Both the position numbers and the translations under genes were made by a program. Under the pieces are notes generated by a model. The model was not told the DNA's origin and did no database searches. It worked only from the letters and a program-made list of their open reading frames with translations. Positions 1-64,000 of a stretch of 64,000 bases of DNA are shown in pieces (positions within the stretch are counted from its first letter, which is position 1; every line of letters starts with the position of its first letter). This stretch comes from Adineta vaga (Eukaryota > Animalia > Rotifera), in assembly GCA_021613535.1 (NCBI GenBank), contig CP075492.1, positions 2,666,001-2,730,000 of the forward strand. Reading direction: 5' to 3'.

Positions 1-173
1 AAGAATAAAATCTTACTTAAGTTTCTAGTTCCTAATACAGACCCAAGACTAATTGCCGTAATGCATAGAAGAGTTATGAAGCCTATTGGAATAATAAATC
101 TTTTCTTTCGATACCAAGAACGTCTTATAAATCGAATAACAAACTTACAGTATTTAAAAATGTAATGTAAAAC

Positions 174-1091
174 TTACTCATTTTTCGGATAAAGACATGC
201 GCCTGGAAATGGAAGTTCTAAGAGTACTTCGTCAGGTATAATTTGTTTCAAATGAATAATATGAAGATCAGGTGCTGGACTAAATTGTGATTGAACAATC
301 ATTTGAGTGCCAGGTAAAAGAAGAACTTCATTTTCATTAACAAAATGTGAATGAGCACGTATATCTCGACCATTTAATGCTTCAACAGAGAATAATGTTC
401 GTTTACCATCATCACCCAAGTACATATTATTTTGTAAGACGGGTAATGATGTTGTACATGATGTGAAACTCCACCAGATAACTGATGTACCAGGTGGAAA
501 TAGAGCACTTAAATCTTTGGTTACACCACGCCAAATAACAAGTGGAGGAACGCATGGTAATTTTGTGAGTGCAGTTAGAAATAGTTTTAAATATTTCAAA
601 TAAGGTCGTAGTTTGACACGTGCTTCCGTTTTTAATGTTTGATTGAGCATTGAATAGAGACTGTATTGGTTATTTTCCCATTCAAGTGTATATAAATGAA
701 TAGCAGCACTCTCATCAATTGTCAATCCATTAGGTGGAGATTTTGATGTTGCATTTAATGCTTGTTGAACATAAATTGATAAATTATCAATAAGAGTGAT
801 CAATGGAGCACATGCTTCTGTTAAAGTTACTAAAGGTTCTTCGGCATAACCAACAATAGGTCCAAGATTTGCTACTGTATCATTGATAGCATTCATTTGT
901 TTAAGAATTACATCATTTGGAATCACTTGCACTCCTCGATTAGTTGTTGGTTTTAATTGATTCGGTTTCATATTTGATCTGTAGTGTAAATTGATATTGC
1001 CTTTGTCTACTATCGGTTGTTTATCATGGGAAAATTCATCGCCAAGTGTAGTATCTTGTAATTCAAACTGATTTTCATGAGATGTAATCAT
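174..1091 (-). CDS. Mono-ADP-ribosyltransferase (R-S-E class ART domain) protein
   Basis: Single-exon ORF; first ATG at 1091 (MITSHEN). ART motifs: AIHLYT, VIWRG (catalytic R), WWSFTSCT (S-T-S-like), NENEVLLLPG (E-x-E). Confidence 0.85.
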   Translation of the reverse strand: MITSHENQFELQDTTLGDEFSHDKQPIVDKGNINLHYRSNMKPNQLKPTTNRGVQVIPNDVILKQMNAINDTVANLGPIVGYAEEPLVTLTEACAPLITLIDNLSIYVQQALNATSKSPPNGLTIDESAAIHLYTLEWENNQYSLYSMLNQTLKTEARVKLRPYLKYLKLFLTALTKLPCVPPLVIWRGVTKDLSALFPPGTSVIWWSFTSCTTSLPVLQNNMYLGDDGKRTLFSVEALNGRDIRAHSHFVNENEVLLLPGTQMIVQSQFSPAPDLHIIHLKQIIPDEVLLELPFPGACLYPKNE

Positions 1092-1502
1092 TATTATTGT
1101 CGATTGTGATACAATAAAAAAACAACTAAATATATCTACTTTGAATCGTATTATCAACATAAAAGGAATATTTTTTTGTTCTTACAATGATTATTGGTTC
1201 GCTACTAATTACCTTTATTCAAAAGATATGATGATAGAAAAGAATAGAAAATGCACTGCAAGTATTTTATCACATGAGTAATATCGATTATTGAGTATAT
1301 ATTCACAGAGGACATAAATTATATGTATAAGATAAATTATTTGAATAAACAGAATCAAAAACAATTTCATAATGTAAATTTTACTTTGAATATGAGATCA
1401 AAGATATGAGCTCGATCATTCCTTCTTCAAAGTTTAAACTGAAGCATACATGTTTTAAATGGTTTATTTCAAATTTAGTGTTTTACTTAATTTATTTCAT
1501 AT

Positions 1503-2465
1503 TTATATTTTTCGACAACACAGTCGTTGATATATAATGAATAGTTTTTGTTTGATTATTTTGCGCAAATCTGGATATTGACATAGAGATGCAAATGGAA
1601 AAAGAAATACAACGAAATAACCAAAGTAAAAGAAATAAAGTTCAGGTTGAATACCAAAATCAGGTGGTAAACCAAATTGACGAAGAAGTGGAATAAAAAA
1701 TATTGGTGTATTTAAAATAATATTCAAACCTGAAACTAAAGTTAACTGAATAATCATTCGTCGTTGTTTCGACCATCGATTCGACTGACGAAGACGTCGT
1801 TTTTGTCGATATACACGTATTACAAGACCTATACTAAAAATAGCTTCTAAAAAAATTGGTAAACAACTATTTCCAATAAATTCCCACATGCCATAAATAC
1901 CATAAGATTGATAACAAGGTGAAGCACCACATACGGGTACAGTGTAAATATAAATACTTTCACATGGTAAAAAGAAATTTACAATGGTATAAAATATGCA
2001 AATATATCCAACAAGAATTGATAACGGAAGATAATGAGATAAAAATCTTCCTCGTCGATTTGAAATCCATTTATCATGAAATATTAATATATGTCGTTCG
2101 ATAGCTAACCAAGACATAAGAATCATTTGTCCACAATAAAAACCATAATCCGTTAGCCACCAAACACGACATAGAGCAGGTGTTGAAGGTAAAGCACGAT
2201 CGAATTGAAAAAACATGAGATATAAATTAATATCTATAAGTTAAATAGGTAAACCAAATAATAATATTAAAAGAATTGTATGATTATGTAATGCATACCG
2301 TTGAGTTCGATTAATAATTATATAAGAAATCAAACAAAAAGTACAGATTAATGATGGAATATTAGCGAGAAGCATTAACCAAAATCGTACTACACGAGGT
2401 ATTGAAATGTCTGCATTGACAAATGTATTGTCAGCACCAATATTTGAATTATTCTCAATAGACAT
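1503..2465 (-). pseudogene. Rhodopsin-like orphan GPCR interrupted by one in-frame TAA
   Basis: ORFs 2241..2465 and 1503..2216 are in the same frame: LFGLPI*LIDINLYLMFFQF, with TAA at 2243-2241. Seven hydrophobic segments, Cys before TM3, WLAIERH (DRY-like). Confidence 0.75.
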
Positions 2466-2833
2466 ATTTGAATGAAAATAACTTTAAAAAAAATGATTAT
2501 TTTTCTTAATAATTAATTAAAAGTATTCAACGTTTTAGCATTGACAACTAATCATCATCTTTTCTTTCATAGTTGTCAACATGTCTCTTTTTCTACAATA
2601 TAGATTTTTTAACCATTAACATAATTAACTAAAAGAATATTTCAATCCGACTGAAATTTGAACAAGTTTTGTAAAACACGATCTGAAAGAAAGTATTGAA
2701 GTGTATAAGAAGAAAAATTTGGACGTCCACCCTACGCAGACGTGACCGACATACCCATCCTCAAGATAAGATACTACATGATTAAAATACAAAAAAATCC
2801 TTTAACGTAAATACATTTAATTTAGTTTAAATA

Positions 2834-4185
2834 TTATATTCGACAATAACGTTGAAATTTTTGTATACGATTATTGTTGGTATCGGCAACAAATACTGAA
2901 GCATCATGTCCAAGAGCTATTCCATGTGGAGATTAAGGTGATCCGAACGTGCACCTGGTCGTGCAGTAATACCTGCAATCGTTATACCTTCTGTTGAGTT
3001 GACCATCCCTATCATATAAATCATAGATAAGAAAAAAAAAGAATGACACTTATTAACTTACATAATTGAATACGATGATTACCCGTATCACTAACAAAAA
3101 TATGGCCTTCTCTATCATCTACAGCAACACCCCAAGGAAAACGGAGGCGAGATGTGTTGATCCAAGACGACCATTTCCTGCTACGACAATCTTTGTTTTG
3201 TTGTTGTCTGATAATGACACTTTGATAACCTGACATCTTAGACTTAATACCATATAGAGTGAATCATTTACAACTGTCATATGTTTTACGTTTGGAACAT
3301 TCGAAAGTATCCATGAACCATTCCATCGAGAAGGATTAGTGTTCTGTTCATAACGACGAATTTGTGTCGAGGAAGTGAAACCGATATAAACATTATTTCT
3401 TTGATCCACAGCCACACCTGTTGTTCCACCGGTAACGTGTTGCGCTGCAAGTGACGTCTTATTTGTTAACAAAGAATGACGAAAACCGTAGAATTCTTTG
3501 AAACTAGTAACCAGCAGATTATTCTCATTCTCAGTTAAGGCTATACTCGCGGGAGCAACAAGTGATATGTCTATATTTGTACCAATAGAGATCATCGAAA
3601 ATCTACTAAAATCAGGTGTATATCGTAAAACTTGATCGTGATGTGTATCAGCAACAAACATTGATGAAGAATTCTTTGATATAATTACTGCAAATGGTGA
3701 ATCCAATTCGTTATTCAATCCAGCGACAGTTTTTCCTCGAGGATTCCAAATTGAATTTTCCATTGAACAAGACATCATTTCTAGAAAAAACAGTTTTTGT
3801 ATATATTACATTCAAATGAAAATCTCAGCGTTCAATAATTAGAACTGAATATTATAAACTAAACTAACCTAGTTTTTGAGAGTCAGGTAATTGTAAAATG
3901 CACATTTGAGCGGACGTCACATTTTCGATCACTCGGTAAATAAATGAAAAATTGTAGAAAATTTGACATGTTGTATTTTCGAGATAGTAGTTAAAAGCAA
4001 CGATTTCATCGACAAAATGTCTGATTATAACAAAATGCTCGATTCGATATGTTCAACAGATTTACGGTAAAATTATTCGGAAGAGTCATTTCAATTTTTG
4101 AATTATTAAAACAACCAAAGTTGAGTGCCATTATTTTTGACAAAATCAGCAGGAGTATAGAAATAATTGTAATACAGCGATTCAT
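2834..4185 (-). pseudogene. Secreted NHL-repeat (beta-propeller) protein with three 1-bp frameshifts
   Basis: ATG at 4185 with signal peptide (MNRCITIISILLLILS). Introns at about 3868-3781 and 3063-3009. NHL motifs SPFAVII, FPWGVAVD..IFVSDTGNHRIQ, PHGIALG..VFVADTNNNRIQKF. Frameshifts near 4015, 3155 and 2932. Confidence 0.7.
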
Positions 4186-4578
4186 TTCAAAATAACAAGA
4201 ATGTGAATACCTTCAGAAAATAGTCAAATTTTTGAGAAACTATTTTTTTCAAAATGCCATTATTTTATGGTTTGAAGGAGAAATACATTCTGTGCGCTTG
4301 ACAACTAACAGTAACGATTGTATTTGCATTCATCATAGGCCAAGCATGAAAACAAAAACTTTTTTTTTTTTGTTAAAGATGAAAAAGAACGACGTTGGAT
4401 ATGGAAATTTTTGAAGAAAGTAAATAGAACTATTATTTTTACTAAAATATTATTGGACGTTAATGTCGATGTTTAACGTAACAACAATATTATAGCTACA
4501 TTTCCAACTTCATGTTTGTTTCACTTCATATAATTTGTTTCACTTTTTTTTCTCATTTAAAAAGAAATACAATTGAAC

Positions 4579-7500
4579 ATGAAGTATCTGTCTCGATTAC
4601 AAGAATATATACAATTATGGGATATATTCTCAAGCGATATAGAATATGATCCATTAGAGCGACTTATAGGGCGTTTAGCAACACGTGTCTATTTTATTAT
4701 TTTTTCTATTTGTCTCATCTTATTCATTATTTTTAATATTATCATTCATAAATCTGTGTCTGAAATTGTTAATAATCCTTCTCAAAGTGAATTTGAATAT
4801 TTACAATTAAAATATTCACAGACTTTAACATGTCCTTGTCGAACGATTACTGTTCCTTATCAAACATTTATTAACATTACACCAGTAATTCATTCAGTAT
4901 GTTCCAGTGGATTTATTTCAAATGAATGGTTTTCTTATATGATGAATAGTGTAGATCGTCCATCCTATATACCGGTAAGAACTACTTGAATTCTTCTGTT
5001 CGTTCAAAATTATGTTGAGATAGAATTTGTAAAGGTCTACTATTCATTTATATCTGCATCTATACTTATAGACTTTGCATTAAAAACTGATAGCAATATT
5101 TCTTCTGTTTCAATTTAGAATATCAATCCATCAGCTTACAGTTCAACTGGAAAAGGAGTAAACAAACGGATGGATATTTTCACTGTCTTACCAAGTCAGT
5201 TTCGTGCATTACAAAATCTTTGCATCCGTGCTGTACAGACTATTGAAAGTACTCTCAACATCTTTGGAAGACAATCACTTATTTCAAACACGACTTTAAC
5301 AAATGAGGTAAGATTTTCATAAATTCTTTGAAGTTATTTGGCACATTTTTAGTTGATCAATATGTATACAAATGATGCTGTAATTCGTATGAAAACTAAA
5401 GCAATCGGCGATTTCATAAGTATTTTCGATATGATTAATGGAATGACCCACGGTGACCATATAATCTCGGCACTTCAAACGAATTTTCAGATTATATCAC
5501 CATCTATAGTTCCAGATGAAACAAATCTTCTGCAGACGCTCTCTAGCCGAGCAGTACTTAGTACAAATATAAAACTTCCCGGAATAGAGTCAATTGGTCC
5601 TACCTGTAGTTGTGAAATAACAATGGATTGTCTATCATATATGGTCATTGCTGATCAAGATATCTACTATTCATTTACAGAAGAATACTTCATAATCCCA
5701 GGTTTCTATACTGGTTGTTATCCAGTTCGGGCTCTTCTTTATTCATCGTTAACTTGTTTTTTTGATATCAATTGTTTGGATATAATTACATCAATTTTCA
5801 ATTCTTATGAATCATTACCGTCGAGCATTAAAATTCTTAATACGTCAGATTTAATAATATCAACAGAAAATACATCGATTAATACACTAGTTAATCGTAT
5901 ATTCGTTGAAAATTGGATAACAATTTTAAACTATAGTAATTACTATAAAATATGTTCACCAATATATTGCACATACAGTTACATTGGTCATCGTTCTTTT
6001 TTGGATATTGTTTCCATTATATTAAGTTCAATTAGTAGTTTAACGATAATTTTAAAATTCATTATTTTTCAAATTGTTAAATATTTTGTTAAACGACGTC
6101 TTCTAAAAAATTCGATGATTTATTCAACTCCTATCAATCAAACACTGATGAGAAAGGGTATGTTTTCTTAAATATCTCGAAATTGTTATTAGGAATAGGG
6201 AAAATAATAGTCATTCGCTTGCTTACTGTAATATACTAATTACTTTTTTTGACATCGGCTAGAAAAAAACTTTCGAAAACATTTTACATTATAAGAAACG
6301 AACTGTGAGAGAACACTCTGAAACAATCCGAAAAATCCTCTCTCTCGTATCTCTATACTAAAGTAAATGTTGTATAAGAAAATCTAATTTTAAGTTACAT
6401 CAAAAGGATTTATTTCATTAAATTGTATTTAAGTCATACATTTTATTCAAAAACCATGGAAATCAATATTAATGAAAATTCGCACGGTCAATATTTTACC
6501 ACCTTCATATGACATAAGTGATCAAAAAGAAATCGAACATGCATTAAAAAATGGTTTCATAGCTACAAAACTCTATTTTATTTTTTTTATTCTTACGATT
6601 ATAATTCTTGCATTTATTCTTCGATTAATGACAAATATTAATGTTATTACTATAAATAATCCAAACCGAACAGTTTATGAAAATCTATTAATAGAACAAG
6701 GATCAACAAATCTACAATGTCCATGTAGTAATATTGCTATTTCATACAATCGTTTTATTGAATTAGAACCGTCTTTTCATTCGATTTGTACGAGTAATTT
6801 TACCGACCAAGTTCAACTGGCTTTCTTATCGTTATACATGCCCTCAAAATTATTTAATAATTCAAATTTTTTAATGATATTCTCTCGACAAATGATTATA
6901 ATTGAACAATTATGTACATTAGCTAATAAAACTATTACAAATGGTATCATAAATTTCTATATAAATTCATTTGTTTCTACAGAATTATTACCACATTATT
7001 TATTAGAATTTCAAATAAAATCATTAAAAGAAACTTTTATCAATAATTTAATAGCTGATTTTATTTTAACCATAGATATGATAAATATTATTTTTCAAAA
7101 CAATCAATTAATTTCGGCAGATTTTACTAATTGGCAATTGTTTATGAATCCATCTTTAAACAATATAATTACAAGTGAACCAATTATCTATGCAAATTGT
7201 AGTTGTGCTCATCAATATGATTCATTATGTCAAAGTGTAGCAACTTTTAATCCGGAGAATTATTTTAATGAAACAGCAAATTTTGTTTCTGATGTTATTG
7301 TTGGTTGTTATGTTTCAAGTTCTTTTAAACAAACAAATACAATATTTTTTTATAATCAAACAGCTTTAGATATACCTTTAATAGACGTTTATTATGATGA
7401 TATTACTTGGGGTTTTGAAATTCCTATTATCAATTCATTAGAAACTTCTGAACTTGATTCAATAAATCAAACAAATGTTAAACTTGATGATTTATTAAAT

Positions 7501-8964
7501 AAATTATTTATTAAGAAATGGTATTTACAAATAAATTATGATAATTATTTCATTCATTGTGCGCCTATATCATGTTCTTATCAATTGATTGAACGTCAAA
7601 ATTATCTCTATATTACTATTTTTCTTTTTGGTATAGTATTTAGTTTATCCACGATTCTTCGACTTATTTCATTAGCAATCGTAGCATTTCTACGACGAAA
7701 ATCAAACCTCCAATCGCAATCATAGGTAATACATGATTGGATCTTTAATAAGAACTCTTTTTCTTTTATGAAAATTTCAATTTTATTATTTTTAGAATCA
7801 AAATTAACATTATGGATGAAATTAAAAATGTTTATCATCAATTTCAATATGTTCTCAAAAGAAAATGAACAAAATTCATTTAGAAAACGAAGTGGAATTT
7901 TAGCAACACGATTTTATTTACTATTACTATGTATATCACTAATAATATTGAGTCTATTCAATACATTTACTGCTCAAGCTGAATTAATTCAAATATCTTA
8001 TCCATCATTTGATCAATTTACTTATTTAAATGATCGATATTCTTCTAACATTCGTTGTTCATGTAAAAATATTTCAGTTCCATATATTTCATTTATGTCC
8101 CTTGAACCTCAATTACATTATATATGTACGAATCAATTATTAAATAACGCAGCTCAACAACTTAATGATAGATTATCTTTCGCTTTACTATCTTCATTAA
8201 ATAATCTATGTCAATTAGCGAATAGAACTTTAAATAATTCATTAATTGATTTTCTTTCAACTCAATATGTATCAAGTCAATTAACACAACCAATTCTATT
8301 TCAATCACAAGTTAAAGTCTTTATTCATGAAATGTTAACATTAACAACAAATACATTTATTCGAAAGATCAAAGAAACGAATACTTACATTCATTCAAAC
8401 CAATTGTTATCAGCACTTATGACGAATTATGATCTTCAAGTAAAAGATGAATTTAATGGACAACGTATATCAACTGTAAGGCGAACTTATCAAAATGGTT
8501 TATGTGATTGTCAATTGAATGATACATGTAGTGAAGAGAGTTCTATTATATCTGGTTTTCGTATAGGTTGTTATATAACCGATGCTGTTCTACAATCAAA
8601 TCTTCAATGTTTTTACAATCAAACATGTATGATGACAACTTTTAATTTAACGGAAATACTTTCGATAGAAGATATGAATTATTCGACTTCAATGACTATT
8701 GATCAATTAATGAATGATATCTTTATTACTAAATGGATAAAACAAGAAGCAAATTATGAGAAATATTTTATAGCATGTCGACCTATGTTATGTATTTATT
8801 CACCTGCTGAAAAACGAAATTATTGGCTTGTGGTGACTGTTACTATTGCTATTATGGGTGGTCTATCTAAAATATTAAAGATAGTAGTACCTTTTGTTGT
8901 GAAAATAGTACGTAAGATAATTTTATATCGAAAAAATTATACTGTTCAACCAAATAATTCATAA
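4579..8964 (+). CDS. Multi-exon uncharacterised membrane protein with three tandem TM-(Cys-rich ectodomain)-TM modules
   Basis: ORFs 4573, 5353, 6472 and 7768 plus a small exon at about 5119-5308, with GT-AG borders. Each module repeats ATR/KxY-TM, CPC/CSC, CxC, GCY, YxxxCxPxxCxY-TM. Confidence 0.8.
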
Positions 8965-9363
8965 ATATGTTAACATGAAAATTTAGTCATCTAAACAAAA
9001 CTTATCAACAATAATCATCGTATAGATATGAAATGTTTCTTGAAACTTTTATTTATCGCTCATATAACTTTTCATTTGCACCATTATTATATTTTATTGC
9101 TTGACTATACATCGTTTTATCAATCTCAATAAAGAAATTTTTTAGTTTAGAATATTGTTACTAAGCTAAAGATGTAGATAAGAAGAGTGAGCAGATAGAG
9201 ACACTGACTTCCACGAATCCTCACCCACCCTATATCTGAAGTGCAAACAAATCCCAGGAGGTGAGATGATAATTAATGACATTATACATTTATTTATTAC
9301 AAAGAATAGAGTTTATATAGTTGATGCTTATGCTTGTTTATTTTTACTAATATTACTTTATCA

Positions 9364-9696
9364 TTAATGACCATGATGACCACCACGACGACGATGTTCC
9401 TCATCTGAAGAAGAAGAAGACGAAGAACGACGACGTTCCATATGACCACCTTGATTTCCAAAACCCGGAGCACCTCCATGCATTTGATTAGGTGCTGGAT
9501 TAGGATTACCACCCATCATATTATCTAGTTTTTGTCCTATTTGACCTAAAAATATAAATCATACCAACTAGTAACAAAAGCACATTATTTTATTATTTAG
9601 CGAAGAAAATATTTCCTATAATAATAATAATAACTTACCATTTAATCCACCAGGAACATTTTGTTGAATCCAATTATCAGTTTGACGTTCACTCAT
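9364..9696 (-). CDS. 79-aa Gly/His/Ser-rich hydrophilic peptide (hydrophilin/dehydrin-like), 2 exons
   Basis: Exons 9696-9639 and 9545-9364 with GTAAG/TTTAG intron. Product MSERQTDNWIQQNVPGGLNGQIGQKLDNMMGGNPNPAPNQMHGGAPGFGNQGGHMERRRSSSSSSDEEHRRRGGHHGH. Not in the ORF track. Confidence 0.75.
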
Positions 9697-10292
9697 ATTA
9701 ATTCTTAATAATTTTAATATCTAATATTGTTAAATCAATAAATGAATGAAAACAGTTTCAATCAAACCATATTTATAGAAGATTTTTTATTTGTTTTTTT
9801 ATACGCATTCGTTAAAGAAAAAAACTAAAAGATTAATCAAGCATGACTTTCATTGGTATATTGATCATGCCCATTAATATTTCGTCTCTTAAATTACCTT
9901 TTTTCAACATGAGAAAAATGCATTAAATTCGAACTTCAAGTGTATTATTATTACAATTAGACACATGCATAATTTCTTTTATGAATGCATCATTCGTTAT
10001 CTCTAATAGAAATCGCACTCAATCGCTTTTTTCTACTTTTTAAACTTCATCATTGAACTATTTGATAAATAGATAGAGAAAAGAACAATATTTATTAGAA
10101 TATTAATAATCAATTTCTATATTTTTAGTAAGAAAAATAATTAAAAACAAACAACAAATCTATAAATAAAAGGTTATTAAGTATATTTTTTTAATTATAC
10201 TAACGTAAATCAAATGCGCAATACTTTATTTTATGACGTCAACCGTATATACATGAGTATTGCTACTGTATTATCATTTTATTTTAATATAG

Positions 10293-10429
10293 GTAATCTT
10301 GGTGAACGGTTGGATAACTATTTAGGTGGAAATCCAAATTCAACATTCGGTCAAATATATGGTGTCGCACCAGGAGTTGGAGGTTATATGGATATGGTTA
10401 TTCATATGAGGGATGATAATCTTCAATGA
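10293..10429 (+). pseudogene. Divergently oriented degenerate paralog exon of the 9364-9696 peptide
   Basis: After acceptor TATAG it reads GNLGERLDNYLGGNPNSTFGQIYGVAPGVGG, aligning with GQIGQKLDNMMGGNPNPAPNQMHGGAPGFG. No matching exon 1 seen. Confidence 0.55.
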
Positions 10430-10460
10430 TAAAATATATTTATAAATAATTGATTTTCGT

Positions 10461-10899
10461 TATCTCAATTCTTATTTATTTATGTAGTTTCAGTTAATTA
10501 AGAATATCAAGATGAGCGAGTGCAGGAAATTTTCTTTTTTCTCAATGATCTTTCGTACGTTACTATTATCATTTATAACTCAATATACGATAAAAAAAGA
10601 TTGATTTCTAATTAAATAATTCTCATTGTTGTTCTGATTTATCGATTTAAGTTATTGATGATTTGATATGCAATTGATTTTTCTCAATTACGGAGAGAAA
10701 TTCAGACAGTTTAACAGTAGAATAGCTAAGGAGTTATGAGTAATGTAAGTTTGATTTCTATTTTGATTTGATGATCTTTCTTAACCAATTTTTCGTGTTT
10801 GTTGAGACATATTATAGTGGATACATCTACTGAATTAACTTAGATATTCTCATGGATAAATAACAGAATTGTTAATATTGAACTCTTTCAATTCTAATA
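10461..10899. repeat. ~440-bp dispersed repeat, copy 1
   Basis: Near-identical in direct orientation to 17299-17735 (tatctcaattctta...ctctttcaattctaata). Confidence 0.9.
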
Positions 10900-11143
10900 A
10901 ATCCGCACCCATACCCTAAAGAGTCTTCACTGTGAAGCATAGTTTATGCAATCTTGTATCTTAGATTTCTTAAAAACTGAACCATGTAAAATCTCTGAAC
11001 GTGAAAGTATATTGTCTCATTAGGATTCAAAATGTTAAATCAAAATAATAGATCCATTTGATATTATATTTTGTTTAGCAGTAAGATGTATGTATATTTT
11101 ATAAAAATAGAACAGTGCAGCAAAATATTCTTGAAAAATGTAC

Positions 11144-13400
11144 TTATATACATCGATGGAAAGAATTTCTTTGATCCTGTTCAATGTTAGATTGCAATGT
11201 ATCGTCATATTGTTTCAATGATTCATCAGAAAAACCTACTGGAAACTCATCTTTTGAGTAAGATTCTGTTTTTTGCACACGTCTCAATGTGGATCGTTGA
11301 TGTCGTTCATTGAGTGATTGATGTAATCGAGAATGAGTAGAAGAGAAAATATTCGACGCACTAAATGTATTGGCTCGTTGTTTACCTATATGAATGATGT
11401 CCCAACGTCGACGCCGTTCACGTTCGAACAAATCATACCATTTTGGCGGCAGAAGTTTAATGAGATGTTCATAGAAGATGAAATGTTCTTTTCGTATCGA
11501 TATTGAATTTCCATACGGTTGATAACGACAGAAATCCAACAATATAGGTGGATCTTCTTCATACATATCGAGAAGATGTTTCACTAAACAAGACACTTTT
11601 TCTTCACTTTCCATTGTTAGTAGTTCGCGGTCATTCGCATTGCAAATATCGAGATCAAAATCTTTTACATAAGTCTGCAAATCATTCATATTGATTAGTG
11701 TTGTAGTGATCGTTCCTGAACTTGTTTCTCGTGTATCTTTGGATTGCTGATTATCTTGATTGTTAGATATTGTGGATTCTATCTCAGGATTATTGTTTGA
11801 TTTCGTACAACTGGTCGTTCCTCGCTTTTGTTCTGTGAAACTAAGTTGGTTACGGTCGCGAACCACTTTAACATCATGTTGAAAGAATTCTTGAATTGCT
11901 TCATTGGTTTGGCGAAGTGGTACGACTTCTTTAATACGAAGGATAATCAGAGCCATGATTATAATACATACAATATTCACCAAAGTTAAAAGAAAACTAC
12001 AAGCACCAAGTATGGCTGCTTCATGTGTCATATCGCACGAATAATATGGTGCATAATGGTTCTGAATCGGTCTAGAACAATTGACAATGGGTGCATTTGG
12101 ACGAAGACGATTTTGGAATGAAAAATATTCCACATTGACTTGTTCACTTGATCGTTTGCTTTCATAACCCCAAATACCATCAGATATTCTCTGAGCGAAA
12201 ATTGTATAGGCAAAGAGAAGTCCACAATTGACTGCCGGGGGCAGAAGAGAAGCTAAACACGATTATTGAACAAATAGATTTGTTCAAGGAAAAAGTCACA
12301 TACCAGATATTGCAACACCCACTAATGAGCCTGTTGTCAAGAGAAAATTACTAAGTCAAAATATCTGATGTATTTACTCTTACCTGTATTGCCACCGAGT
12401 ATGGACAAAGCAACACCAGCACCGCTAGGCAAAGCAATAAGAACACCGACCCACAATCGTTTGAGATCACCACGAGACTTCATTTCCGGTGTTGGAAAAC
12501 TCGATGAACTTCCCCAATTGGTTCCGGCATAAGTTGTACACAGGCTAGATCGATTAAATCGAAAAACATCATTCTTCTAATATTTTACTTACCCGATGAC
12601 AAAACCCCACAAAATACAGAGAACTAGGCCAATCAGTTCATTTCGAACACCTTGCCGCCATAAAGACTTTTCGTGCACCGATATGCCGAATACAATACCC
12701 ATGATAGGATTCATCAATGGACTCACTAGCATACTGGCCACAAGGATTACAGAGGAATTTTCCAGAAGACCAACAGCAGCAAGCATCGAAGCCAAACTGA
12801 GTAGTAAAACAAAATCGAAGGACAATACACTGGCATCACGAATTCCAGCTATAACCTGATGAACCATTAGTCTAGCTTGAACACTTTTCTTAAAATTAGA
12901 CTCATTGATACTCTTCCAAATTCTTGTTCCTAATGTTGACTCTGGAGATGTTGTTCGTAATTGGACGAGCTGATTCCTATCATCAATTTGACTCGCTGTA
13001 TCAACAGTTAAGGGAATATTCGATATTTTATCACGAGATCCAACAAGAATCGTTGCTGGAATGACACACACTTTACTACCACTTTTGTTGCCAATATCTA
13101 GTTTATATAAATCACGCAAAATCCGATCACTTGTCACACCAAACTCAGCATGAAATGTCACCTGAACAGCTTTCTGATCAGCTGATTTTATCCACATTGG
13201 TTTATCGTTGATATTCTTAGCCAGAAAAGATTTCAATCTCGCATATAGTGATAATGGTGAACACTAATAATGAAAGAAAATTCTGACAGTTCGATATGCC
13301 AGTATAAAAAATAAACTTTTACGTGTGCTTCTCGCCGATGATTCTCTTCCTGTTGATCAATGGGAACGGTGACAATGAAGAGTACACGGTTTGTAGGCAT
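11144..13400 (-). CDS. DUF389 (TIGR00341-like) multi-pass membrane protein, multi-exon
   Basis: ATG at 13400 (MPTNRVLFIV). Motifs LAAVGLLENSSVILVASMLVSPLMNPIMG and SLVGVAISASLLPPAVNCG. Long hydrophilic C-terminus. Confidence 0.8.
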
Positions 13401-14499
13401 AAAGAGATCTTTTTATATGAAAACTAGTAATCTGAAATCAGATTAATAGGTGTAATCAGCTAATTAGAATTCCTATAAATAAAGTATCTTCTAATAAAAA
13501 ATTCTTCGCATTGAAAATGCGATAACATCATCGTATGAGACATAAAATGACGTTCCTAGAAAAAAAACTATAAGTACATACATTGTTTTATGTTAGTTTT
13601 TATCGATTACAATGTTTCTTGTCAGAATAACGATCCAAACTAACGAGTTTGAGTGTATTTAAAATTAGAAGAGTTTCGTTGTTGATATTTATACAAGGAA
13701 CAATCAATGATTTATGATAATATTGTATAAATGACTTGTCAAGGCATATAAACTTATCTGTAGATCACCTGATTTCATATAACTGTCATTCTAATTAAGG
13801 GATGCTAAATGTGCCCGCAATGATAATTTATTGTCGTATAATATATTTGAAACAATTTTCTTTCTATAAAGCCTGATAGAGAAAAGGAAGCGTTATCTTT
13901 CTATTATATTTGATCATACGTCATGTAATATAATAATAATAAATTTTCGATAAGATTTGTGTCGTTAACATTCGTACGCGTTGTATCGATAAGTTGAATA
14001 GCACGCTTGGTCATTCTTCATCGGTCAAGAATATGTGTCTGATGACCGTTCAACATTCTCCTACAGCTTCTCATTATTGATCAACAATAAATATGAACTG
14101 CAGTGGTAACGAAAGTTCTCCGTCTAAATTTCGTTACACGTGTTGTAAGTTTGCATCGAAGTTTTTACTTCCTTTACATACGTTATTACAAAGTAGGATA
14201 TATACCATATATAGTGTAGCGTGAAAAACTATACAAGCTTTTCAGTAACGTTGAGCATGATTGTTTTCAAAAAGACAGAAATTCTATACGATTCACTTTT
14301 GTATTGCTTAAAGTACGGTTTCTTAAAACGTTACCTATCTAGATAACAAAAACTACTGCCATAGAATAAATGACATCGTATGACGTGTAGAAATTTTCGT
14401 ACCGCATCTTACAGTATGTTTTAAGAAGAAGAGTTGCGAGTGGATGAAGAGAATAACGATACCCTCATTCTCGCCTCTATCCATATCCACTCTCAAAAT

Positions 14500-16677
14500 C
14501 AACATATATGTAATACTCAAAAGTTGAAATCAAATATTCAACTATTCAGGTTTTTCTATCGAGTGTTTCGTCAGGATATTCGCATATCGACAAAGAGTGA
14601 TGTCTCGTCTACGGAGGGTAAATAGTTGAATTCAACTTTCGAGTATTACTCTACTGAATTGTATATCAGTTGCATTTGAAATTTTATAATCTATTAAATT
14701 TGTGACGTTTCTAATTTGATTTATATGAAAGATAACAATGAAATATATTTTTCTATAGGTATTGTTATGCAAGTAGTGATAATTACAAAAATCAACTCAA
14801 CGAGTAGAATCATTTATTTGCGAATGTGCCGTCATAATAATCCAACTATGAATGAACTGAAAGAATATGTGTCTAGGAAAATTCCAACCTTAGAACCAAA
14901 TGGGTGGACTTATATTGATCAGCTTGTTTCAATGTTATTTTATATAGGTGAATATAAACAAAAGCCGAGCAAATGTTTAGTATGATATCGATAGATAAAA
15001 AAATACTTCTGACAATGCTTTACGATCAAAGTAATCTATATCGAAATCTCATTAACAATTCTAATATTCCAGATTTATTACGCTCCTTAATATAGAGAGT
15101 ATAGCCGATTGTTTAAGGAATTATTCTGAACGATTTAATGAAAATAATCCATCAGCTGTTGAACTCAATCAAGTTGTGGAACGCTTTGCCGAATGTTTAC
15201 ACCGTTTAGGATCCTTAGCATTTTCTTCAACTTATCCTAAGGTAGTTCAGATTTACATTGTTCCATAGTCAGAACAGCTTATACAGCAACTTAGCAGTCA
15301 TCGTTCCATATCTGATGTTGCTTCTATTATTGCACTATGAGTATGAACAGTTTACAGACTGCAATTAATCTTCAATTATTTGATCATCCTCTAATAAATA
15401 TAACTCGAGATTTAATATCAACGACTGAAATCACAAAAAATTCGTAGCATACAACTGCTGATTACAATTCCTAATCGTTTCATTTTTTTTCAGATCTTAA
15501 AAGACATCGATTTTTTATTGCAAGATAAAGATTAAAACATTCTCGAAAAATATATACATTATCGATGCTGAATTATCAGACATAATCAAGGATATCAAGA
15601 TAAAACTCGAGCAAAAAAAGAAAGTTGATACATCTTTTCGACATCATATACTTTTTTTGAAGTGAAGAAATTGATAATGATCCATAGACATATACATTGA
15701 AAATTATTATGAACTAAATACCAAGAATAGACCACAAATATTTAGATTTCGTAAGATATCGTAAAATATATCTCGTTGTGTAATTGTTCCAACGTGCGTG
15801 AGACGAACAGCGTAAAGAAAATGGCTGATAAGGAGTTTATAGAACAACTTGCAAGGGCGAAGCAGTTTTTCTATTGTTCTTTTCATTCTATCCGTGCTTT
15901 TTATTTCTAATAAGAAAAATAAAGAGAGATTGTATTACATATAAAACAGTAAAAGTATCAATATCTGCGCACACATATCATATTCTCACGATCTTAAATA
16001 GATAATTGTACATGCAATTGACATTAAAATAACAAAGTAACGACATTTCTGAATACAGTTGGTGAGTGATTTCGCATAACTTATTTCATTTTTCGAATAT
16101 CTTAAAAATCTCATCGAATATCTTTTTTGTGATCTTTCTTTATAGGATGATTACGAAAGATGAAGATAAAACGATGCTAATATAATGAGAAAACAAATAA
16201 ACTGATGAGGCTTTGATAACTATGTCCACGCGTTTATTGTTAATTTATTTTCTTCGTACGAAAGATATTCTCTCCTTTTCTCTGTTCTTCCGTCATAACT
16301 ACCATCTTCGTTGTGCTAGTGATGAAGTGTTATTAACGGATATCTATGGACATTATCTGAAAGAAGTATCTGATCGAGATGTTATTGACAAATTGATTCA
16401 ACGAATTGATTTAACAATGTTAGAGAATAAGTTAATGTCGTTTTTGTATATATTAAAATCTCTCGCTCAAGTTGATGCAGTATCTTTGTTAGAAATACAT
16501 CAAAGGATTTCAATGATCAAGAATATTCCTTGCGAAGATAATGAGAGAAGAATCAACAATGAACGTCTTATTTTATATCAATTATCAAATCTTAGTTCTT
16601 TTGAAATGATTTGGCCATCTTGTGAAACAATTTCTACTGAGAGCGATATTGACGAACAATTCGAGAGAGAAATCTAG
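14500..16677 (+). pseudogene. Degraded gene remnant of unknown family
   Basis: Exon-like stretches (14716..14985, 16213..16677) with splice-like signals but many stops. No recognisable motif. Confidence 0.3.
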
Positions 16678-17298
16678 AATCTCTTTCGACTAGTGCAATC
16701 TTGAGGGTGGATATGAATGTTGATTATTAAATCACATCTTTAACCTCAAGATTTGTCAATGTTACCCGTAGATATCATGTTTATCTCATGAATAGTAGAA
16801 ATCATATAAATATGGCGTTGATCTTTTCCCTTCACTGCCATAGAAGTATGTCAGAGTGTCTAAACACTTGCTGATATTGTTCCAATTATATTGTTTAAAA
16901 ATTACTTAAATATATTCGATTCAATCTTACACTGCCACATGCTCCAGTTTTCATAGAATGTATTAGGTGGTAATGTCACTTCTATTCTATTTCTTATATA
17001 ATGACGTCATGTTGTCTCTATGTGTCATATGTTTTCTAGTCTTCTGGTCTTTTCGTAAACCAATAGAAACCGGATGTTTGTAAATAGGAAAACGCTTTTT
17101 TGTGTACAAATACATATCGATATAGCATTCTTCTACCGCTGTTAATTAAGTAGCAGAATACTTCCTATCAAATTATTATGAATGATTTCAGCAATAGGAA
17201 ATATAATTCAATGCTAGTTATTCAGTCGAGGGCTTAGCGAATCTGCCTCGACGAGCGTTATTTATAATAATAATGAATTGAGATGTTTAATAATAGAA

Positions 17299-17735
17299 TA
17301 TCTCAATTCTTATTGGTTTATGTAGTTTCAGTTAATTGAGAAAATCAAGATGAGCGAGTGCAGAAAATTTTCTTTTTTCTCAATGATCTTTCGTACGTTA
17401 CTATTATCATTTATAACTCAATATATGATAAAAAAAAGATTGATTTCTAATTAAATAATTCTCATTGTTGTTCTGATTTATCGATTTAAGTTATTGATGA
17501 TTTGATATGCAATTGATTTTTCTCAATTACGGAGAGAAATTCAGACAGTTTAACAGTAGAATAGCTAAGGAGTTATGAGTAATGTAAGTTTGATTTCTAT
17601 TTTGATTTGATGATCTTTCTTAACCAATTGTTCGTGTTTGTTGAGACATTATTGTGGATACATCTACTGAATTAACTTAGTATTCTCGTGGATAAACAAC
17701 AGAATTGTTAATATTGAACTCTTTCAATTCTAATA
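17299..17735. repeat. ~440-bp dispersed repeat, copy 2, next to a Helitron-like hairpin-CTAG end
   Basis: Matches 10461-10899. Nearby at 17214-17251 the minus strand reads GTCGAGG...CCTCGAC hairpin then TGAATAA CTAG. Confidence 0.85.
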
Positions 17736-17937
17736 CATCCAAATCCAGTCTCAAGTCTGGATTTTCTGCTATGGTATGATTATTATTGAAAAAGCAGCGA
17801 ATCAAAATCATGTGAAGTAAGAAATACCTGCAGGGTGAAAAATCAAATGAGGTGCACAGTGTATTGAATAGAGTAAAAATAAAGTGGCTTTTTTCGGGCA
17901 GATGATTTTGTAATGTCGAGCAATGTTGTCTACGATG

Positions 17938-18985
17938 TCACTCAGCAACAGAGTTGGTTGCAAGAAGAAATTTTTGAATACGGCTGTTCATTTGATCAGT
18001 AACAAATATGTTACCATGACTATCGAAACTGAGTGCAAACGGGGAGTTCAATTGGTTAGATGCTGAGCCACTTGTATTCGTACATCCAACTACACATCGA
18101 AATCCATTTGGTCCTGATCGGATGATGCGATTGTTACCACTATCCACAATAAATAGATAACCATCAGCATCGAGTACAACACCGGTTGGACAATGGAGCG
18201 CAAAGCTCACGGCTGCTTTGCTTCCTACCACTGTTTTCCCCAACGGTTGTTCAAGCGAGAAAAGTATAACAATGTTACTTCCACAGTCCGCCACACACAG
18301 GTTGAAAGCACTGTCAACAAAAATACTGTAATGGTACATAAGATTTTTACGAATTGGTATAAGAGACACATCACTCGCCACTTTTGTTATCATGTTCGTA
18401 CTGTTATGAAGTGCTACCATAACGACTTGAAGAGAGTTTGAAAGTGAACAATAGAGATTATTATTCTGGTCGATAAAAAGACCGAAACAAGAAGCACTGA
18501 AATTCGCCACTGGTACACTACTTCTCGTCTTCCATGACTGTTTGTTCACTTGACTAGTCGAGGAATAACTAACGAAAATATCGCCATTTTTTGTAACGAA
18601 GAGACCGAGTGGATGAATTAAGTTAGGATCTTCAAGTGTTATAGTTGGACTGACAGTACCGTCGAGCCACACTTGAACACGATTGTTAATTTGATCGGTG
18701 ACATACACAGTATTGTTATTATCAACGAATACTGCAAACGGATGGGTACCCACCGTCCTACGACCTGCGAAAGTGATACCATTTGGATTCCATGCTGCAC
18801 AGAAAGAAAATTTTGGTAGATTATAGGAAACATCTATGAATAGAAGAAATACACAGAATACAATGTGACGCACCTCATATATGAATTAAAAGTAAAAGGT
18901 TGAGCCTTCCATACCAGTAAAATTTGTTGGAAGAGCTCCATGAAAATACAAGATGATATAATTAGCAACTATCAGGCTCCATAGT
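17938..18985 (-). CDS. NHL-repeat protein, possibly decaying
   Basis: WNPNGITFAG, HPFAVFVD..VYVTDQINNRVQVW, CPTGVVLDADGYLFIVDSGNNRII, SPFALSFDSHGNIFVTDQMNSRIQKF. The putative upstream signal-peptide exon lacks an in-frame ATG. Confidence 0.75.
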
Positions 18986-21019
18986 TAAAGCTTCGAAACA
19001 GATCTCTATGAGTTTGTTTCAATTCTTTTTATGAATGTCGCTAAATTGAAATCCAGCCTATACTACAAACCTGAGAAGCCAAATCGACGACCATTGTTCA
19101 CTTACATATGTAATACTAGAAACTTGATTTCAGGTATTCAACTATTTAATTCTCTGCTGTGACGGGTGCTGCTGAAAATATGTGAAAATATTTACCAGGC
19201 TGAGTAGCCATATTCTAAGGTGTCGTAGTATGCTTGCTGATTCGGACAGTGCTCGATGTTGTTGAACTATCGATTTGAGTTGAGCTATGACTAACGAAAC
19301 GAAATATTCGATGCAAAGCTTTCCAAGCACTTGACTTACCGTCTCCGCAGCAGTTGCCATAGACAAGCAGAAAAAAACATGAGGACAATCGTCGCTACTA
19401 CTGCTATTATAATGTACTTGCACGGGACTTTTCTATTTGATTTTTGGTTTTTCAGCTGCGCACAATACACGCTTTCACTCTGATTTTTGTTGTATTTCAT
19501 TCGTCAAACCTTTACTTGACGCATCAATACAAAATAACTCGTATAACTAAAGTTACTGGGCGTTTTAATATTGACGAAGCACACATATAATGTGAAGATC
19601 AGATAAAATGTATTGTTCTCCGAACAAAAACAATAACGAATGATTGACTCATAGATAAAAATTTGATGATCGAATTGATAAAAGAGTATTCGATTTCATC
19701 GCATTTGCTCATGATTCTACACATGTACATGATGGTTATTTATATGGAAATGTTTCACCTAAGACAGAAACCCATAAAAAGACATAGTCAGTTTGTTTCA
19801 CAAACGAACAGAAGAGTGTGAATGAAGATGTATGCAGTAGTTATAGCCGATTTCGACTTTTTCTAGAAGTCTTCTTCCGATCGCTCTAAGCAATAATTTC
19901 AAACAGTTATCTTTACCAGTAATTCAATGAAATCATCTCGTAGATCCGTGCACTAAAAAATCTTTTTCATGATGACTGTAGTCATATTCGATATACTAGA
20001 ATAGTAACATAATAATGCTGATGTTGACAGTTGTATTCTGGAGGGTCACAATGAAGAACGTTTCATACATCTACTATGCATATATAAAATTTTCACCAAC
20101 CGACTCACGAAAGAAGAAAGTATAGATATGTGAGTAACAAAACAGGCACACCCATACATCCTCAATTATTTAGTTGTATTATAATCCTGTTCATAAATAA
20201 TTAGATGGTTTTCTACATTATATATAGGTTATTAACATAAAATGAAAGTATGACAAGGGTATCATAGATTGCTCTACTGTTGTAATTACTATTTGTCGAG
20301 GAGATGATTCTGAAAAAAAAGGCCGAAAAACCTGGCCGATGGTTAAAAACGCGACAAAACATGTTTTTTCCAACGTGCGATTAAAATCAATTACGAATTT
20401 TTTATTTTAATCGATTTTTTGATGAAGAAAAATCGATTAAAATCAGATTTCTTACCATTTTGTTTTTTACATGTATAAGATAGAAATCATAAGCACAACA
20501 ATAAAGTATAATTTTTTCAATTATTTTCTTCCTGTGTATCTCTGCTATGAAGAAATCAATTTGAACTGTTTTATCTTATCAATCTAAATATTTTGAAGTT
20601 ACTTTGCCTAGAAAGATTTCAAATACATTTAATTCATAAAGATCTACTCTTTTTTTTGTATAAATCCGAAATAAATCTTTTCAATTAATAATCATCTATT
20701 CTTTTCTTTTATTATGTAATATGAAGAAAAAAAATGATCGAGTTTAACATTACAGATAATACAAAAAAAAGAGAAAAGTTAATAGTCGATTGTTTTTCTT
20801 TTTTCATATGATGGATGTTGTTCATATTCATGTTAATCGACTTGTCTAGAATTACGAATATATATATATTTAAGAATTTTAAACATAGAAAATTGAAGAT
20901 ATTTCTATGTAAATGATAAAAAATAACAACCTTTTTTTCCCTGCAAATCTTTTGTTAATGAAAATAGCTGAAATGGAATTATTTGATTTGATTGAATAAT
21001 ATTTACCTAATGATTATTC

Positions 21020-21178
21020 TTATTTCTTTGTTCCAAATGATATTGGACCTGCTCCAGCTTTAGCTTCCTTTTTAGCCTTTTCTGCAGCTCGTTTTTCTTC
21101 TTTAGCATGACCACCTTTGGGTTTGTTTTTTTCAGATTTTGAATTAGGCTTGGGTTTAAATGCTTCTTTTGGTGGCAT
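21020..21178 (-). CDS. 52-aa Lys/Ala-rich basic microprotein
   Basis: MPPKEAFKPKPNSKSEKNKPKGGHAKEEKRAAEKAKKEAKAGAGPISFGTKK*. Coding-like composition inside very AT-rich flanks. Below the ORF-track length cutoff. Confidence 0.65.
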   Translation of the reverse strand: MPPKEAFKPKPNSKSEKNKPKGGHAKEEKRAAEKAKKEAKAGAGPISFGTKK

Positions 21179-22445
21179 AATGATAATTTAAATAAATATC
21201 AGATCGATTGGTCGACAAAAAAACAAATGTTTTATGAAAATGAAAAAATCTAAAATAATGGATAATAAACGACCGACAAATAGAAGAAAAAGAGAAAAAT
21301 GTGCGCATATGTAATGAATCTTATGATGTCCATATATATCCAGTGTATACCGATTGTTATCGACGTTATAAACTTCCTCATTATTTTTCATCCTGTAGAT
21401 GCTGAAAAAACGATTTTCCGGTCTGAATATATATCACTCGAGTACTTTTTCTCTTTTATTTATCTATAATTGTTTTAATCTTAAATATTTGAAAATATAA
21501 TATATTTCATAAAATTTTTAAAATAGAAATCTACTAAAATAAGATTTTTTACATTGTTTGTTTTCCACGAATAGAAATACAAGAGAAAATGAACAGGTCA
21601 ATGAGGACAAAATATATAGATGTGATTTTAGAAGAGAATAAAATACATCGAGACTGAATTTCTTATTTTAAATTCAATATAAAAATCATCATTATCGATT
21701 GTTTTTATAATCTTAAACTTAGAAATATGAGTATTGATATTTCTAAATAGAAAAAATGACGTGTTCATATCGTATTTATTGTTCAAACAACAAAAGTTGA
21801 TAAAAGATTCTTTAAAGGTATTTGTTGGAAAAGAAATACAATTGAAGAGGAAAAAGTGAATTTCGTTTCTTCTGAACGTTATCGATTGATTGAAAATCGC
21901 TAATTTCATGGTCAAATAGTAGAACAAAAGCACATGTTTAGATTTATGATTCACCGAAAAACTATAAACTCATCATCTTCGAATTTTCAGTTTACGATTT
22001 TGAACATGTCGATGTTGTTCCAGGTACACCAGTTTTCAATCCTATTGTCAAAATACTTTATATATCAAAAGGCTTGAATCTATGGATAAAATTTCAATCA
22101 ATCTAACCTAGCTGATCGATCCTATAGTGTATTTGTTTACTGTCGTTTTCATTTTTAAATACAAAAAGGAACAATGAATTTGCCTTTTACATTTTCAACT
22201 TACCCCTCTTGATTTCATATATACATGTATATATAATCAAACATTATCCAAACGGCAATAGAACTATAGTTATGACAGCTTATCCATATATTCTCAAGAT
22301 AATTTGATAGCCATCTGATGAGTCCTATTGAGCAAGAATGAAAACGGCCATAGCAACATCCTCAATGGATCTATTCTTTATAAGAATTGATTAGAGAAAT
22401 AAGAGATTGATTTTTATTTCGAATACAAACATTCGTCTAGTTTAC

Positions 22446-23857
22446 CTAATATGTTGTTCTTTTAAACGAAGGAATTCCATCGAAATCCGTAACCTGATTT
22501 CCTTGATAAACTATTGGAGGATCTAACCAAAATGACTGAATCTTTGGAGATACAGCTACATGAAAATTTAGCATCAAATCTAATGGAAAAAGTCGATTTT
22601 TTTCAGCGTTAAGTTGATCTAATATCGCCTTCGCTGAACAAGCAGTCAACAAATAAGCATGATTGCATCGAGTTGATTTGCCTTTGTGTGTGGAGAACAT
22701 TGGTGGTGCATCTTTTCGATTGATTGGAAAAGAAGGATCATGAAGATGAAAACAACCACCGATGAATATCATTGGATCTTGTTCAACCCATTCATTACTA
22801 TTCTTCGATAGCGGTGGTCTATCCTTGATACATTGATTTAGTCCACCCATTTTGAGCATACCTGTACGAATAGCTGTATAGATAGTTCGATCAAATTTCT
22901 CACGAAAGTATGGTACAAAAATGGCATCATCTTCAAAAATAAGTGATAGAGAAGAGTTCCGAGTAACAATGTCATGCCATATATCGACATGTTGCATTGC
23001 AATTGAACATCGTCGTTGACGCGTTGGATTGCCTAAATATTTGATAGTTAATCAAGAGACAATGCAATGTAAATAGATTGAATATTAGATTTTATCTGTT
23101 TGGTCTCTAAGTTAAAGGAATAATAACAATATTTGAGTATCAAATTTTGCTACCTATTGATGAAACTGTTAGAAGTACTGAGGTGCTACAGAATTCTAAG
23201 TTACACTTACCCCATTTTTTTAAGTTGAGCTTTCTGTAAATGTCTTCTTTATTCTTTGGATCACGACAACTAGCATACGTCCATTTCATACGCCATTCAT
23301 AATTAGTTATATTATATTGATTCAATGATCTCTTTAAGTAAGCACGACGATCAGTCAGTCGTGAATCAGAAATGATGTAGATGTGATCAACAAATGCAAG
23401 ACCAGTCGTTGTTATTGAAGAAGTTGGTATATTAAAAGATCTATTTTCCTTTTGTATATTATAAATAGGTTCCCATGGAGTAATATTTGCTGGAAGAGAT
23501 TCATTAGGAAATGAAAATGCTTTCCATTGTGAACGAGGTCCTGAACGACTAATGATTTCATCCATTGAATAGAAATCATAAGCAGTATTATAGAGCAAGT
23601 AGATTGTTTCAGGAGTAAACCTTATGTTTCGATGCAAACTACTCAAATTGATCAGAACATAGTCATATGATGGTAAGATATTAAGATAAACTGAAGATAA
23701 TATATATATATATATATATAGAAATACGTGATATACACAATTGCAAGAATTATATTTATTTACCTGTACAACTTACAATAATTAAACCGAATGTAGCACT
23801 TATACATAATTGGTACATCTTTCTGCGACGATCACGTCTTTCTTTTGCAGCCAACAT
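22446..23857 (-). CDS. Glycosyltransferase family 25-like, type II membrane anchor, 3 exons
   Basis: ATG at 23857 then hydrophobic anchor. VDHIYIIS..RR, RCSIAMQHVDIWHDI, LIFEDDA (GT25 EDD), HAYLLT..AK, PLD. Confidence 0.8.
23701..23720. repeat. (TA)10 microsatellite in GT25 intron
   Basis: tatatatatatatatatata. Confidence 0.9.
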
Positions 23858-26030
23858 GATTTAAATTTATATCAGTTTAAAATAGACTATCAAAATAAAA
23901 TTAAAATAAAAAAATAGTTCCGAAAATTGTATCTATTATTTGTCGATGGGAGGATTCTGAAAAGTAGGTCGAGAAGTCCGGTTGATGGTTGAAAACTGAA
24001 GAAAATACGTTTTTTTCTGCATTTTACGGAAAAACGGATTCTACTCAGATTTTTAATGCTTTTTTTACATGAGCTCTTTTTTGATGTTACTGGCATCAAA
24101 TAGATATTCGTATTAATAAACTAACCTGAGTGGTGATGTATAGACAAATATGGTTTGTGTAGATGAAAAGCTACATTACTTGATATGGTAGCCTCGAAAA
24201 ACGCATTTAGCGTGACGTTTAAAGAACAGGCAAACGGCGTTTTCATGGGAGTGAGAAAGGTAAAAATCCCTTTCGAATCAATGCATCACTGAAAAACAGT
24301 ATAGGTAGCATTTTTTATTTCCTCTTTATCACATAAAACCTATTGGGTATTCGTGTGGAACGAAATGTTTGATGATATGAAAGCGATCGAGGGATTTATT
24401 TTGTTTATTAAATAAATTGATTCACTCGTTATCTGTTTTAGATGTAATAGATAAAATATTTTATGAATTAAATACTTTTATTAATCAATTGAAAATCAAA
24501 AGAGATTATTTAAATTTCTTCATCATTATTCATTACCAATGATTTTCGCATAGAATTTATCGAGTTTAATTGAAAGTATTGTATTGCGAGTTGATGTCAA
24601 TATAGATATGTATTTAATTGAAGATAGACATCAATATTCTCTATGCATTCAATCGTCGTAAAAATGAACACTACCAAATGTTCTACCGTATACTTGCTTG
24701 AGTCATGAGGAAGATTGAGATGGGGTGTCATCGAAGGCGTACTGAATAAATTTTCACCTACACCCTCAACTTTTAATAATCGAATATTGAATAATATTTG
24801 AATTTTTTTTTCTTAGTCTTGCAAAGAATATGTGTCGCGAAATAATCTCTAATGAACTAAACGTTGTTTTCGATTCAAATAATGTTCATCTTAAGGGTGT
24901 GGGTGTAGTAAGACTACACCAACATTTACCATTATCGAAGAGTATCAATAAACAAGAGAATGAAGAATTTATTCAATATTCTATATTTGATGTTAATAAT
25001 GAAAGAAAAGTTATATTTATATGACTATATTAAATAATAATAAAGATAAAGATATCAATTTGTTGTGATGCAATGACATTGACGTTATTCAATACGAATC
25101 ATGAGTAGGATAACAGTATATCAAATAATACTTCTGATTTCCTTAAATAAATATATGAAGCAGTGTCGGAGTTATTGGCGTGGATATGATTTTCTTGCAC
25201 TTTTGTTTCTGTTCGAAATCTCAGCGGTTTATTGTATATAAATAAAGACGTTAGTTAATAATCAAAGTTTGAAATGTAAACAAAACCTATTTCATTTTCT
25301 TTTTTCTTCTAACATGTGACAAAATAAATTGCATGAATAAATATCAATTATTTCTAATATATCAATAGATATTACCAGGATGTTCTTGAAGATGCATACT
25401 TTTTGAATAGAATATTTTAAATCAAAACAAACAAACACAATAGTGCTTCTCAAGATATAAAAGAACATTCATTTCAATGGTTTTTAATCCTAGATAAAAA
25501 TATTTATTAACTAAGTATGAAAGTATATTTTCTAAAGAAGAATATATAATTGAGATAGTTTCGATGTTAATCTGATTTTAGATGATGATTATATATCACT
25601 AAAAACTACTAACATTCTTTTTTGATACATATCAGAGATAATTATGCTTATTCAAAAATTTTTTTTCACCTTAAATACATAAAAGAATATTTACCATTTT
25701 CTTTTTTTCTCAAGCTGTGCTCTTCACTGTGATACTTGAAAGTATTGATAAAATATATCGAAATGGAATTAAGTGTATAAAAGCCTAAGTTCTTACTTTA
25801 TCCCAAGAATTTCAGATTGATGCTGTCTTCTTCTCTGCATGTGTTAATGAAGTGTCGGAAGAGAAAAGAAAAATGAATGGATTCTGCTCTTGTCTTTTTA
25901 TGATACATTTTAATAACGAGAATCAGATTAATAACGTCTTGTTGAGTTTCCAATATTGAAAGGAAAAGAATAATTTGCTTATCTATAATACGTAAAATCG
26001 AAGTGTTTAAACTCGTTTTTTTGTAATTCA

Positions 26031-26927
26031 ATGGTTTCAACATTTGTCATCAATCAAATATACATATGCATCTGTATTATCAATTGTCTTATTTCATCGA
26101 TTTTTCTCATTATCGTTCTTATCAATCATCGTCGATGTTTTAATTTCTCCACTTTTCTAGTATGTAACACTGCTCTGGGTATTTTTCTTTATTCAATTGT
26201 AAACATAGCATCAGTTTGTTATATGTTTATTTGGGATGAACAAGTATCGCCTGCTATCGATCCATTATGTTCGGTACGCGCTTATTTTTATCATTCGACG
26301 ATTGCATGGATTCATCATTCCTTGGTTCTTCAAGCTATTCAACGATATTGTAAAGTTCGAACACTTCAAATTTTCCATACTCGTACTCGTCAATTAGGTT
26401 TTATTCTCATTCAATGGTTATTTGATTTTACTTTTGTTTTACCTGTTTTTTTGACAGGTAATATGAAAAAATTAACAATGGATAATCTATGTTTTGTTTC
26501 ATTGGACAAACTTCCATTAGTCTTTTACTTAGCGACAGTGTCATTTCTCCTATCAGATATCATTATAAATATAATCTATCGATTATTAGTACGTTATGTA
26601 CATGAAATTTCATCACGAGTAAATGGTAATCGGCAAATACAGATGCAACGAGATTTGACAATGGTACGTCGTGTTGTTTTGTTAAATATTCCTTTGCTTG
26701 TTATCGGCATTCCTGTACTTATTGTTCTTGTATTAATAGTAATTCGTACTGATTTATTACCTAAAAATACTCTAAGAATCTTAGTCATGATGGGGAATTC
26801 ACCATTGTCATTTATGCTTTTGATTCTCTTATGGACGACACCAAATCTTCGACAAAGTTTTATCAACAATTGGAATCGAATGAAACAATTTGTATCGATT
26901 AAAAAGAATTCTGTTCGACCACAGTAG
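26031..26927 (+). CDS. Rhodopsin-like orphan GPCR, single exon
   Basis: Seven hydrophobic segments, FLVCN in TM2, Cys at top of TM3, AIQRY (DRY-like), ECL2 Cys. Confidence 0.8.
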   Translation: MVSTFVINQIYICICIINCLISSIFLIIVLINHRRCFNFSTFLVCNTALGIFLYSIVNIASVCYMFIWDEQVSPAIDPLCSVRAYFYHSTIAWIHHSLVLQAIQRYCKVRTLQIFHTRTRQLGFILIQWLFDFTFVLPVFLTGNMKKLTMDNLCFVSLDKLPLVFYLATVSFLLSDIIINIIYRLLVRYVHEISSRVNGNRQIQMQRDLTMVRRVVLLNIPLLVIGIPVLIVLVLIVIRTDLLPKNTLRILVMMGNSPLSFMLLILLWTTPNLRQSFINNWNRMKQFVSIKKNSVRPQ

Positions 26928-27963
26928 AATAATTCGTTCACATATGATTACAATTTTTATGGTTTACGAAGACTGATTCTTTCTCTTCGTATTCTAAACA
27001 TACTATCGTTTTCAATTGGTGGATGTTTTATGAAGTGAAAGAGTTTTTATTGATTTATTAGTCAAGTTGAACCGTTGAGCTTGAAGGAACGCAATTGCTT
27101 CTTCAATCTATAAAGGTCAACATACATTAGTCATATAGAAAATTGTTCGTTTACTTTTCATTAGCCAATAAAACCTAAAATAACTGTGTTTAAAGAATTT
27201 TGATTGAGTTATCATCTTCAATTTACCTATAACTAAAGACCAATTAGAGAAGAAAAAGATGAAAGAGTCGCAGCGTTCGATAAGGAGAATTTGAAACACA
27301 TAGCAGAGATTCAGGCTGATAAATTTTAACTGAATTATATTCGGGATTATTGTACTCAAAATTATAGAATTGATGATGTTTTCTTATTCAGTCAACTTTT
27401 TTGTAGTTTAATGTATTCTATGCGATCATAATTAACTTCATGTAGTTGTCATAGACCTGTGTACACCTTCAGCTTGCAAAAACCTATTGAAATCGGCTAA
27501 CTATAAATATTATTTGCGATTAGAAGGTTCTTTCAACAGAGTATCTGATTATGTAGGTATTTTGACTCCCAATCGAAGAAAGCCTTATACAATTTCTTTC
27601 ATGATTCATTCTTGTGTCGAACATGTATTAATATATATTTGGTTGAAGGACACCTTTATTATTAACGAATCAATAGATGCTTTTCGTTTTTTCTTCTTTA
27701 TTCTGCATCCATTCTGCATGCGTTCTCTTCAACGAGGACAATATGTCTTTGTTACTATTCTAAACAATCATTGAGTATACGTTCTCTCAATGAAAAAGCC
27801 TTTTTTCTGTAATAGATCGATTTATTTAGATAGAATTTGAAGGTATATCTTTTGAAATGAGAAACTATATTGACAAAACTAGATAGGATCAACATGTAAA
27901 AGATTTTCACATTATTTATTGAATATAGATAATTAGATATTCAAGTGTTAGTACCGACTGATT

Positions 27964-28761
27964 ATGGCACAATCAGATAGTACAACCAATGTTCAACAAG
28001 ACAACAATGAAAACATGCGACGAAGATTAGACAAAGAAAAGTTAAACGATAATGAAGTCGATAAATTGTATGATATTGTAGAAGTAACTGATGGTCTCTT
28101 CAACCAACATCATATTCGATATACAATTGAAGGTGGAACGTTTCTAGGTGCTGTTAGAAATGGTGGTCTTATTAAACATGATAATGATGCTGATTTTAAT
28201 ATTCTTCAGGATGATATATCTAAAATAAAAACTTTAAAACATGATTTTGCTGAATATGGTCTTGAAATTATTGATACTCCAGGATGGGGATTACAAATTA
28301 GTCATCAAGATAGTCCTACTTTAGCAGCCGATCTTTGGACTGATGGAACTCATAAATGGACTAGTAAGTGGCCATTTCTTGATCTCATTGCTATACGATG
28401 GGATGACAAACAAGAAAAATATATATATGCTGGGGATGTAGCTCATAATGATTATCCGGAATATTATTTAACTAAGTCGGACTGGGAAAACCCTTTTGAA
28501 CGAATAGCATATGGTCATTTGATGTTGTGGGTTGTTGGAGGTGAGAACAATCGACGAGCATATTTGGATCGTCATTTTGAAAATTGGAAGAAAATGGTTG
28601 AAATGAAAATGGATCATCGAGCGAATGAATATTTTAAAAGCGCAATTCGATGTCCATTTTCTGAAGCAGATGCTGGCTATCGTGAAAGAAGTAAAAATCC
28701 AACAACATTGAAAAAACTATGGTCACAAACAAAATCAAAGGACGTAAATCACGACAATTAA
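27964..28761 (+). CDS. LicD-family nucleotidyltransferase-fold phosphotransferase
   Basis: GGTFLGAVRNGGLIKHDNDADF matches the LicD/fukutin signature (GTLLGAxR...DxDxD). Also FLDL and AYLDRHF. Intronless. Confidence 0.85.
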   Translation: MAQSDSTTNVQQDNNENMRRRLDKEKLNDNEVDKLYDIVEVTDGLFNQHHIRYTIEGGTFLGAVRNGGLIKHDNDADFNILQDDISKIKTLKHDFAEYGLEIIDTPGWGLQISHQDSPTLAADLWTDGTHKWTSKWPFLDLIAIRWDDKQEKYIYAGDVAHNDYPEYYLTKSDWENPFERIAYGHLMLWVVGGENNRRAYLDRHFENWKKMVEMKMDHRANEYFKSAIRCPFSEADAGYRERSKNPTTLKKLWSQTKSKDVNHDN

Positions 28762-29162
28762 TTTTTCCATTTAGTTCTTCATGAACAAAATAAACACTCA
28801 TTTTCAAGTATATTCTTCTATTTATTAATTTATTAATAAAATCGATAAATATAATGATATATTCATTTTCTTACGTTATTTATCTACGTGACAATATAGT
28901 TAAAAACACAATTACAGATGGCGCTAGTTGCAAATAAAAATACATAATATCAATTCATTAGAAAAATATTTCAAATACAAAAAATAATAAAGATTTGTGT
29001 TAGTTTAAATCGGGATTAAATATTCGTAGAAAAACTCATTTCTGATTGGCTGACACATTGTCGTATACTATAGTAGACGATCATAGTCTTCAAATACTTT
29101 TGACGTAGTTCCATATAAGAAATATATGTAAAATAATTTTCTTTATTTTTTCAATTGTAGAA

Positions 29163-29963
29163 ATGAGTTCTGTCGTATCATCACATGATTTATCATTACT
29201 TAGTTGGAATATCTTAGCTCCATGTTGGATATTGAAAGAATGGTATCCATCTATGTATGATTTAGCTGCTGATAATCGAACTCGTCTTGAATTAGTTATT
29301 TCACATATTAAAACACTCGCTCATGATATCGTTTTTATTCAAGAAGCACAAGAAGATCAATTAGATTTATTTAAAGAAAAATTAAGTAATGATTATTATT
29401 ATGAATATATTTCCAATAATCCAACACCATGTTCTGCAGCTAATGGACTTCTGACTTTGATTCGTAAGAATTATCTTTATGCATCAGAAATCAAAATAAC
29501 AAATGGAATTCTTGATTTACAAAGAGGAGAAGCTATTCAAATTATTACAATTCCTTCAAAGAATCTTTATCTATTAAATATTCATCTTGATTATAATCAT
29601 CGATTAGATCAATCAAAAATGATTTTCGAAAGATGTAAAACATTAATTGGTGAAGAGCATTCGATTGCTCTCATGGCAGGTGATATCAATGCTGAAATTC
29701 AAGATCAAATCGAATTTCAATGGACTGGTTTTGATCATGTTTTTCATGAATCATCAAAACATGCAAAGATTCCGACTTATTATTCTGATCCGCAATATAT
29801 TTGGCCAAATATGGTTATTGATCATATTTTATACGATACTAATCAACTTGAATTGATGGAACATGGTAAAGCATGGGATACACATGATCGAACACTTGAA
29901 GAATCTTTGAAAAAATTCGGTAGTGATCATATTTATATTTGGGCAACATTTCGTTTTCGATAA
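29163..29963 (+). CDS. Endonuclease/exonuclease/phosphatase (EEP) family protein
   Basis: SWNILA, FIQEA, NIHLD, AGDIN, IDHILY, GSDH: the full EEP motif set. Confidence 0.88.
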   Translation: MSSVVSSHDLSLLSWNILAPCWILKEWYPSMYDLAADNRTRLELVISHIKTLAHDIVFIQEAQEDQLDLFKEKLSNDYYYEYISNNPTPCSAANGLLTLIRKNYLYASEIKITNGILDLQRGEAIQIITIPSKNLYLLNIHLDYNHRLDQSKMIFERCKTLIGEEHSIALMAGDINAEIQDQIEFQWTGFDHVFHESSKHAKIPTYYSDPQYIWPNMVIDHILYDTNQLELMEHGKAWDTHDRTLEESLKKFGSDHIYIWATFRFR

Positions 29964-30794
29964 CATACAAGAGACTAGTCATTATAATTATATTTTTGTT
30001 CTCTGTATTTATTCAGATTGTGTTTTTTTTCTTCTTCTCAAACTAAATAAAGATAATTCATCCAGCTGCTGTTATATCGGTGGATGAAGATGTGGCAAAA
30101 AATGTGAATGTATTTTCTTCAGTTTCTGTTCGTATATATTCTGAATAAATCTTGTTTTGTTTTTAATTAAGTATTCTATAGGTTGAAAAGAAAGAACTTG
30201 TATGTATTCTTATCATATAATTATATTTGTTACATGTTTCATTCAATAACACGAGCATGCACTTTAAAAAAGATGAATTCAATATAATGTTTCTGAGTTT
30301 CTATTGAATATGATTGACTATTTGTTCGATTCTATGAATATGTATATATAAACAACTGTAAGTTGATACCTTATGGAATCATTTATTTACTTGGAATTCT
30401 CAAGAAATAAGTATATATTTTGAATTCATTTGAAAAAGACATCTGAGAACATAATGTTAAAATCAGCATCGATTGAACTTTATCATCATTCGCCATATCA
30501 TGGAAACAAGATTCGACAACAAGTATAGTAGTAATGAATATAACTGTTCAAATCAAATATTCTAATTATCTTTAAGACGTCGGTAAGAGTACGTCGTGTC
30601 AATCGGACGTCCGCTAAACACATACATTCAGCATTGCAATCGACAGATGTTAAAAAACAGGTATAATGTTTACATACACTTAACGTTAAAAAGACTAGAT
30701 CTTTTTGACGTATTCTATCGTACTTTATATTTAGCGAATAAAGAATAACTGTACTGTTCAAACTTTTAACCCTCCTGCTTCAGCACATCAATCA

Positions 30795-32156
30795 ATGGAC
30801 AAAACAATCGATCAAAAACAGTTGCTTGAACAGAATAAAGAAATTATTTTGCATCCGAGAACGTTAACGCCAACAGATTATCATGATATTCGCTTATCAG
30901 AAGTAAATTTTATTTTACTATGAATATGATTGTTATAATTTCTCGTTATAAAGACATCCAAATCTAATGTATCGTTTGATTCAATTAGCCATATTACACG
31001 ATTCTCTAATTATTCATCGAAAATATTATTAAGGTCGCCACAAATATATGAAAAAGATTGGAAACAGCAGAAACGACACCGACGACGACGTCGTCGTTGC
31101 TGTGGTTTATATTTTACTTGTTGCTCTCCATGTTGCTGCTGCATCGGATCCATTCTAGCTCTTCTGTTGCTTCTTATTGGACTGACTGCTTTGCTTGTCG
31201 CACTTCTTACAAACAAAGGATCTCTTATTAAAACCACGAGTAGATCAATTCTATCTTTAGATCAATATTCCATGTGTTTTTCCATCGATTTCTAGGCACA
31301 ACGACAACGAGTACTTCCTCTACATCGACTAGTAGTAGTTCAACATCGGCATCGTCTAGTACTTCTTCCACATCAACGAGTAGTAGTTCAACATCGTCGA
31401 CGACGAGTACTTCTTCCATATCAACCAGTAGTAGTTCAACATCAACAAGTACTAGTACTTCTACAACATCCGAGACAACCGTCTGTGAGTCTTTCAACTC
31501 TTCTATCATCCGCATCTTATGAAAACAATCTTTTTTCTTCTTTTTTTCAAGCAACAACGACTGAAACAACAACAAGTTCAACATCGACAACCAGTACAAC
31601 AACATCATGTAAGTCTATAGGAAAACAAATGAATAAAGAAACACCTATCTACATTCGTCTCATTTTTCCTTCAGCTACCACTCCATCACCTCCGTGTCCA
31701 CCTCTTTCTGTTGGTTCTTCAAGTACTCTTCATAATGCAATAACTGGACCTACTATCTACACTTGTCAAGCTTTCCAATGGACAGCACCAAGTACTGGTC
31801 CAGTTGCTCTTGCTTTTGAAATGCGCAATGATCCTTCGTCGTGGTATATCGATGATGTATCTGTATATCATGGAGGTACTCAAATGTTACTCAATGGAGG
31901 TTTTGAAACAGGAGCTTTTGCTCCTGGATGGCAAAGAACTCAAGCAACGGGCAGTACTTGTGGCATTTATCCTGGTCAGATAAGCACTGTGATGCCTCGT
32001 ACAGGTACTTATAGTATTCGAGATGGAAGTCTTACATGTAAGGATAAAATTGGTCAATCATTCATAGCTACAGCTGGTGATGTTTATATCGTCAGCTATT
32101 GGTATAAAACGAATGCATTGGGATCAGGTCAATCTATTACTGTTACTCTTTCATGA
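30795..32156 (+). CDS. Type II membrane protein: Arg/Cys-rich juxtamembrane segment, TM, Ser/Thr mucin-like stalk, CBM/galactose-binding-like domain
   Basis: ATG at 30795 (MDKTIDQK), 5 exons. RRRRRCCGLYFTCCSPCCCC followed by TM and poly-S/T. C-terminal WYIDDVSV..LLNGGFETG...YIVSYW. Confidence 0.7.
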
Positions 32157-32423
32157 TTATAATACGAGAGGATAATGGAACTTGATCGTTCTTCTTTTTG
32201 TGCATTCATTTGTTATAGACTAGCGTGTGAATTAGGGTGATTGAAGAAAATAACGACACCCACACCCTCAAGATTTATATTTAACCAATATTGATTGTAA
32301 AAAAAGAATTTGATTCACTTCAAATAATGCCATCTGATATATTTGATTCAATAAATGTCTAAGATGAAAGAAAAAAAAGTATTCATCATGTATAATATCT
32401 AATTTCTATGAGCCATTTATCCT

Positions 32424-33223
32424 CTACAGTATTTGTTTATTTTTCTTTTCATTCTGATGACAAGTACAATGACAGTATCCTCCAGTATCACTTCGACGAT
32501 AATACCCACCATCATTCCAACCACCACTATTTGCCACATAAATACAATCATCACAACCAGTTGCACGAAGACAACTTCTTTTCCTCATTGGTGAAACAAC
32601 TTTATCTTTTGTTATGAATGATCGATTTTGTTCTAAACTAATGAACAAGTTGAATTATGTAATAGAGTGCAGAGATCATTATTACCTGATAATAATGGAG
32701 AATTGTATTCAACATAGATAAGTTTATTCCAATCGATCTGTGGATTATTATTGATGTAGAGTTCTATTGGTTGTTGAATGAAATGATTTAAATCTTGTTG
32801 AAGATTATTGATCATTATATTCAATCGTTCGATATCGTGTTCAATGAAATCATTAACATCTTTTCGTAGACGAATTTCTTTTCCGATTAATTCGATTCCT
32901 TCTATGATCTCCGACTTTTTACGATATATTAATTGTAATGCTTGTTGACGAGTATTTTCAGCTATTTGAATTACTTTTTCCATCATACCTTTTTGCCAAT
33001 TATCAATACGAGCGAGTAGAGAACTTTCCACACGTTGAATTTGATTTGTTCCTTTTGTTTTCGTCATAAGCTGGTTGCAATCATTGATGAGATGATTCAT
33101 CTGCATTGTCATAGAATAACGATGATCATTAAAATGTTGTGGACAAAATAACGATTGACATCCTGTACAAATACATGTACCTGAAATGGTTCCACATGTG
33201 GAACATCGTTTTATAGTTGTCAT
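32424..33223 (-). CDS. B-box-like zinc finger + coiled-coil protein with Cys-rich tail, 2 exons
   Basis: CSTC..CICTGCQSLFCPQHFNDHR then heptad-rich helix. Intron at about 32685-32632. Last exon contains C..CDDC..CHCTCH. Confidence 0.7.
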
Positions 33224-33336
33224 TCTCAAGATTAGTCAATGATATTATGCAGAGAATTCAATTTTATGAATAGTGATCACGTTTCTTGTATCACACCTTT
33301 TTTATTGACTTAATACACAAATTCTCACTCTCACTC

Positions 33337-34593
33337 TCATCCACGTCCTCTATATTGTACATGATAGATGCGATTATTGCCATCTTCAGTAAATAGAAGA
33401 CTACCATCGTTGAGAACAAGTAATCCAACTGGACGTCCAAATGTATCAGGTCCTGATGGATTTGTTAGAAATCCATAGATAAAATCTTCATAGTAACCTA
33501 ATGGTCGATGAGTTTCATTATGAAATGGAATAAAAACAATTTTATAACCAGTTCCACTATTTCGATTCCACGAACCATGAAGGGCTGCAAAAGCACCATT
33601 ATGATATCGTGTTGGAAATTGAGTGTTTGTATAGAAACGCATATCAAGAACAGCTGAATGTGCTTGAAAGAGAACATCAGGTGTTTTTGTTAATGCTACC
33701 AGATCTATTCGTTCACTTGTTCCATTTGTTAAACGTCGTCGTGGATCAGTCAAATCAGAACTCATATAGGCAAAAGGCCATCCATAAAAATCATTTGATT
33801 GAACACGTGTAAAATAATCTGGTACAAGATCATCACCAAGTTCATCACGTTCTTGACATGTTACATAGAGATCATTAGTAATTGGATGAAAAGCTAAACC
33901 AACAGGATTTCGAAGACCATAAGCATATGTTGTTTGATTACTACCACTGAGATAAGCTTGTTGAATAGAAGCTCGTGGTAGTGCTTCAACATCAACATTC
34001 GATGCTGAACCAATACTAACAAATAATTGATCATTTGTTGGCGATACAACAACAGTTCTTGTTGAATGTCCATTTTGAGGATATGTCATGATTATTTCTC
34101 CTGTACCTGATATAGATCGACTACCATTCGTCCATAAATAACGTCGAGTAGCATCTCGATTTCCAACATAAAAATATCCATTGATAAAAGTCATACCAAA
34201 TGGTGAATTTAATCCATTAGATGAATCTGCAAATGTTAAACGTTGATCTGGATAACCATCATTATTATTATCGACTAAACATGATATACGATTTGCACTT
34301 GGTTCACTAACGAGTATATCATTTGAAGGTGTATAAATGAGATAACGTGGGTTTATTAATCCACTCATATATAACTTTACTATAAACCCATCGGGAACAT
34401 AGAGACGAGGATTTGTCGGTACAGGAATTACTCGAGCTCCTTTGGCAACAGATGACGTTGCATATGGTTGTGGGAGATTAGCAACTGTAATTCGAATTGG
34501 TTGTGGATTAAATGTAATATTGATAGCATTTATTTGATGAATTGTAAGTAGAATCAATAATAAGTACGAACGTAATATATGCAAGAGAAACAT
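33337..34593 (-). CDS. Secreted PQQ-dependent glucose/L-sorbosone dehydrogenase-like beta-propeller, bacterial type
   Basis: Signal peptide. LYVPDGF, GHSTRT, SIGSASNV, GLRNPVGL, ERDELGDDLVPDY, FYGWP, HGSWNR..GYKIV, GRPVG. Intronless. Confidence 0.88.
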   Translation of the reverse strand: MFLLHILRSYLLLILLTIHQINAINITFNPQPIRITVANLPQPYATSSVAKGARVIPVPTNPRLYVPDGFIVKLYMSGLINPRYLIYTPSNDILVSEPSANRISCLVDNNNDGYPDQRLTFADSSNGLNSPFGMTFINGYFYVGNRDATRRYLWTNGSRSISGTGEIIMTYPQNGHSTRTVVVSPTNDQLFVSIGSASNVDVEALPRASIQQAYLSGSNQTTYAYGLRNPVGLAFHPITNDLYVTCQERDELGDDLVPDYFTRVQSNDFYGWPFAYMSSDLTDPRRRLTNGTSERIDLVALTKTPDVLFQAHSAVLDMRFYTNTQFPTRYHNGAFAALHGSWNRNSGTGYKIVFIPFHNETHRPLGYYEDFIYGFLTNPSGPDTFGRPVGLLVLNDGSLLFTEDGNNRIYHVQYRGRG

Positions 34594-36052
34594 AGTTGAT
34601 CGTTCTGTCATCAATTGTATTGTGTCTTATACTTATATATATACAGTGAGAAACGGGCTCATTATAATAATGCGCACATACATTTTTCTTTGACGTCAAT
34701 AAAATTTCGTACATCATTATAATATTCTAAACTGCACTTTGCATGCATCGATTATATAAGAAGGTGTGAGTGAGTGTAAATCTAGGTATGAGAGATGAAT
34801 GAATATACTAAACACCACACAACTAAACCAACGTTGTCAACTCTAATATGGAATAACATCTTATCTGATTAGTTGGTAATTTTTGAAGCGAACATTCTTA
34901 TTTTACAACAACACAGTTGTATATAGTTCTGATCTGTTAGGCTCTTTGAAGGATCCATTGTTTTTTATTCGTTTTAACCTTTAGATTTCTTCATGTATTC
35001 TTCAACAACCAATCACGCATTCATTTATCATTTCCTAAATGTCTACTTTATTATTACAAGGCAAATTGCTCGATCCCAATATAACAGAAACTCAATCTGA
35101 ACAAATACTTTTTTTGCACAGTAAATTTATATATAGATTATTCAAAGCAGTCGAAGAAGGAAAAGATCCAAAAACAGTTGCCTTTCATCCTTTTAAAATT
35201 CCTCGCTCTGATGATGAGGGTGTGAGTATGGATAATTAATTGACATCCACACCCATACTCTTTTGTAATATAAAAGCATATAACAACTTTTGAACGTCTC
35301 AAAATTTGTCTTTTGATGAATTCGATTCATTATAACAATCAAAATCAATAATCTTATAGCTTATTTCAACTTTGACAATACTTGAATTTCTCTTTATCAG
35401 TTAAAAATAGAATCTCAAATAAAATCACATCAGATATATATGTGTCCTTACAGTTCACTCAAACTAAAGGCAAATGTTTTTATAAATTTCTGTATATAGA
35501 CAATCAGTTAATTTACCTCTTTTGTGGAACCTTACTTAATAATTAAAAAAAGAGAATATTGAGCAGAAAGGTTCATATAATTGATTAGACAAGCAAAGAT
35601 TTCAGGTGATTTATCATTTGAATATTGTCAAAAAAACTCACGTTCAGTAAAACAACGAAGAAAGAAATGTTTGAGACAAGCAAATGCCTTTTCACTCTCT
35701 CGTCTTCCTATATATTAGAATGTATGCATTATTGTTTTCAGTTGACAAAAGCAAGCAATTGTTAAGGCAATGTTATATTCCGTGAAAGTTCTTGATGATT
35801 TCTAAGAAACGCTCTCCCCCTATTGTTTTGTCATTAAATAATACAAAAGTTAAAGAAAATACTCGGATAAAAGTGCAGATGTATAGTTGTAAGTTGTTTA
35901 TAATAGCAGAATATCTTAGTTTTGAATTGTAATCATAGATAAATGAGTATAGCTTTCAAGAGATATTTCATGACAATAAATTTTTATTTGACACGACATT
36001 TTGCGATAAACTAATGAAAAATTTTCTATCTTTATACTGATTTTATACACTA

Positions 36053-36933
36053 CTAGCGGAGATACCCGCCACAAACAGGACACAATTTACGTTTTTCATC
36101 TACAATAGTGCTTTTCTCACCACCCACTGGACCTCTCCGTTGGTATTTACCCATCGTGTATCAAAAAACTCTCACACTCTCCTTGCATGTCCTGCCTTAG
36201 CTACTGTAATCATTCAGGTCGCCACTCAGCGCGAGTTACCTGTCTTCCACACGTCTTTCTCCTCCGTACTGAAACCCTCCTATATCCCTTTTCACGTCAT
36301 GCATCAGGACTTTTTTCAGAACTTTCCGCAGCTCTTTATTAGTTCTTTCCTACTGGTCTTGTCTCGCTATGCGTACGACATACAGCTCTGTTCCTTTTAA
36401 ATCCACTCCTTTTGTCCCGCTGCAACTCCAGTCCCATTCTACACCCACTCTCCCACTGCAACTCTAGTCCCTCGGTAGATCTGCCTATTCTCAGACGCTC
36501 GCTGCAAGTCATACTCTAATTTATAAACTTCACTTCAATATCATACAGTTAGAGTAGTAATTTCATTCTAGATTCAGTTTTTTTGAGAACCCAAACCAAG
36601 CATTGAAGTTGTCCATCTTGGATGCAGACAACAACGCCCCCCCCCCCTCCCCCACTCCTCGCTGACTATTATAACTCCATGTCGACCTTTCTGTGGAGCT
36701 AAAGAAGCATTGTGGTAAGTTTGGGAATGTTAGCTATCATTAAACTGCCTGGGTGAAATTTCACACACGCTCCCCACCCTCACCCCCTGATGACCATTCT
36801 AACCCCATGTCGACCTTTCATGGGACCTAAGGAAGCATCGTAGAAAGTTTGGTGATCGTGGCTATTACAGCGACTGAATGCACAGCGAACAGACAGACAA
36901 ACAAACTTTCTTCTTTATATACATGTATATAGA
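36053..36933 (-). mobile_element. Non-autonomous Helitron, 881 bp
   Basis: Minus strand starts A|TCTATATACATG...GTTTGTTTGTCTGTCTG and ends GCGGGTATCTCCGCTAG|T (GC hairpin, CTAG). Inserted between A and T with no TSD. More GC-rich than flanks. Internal ~80-bp duplication. Confidence 0.85.
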
Positions 36934-37045
36934 TTATTGCATTCTATAGCTGTTTGATTATTACAACCTGTTATGACAACAATTATTCTTTTTCTTTCAG
37001 AACAAAGAACATTCGAATTATAGATTTAAAAAGATTCATTCAATC

Positions 37046-40000
37046 ATGAATCGTAAAACTGTTTTTAAATGGATCTATAAGAAAGCTTCTAATTATAACC
37101 TTTTTATGTTGGACGAAAATGATTATGATGATGATGAGAATATCAATGATTCAGCTGCTAGTCTCAAACGTCAAAAATATAAAACTTGGTTATACGTACT
37201 TCTTCTCATAGGTAAATATCAAACAATACTGATTTTCATCGAGACAAAGATATCTTCTGATATGAACGATAGTGTCAAACTTTTACACAAATATTACATT
37301 TTGATTTGAGTTAGAATTCAATGCGAATGATTATTTAGGGTACAGGCTCACTTTTTCTTTTAAATTGACCATTATTTAGTCTTTTATTATTCAGTACTCA
37401 TGCTAATCCATGATGTTGAACATTCTAAAACTAGTTTCTCTTGTTCGTGTACATATCGGTTGATGTATCAACATAATAATACAATACATGAGGTAGGGTG
37501 CAACGGTAGGTATAATTCCGTTAACGAAGGAATTCCGTAGCAGTCGATCAAGATCAAATATTTCTCGTTTATGGCGGAGTGCTAGAATTTCTGGAATAGA
37601 TAGGAACTGACTCCGCAATATTCAATATCGCAAGAATATAGGATGTATTCTTAAAATACTGTTTAAAAAATGACTAAAACGATGAATTAGAAAGAAAGTC
37701 TTGATCTTTTGAGATAAGATCCAAAAAGCTGTTTTTAAATCAATTGAATCTATTGAGTCGAGCTTACTCAAGCCTTTCATTTGGTCTAGTTTGAGCCTAG
37801 AAGTTCCGTCGCAATTGGTTTAGAGATAAACTTTGATTTGATACATCTTATTCAGTTAAAGAAATGACTTTTATTCATTTTAGTATGTCTCTATGTCTTG
37901 TTCTATGTTACGTTGATGAAAGTCGAATCTAAAACAATTGCTATTAAAAATATCACACCTGACACATTCAACAAGCTTTTATCTAAACATGGTCAAACTC
38001 TTTCATGTCCATGTACAACTATGGAAATACCATATAAAAAGTTTGTTTTCAACCATATTACAATGCATCCCATCTGTTCGAGTATCTTTGTTGAAAAGCA
38101 ATGGATTGAAGGATTATATTTTGTAGATGCGAACCTGTTTAACGTATCGGATTTTCGGCAAGCGGCTTTTTCTCAGGTTAGTTGAAAATTAACTTTGATG
38201 ATAAGTATTGTAAAAGTCTTTGAAGTTTTTACTAAATTTTATTATTTTAAAATCCACAATATATGTCGGCCACACCCACATCCATTAAGCGACTGATACA
38301 TGAAAGTGTGACGGAAGTTGTATCAATGTTTAGAAGTATATGAAAAGATACAGATTTTCTCTTCATATATTCTTTGTGTATTTTAACAGTTAGATTAACT
38401 ATTCATCATACTTATTACTATCGTTAATTCCATAACAATCTTCTTTTGTTTTAGTTTGAACTTCTATCCAAATTTTGTTCACTTTCTCGAGAGATTATTT
38501 CTCAAACTCAACTGGATATTAATAACACTGATTTTATCACTGTTGAGGTTCTTTCTGAGATGGAAGTTCAAAAGCAAATAAATAATATTATTGAATTTCA
38601 AAAGGACAGTGTAATTGATCGAATGATGACATTTTTGAATTATACACGTACGATAATTCAAGCAAACTATCTTGTTACGGCACTTGGTTCAAATTGGGTT
38701 GTTCAATCTTTTCATATTCTACAGGGATTCTTTCTTATACATGGACGACAGGTACTGCTAACAAACGAAACAATTTACTTATCTTGCGCTCATAAGCAGT
38801 TTACAATAGTAGCTACTCTTCCTCCGCTATCGAACCATACAATAATATTTTCTGACAGATATAATGTGATGACAATGGATAATTCAACAATTGTCAATGG
38901 CTTTTTTGTGGGATGTACTCCTCTCGATGCAATACTTGAGAGTACATTAGATTGTTTATATGAATTCAAATGCCTTCAATTGCTATTTGATTACTTTCCA
39001 AATCTCAATCAAGTTTGTATCAAGCCAAATAATCGACTTCCTAATTATTCTTTCTTTTTCAGACGAATTTCCTCTGGAATAATTCTATTTTATCTCCAAA
39101 ATCGGATAATTTGACTGTAATTAATCACTTAAAACGTCTTTTCGTTATCGATTGGCCAATAAAGATGGATTACTCGACATATTTTGATCAATGTTCACCA
39201 TCAATCTGTACATATACAAGAACAAGTCGACAAGATGTATCTTATGCAATTACACTTTTCATTAGTCTTTACGGTGGTCTCATTATTATACTTCGTTTAA
39301 TTTCATCATTTTGCATCGATATTTCATTCAAGTTCAGAGATCGCTCAAGTAACTTAGATGAATATTCGAGTGAATCTTCATGTTTTTATTCTAGATCATC
39401 AAACTACAAGTACATTCAAACTGGTTGAATCAATAAAACAATTGAATTTATTTAAGAATATCAATGATCGAACAGAGAAAAGCATTAAACAGCAAAGAAT
39501 AATTACTCGTGTCTATTTGATTTTATTATTAGGTAAAGTTATTCGCACTTCACACGTCTTTGATACTTCTTCTGAGCATTTGAAAATATCGATTATTTAT
39601 TGAGATTAATGAAAATTTGTGATGAAAATCTTTATTTGAAATTAAAAAGAATTGTTCGTTACTTTTACATATAAATACATGAACATGTCTTTTGTTTCCA
39701 ATATTAGGTTCAATATGTATTCTTTGTCTTTTCACATCATTGAGCAGTTCAATAATGACGATAACCGTACCAAATCCATCATTAACAACTTACAAATCAT
39801 TACAAATAGCATATACCAATACACTTCGTTGTCCATGTTCAAATAAAACAATACCTCATCAATTATTTCTTTCGATTTCTTTCCGTTTTCATCAAATATG
39901 TTCGAGTGGTTTTGTTGATGATGGTTGGTTGAAAATATTGCACCCTAGAGGAGTAGACTCTATGAAAAAGAATTGGCGTAATCATGCATTCGTACAATTC

Positions 40001-43000
40001 CAAATGTTATCTGAATTTTGCCGAATAGCTAATGAGACGATTAATGATGCAATCAATCGATATTTATCACAAGCTTTTATTGCTTCTTCTGTCATGAATG
40101 AAATCGATTTTAAACAACAAATAGATGCAGTGTTCACTCAACTTTATCAATCATTAATGTACAACTTTGATATCGTAAAAGATATTGTACATCTTATCAT
40201 ACAAGCTGATCAGTTGTTTAAAGGAATAATCGAACACATTTTTATAGATCAGTATACAGACTTAATCGGCTATATAATAACAAATGAAACAAATAATCAT
40301 AAAACAGCGAAGGTATGTGATGAATAAATAAGAAGAAGAAATTGATAAAAACAACGACACAATCTTATTAATTTCGTAGAAATGAGTGTATTTTTATAAA
40401 TATGACATCAACGAGGACATTTTGAATTTATTACACATAAGAACATAGGTACTATTTTATATGTGATTCTAGAATACATATTACTAACAATTACTCAACA
40501 GATTAATTCAAAATATCTCTCATTCATATAGAACATATTATTTCTATATTTGGAGATTTATTTAAAGTAGTACTGAATTCCCAATTGAATGCAGAATCCG
40601 TAGCGAAATGCATTGTATTAAGTGGCTATAAGATATAAATAAGCCTTCTAAAAATTATAACAGCTATGGTGGCGAAAGAAGGATTACATAAGTTATTTTC
40701 TTCTATATTATAGACAGAATAAATCATTAGTTGATTTCAAAAAGTTGCTATTTGCAGATTGTGAGTTTCCGAATCGTTACAAAGAACGTTTGATTAGCGA
40801 ATGAATAGGTTTAAGTTTTGTCATAGAAGACTGATGAGTGATTATATAGACATATATTGAAATAAGCATTCAAACAATTTTATTTGCAGTTAAGATTTGC
40901 TTTAAATCAAATTCACGAGATCGACTCCACGGCGACTAAATGCGTCTGTGCAATAAATCCAAATTGTCAAAGTACAGCTGCTATCTACTATGAATCTGAT
41001 GACTTAAATTTAATTTACTCTATACCTGGTTGGAGTCAAGGTTGTTCTGGTATGGATTCTTTACGGATGTCGACACTTCAATGTTTATATCCAAGTTCAG
41101 ATCCAGATTGTTTTCGTATCATATTGAGCTTTTTGACCAAAATACCGGACTCCGTTTCCTTTGTCGAATCGTCATCATTTGACTTCCAACCATTAGTTTA
41201 TGATCCAACAGTAAGTCGTTTTCCTCCCAATACTTCTATGTCAATAATCTTAAAAGAAATGATGCTTGAACAATGGAATGTATCTTCGTCGTACCAAAAT
41301 TTCTATGAATTATGTGCACCAACATATTGTTCTTATTCCCAAAGAGTTCGCAAGCAAACTTTTCTTGGAGTAGTCATAACATTAGTGTCAATGATTGGTG
41401 GTATTGTAGTCTCATTACGTCTTGTAACACCATATGTCGTAAAATTTATTTTGAGCTTATTAACAATGTCCAAAAGGAAGCCGAAACGAAGAGAACAAGG
41501 TAATCATTTATTGGATCAACTAACAAACGATATTGTTTGATCTCTCTATCTCCCTAGTTCATCGTAGCTGTCTCGATAGATTGACATTGTTTGTAGAGAA
41601 AGTCATCCTAATATTACGCACAACCATAGTTGAACTGAATATATTTAAATTACGCGATTTTGGAACTCATGTTGATCGAGTCACAGCAAAACGTTATGGT
41701 CGATGGGCGACTCGTCTTCATATCGTTCTATATCTTGGTAGTATTGCTATTCTTATTTTTTATACTGCTATTCAACCACATACTTTGACAAAAATTTTTG
41801 ATCAACCATCGCCTATTTCCTACAATCATTTGAGAGAAAAGTATGGTGACGAATTGAAATGTACATGCTCAAATGTTGCATCAACATATAATCGATTCGT
41901 TGAGATCAAACCAGTTTTTCATTCGGTAAGATTTATCTAAATTTCGATATCAGTCCTGTTTCGATTGTTAGATATAGATTTGTTTAAGAGAATTCGTTTC
42001 GGAAGAATGGCGTCTTGGTTTCATCAGTGGTCTTGATTCTAATCTATCTGTTTATCAACAAACCGATTATCGTCAATTTCTTTCTGCTCATTTACAATTT
42101 CTTCAAGGATTGTGTCGATTCTCGATACAATCAGTCAATAATTCCATCAATGAGTTTTTGACATCATTGTTAGTCACGAATGAAATTTTATCCAACAACA
42201 CTTTTCATGACCATCTTAATCTTCTAATCGAGAAAAAAAAATCGAATGCTCCTGTATTATTCTCCCGACTTCTCTTTTTGACGCGAAGTATCAATCATGG
42301 AAATGCTTTTATTTCGACATATGGAACAAATTTTGAATATATTTTTGGACCAGAAGGAAAACCGTCCGCATATACAGCTACAAAAGCGATAATCTATGAT
42401 AACGATTGTTCTTGTGGACTATTTTCAAATTGTACAACTCAAGCAACTTTTATTGAAACAAATTCTTCAGCAAAAGTTTCTATCAAAGGTTTGAAAATGG
42501 GATGTACACCAAGTGAATCTCTTCTTGTTTCGACTCTTGAATGTTTTTATGATCAATCATGTCTTGATCATATTCAAAAATATACTAATTATAAAGATTC
42601 TTTAAATCCTCTTTCAACAACGAACAGTAGCTTTCTTCAAAACATAACAATCGATGAACTCATTCATAATTTATTTCTTGAATCTTGGTCAACATCGATG
42701 GACTATTCGTTATACTATGAACAATGTTCACCTGCAGTTTGTTCATATACAACGACTGAAAGATTCAATATTTTGTACACGATCACTATTATCCTCGGTC
42801 TTCAAGGTGGTTTAACCATTGTTCTCAAATGGATTTGCCCAAAATTTGTTCGTATTGGATCAAAAATCTATCATTATCGAAAAACAAAAGCAAAATCTGT
42901 TCATCCTGTTGGTTCGATCTCATCATCCCCTACTTTGAATTGTGAAACTCAGATAGTATATACAACATCTCAGTAAGTCTTAAATGTGTTCATTTTCAAT

Positions 43001-46000
43001 TTGAAATGTTTTGTTTTTGTTTAGAAATAACATTGTTTCATCAATTCGACCTCGTTTGAAGATAATCCTCATAACTGTACTTTTAGTTTGTCTGATCACG
43101 TGTATTTCCATTTTTTCAATCTACCATATTCGACAAAATAGAAGTAGTTATCGCATTTCGTGTTGTTGAACATTCTAGAGCTACTTCTATCTTGAACTTA
43201 ATTCTCATCAATTTCCAGAATGTTCAACCTTGCGAAAATCCTTGCTCAGAACTATATGTAAGAGAATTGATCATTTCTTTTCAATTAGATTCTACGACAA
43301 ACTCACAACAAAGTGTCAATTTAAATACAACAATAAACACAACAATGACAACATCTTCGACTACAGAAGGTAATTTTATGAAAGAAACAGTTATTTATTA
43401 CTTGAAAGTATTTTCTAAAAATAATGTACTTTACTGTCACATATACTAGTAATCGATGTATTGAGAAGATTGAACTTTTAGTCATTACAGTTAGATAATA
43501 GAATTAGTTCTGAATTGATTTCCATTTCTAGAACCAATATGTCAATCACAATTTGAACACATAATAAGCAATTCACAATGTTCAAAGCTTAGTAATATCC
43601 CAAGTATTGTTACCGATGTCAACAATGATAATAAAATGGATATAATATTTCACTGTTATCTTACGGAAACATTAAATATTTTGCTCGGAAATGGCAATGG
43701 TACATTTCATGAAATGCTCACAGTCTCAGTGAGATGTTTTAATGGAATAAATTCATTTCGTATTGGTGATATGAACAATGATGCTCAAATCGATTTGATT
43801 ATAGTTTGTCAGCAGTGTTCAAATTTCTCTGAATGGAAATTTCCGGAATTTCTCGAAGTAACTATCAATATCATTTATTATACACAACTGAAAATACAGA
43901 CCTTAACAAACAAAAGCCACACAACAACAGAAATTCCTGAAATTTCAGGAATCATAGAGAATACCATTTATTATAAAAGACAGACCAGAGCTAGAGACAG
44001 GGGTAAGATAAGTGGAGAAATGGGTGAAACTTCGAAAATTTCAGAAATTATAGACAATATCATATGTTATACAAACCGAACTAGAGGTAGTCAGGGAGTA
44101 GGATTATTGGTGACATTTTCCAAATTTCTTGAAGTACTGTTTATATTAGAAGATATGATAAATTACGCATGAAAGAAAAAAATTGAACAAACAGTTTACT
44201 TTTAAAGGAAGCAAATATTAAAATTCCATGAACGTGAGGAAGTGTAGATATTTATCAAGATAGTAAGGGCTATAATACGTCATGGAATAGTTTGGCATAA
44301 AGAATGGAAAGGATCAAGGCGATGTTGAACAGTTCTCGAAATAAGTGGCTATGATTTTTTTAGTTTTGCAAACTTAACCATTACAACAATGAATGCCGAC
44401 TTTATAGATAATCGAGATCGTATACGTAAGTCCGATATGAGCAATGAAAGTTTTCAAAGGAGGAGCTATCAGCTTTTCTGGAACGTCTCAATCAATATGA
44501 TGATTCACATGTAATAGAGGCTAAACAGAGGAAGAGAGGAGGAGGGAATGAGAAAACTTTATAATTTTCTATATATATATAATAAAATTGTCGATAAAAG
44601 CGAAAATAACCTAAGATGATGGAGTGAAGACATGCAAGTGAAATTTACATAGTGCCTCTCTTACTATCTTGTATTTCTTCTGTATATAATATGTATTAGA
44701 TATTTTCAAGAATTTAGTTAGTAGACCAATCTATTATCATAGAGTTATACCCATTTGTTAGCTGTCTGATGTAAAATCATGTTAATCTGAAAAGAAGCAC
44801 GAATTTATATGCACAGTTATAGAGAGCATATAAAGAAGGCAGTGGAAGAGAGAAAATGCTAGAGTAAAGGAATTGACAGTGCTGAATGTTCAAATCAAAA
44901 GTGAAAGAGACAGCGAGAGAACGTAAGAAGAGATACGTCAAATGAGTTGACAAACTGAACAGATATCAGGTATCCCAGAGATCGTTAAACGCACAGGGAT
45001 GCAAACTCAATTCAAACGTGAAGAGAAACTTAAATAACGTATAGATGTTAAAAAAAATATAAACTACTCCTACTGAAGAGAAGACATTTCTAAACAGAGC
45101 TATAATAAATACCACTCGTATACAATAGGCAAAGCAGACCAGGAAAAGACATATCTCATCTACTGAGACATAATAGGGAACAGAGAAACAAGAGAGAACG
45201 CTAATTAGCACCCCATCTATTACTGTCCACTTTATAATGAGATGAATAAGACGAATAACACAAAAGAATATAATGCTCAATCTCAATCATCGCTATACTT
45301 CACCTGCCATTCACTTTACAATCACGATACAATTTCTCTCTTTCTTCTTTAAACTATCAAGGTCTGCCATAAAGTTATATTGAATATAACAGAAACATCG
45401 ATGTGTTCCTAACAGCCCCTTTCGCTCTTATTCGAAACAACATTTCAACTATCGGATAAAACTTCGATAAATCAGTTAATAAAGGATACAAACGACATAT
45501 TCGAAACAGACAGACACTATAATATGAATCCATGATAGCAACTTACTCGTAAACTTATCAGACACCAAAGAACTACATCCTCTTCAATACAACACGGTAA
45601 ACCCACTATAAAAAAGATTCAACGAAACGTGTAATATACTCTATAATTTCTGAAATTTCTGAAATTTCACCCATTTCTCCACTAATCTTACTCCTGTCTC
45701 TAGCTCTCGTCTCTTTTGTATAACATATGATGTTGTCTATAATTTCTGAAATTTCTTGAATTGCTGCTGTTCTGCGGCTTTTTGTCTCGTCAGGTATGTA
45801 TTTTCAGTTGTGTATGCCAAATGATATCGATAGTTACTTTGAGAAATTTCTGAAATTGCGTTTTAGAGAAATCTGATGTTACCTCGAACTTGTCACTTTA
45901 ACTATACTCTTGGTTTGAACATTTTATTCGGCTATGGTAATGGGACATTTCAAATGCAAAATATGCAATCGACAATTTTGAATAACACCTCTCCAAAAGA

Positions 46001-46724
46001 TATTTCCATAGCTGATCTTGATCAAGATAGAAATGTAGATATCATTTTTTTATTCAGAAATGATTACTATCTTTATGTATATTTTGGCAATGGTAATGGA
46101 ACATTTTCATCAATATTAATGATATATGTAGGATTTCGTAGTAATCCATCCCAATTAGCTATTGCTGATTTTAATAAAGATAGTTATTTAGATATTGCTG
46201 TGATGGACGATCAGTCTCACCATATTTATATATTTCTGTCGAATGGTCGTAAAGGTTTTCAATCACCGATACGAATTTTTACTGGCTGGAATATTCAAAC
46301 GCATATTTTAGTAGCTGGTGATTTCGATAATGATAATCAATCCGACATTGTTCTTGTGCATAGTTGGAGAAATGTTGGTTATATATTATATCAATATAAG
46401 AATGGCACTTTTAATGCTAAAAAACAAATTGTTATGCAATCACCTTTTGATTTATCTTCTTTTGCAATAGGAAATATAAATGGTGACAATCATTTAGATA
46501 TTATTATTGGTAAATATGAGTCAATTGGAATATATGGATTACTTGGAAATACCAATGGCAATTTTCAATCACAAGTGATTTATTCTGATGAACGCGAGAC
46601 ATATTTTGTAAAGGTTGTCGTCGCAGACGTCAACAATGATAATTGTCAGGATATAATTAGTACAAGCACTCTAAATACAACTATCAGTGTTTTCTTAAAT
46701 ACATGTAAATGTTCCAATCAATAG
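37046..46724 (+). CDS. Large multi-exon membrane protein: three TM-Cys-rich-TM modules, extra TM, Thr-rich linker, FG-GAP repeats; interrupted by a TIR element
   Basis: Modules at about 37046-39428, 39394-41500 and 41557-42976 share motifs with the 4579-8964 gene. Hydrophobic exon at about 43025-43143. FG-GAP repeats (DVNNDNKMDI, LLGNGNGTF, ADFNKDSYLDI) at about 43533-43818 and 45876-46724. Joining these into one gene is inferred. Confidence 0.7.
43819..45876. mobile_element. ~2.06-kb DNA transposon derivative with ~240-bp imperfect TIRs
   Basis: 43819-44060 is the diverged reverse complement of 45640-45876 (e.g. agagctagagacagg..gtggagaaatgggtgaaa). Flanked by TGT/TGT (or GTGTT/ATGTT). No intact transposase seen. 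Confidence 0.85.
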
Positions 46725-47122
46725 ATTTTCGAAAATGTATGAATGGCACTTAACAATATTTGCAAAAGATTTTAACTACTCTTATATTGCACTTTTTCAA
46801 AGTTCAGAACATTGCTGGACAATTCTTTTACTCTGCTTTCACTTTTGTTCTCGTTTCATTTATTTTCTTCATTTTATTGCATTATTTATTGCTTACACAA
46901 TGAAAAGAACTTTTATTTTAATCGCACATATTCTTTTTTTCTCAATAAAATAACAATAGAGGAGCGAGGGTGTGAGTGAAGATCTAGAGTCAACTAAACT
47001 CCACACTCACACTTATTCGGTATTTCAATTTTACGTGTTGTTTCAATTTTAATGGAGAATACATGACTAAAAAAGACCATTAATAAAGAATCCGACAAAT
47101 AATCGAAACAGTCATCAATAAG

Positions 47123-47190
47123 CTGAGGGTGTGGGTGTGGGTGTAAAATCAACTAGACTCTACACCCACACCCACACCCACCCACACCCT
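47123..47190. repeat. Inverted telomere-like (TGTGGG)n palindrome; best copy of a dispersed family
   Basis: tgagggtgtgggtgtgggtgta-spacer-tacacccacacccacacccacccacaccct. Confidence 0.8.
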
Positions 47191-47259
47191 TTTACAGATC
47201 TTACAACTATATAAGCTCATTGAAATTGCTCCTTTCAGAAGCTATGAGTACCTCCATAA

Positions 47260-50200
47260 CAGAGACTGACAGTATTGAGAAAACTTAGTACCGTCTCGTA
47301 CCGTGTACCAGTTTTATCAGCATTCCATCGTATCGTGCGATAAATTTTCTGTACCGCCACCGCTTAGGATTTACGGTATACCGTACTGCAAAATACCGTA
47401 CCGTGAGAATAAATTTTCAAATATTTTCAAAGCTGATATAATTTATTTTATTTCACATGTATAACTTTTCCAAAGGATTTCGATCAAAAAAAGTAAAGAA
47501 AACTATAATGACATGAGTAAAAACAATTTCATATGTATCATTTTCGAAAATACTATATACATAAACAAATACCGATAAACGTCATTGAAAGGAATAAAAA
47601 GATCGCAAGAAAATAACATTATCAAGGTGTGTCGATTTAATATTGGTTCGACGTTCTATAACAATATTACCAGCTGCACTGAATGATTTTCGACACATGC
47701 AGACGTAGCTGGTATACTAAATATTTGACAAGCTACTTTGAACAAAACAGGAAATTCCATTTGATGACTTTTCCAAAGATCGAGTGGATTATCAGAAAGA
47801 TCTGCAATATCAAGACGTTTACTAAGATATCTTTCTAATTCATCATCATCCATATCATACTCATCACTAACATTACCTGTTTCATGGTCGCCACCAAAAT
47901 ACTTGCACTTCTTTTAACATTATTCCATAGTATTATTATTTGAATCATGTGATGAAGATGTCGAAAGATATTTTTCTTTCTCAACAAGTTTTCTCATCAA
48001 TTGGCGAATAAATTATTTGGAAGTATTTTTATCATAACTGCTACTTTTCTTTAAATGTCGATATTTTGGATGAAGTATAACGAACTGGTTCAAATGTCGA
48101 GAACATTTCTCCAACTGATTGTAACAATCGAAGACGAAAACAACGAAGACCTATAGAAAAAAAGAAAAACATCTTATTTATTTGAAAAAGCTTATTTTTG
48201 AATAGCTTTTCTGTTAAGATAGCAGCTGAAAATAAAAAGAAATTTATTTACTAAATTACCTTCATCTTCATCAATTGAACGTGAATCATTGGAATCTAAT
48301 GAAGATAAATTTTCTTGTTGAGAATAAGTTTCGTTTTCCTTTTCATATTTCAACAAAGAATCAAAAGATGAAAGAGCTGATTGAAGACTACCGATACCAA
48401 TGATCATGAAATGAAGAGAAAGGTACTAATGAGGTTTGAAATTTGATGAGTGATTCTTTGAATGGTAATAAAAGCCGAATCAGACCATGTATGATTTCAA
48501 GTTCAGTCGCAAAACTTTTTTGCATATGTGCAAGAACTGTTTTGATAGAATACAACGATCGTTCAATAGATTCGAGTAGATTGATGAAGGACCACCAACG
48601 AACATTAATTGATTGTTTCAGACTCACTCCACCATGTTCTTTAATCTCTTGATTCAATCCAGCATAGAAAAAAAGAAACAATACTTTTGTGAAAAATCAA
48701 GTCTTTTCATTAAGAGCTTCTCTTCAGGTCAATATCTCACGTTATTTTACTAAACGTAAGAAAACTTACGTTGCAGTATTAATATTCATCATATACGTTG
48801 TTAGTGACATAGAGAAATTTTTATTCCTACTCAATTGATTACATTTAAGCAGAATCTGTTCATGTTGATATATAGATGAATGCTTACTTTTTTCACAAAG
48901 CGGACGAGCTTTTTACATTCAATCACATTTTGAAGAATATGAAGAGCTGTTCGTGGTACTTCAGCTAATGTAGTTATATTAATCAGAGATTCGCTATCTT
49001 CTTCTTCGCCAACATCAACATCATTAGAAGGAACCATATCTATATAATCTTCTTGATCTCTGTTTTTCACGATGTTACTCAATCGATGAGCAGCACATGA
49101 ATAAGCTTGAAAATGTTTTAAAGCTTTGACAAAATTGGCATCTCTATCCGAAACAAATGTTATATCACTAAGATCATTGATTTCGAATCGGCTCAAGGCC
49201 TTTTCCAGCTCCAATTTTAGAAATATTCATTATTTTCAAAATGAAACTTCATATACTCACAGTAATGATATTTTCAGCAGTTTTTTAACATTAGGAAATG
49301 GATGACAACATAAGTCAATGTTATATAAGTGATAATCGTCATCCACAAACGAAGCAGCAATACATAAATATGAACATTGTCGATTAGCGTCTGTCCATAT
49401 ATTAGGAGATATACAAAGTGAACCATTTCTATTAGGAGAAGCTAATAGCTTCTTTAATCAAGCTCGTTCAGTATCATCCAATTCGTGGATACGTGAAGAA
49501 ATTGTATGAGCTGAGCGAAGAATTTGATTTATATCAATATTATCATAGTGAGCATCTAAATAAAAAAAAGAATTCGATGCTTCTGAAAAGAATATGCAGA
49601 TAGTTTTCTTGAAAGTTTTTACGAGATTCATTATTATTTCATTCATTCACATAAGAATAATCATCAGTATCATTAAAACACACTTTACAGTTAACTTAAG
49701 CAGTATTAATAGAAATATAACTTGTTCGAGATTCGAAAAACATGAAAACAATTCTATTGAAAAAAATTAAAGAGGTTTCTATAAAAAATAAAATTACCGA
49801 TAGACACACAACGTTGTGCAATTTCACGAAAACCAACATCATCGAGAATAGCAAAAGGTCGCATATCTTTACATATCCATCGAGCCACTAAATCTTTCAT
49901 TTCTTTGGAATGAGAATCAGTTTATCGAACGGTTTTTGGATGACCAAATGCAGTTATTAAACTTTGAGAATGTGATGAAGCATGAGATGAAGATGAAGTA
50001 GATTTTGGTTTTTAAACAGCAGATTCACAATTGTGCTTGTTAAGAAAAGTGGTGCTGTTTGAAATATAAGAATAAGTAGTAAAGCAGATCTTACATGAAA
50101 CAAAATTTTTAATCTTTTGTGGAACACCATTCATACCAATCTTGGCGGGAAAACCAAATAAACGCCAGCAAACAGATGAATTTTTATTAGTTGAATTATC

Positions 50201-50641
50201 AAGAACAAGATATTGAGTTTTATTATGCTTCAGAAAATACTAAATTTTTTCACGAGTATAATTTTCATCTCATGATTTTGTCGAAGATGATGATGAAAGA
50301 GAAAAACCAGATGATAATGATAATGATCGTTCTACAAAACGTTTTGATATAGATTGATCAGGTAAAGATGATGATGATGGTTCACAAACATATAAATCTG
50401 GTTCATTAGAATCCGGTTCCATTACAGATCAGTTCTAAATGAATAGCAGTGAAATCTAAAAGATAAGAACAATAGACCGAAAGATAGTCAGTTTTTGTTG
50501 TGCTTTTTTTAGTTCTTCACATTATATACGAATAAAGAGCTAAGATAGATGTTACTGAATTTCATTGTCAGAAAATGATTATTTTTGCAAAGATCCGGGA
50601 ATGCGGTATAACCATCTCATACCGCGTACCGTCAGTCTCTG
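47260..50641 (-). mobile_element. hAT-superfamily DNA transposon, decayed
   Basis: TIRs CAGAGACTGAC / GTCAGTCTCTG. 8-bp TSD CTCCATAA / TCCCATAA (6/8 match). Subterminal TACCG repeats. Confidence 0.9.
47590..50422 (-). pseudogene. hAT transposase pseudogene, intron-containing
   Basis: BED finger (VCWRLFG..VSCKIC..LNKHNC), FVSDRDAN, CAAHRL, VRWWS, and hATC dimerisation motif ELERYL..NPLDLWK..FPVL..IFSIPATSA. Several stops and frameshifts. Confidence 0.88.
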
Positions 50642-51504
50642 TCCCATAATATAGCCCTTCAGAACCACTTGGGAGTACCATAATCATGTGTTTTTTGAAC
50701 TATGTCTAGTCTTAAACGATGTTTTCTTGAACAATATCGGCACTCTCAAACACATATGCAAAATTTGTTTTCGTATAACCCTCATCACAGTCGAAAGAAC
50801 AACCCATTATGATGAACAGATCGAGCTAACCTTAATCATCTGAGAATGTTTCTAATTAGTCTTAACGATGCTAAATTCCCCGTGATAAAGCTAACCAGTT
50901 AGTCGTTCATCGGCGTCCCCTCAGAGCGCCACTTACGACTAACTATTTCCCTGTGCACACCTACTTATGCATTATACGGTTGTCTTTTTGCTTACTATCT
51001 TTCTCATTCACCTTCATGGTTTTTTCAATTTTACCCATCGATCGAGCTAGACACTCTGATTGAATAGTATCGTTTATCCAAACCATATAGAAGTTTTGAC
51101 TGACTCAATATCCAGCCTGATAAAACCTTATATCGGTCCATAGGCGAGTATCGAAAAATCCGTAATTGGCTGGATTTCTTGAATGAAGAAACATGATCGA
51201 TCGAAAGTCCAAGGTTAAAGAAACAAATATGAGTAATGCTAGACCACGAAAAACTCTCATCGGTCCAAATCCCATTATCAAAAACGGCTGTGTCATTGAA
51301 TAACCCTAGAATTTTAGAAACTTGTTTGTTTGACGTTAGAATCCATCGCGTATCAAATTCTTTTGACTTTTTGGACAATTTCGAGAAAATGGTGACATTT
51401 GACCGTGACACAAACTATTTTTTTTCATATGACCCTCCTTTCAGTCGAGAGAAAAACAATTTAATGTATGAGTATTCAATTTTAAACATCATATAAGTCA
51501 AAAC

Positions 51505-52951
51505 TTAAATATAAATGATGAAGTCACCTCGTTGCTGTGCTGTTGTTTGAAGTTGCTCTTTACCCGCTGTTGAAAAGCCACAGTTACGCACATGTAATTG
51601 ATGAAACGCACTACGTGTTAACATAGAAGAGCAAATAGTATTTACACTGGCATCGGTTATTCGTCTGTTACCAGATAAAGTCAGGATTGTGACATTACTA
51701 GATCGGGAAACAATTGTCTCCAATAATATCGGAACTCCTCGATCAGTAATTTCGTTGTCATTTAGAATAAGTAGATTGTGAAGGGTTCCTTCGTAACGCT
51801 TCAGCCAGATATTCACAACCAACATCTGACATTCTGACAGAATTGAGATGAAGAAACTTTACTCCAGTATGTTCAGTTGCTAAACCTCTAGCAAGAAATT
51901 GAATACCTGCATCCAATAGGGGATTTTTATCAAGAATTATCTTGAAAAAATATGTGCCATGAACGAATGCCTGAGACAGTACAGAAGCACCAACAGATGT
52001 AATTGCATTATTACAAAGATTTAGTGTGCTACACTTCTTTTCGACAATCGCTAACTTAAGAACTATTTCCATATCTCGATCATTCAAATTCATCGAATCT
52101 AACTGCAAATGTTTGTACTCTTCGAGTGATCGAATAATTTGTTCCAGTCTTGGATTATGATATTTGCTGACCGCCAGATTAATGTTCAACATCAAATCAC
52201 CAAATGAATTAATCTCACGTAAATGAATTATATATATTCCATCAGCATGTTTTCTGCTTTCCATTACTTTAAAATTAATGCCAGGTAAAAGAATGATTTC
52301 ATCATCATTTTGAAGATGTGAATGTTCTCGAATAGATTTGCCGTATTTTGTTTCAATTTCAAATATTGTTTGAATTTTTTCTCTCCCTAAATACATCGGT
52401 ATTGAAGGACATCAAATGAAGATGTTACTGAAGTTAATGACCACCATGTCACTTCATCTCCTTCTCGATAATTTTCACGAATATCTTTCGCAACTCCACG
52501 CCAAACTGTATGATATTCAACATATCTACAATGGATGAAATCATTCCATGTTCACAAAGTTGAATTGCACTTACGGTAACTTGAAAAGTGCTGTAAACAA
52601 TAGTTTGAGATATTTGGACCATGATTGAAGTTGATTTCTATCCATAGTACAAAGTACTTGATTGAGTAGAACATAAAGACTGTGTTGTGGTTGATTCCAT
52701 TCCATTGTATATAAATAGATGGATGCAGATTCATCTTGTGTAAGTCCATGTTTGGATTGTTGTGAATTCAATCTAGCAACAGTGATGTAGAGTTGAAGTT
52801 CTGCATCGAGAAGATTTTCAAGTGGTTGACAAGCTTGCTCAAGAGAAACAAGTTCTCCTTGTTGATAATCATTAATTGGTTTGATATTTTCTTGTGATCG
52901 ATGAGAAATATCAATCAAAAGACGGGGATTTATTTCGAATGAGAAAGACAT
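51505..52951 (-). pseudogene. ART domain + RI-like leucine-rich-repeat protein with two frameshifts
   Basis: SIYLYT, TVWRGV, WWSLTSVT, NDDEIILLPG, then LRRs (LNLCNNAITSVGA, LILNDNEITDRGV). Intron at about 52573-52526. Frameshifts near 52402 and 51785. Confidence 0.75.
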
Positions 52952-53549
52952 ACTTGCACATATATCTACTCACTTTTCTTTTTCTTTCTTTCCAACTCTA
53001 TTCAAGTTTGAATATGATGTTTTGTCACATGCTGTAGACAGTGCAAATAGTTATGCAAATACAGAGGTGAAAACTAAGAACAAAAACAAGATACCTATAG
53101 ACTGTTGTAATGATAAGAAAAAGAAATAAGTTACATGAAGGGAAACGATGAAAAAAAACGTGTAGAATCTAGATTTCATCATCATGTGTATAGATTATCG
53201 ACACGATCATTTATAAAAGTATTTATAAAGATCGAATGTATAATATAATCGAATTATTTTCTTCTTCTCAGTTTCTTTAGATTGTTCTACCGAGAAAAAA
53301 AACAAATTACCGCGAAAAAGTTCCACTTTCTTAGCAAATAACATTATTTATAAGGCATATTAGAAGTTATTTTTATCTCCATCACTAATTGCTTTATTGT
53401 CATTGAAGAGAATATAGTGATGTTCAACTAAAAGCAAGTGAAGATCTCTCATAAAAAATAGAATGAGAGAAAAGGCGTTGAGTATTTTTTTCTCGGCATA
53501 TAAAGTAAAGTAGAAGAAAAAATGAACTTATATATCATTTTATAATAAA

Positions 53550-54731
53550 ATGCGATTTCTTCGATTTCTTTTATTTGCTTTGATTTCTTTTCATTCCAAT
53601 ATCCATGGAAAGAAAACTTATTCAATCAGAAATGCAAATGTAAAGATTATTCCAAATAGTTTTTATCAACCAGGATATTATAAACATTTCCTTGGTAGTC
53701 TTTTCAATATACAATCTTTATCAGATTGTATATATCAATGTCATGAAAATGAATATTGTCGAACAGCTATTTATTCATTCCAATCATTCATCTGTTTATT
53801 ATATGAAGAATTTAGTTTTCTTGGACAGATTCTTCCATCAACAGATCAATCGTTAATTAGTTTTTCATATTGTCCAGATCAATCAATCAATGAACTGACA
53901 CATGTTTGTTATGGTTCACAACTTCTATCTTCAGTAGCAATTGGAGATCTTTTTGATCAAATATTTGTTCAAACACCGATTGCAACATTTCCAGCATATG
54001 CACGATCATCGACATGGTCAACTACAATGGTTATATTTGCACCTATGTGGGGTGTTGATGTCTATTCAGCACATGATATTAATAATGATTATGTACGAAT
54101 GAAAAGACAAGCAATTGTACCTAACATAACTATTTTATCAATTGATTCAGATGATTTAGATTATTTTGCAATTGTTGAATCTTCTCCTGGAAGATTATAT
54201 CTGAGATCAAATTCAATGAATCAAACAATTTATCCAACAAAAATAAGAGGAACATGTATGTCTGATCAATATGTTGTTGTAATTCCATATTTCTCAACAA
54301 ATCAGACACTCTATGTTTATCATAAATTCAATAGAAGTCAAGCTTTTCTTTTACCATCACCTGCTAATGGTGTTGTGACTTGTTTAATATTAAATCAACG
54401 ATTATATATAGTTGGTTATCCACCAGATCCACCAATTCAATCAATACTACTCGATCCAAATCGAACAATAAATAACTATTCAATTGTTCTGAAAACAAAT
54501 CAGTGTCTACAAGCATTATATCCGTTAAACGTTGATTCATCTGGAAGATTATATAGTGTGTGCTTAAATAATACTGCTACACATATGATGATATTTACAA
54601 TAGATGGAACAATTCTTTCAAGAATTTATCATTCTTTTTTCAATTATACACAACTTGGAATAAAATTAACAAAATATCGTATTCAATATGCTGGAAGCAA
54701 TGCGACAAGTACAAATATTTATGAATTCTAA
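53550..54731 (+). CDS. Secreted PAN/Apple-like domain protein with probable beta-propeller C-terminus
   Basis: Signal peptide. SLSDCIYQCHENEYCRTAIY...CLLY (PAN Cys pattern). Beta-rich remainder. Single exon. Confidence 0.65.
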   Translation: MRFLRFLLFALISFHSNIHGKKTYSIRNANVKIIPNSFYQPGYYKHFLGSLFNIQSLSDCIYQCHENEYCRTAIYSFQSFICLLYEEFSFLGQILPSTDQSLISFSYCPDQSINELTHVCYGSQLLSSVAIGDLFDQIFVQTPIATFPAYARSSTWSTTMVIFAPMWGVDVYSAHDINNDYVRMKRQAIVPNITILSIDSDDLDYFAIVESSPGRLYLRSNSMNQTIYPTKIRGTCMSDQYVVVIPYFSTNQTLYVYHKFNRSQAFLLPSPANGVVTCLILNQRLYIVGYPPDPPIQSILLDPNRTINNYSIVLKTNQCLQALYPLNVDSSGRLYSVCLNNTATHMMIFTIDGTILSRIYHSFFNYTQLGIKLTKYRIQYAGSNATSTNIYEF

Positions 54732-54841
54732 GCAAAATTTTTCTTCTCGTAAAGCGTTTTAATATAACGTCATGAGGGTGTGGGTGAGAATGACGAGACA
54801 GCATAGAGATCTCTAAATCTTACCCACACTCTCAATTTCTA

Positions 54842-57800
54842 TTAGCTTTGAGAGTTTTCAGCAACCATCCATAATCGATAATATTCATTTTTTTGTGCTA
54901 GTAAACTTTCATGCGAACCTTGTTCCGATATATGACCTCGATTAAATACAAGAATTTGATCACAATGCTGAATAGTCGTTAAACGATGTGCAATAGTCAA
55001 TGATGTTTGATTTGAGATAGATCTTTGAACATTATCAAGTGCTTGTTGAACGAGCTAGAAAAAGAAATAAATAAAAATAACGTGTTAAAAATCTCTTACT
55101 TTTTCGGATATATTATCAAGAGCAGCAGTAGCTTCATCACATAGAAATAGAATTGGTTTACGAAGAAGAGCTCGTGCAATTGCAACACGTTGTCGTTCAC
55201 CTCCACTCAATTGTGAACCTTTGGAGCCACATATTGTTTCATAACCCTATATAATAATAAACAAAGTTAGAATTATTTAGACGTAACAACCTACCTTTGG
55301 CATATTAACAATAACATCATGTATATTCGCAAGTTTTGAAACATGATAAATTTCTTCATCGGTTACTGTTCGTTCCAATTGACCATAGGCAATATTATCT
55401 CGTATACTTAGATTAAACAGAACAGGTTCTTGTTGAACAACACCAATAATAGATCGTAACCATTGAATATTAAAATCACGTAAATCATGACCATCGAGTA
55501 GAATAGAACCTTTTCGGGGATCATAATAGCGAAGAAGAAGACTAACAACCGTCGATTTTCTATATATAGAAATATAAATATGAGTATTTCTTTCATGGGA
55601 TAAACTTACCCATAACCTGATTTTCCAATCAATGCAGATGATGTATGTGGTAAACAAGTATAAGAACAATCTCGTAATACTAACTTGTTCTGACGCATTG
55701 GATAAGAAAAATAAACATTTTTGAATTCAATTCTACCTTTAATCTGATCATTTGTCTATTAATAATAACATACAACTAACAAAGACTATTTTAAATAAGA
55801 AGATCTTACCAAAATGATACCTTTGTTTGTACTAATAGAAGGATCTAGATGATTGTCGTTTAATCAATGAAAAGATTCGTAGAGCTGCTGTTCGAGCTTT
55901 GGAATATTGAGGCATCATTGAAATACTTTGACCAACTGCTGTAGCAGCAAAAGTAATAACAATAAATATTCTAAAGGGAAAAAAAACGTCTAAAAGTTTT
56001 CTCTATAATTTAATTTCTACCGAAAAACTTCATCGACAGTCATTTCATTATTTTCAACTAATTTTGAACCATAGGTAAATGTTGCGATATGTAAAAAGAA
56101 AATTAAAGAATTTGATATACCATAACCGATAGCTCGTAGATGAATTTTAGGAAGAAAAGCACTAGATGACAATGAATTAAAACGACATTTTAGTTCAAAA
56201 TTACTTACGAAAAACTCTTATTAAATGCATTTTCAAATATTTCAATGAAATATTCTTCACATCCAAGTGACACGACAGTACGTATCTTATTAAATACTTC
56301 AGTTGCACACTATATTATAGTAGAGTCAAAATAGAAATGCATAGCAAAGAAAAATAATATGAACCTGTGCTCCTTGATCAGCCCAATTATTTGCTGATTT
56401 TGTTTTACCTGATTTCGACTGACTTTGTCCTTGTAAAAGACCGGAAAAAGCCATTAAAGGAGCAAAACAAAACATAACAAATGCTAATTTCCATCCTGCT
56501 TGAAATGAAATAACAATAGCTGTTACAAGAGCACCGACTGCTTGTAAGATTACTCCTATTCGAATTCCTGATAGGCCCTAGAAAAAGGCTCATTTATATC
56601 TAACCAATCATGTAGAGTATTCTTACTTTCAATGCTGATGCATCTGCCGAAAGTCGCGTAGTTAAAGCACTCACAGAATTTTTTTCCATATCAAAAAAGC
56701 CGATTTCTTGTCGAAGCATCGCTGAAAATGCCATTAGACGCATACGTTTAGTCAATCGTTCTCCTGAGACAGCAAATGCCCATATCATAGTCCATATAAA
56801 CATTCCATCGATTAGATGTAAGAAGAAAATGATTAAAGCAAGATTACGTGTTTGTTGAATTTGATTATCGAGATCAGTATTTGCATATTGATGATAAACA
56901 GATGAAAAAATAACACCAACTATTGGTTCAGTTGCACCAGCTAACATAGCAGCAACTGTACCAAAGATAATATATATCCATTCTGATCGATTAAAGCTAA
57001 GTAAACGAATAACTAAAGATCGATGATTACAACACAATCTTCTATTCTGTTTTGGTTTGGTAATAGATTGTTCATTGATATCTTCCATTACTTGGAGTTC
57101 ATCGAGATCTATTGAACTTGATAATGATGATGTTGTTCTCACTATAAGAATAAAGAATAAGTTTTATTTAAAATTTTCAATTGCATTCAGATTGATACTT
57201 ACAATTATTATTATTTAGTTCATGTTCAGAAATGATATCTTCATTAGGAATTTCTGTATTTAAAGTCAGTTCCTGTGCTTTGACCAATTGGAAGTAATGA
57301 TCTTCATTATGCATAAGTTGATCATGTGTACCAATTTCCACAATACCTTTGTGATGTTTCATTGTTATGATTAAATCAGCATTACGAATAGTCGAAAGAC
57401 GATGTGCTATAATAATTGTCGTACGACCTAATTTAGCTTGATTGAGAGCTTGTTGAACAATTCGTTCACTAGCATTGTCTATAATAACATATATAATCAA
57501 TAGAAATTTATTTTAGTATACCTAATGCTGAAGTTGCTTCGTCAAGAAGAAGAATCTTTGGATTGCCAACAAGTGCTCTTGCAATAGCTAGACGTTGTCG
57601 TTCACCACCAGACAATTTCTCATCAACAATGGTATTATAATTCTATTTATTGATGTAAAAACACTATTATAAGGAAATAATGTACAAATATTTAAAATTA
57701 TACTTGATCAAGTTTATTCATAATAAATTCATGAATATTTGCCATTTGACAAGCTTGAATTATTTCTTCTAATGTTGCATCTTCTTTTCCAAGACGAATA

Positions 57801-59905
57801 TTATCTTCGATGGAAATAGAAAATAATACTGGTTCTTGATTAACAATACCGATATTCGAACGAAGCCAAGCAAGATTTAATGATTCAATCGAATGATTAT
57901 CAATAAGAATCTTCATTATTGGATACGAAAAAAAGAAGATCAATCTATCTGTTTCAAGAAGAATTGAACTTTAATTACCTGACCCGATTTCGGATCATAG
58001 AATCTGAGTATCAATTGAATAATGGTACTTTCTATAATAAGATACAATATAAGATAATACTGAGGAAATATAACATGATTATGAAATATTACTTCCACAA
58101 CCTGTATCTCCAACAATAGCAACCGTTTGTCCTGCTACTATTCTAAAATTCAAATCTTTAAAAACCTATAAATTCAACAGTTTTGTATTCATAAGAATAG
58201 CAATCAAAATAGACTAACTTCAATATTACGAGATGGAAATTGAAATTGTACATGTTTAAATTCAATTGAGCCAACAAATGAATTCAAAATCTGACCAGTA
58301 TTGGACGATGAATCAATCGTAGATTTCTAAAATTTCATACAAATGACATTATATATATATATGATATTTTGAATAGAATTGTATCTATTACAATACCTGT
58401 TCGAGTAACTGTAAAATAACGTCGAATGTTCCGATTGATTCAGCAATGTATTGAATATTTGGAGTAAGTGTTGCTACACACATGATTGATGTTAAACTAG
58501 CCATAAAAATCTAATATGAAAGAATAAGAGAAAACAATCAATAAGAAAATATTTCTTACCACAATCAAATTTCCAGCAGAATACGCTGAAAACAAAACGA
58601 GATATGTAAGACATGATTGACTTTAATATATGATTATACCTGTGCATTCCGATCGTAATAAATATGGACCATACCATGCAGCTAATGCAAAAATAATTCC
58701 AACAGTTGTATTGGTTACGGCGACAAAGTCCAATAATAACACCTTTACGAATTCCTATTTTATATACTTTATTTAAACTATTTTCATATCTAAAATTAAT
58801 TTTGAATGAACAAAAAAATAAGAAATCGGAATTTCTTCGAAAAATTTACCTATTTTCCTCAGTTTTTTGTCCATTAAAAGCTGTTACCGTACGTATTGCA
58901 TCCAATACTTCATGGACAATTGTATTTGTTTCTGCACAGACTTTCGCTTCTTTAGTAGCAAATTTGACAATACTCTAGATATAAAAGAAATTAAATACTT
59001 TCTTATAATATATGTATAAGATATAACATACCTTAATAGTGATATTGAATGCAATGATAATCAGAGGAGCAATACTGATAAAAACAAGCGTTAATTTCCA
59101 ACCTTTGATTAAAGAAAAGACTACACAACCAATAGCTCTTGCCACTGATGAAATGAATTCAATCATTTTATCTGACATGCCCTCTTTGATTTTATCTAAT
59201 TCTTCAATAAGATGATTACTCAAAGAACCTGTACTCTGTTGATCAAACCATCCGATATTTTCATGTAAAATATGACGAAATAAAAGAAATCTAATATGAA
59301 GATACAGATCATAAATATATAACTATTCTTATACCGTATACGTCGAATTTGACGTTCAGCTGATGTTAACCAACAAGAAAAACAAAGCCAATAGAAGAAA
59401 ATATTTAAAAAGCCAAGTATCAAATACCATTTGAGAACGGCAAAAATTTCTTCATGTGGCCGTATGTTTAGATTTAAAATTTGAATACTATTGAGAAAAT
59501 AAAGAAGATGTTTCGTGTTCGTGAGATTCGCTACACTGAGATCTTACCATCCAGAAGAGCCTTGCTGGAAAAGGCTACTATTTGAAAAATTTCCTCCATT
59601 TTGTGTGTGAATACTCTTGATTTTACTATAATCTATCATAATATTAGCAACTTTTTGATAGACTTGAAGCATTACAGGAAATATAACTGCTATTGCCAAA
59701 GCAGCTAAGAAACCAATAGATAAGAGAATAATGTCAAATTTATCAGCAAATCCAAACTGTAATAAATAATACCATATGAAATACTTCAAATTAGAATATT
59801 TTACAAATCAGTTTATACCAATTCATGAACTTTTCGTATTCTTCTTTGTGATGTTTCGGATATAGTAAGTTTCTTTCTCTTGAAGAACCTGTATATACGC
59901 GTCAT
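54842..59905 (-). CDS. ABCB1: Full-length ABCB (P-glycoprotein/MDR1-like) exporter, many exons
   Basis: [35 protein letters not shown](K)[18 protein letters not shown] twice, [36 protein letters not shown] at 59905, TAA at 54844-54842. The symbol denotes subfamily, not proven orthology. Confidence 0.92.
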
Positions 59906-60813
59906 TAATCATAGATAATATCAGTGCGAATTTGATTTCATATTGTTCTTACCCGTTGATTTGACAACAAAAACGCATATTGAACCAATAGAGAGAAATA
60001 TTAAGACGCAAATGAATGAGTTGAAATTGAAATGTTTCTGTGAGAAAGGAAGAGAAATCAAGATTAACAATGACGCAGTCAATTCTTTTCTTCCATATTT
60101 CGATGTTTCAATTTTCAACGACGCCAAAAAAATGACGTTGTTGATATTTATATAAAATATCTGTCATTTGTTTTATGCGCAGAAAAGAAACGACAAATGT
60201 CCTGAAAAAGAAAAGGAAGTGATTCTAACGTATAAATATGTTCTGAAATAACAAAACCAGTATAATGTTGTTAGTAAGTACACTACATAGAGAACTAGGA
60301 GTATATAAGCATATTTTTCTTCTTGGAATCGTTCTCTTGAGAAAAAAAATATTCTCATAATTTACATGAAAACATATGAAGCAGTATACTTCAATCCAGG
60401 TAACGCTTTATTAACAAGAAGCTTGATAGAGTATAAGATCCCTATAAAATTCTTGATCAAATATATTATTTTTGCAAGTAATAAAAATCTCATTAATAAA
60501 TTCGGTAGTTGAATGTCTGATTGATTGAGTATAAAGTCACTGAGGAGAAATTAAGAGAAAAAGAAAAATCTCATTCAGATATTCGCAGCCATCTCAACTA
60601 TATAAATAATGTGAATGGTTGAAATGATCTGCAGAAAAATGATTCTGCTGTTGTGAACATTTCTAGACATATTCTTCCCATTTTCACTCACTTATAGTAA
60701 CAGAAAAACATATCATAATTTAAAGGGATCTACATTATCCCCGATTTGCGAGATATGTGACACAGTTCTTATTTCAAACACGTTTTTTTTCTTCTTTTTA
60801 GTAATCTACGACA

Positions 60814-63800
60814 ATGAATTCTAATAGTCTTCGCTTGACTAGTGAAAAGATCGATGATGAAGATTTTGCTGAACGTTTCTGTCAAGTCGCATGTAATCCA
60901 ACAGCGATTTGTATCATTCCTGATGAAACTTTCGGAAATCCATCAGAATATACTTATGGAACCATATATGATATGGTTTGTCAATTTCAACAAGAATTAC
61001 AAGCTATGCTTATCGAACCGAAAGGACTGATTGCTATTTGTATGGAACGAAGTGTTAATATAATTATAAGTGTATTAGCTTGTCTTCTTCGTCGATCTCC
61101 ATTCTTACTCATCGAACCATCTACACCGATGGCACGTCTTAAAATTATACTCAATGATGGAAAACCTGTATTATTAATTACTGATGAACAATTTTCAATT
61201 ATTCGTACTGATTTACCTACTTCAATGATTATTCGTTCCTATAAAGATATACAAAATCAAGAACATAAATCAAATGTTCATAAATCACTCGAAATACATT
61301 CATGTGATGATATAATGTATATTATGTATACATCAGGTTCAACTGGACAACCAAAAGGAGTCATAGTACCTTATCGAGCAATGTATAATCGATTTCGATG
61401 GATGTGGAAAGCTTATCCATGGACTACAAATGGTGTACAATTATGGAAAACATCAGTAGTATTCGGTGATTGTATATGGGAAATGCTTGGTGCTCTACTT
61501 TCTGGTGTGCCAACTGTCATAGGTTCTGCAACTACCGTTCGTGATCCATGTTTACTATTAAAATTAATTGAACAAAAAGCTATTACACGTATTACACTGA
61601 TTCCAACGATGCTTTCCTCTTTACTCAAACTATTACCTACAATGTCGGAATCGTGTATTCAATCATTGCGTTATGTTATTGTCAGTGGTGAAGCATTACC
61701 AAAAGCTGTATGTAAACAATTTTTATCATTATCATTAAATGCTCTCCTACTTAACCTATATGGTTCTACTGAAATTGGTAATGATGCAACATATTATGAA
61801 GTACGTCATGTAAATGATGAATATGATACTATTCCTATTGGAAAAACCATTACTAATATGTATTATAAGATTGTTAATGATGAATTATGGATAGCTGGTG
61901 ATGGACTTTGTCGTGGCTATTTAAATGATACTGAAAAAACAGCATGTAAATTTATATGTGATATTGATGGAAATCGTTATTTTAAAACAGGTGATTGTGT
62001 ACGTGAATGTATTCAAATCGGTGAATTGTTATTTTTTGGTCGAATTGATAATGTACAAGTCAAAATTCGTGGAGCACGTGTTGAATTGGAAGAAGTAGAA
62101 GCTATTTGTATGCAACATCCTTTAGTTCAAGAATGTGCTTGTTTTGTTCATGAAAAAAAAGCTCAATTGATTGCAATTATATATAGTACATCATCTGAAT
62201 TGTTGACAAATGAACTTCGACAATGGCTTTCTGAACAATTACCTGAATTTGAAGTACCATCTGTATTCATTTTCGTAAATGAACCTTTGCATCGAACAGC
62301 AAGTGGAAAAATTGATCGTAAACATTTAATTATTACATATGAAAATTGGAATAATGACAAGAATTCGAAACAACCTGTAATCAATACTTTAAACGATCAA
62401 AATGTAGAACGAATCATAAATTTATGGTGTAAAACATTAGAAATTTCAAAAATCAATCATTTAACATTTACTGAACTTGGTGGTCATTCACTTCTTGCTA
62501 TTCAACTTCAATGTGACATTCAATTTGAATTTAATATTCACGTACCGATCGAACAATTTTTTTGCCATACAACTCTTGATAATTTAATTGAATTTATCAA
62601 TCAATCAACACCGAAACAATCCATTTCTTTACCAAGTAAAAATGATTGTGAAAAAGTTCCATTAACACTTGTTCAGAAAAGTATCTGGATTGCCGATGAA
62701 CTTCAGAATAATCTGACAACACCAGTTTATACTGTAACGTGTGCATTCGAAATTTTATCCAATGATATATCAAATGAACGAATCAAGAAAGCAATTTCTA
62801 TTCTAATACAACGACATGATAGTCTACGTACAATTTTTTCTCGTGATACATCCGGTGAAATGTATCAAACAGTTACACTATTAAATAGTGAACATTTAAC
62901 TATAGCTGATAAAAGTATCTATCAAGAAATTACATTTGAAGATATCAATGAAATTGATCAAATCTTAAATCAATTATCGAAACAAAAATTTTATCTCGAT
63001 CAACCTCAACCACTTTGTCGATTTTATCTTTATTTAAATGCCAATTGTCGAATACTTGCAATTGTACTTCATCATCTCATCATTGATGGTTGGTCAATTG
63101 ATATTTTAACACATGATTTAGAAGCAATTTTATTAGAACAAAATCTTCCACCGATTACAATGCAATTCTATCAATATGCCATAATGGAACGTGAACTAAG
63201 TGCTTCAGCATATGATGATGATCTCATTTATTGGAAAAAACAATTAAGTAATGGAATGTTAACAGCAACACGTCTTCTTCATGATCATGAACCATTATCC
63301 ATAGATAATTCAACAATAGGACGTGTTCAAATCATATTTCCATCTGATATAACGAATTTAATTTATAATATATGCAAAGATAAAGATGTAACACCATTTA
63401 TGATCTTACTAACAACATTTGGTTCATTATTAACACGTTATACACAAGAAACAGATATAATCATTGGTACTCCTGTAGCAAATCGTACTCGATCAGAAAT
63501 CGAACATACTATTGGCATGTTTACAAATATGTTGGTATTACGAATGGACTTATCAACAAATCCTAACTTTAATGATCTATTATCTCAAACAAAAAAGACA
63601 GTACTCGAAGCATTTACTCATCAATCGTTACCATTTGTTAGTTTGTTAAGTGCACTTGAATATAAACAACGAAATCAATATCAAGATACATTCTTTCAAA
63701 TTATGTTAGCCTATCAAAATGTTGGAAATAAATCAAGAAATATCTTCCGAAAAATGACAATACATGAACAAACGGCGAAATTTGAACTTGATGTTCAAAT

Positions 63801-64000
63801 ATGGCCAGAAGCAGATAGTATGTTAATTGAAGCTTATTTTCGATTGGATCTTTTTAATACGAATACAATTGAACGATTTCTTGAACATTGGCTTCAACTT
63901 ACACGTTCAGCTTTATCTAAACCAATAGATTCACATATTCATTGGCCAATGACAATAACGAATGAAATATTATCAATTTCATCTCAAGAATCGAATAGAA
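60814..64000 (+). CDS. Non-ribosomal peptide synthetase (A-T-C..., truncated by window end)
   Basis: Frame from ATG 60814 appears open to 64000. A domain: YIMYTSGSTGQPKG, SGE, NLYGSTE, YFKTGD, GRID.QVKIRGARVELEEVE, SGKIDR. T domain: FTELGGHSL (Ser at 62488). C domain: RHDSLRT, HHLIIDGWS, IGTPVANR, IGMFTN, HQSLPF. Confidence 0.95.
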   Translation, partial: MNSNSLRLTSEKIDDEDFAERFCQVACNPTAICIIPDETFGNPSEYTYGTIYDMVCQFQQELQAMLIEPKGLIAICMERSVNIIISVLACLLRRSPFLLIEPSTPMARLKIILNDGKPVLLITDEQFSIIRTDLPTSMIIRSYKDIQNQEHKSNVHKSLEIHSCDDIMYIMYTSGSTGQPKGVIVPYRAMYNRFRWMWKAYPWTTNGVQLWKTSVVFGDCIWEMLGALLSGVPTVIGSATTVRDPCLLLKLIEQKAITRITLIPTMLSSLLKLLPTMSESCIQSLRYVIVSGEALPKAVCKQFLSLSLNALLLNLYGSTEIGNDATYYEVRHVNDEYDTIPIGKTITNMYYKIVNDELWIAGDGLCRGYLNDTEKTACKFICDIDGNRYFKTGDCVRECIQIGELLFFGRIDNVQVKIRGARVELEEVEAICMQHPLVQECACFVHEKKAQLIAIIYSTSSELLTNELRQWLSEQLPEFEVPSVFIFVNEPLHRTASGKIDRKHLIITYENWNNDKNSKQPVINTLNDQNVERIINLWCKTLEISKINHLTFTELGGHSLLAIQLQCDIQFEFNIHVPIEQFFCHTTLDNLIEFINQSTPKQSISLPSKNDCEKVPLTLVQKSIWIADELQNNLTTPVYTVTCAFEILSNDISNERIKKAISILIQRHDSLRTIFSRDTSGEMYQTVTLLNSEHLTIADKSIYQEITFEDINEIDQILNQLSKQKFYLDQPQPLCRFYLYLNANCRILAIVLHHLIIDGWSIDILTHDLEAILLEQNLPPITMQFYQYAIMERELSASAYDDDLIYWKKQLSNGMLTATRLLHDHEPLSIDNSTIGRVQIIFPSDITNLIYNICKDKDVTPFMILLTTFGSLLTRYTQETDIIIGTPVANRTRSEIEHTIGMFTNMLVLRMDLSTNPNFNDLLSQTKKTVLEAFTHQSLPFVSLLSALEYKQRNQYQDTFFQIMLAYQNVGNKSRNIFRKMTIHEQTAKFELDVQIWPEADSMLIEAYFRLDLFNTNTIERFLEHWLQLTRSALSKPIDSHIHWPMTITNEILSISSQESNR

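What the first reader, a model, noticed from the sequence alone, without database searches (positions are those of the whole stretch)
54842..64000. Head-to-head NRPS and ABCB exporter: candidate biosynthesis-plus-export gene cluster in an animal genome
Seen: an NRPS with no intron in its first 3.2 kb starts at 60814 (+), and a complete intron-rich P-glycoprotein-type transporter starts at 59905 (-), leaving about 0.9 kb of shared upstream DNA. Established: NRPS plus ABC exporter pairing is typical of bacterial and fungal biosynthetic clusters, and bdelloids are known to carry horizontally acquired NRPS genes. Inference: a foreign synthetase has been coupled to a eukaryotic-type pump through a bidirectional promoter for export or self-protection.
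Basis: partly seen in the sequence, partly recalled or inferred. Interest (0 to 1): 0.9.

Follow-up and report, generated by a model that had tools for sequence, protein, structure and literature searches.

The report
Rotifer NRPS-PKS gene paired with pump
In the bdelloid rotifer Adineta vaga, a bacterial-type peptide/polyketide synthetase gene sits head-to-head with an expressed, intron-rich P-glycoprotein-type pump; the pair has stayed together through a duplication and in a second bdelloid-like genome, but this synthetase locus, and pumps beside another such cluster, are already published.

Summary
The window is Adineta vaga Av20 chromosome 3 (CP075492.1). The synthetase is "cluster 3.3" of Nowell et al. 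2024 (PMC11258130).

- **Synthetase:** the ORF starts at 60814 and runs about 13 kb past the window. Its domains are A-T-C-A-T-C-A-T-KS-AT-(β-lactamase-like)-T-dioxygenase. The assembly shows one 1-nt frame break.
- **Pump:** the minus-strand gene (54842-59905) is a complete ABCB full transporter of 23 exons and about 1287 aa. It is spliced in RNA from three studies.
- **Promoter geometry:** the synthetase has a 528-nt 5'UTR intron (60274-60801), so the two transcript starts lie roughly 200 bp apart, not 0.9 kb.
- **Inheritance as a unit:** a 19-kb copy at 16.42 Mb ends at the two stop codons. An orthologous pair lies head-to-head in another bdelloid-like contig, about 8.5 kb apart. Flanking DNA is unrelated in all three places.
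- **Selection:** both genes are under purifying selection (ω about 0.3).
- **Against a conserved shared promoter:** the intergenic DNA is barely conserved between the paralogs (52% against 81.5% for introns).
- **Assembly quality:** the reference carries two 2-nt deletion errors in the pump, so the synthetase frameshift may also be an artefact.

Export coupling is plausible but untested. Pump-flanked clusters in bdelloids are already published, so this is a new member of a known kind. First-stage notes of this scan flagged similar pump-plus-synthase pairs elsewhere in this genome.

The parts
54842..59905 (-). ABCB (P-glycoprotein-type) full transporter gene, from start codon to stop codon. It has 23 exons, 22 GT-AG introns and about 1287 aa, arranged TMD-NBD-TMD-NBD.
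   Evidence: Spliced RNA contigs from three studies. Exon model built. Pfam ABC_membrane and ABC_tran found exon by exon. Best PDB matches are ABCB4, ABCB1 and ABCB11. The local translation shows Walker A, the signature motif and Walker B in both halves.
55845..55846 (.). Place where the reference lacks 2 nt inside a pump exon. This is an assembly error, not a real frameshift.
   Evidence: All contigs of three RNA runs and one DNA run carry 2 extra letters here, as two synonymous alleles. Paralog B also has them. The reading frame needs them.
58721..58722 (.). Second place where the reference lacks 2 nt inside a pump exon.
   Evidence: All four laid runs carry 2 extra letters here. Paralog B has them too.
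59906..60062 (-). Pump 5' untranslated region. The extent is approximate, estimated from how far the RNA contigs reach.
   Evidence: Contigs of X11 and X18 run on from exon 1 into the 59990-60189 bin with partial coverage. An island at 59937-59982 is conserved with paralog B.
60063..60256 (.). Divergent core-promoter interval between the two transcript starts, at most about 200 bp. It holds TATA-like strings facing each way (about 60146-60155 on the minus strand, 60231-60238 on the plus strand) and two TGACG motifs (60071, 60133).
   Evidence: Read from the sequence. Motif count. The starts themselves are inferred from contig ends and are not mapped.
60257..60273 (+). First, non-coding exon of the synthetase. 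At least 17 nt were seen.
   Evidence: In run X9, a 17-letter loose end of an RNA contig joined to 60802 matches 60257-60273, which is followed directly by GTAAGT. The donor block is conserved in paralog B.
60274..60801 (+). 5'UTR intron of the synthetase, 528 nt, GT...AG. The matching intron in paralog B is about 166 nt.
60802..64000 (+). Second exon of the NRPS-PKS gene, with the start codon at 60814. It continues without introns to C3:2739826, beyond the window.
   Evidence: Run X1 (DNA) and the RNA runs X9 and X11 have contigs in the 60790-60989 bin; X18 has none.
60895..62310 (+). Adenylation domain 1 (AMP-binding plus AMP-binding_C), with the core motifs present.
   Evidence: Pfam residues 28-370 and 427-499. 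Core motifs checked.
62407..62598 (+). Carrier (thiolation) domain 1, with the GGHS serine motif.
   Evidence: Pfam PP-binding at residues 532-595. Motif.
62653..63924 (+). Condensation domain 1, with the HHxxxDG motif.
   Evidence: Pfam Condensation at residues 614-1037, E = 7.8e-78. Motif at residue 753.

Best explanation
This is a two-gene unit in Adineta vaga.

Gene 1 is a horizontally acquired, bacterial-type assembly line. It has three NRPS modules, one PKS module and a C-terminal clavaminate-synthase-like Fe/2OG dioxygenase. Its coding sequence is a single 13-kb exon that has gained a eukaryotic 5'UTR intron.

Gene 2 is a divergently transcribed, intron-rich ABCB (P-glycoprotein-type) pump.

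Shown here: both genes are real and transcribed. Their transcript starts lie within roughly 200 bp. Both are under purifying selection. The pair has been copied and kept as a unit while the surrounding DNA changed.

Inferred: the pump carries the synthetase's product out of the producing cell, or keeps it away from the cell's own targets. Close linkage and a shared divergent promoter region would then favour joint inheritance and possibly joint expression.

The single frame break of the synthetase in the assembly may be an assembly error or a very recent change; this is also inferred.
For: Identity and prior record:
- C3 is 20,354,754 bp, the same as Chrom_3 CP075492.1. The cluster 'region3.3', CDS 2726814..2734886 plus 2734937..2739829, is listed with '1 frameshift, 4316 aa, CAS_like'.

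Synthetase:
- Domains. The dioxygenase matches At3g21360 at E = 1.7e-37.
- Catalytic motifs are present: HHxxxDG twice, carrier serines, KS Cys-His-His, AT GHSxG.

Pump:
- The pump is spliced in RNA of three studies. It is a complete ABCB full transporter.

Promoter geometry:
- The 5'UTR intron at 60274-60801 brings the two starts close together. Its donor and acceptor are conserved in paralog B.

Inheritance as a unit:
- The paralogous block C3:16420567-16439301 is 87-88% identical. Homology stops at the two stop codons.
- All 21 intron boundaries that could be aligned keep GT/AG in copy B; only the one after the diverged exon 1 could not be aligned.
- ABC: dS 0.22, ω 0.27. NRPS-PKS: dS 0.26, ω 0.32. 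ω is 0.31 downstream of the frame break.
- 15 of 18 indels in the 13-kb coding sequence are multiples of three.
- An orthologous pair lies on an ENA contig. Its synthetase is 65% identical over the first 620 residues and is a single 4347-aa ORF. Its pump is 68% identical, against at most 54% for 11 A. vaga paralogs. The two are head-to-head.
- Flanks are unrelated in all three contexts.

Genome-wide:
- 7 of 49 ABC_membrane loci lie within 50 kb of NRPS/PKS cores, against 1.6-2.75 expected.

Published precedent:
- ABCB1 and MFS genes flank a PKS-NRPS cluster in A. ricciae and are induced with it (PMC11258130).
Against: - No functional data link this pump to this product.
- The intergenic DNA is only 52% identical between the paralogs. 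That is like unrelated flanks (46-48%) and far below introns (81.5%).
- The orthologous pair is about 8.5 kb apart. A compact shared promoter is therefore not a conserved feature.
- Co-expression could not be measured. RNA run X18 has pump contigs but none over the synthetase 5' end.
- By my reading of the main text and a figure legend, this cluster is not among the two A. vaga NRP/PKS coding sequences reported as induced by the fungus. I did not check the expression tables.
- A 19-kb duplication would copy neighbours whatever their function, and the two A. vaga copies are one event.
- Only one other species could be tested. The Rotaria and Didymodactylos contigs hold too little upstream DNA.
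- The frame break at C3:2734832 was not checked against reads.
- No thioesterase or reductase release domain was found.
- The genome-wide enrichment is modest and counts the duplicated pair twice.
Confidence: 0.55

Rival explanations
1. The neighbours are not functionally linked. The pump is a general xenobiotic or lipid ABCB transporter that happens to lie next to the synthetase. The pair travelled together only because a small segmental duplication copies whatever is adjacent, and because close neighbours are rarely separated.
For: - The promoter DNA is not conserved between the paralogs.
- The spacing in the other genome is about 8.5 kb.
- The pump is assembled in every laid RNA run, whereas the synthetase 5' end is missing in one.
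- A. vaga has at least 49 ABC_membrane loci, most of them far from any synthase.
- Both gene classes are enriched near chromosome ends, which inflates chance adjacency (PMC11258130).
Against: - The duplicated block ends exactly at the two stop codons, with nothing else carried along.
- The orthologous pump, not a paralog, is next to the orthologous synthetase in a second genome with unrelated flanks.
- Both genes show similar divergence and constraint.
- The enrichment of pumps near synthases survives a control that keeps distance to the telomere (p about 0.016-0.07).
- There is a published case of co-induced flanking ABCB1 in A. ricciae.
Confidence: 0.3
2. The window's copy is a decaying duplicate. 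The synthetase frameshift is real, so only an A-T-C-A-T-C-A-T protein without its PKS and dioxygenase end is made here. The working pair, if any, is the copy at 16.42 Mb.
For: - The assembly has a 1-nt gap at C3:2734832 relative to paralog B, in a non-repetitive context.
- Nowell et al. list '1 frameshift' for this cluster.
- No protein of this copy appears in the protein database, while paralog B is annotated at 4290 aa.
Against: - The 1,664 codons after the break have no stop and show the same constraint as the rest (ω 0.31).
- All other indels there are in frame.
- The same assembly has two proven 2-nt deletion errors within 5 kb, in the pump.
- Paralog B, called 'intact', itself has two 1-nt frame breaks in the assembly. 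The annotation steps over them, which suggests a systematic assembly artefact.
- Nowell et al. also suspect that such defects are assembly problems.
Confidence: 0.15

Closest known systems
Bdelloid NRP/PKS clusters of Nowell et al. 2024 (Nat Commun 15:5787, PMC11258130), especially the A. ricciae PKS-NRPS copies flanked by ABCB1 and MFS transporters
   Same: - Same organism group, and a horizontally acquired bacterial-type synthetase.
- This very locus is their cluster 3.3 and its paralog is their region 3.7.
- A metazoan-type ABCB1 gene next to a synthetase is described there and proposed to export the product or confer resistance.
   Different: - Their transporter observation concerns another, heptamodular cluster in A. 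ricciae, with fungus-induced co-expression.
- For cluster 3.3 no transporter, promoter geometry, 5'UTR intron, unit duplication or cross-species linkage was reported in the text and tables I could read.
- By my reading of the main text, cluster 3.3 is not among the induced A. vaga genes.
Bacterial and fungal biosynthetic gene clusters with a dedicated ABC exporter or self-resistance pump
   Same: A core assembly-line synthase is physically linked to an ABC transporter, and the linkage is kept across lineages.
   Different: - There are only two genes. No tailoring, regulator or phosphopantetheinyl-transferase genes are nearby.
- The pump is an intron-rich eukaryote-type ABCB full transporter, apparently recruited from the host rather than transferred with the synthase.
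- Regulation would be by a eukaryotic divergent promoter.
Metazoan ABCB1/ABCB4/ABCB11 (P-glycoprotein family)
   Same: - TMD-NBD-TMD-NBD architecture, with Walker A, signature and Walker B motifs in both halves.
- The TMD2 exon aligns collinearly with residues of about 695-825 of ABCB1 and ABCB4 at E about 1e-29 to 3e-30.
   Different: - It is a lineage-specific bdelloid paralog, at most 54% identical to 11 other A. vaga ABCB-like loci.
- Its substrate is unknown.
Animal-encoded NRPS/PKS pathways acquired or retained in other invertebrates (surveyed in PMC10531068; bursatellin pathway, PMC11869996)
   Same: A modular synthetase is encoded in an animal nuclear genome.
   Different: I did not read these papers for transporter linkage. 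They appear only as hits.

Membership tests
NRPS-PKS hybrid megasynthase | Adenylation, carrier and condensation domains in modular order, with their core motifs | tested here: met
   Pfam finds three AMP-binding, three PP-binding and two Condensation domains. Motifs found: SGSTGxPKG three times, HHxxxDG twice, and the carrier serines.
NRPS-PKS hybrid megasynthase | Ketosynthase with Cys-His-His, acyltransferase with GHSxG, and an acyl carrier domain | tested here: met
   Pfam finds ketoacyl-synt N and C, Acyl_transf_1 and PP-binding. TACSS, HGPGT, NIGHT, GHSSG and GIDSL are read in the translation.
NRPS-PKS hybrid megasynthase | One uninterrupted reading frame | tested here: inconclusive
   The assembly has one 1-nt frame break at C3:2734832. 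Constraint is unchanged after it, and the same assembly has proven indel errors nearby.
NRPS-PKS hybrid megasynthase | Terminal release domain (thioesterase or reductase) | tested here: not met
   Pfam finds no Thioesterase or NAD_binding_4 domain. The protein ends in a carrier domain plus a TauD/clavaminate-synthase-like domain. A weak β-lactamase-like stretch shows no SxxK motif in the 100 residues scanned at its start.
ABCB full transporter (P-glycoprotein/MDR type) | Two transmembrane domains and two nucleotide-binding domains in one chain, with Walker A, signature and Walker B motifs in both | tested here: met
   Exon-wise Pfam hits to ABC_membrane in both halves and to ABC_tran in both halves; the first-half hit is below the curated cut-off. 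Motifs were read in the locally built translation. The joined model was not sent to any search tool.
ABCB full transporter (P-glycoprotein/MDR type) | Closest relatives are ABCB1/4/11 rather than half-transporters or other ABC subfamilies | tested here: met
   One 171-aa exon gives ABCB4, ABCB1 and ABCB11 at E = 3e-30 to 2e-27. Mitochondrial and bacterial-type half transporters score E = 1e-6 or worse. No tree was built.
Biosynthetic gene cluster with dedicated exporter | Physical linkage of synthase and transporter, kept across lineages | tested here: met
   Head-to-head in copy A, in copy B and in an orthologous pair on ENA contig ctg355370, with unrelated flanks. Only one other species was informative.
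Biosynthetic gene cluster with dedicated exporter | Co-regulation of synthase and transporter | tested here: inconclusive
   Contigs of two RNA runs cover both genes. One run has the pump only. Contigs cannot give expression levels.
Biosynthetic gene cluster with dedicated exporter | The transporter moves the product or protects the producer | not testable with these tools
   This needs metabolite identification and a transport or knock-down assay.
Bidirectional (divergent) promoter pair | Two divergent transcription starts less than 1 kb apart | tested here: met
   The start codons are 908 bp apart. Synthetase exon 1 lies at 60257-60273, and the pump transcript reaches about 60040-60062. The starts are inferred from contig ends, not mapped.
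Bidirectional (divergent) promoter pair | Conserved shared regulatory sequence | tested here: not met
   The intergenic DNA is 52% identical between the paralogs, with only four short collinear islands. No similarity to the other genome's spacer was detected.
Horizontally acquired gene in a bdelloid | Nearest relatives outside bdelloids are non-metazoan, and the gene is integrated in the host chromosome with host features | tested here: met
   Outside bdelloids, the listed hits that carry a name are almost all bacterial synthetases (one is fungal, Linnemannia), all at about 27-34% identity. The gene lies on a 20-Mb chromosome between animal-type genes, has a spliced 5'UTR intron and host-like GC content. 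No phylogeny was built here; Nowell et al. give one.

The most novel reading that the evidence does not exclude
The synthetase and its pump form a selected 'make-and-export' cassette. On this reading the animal recruited one of its own ABCB genes to a foreign assembly line early in bdelloid evolution. The cassette has since been kept together, moved and duplicated as a unit. It would be driven from one divergent promoter whose synthetase side reaches the coding exon through a 5'UTR intron of variable length, possibly about 8 kb in the other genome.
Probability: 0.35. Interest if true: 0.65.

Novelty: new member of a known kind. Interest (0 to 1): 0.45.

Why it matters
Bdelloid rotifers are the clearest case of animals using horizontally acquired biosynthetic genes, and whether these genes form working pathways is still open. 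A foreign synthetase that stays next to a host-derived pump through a duplication and in a second genome would show how an animal genome builds a minimal gene cluster from foreign and native parts. It would also point to a concrete gene pair for expression, metabolite and transport studies.

The value is limited by prior work. The locus is already catalogued and the pump-next-to-synthetase idea is already published for another cluster.

A practical by-product is that small indel errors in the Av20 assembly create false frameshifts here. This bears on how many of the 'defective' clusters in that catalogue are really defective.

Tried and rejected
- **Whole-ORF protein search.** It timed out, so I repeated it on residues 1-620.
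- **N-terminal fragments in other bdelloids.** The search gave only one Didymodactylos fragment. Its contig has 1.2 kb of upstream DNA. The Rotaria and Didymodactylos full-length contigs have 4.7 and 1.4 kb upstream and no pump. None of these is informative.
- **Repeat or transposon in the intergenic region.** Rejected: the 908 bp are unique in the genome.
- **Terminal repeats at the edges of the duplicated block.** None found.
- **Wider synteny.** Flanks of copies A and B and of the other genome show no similarity at the protein level.
- **First exon models of the pump.** Two constrained searches found no open path and one ran through oversized introns that skipped real exons, until the two reference deletions were recognised.
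- **TGACG (bZIP-like) motifs in the shared promoter.** There are 2 in 369 nt in copy A and 2 sites in copy B, against about 1 per kb in the background. This is too weak to claim.
- **Expression of cluster 3.3 in the supplements of Nowell et al.** The cluster is not cross-referenced to gene models in the tables held.
- **Literature search for rotifer, ABC transporter and biosynthetic gene cluster.** It found nothing beyond Nowell et al..
- **Joined pump model.** I did not send it to any search tool. Exons were searched by reference. The joined translation was built only inside scripts, to check frame, length and dN/dS.
- **Not attempted:** adenylation-domain specificity codes and product prediction.

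Full report
**Where the window lies.** The window is G000:C3:2666001-2730000 of a 100.8-Mb genome in six contigs. Contig C3 is 20,354,754 bp. That is exactly the length given for Chrom_3 (CP075492.1) of the Adineta vaga Av20 assembly GCA_021613535.1 in Supplementary Data 9 of Nowell et al. 2024 (PMC11258130). A near-identical paralog is annotated at NCBI as an Adineta vaga protein.

**The synthetase.**
- Translation from 60814 (+) is open to the window end (1062 codons). It holds AMP-binding, PP-binding and Condensation domains.
- With the downstream DNA fetched, the frame stays open for 2,690 codons. A second frame then runs for 1,664 codons.
- Together they read A-T-C-A-T-C-A-T, then KS-AT, a weak β-lactamase-like stretch, a carrier domain and a TauD-type domain.
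- The last domain matches the clavaminate-synthase-like protein At3g21360 at E = 1.7e-37. The β-lactamase similarity is marginal (E = 0.004), and I saw no SxxK motif in the part I scanned.
- The catalytic motifs of both condensation domains, all carrier domains, the ketosynthase and the acyltransferase are present.
- No thioesterase or reductase release domain was found.
- This is cluster 'region3.3' of Nowell et al., with CDS 2726814..2734886 and 2734937..2739829, noted there as '1 frameshift, 4316 aa, CAS_like'. The synthetase itself is thus already catalogued.

**The pump.**
- Three runs proved to be RNA: X9 (2024), X11 (2018) and X18 (2025). Their contigs carry 25 joints of 43-70 nt with GT..AG ends on the minus strand. 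The DNA run X1 carries none.
- No open reading path existed until I noticed that every contig of all four runs has two more letters than the reference after 55845 and after 58721.
- The paralog has the same two extra letters. At 55845 the two read alleles give synonymous codons.
- These are assembly errors, not frameshifts. With NN placed there, the gene is 23 exons, 22 GT-AG introns and about 1287 aa.
- It is a complete TMD-NBD-TMD-NBD transporter with Walker A, signature and Walker B motifs in both halves.
Single exons, given by reference, hit ABC_membrane and ABC_tran.
- A 171-aa exon aligns collinearly with ABCB4, ABCB1 and ABCB11 at E about 1e-27 to 3e-30. This is far better than with half-transporters.

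**The space between the genes.**
- In run X9, an RNA contig that begins at 60802 carries 17 further letters. These match 60257-60273 exactly, and GTAAGT follows directly. Position 60800-60801 is AG after a pyrimidine run.
- The synthetase therefore has a short non-coding first exon and a 528-nt 5'UTR intron.
- Pump contigs run on from exon 1 to about 60040-60062.
- The two transcript starts are thus roughly 200 bp apart or less, with TATA-like strings facing each way. Contigs cannot prove starts, so this geometry is inferred.
- The 908 bp are unique in the genome.

**The pair as a unit.**
- A second copy lies on the same chromosome at 16,420,567-16,439,301 in the same orientation. It is Nowell's region 3.7.
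- Homology covers the two genes only and stops within a few bases of the two stop codons. There are no terminal repeats and no similarity in the flanks, even at the protein level.
- All 21 intron boundaries that could be aligned keep GT/AG in copy B. Only the one after the diverged exon 1 could not be aligned. Exons 2-23 are open.
- Divergence and constraint are alike for the two genes. The pump has dS 0.22 and ω 0.27. The synthetase has dS 0.26 and ω 0.32.
- A 4347-aa orthologous synthetase is encoded as one open frame on a 628-kb contig of ENA assembly ERZ26165376. It has the same domain set and is 65% identical over the first 620 residues.
- Upstream of it, on the opposite strand, lies a full ABCB gene whose start is about 8.5 kb from the synthetase start.
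- Over 17 exons that pump is 68.4% identical to ours. Eleven other A. vaga ABCB-like loci reach 42-54%. It is therefore the ortholog.
- The flanks of this contig match neither A. vaga copy.
- The Rotaria and Didymodactylos contigs with the orthologous synthetase hold only 4.7, 1.4 and 1.2 kb of upstream DNA and say nothing either way.

**What speaks against a conserved shared promoter.**
- Between the paralogs, exons are 91.4% identical and introns 81.5%. The intergenic DNA is only 52%, close to the 46-48% obtained for unrelated flanks.
- Only four short collinear islands remain. Two of them are the donor and acceptor of the 5'UTR intron, which is about 166 nt in copy B.
- The other genome has an 8.5-kb spacer with no detectable similarity. 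A short string after a possible acceptor just upstream of its start codon resembles ours. The spacer could be a long 5'UTR intron, but this is untested.
- Contigs cannot give expression levels. X9 and X11 have contigs over the synthetase 5' end and X18 has none, while all three have the pump.
- Judging from a figure legend and the main text, Nowell et al. report only two A. vaga NRP/PKS coding sequences as induced by the fungus, and those belong to other clusters. I did not check the expression tables.

**Is the synthetase broken?**
- Against copy B, copy A lacks one base at C3:2734832. Copy B lacks one base at each of two other places. The other 15 indels in the 13 kb of coding sequence are all multiples of three.
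- Read through with an unknown base at the break, inside a script only, copy A is open for about 4,337 codons. Constraint after the break equals that before it (ω 0.31).
- The NCBI model of copy B (4290 aa) steps over its two breaks with short gaps.
- Two proven deletion errors lie within 5 kb in the same assembly. The frame breaks may therefore be artefacts, as Nowell et al. also suspected.
- I could not test this. Read laying allows one call, and a protein search across the junction was blank.

**Context.**
- The neighbouring genes encode a PAN-domain protein, a VIT/VWA protein, a Castor/Pollux-type channel and GPCR-like proteins. No tailoring enzyme is linked, so the 'cluster' is two genes.
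- Genome-wide, 7 of 49 ABC_membrane loci lie within 50 kb of an NRPS/PKS core. The expectation is 1.6 under uniform placement and 2.75 when distance to the chromosome end is kept (p = 0.001 and 0.016).
- The duplicated pair counts twice in this test and the hit lists are lower bounds, so the enrichment is suggestive only.
- First-stage notes of this scan list several other synthase-plus-pump candidates in this genome. I used them only as a prompt for this test.

**Verdict.** The reading 'foreign synthetase coupled to a host pump for export' is reasonable and is strengthened by the paralog and ortholog linkage. It remains an inference, and the bidirectional promoter as the conserved coupling device is not supported. 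Nowell et al. 2024 already catalogue this cluster and describe co-induced ABCB1 and MFS genes next to another bdelloid PKS-NRPS cluster. This is therefore a new member of a known kind, of moderate interest.

Noticed in passing
window 55845-55846 and 58721-58722: Here the Av20 reference lacks 2 nt inside coding exons of the pump. Every contig of three RNA runs and one DNA run, and the paralog, has them. Such small deletions create false frameshifts in this assembly.
   Followed up: yes
window 60891-60894: There is an in-frame 3-nt length difference near the N-terminus of the synthetase. RNA contigs of X9 and X11, and a third of the DNA depth in X1, carry three extra letters. Paralog B has a 3-nt insertion at the same place. 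It looks like an allelic in-frame indel.
   Followed up: partly
window 60357-60799: In DNA run X1, contigs covering this part of the 5'UTR intron run into unlike sequence on both sides, yet the stretch is unique in the reference genome. This is probably structural variation between haplotypes or strains within the intron.
   Followed up: partly
G000:C3:16428891 and 16432606 (copy B; L011, L012): Paralog B, called 'intact' in the published table and annotated as a 4290-aa protein (I4U23_016144), has two 1-nt frame breaks in the assembly. The annotation bridges them with short gaps.
   Followed up: partly
G000:C4:3638102-3645220 (L030): A ketosynthase hit on the minus strand and an ABC_membrane gene on the plus strand lie about 3.3 kb apart in divergent orientation. 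This is a second head-to-head synthase-pump pair. Its pump is only 42% identical to ours.
   Followed up: no
G000:C5:10278275-10281216 (L028) and C3:16467689-16468234 (L031): Further ABCB-like genes lie 17 kb beyond the large NRPS array at C5:10.18-10.26 Mb and 28 kb beyond copy B of the present synthetase.
   Followed up: no
G000:C1:14100572-14103157, C3:5153914-5156400, C3:929427-931952, C1:670319-672820, C6:12033844-12036399, C1:15685786-15688365, C5:2066592-2069063: Several ABC_membrane genes have both transmembrane domains inside one long open frame of 1048-1283 codons, apparently without introns. The pump studied here has 22. Their origin, retrogene or foreign, was not examined.
   Followed up: no
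L006:3032-4174 (synthetase, between the AT and the last carrier domain): Where a ketoreductase would usually sit, there is a weak β-lactamase/serine-hydrolase-like stretch. I saw no SxxK motif in the part scanned. The same Pfam family is recorded for the Adineta paralog and the ENA ortholog.
   Followed up: partly
window 53550-54731: A 393-codon open frame on the plus strand has a PAN domain and ends about 110 bp from the pump's stop codon. It is not part of the duplicated block.
   Followed up: partly
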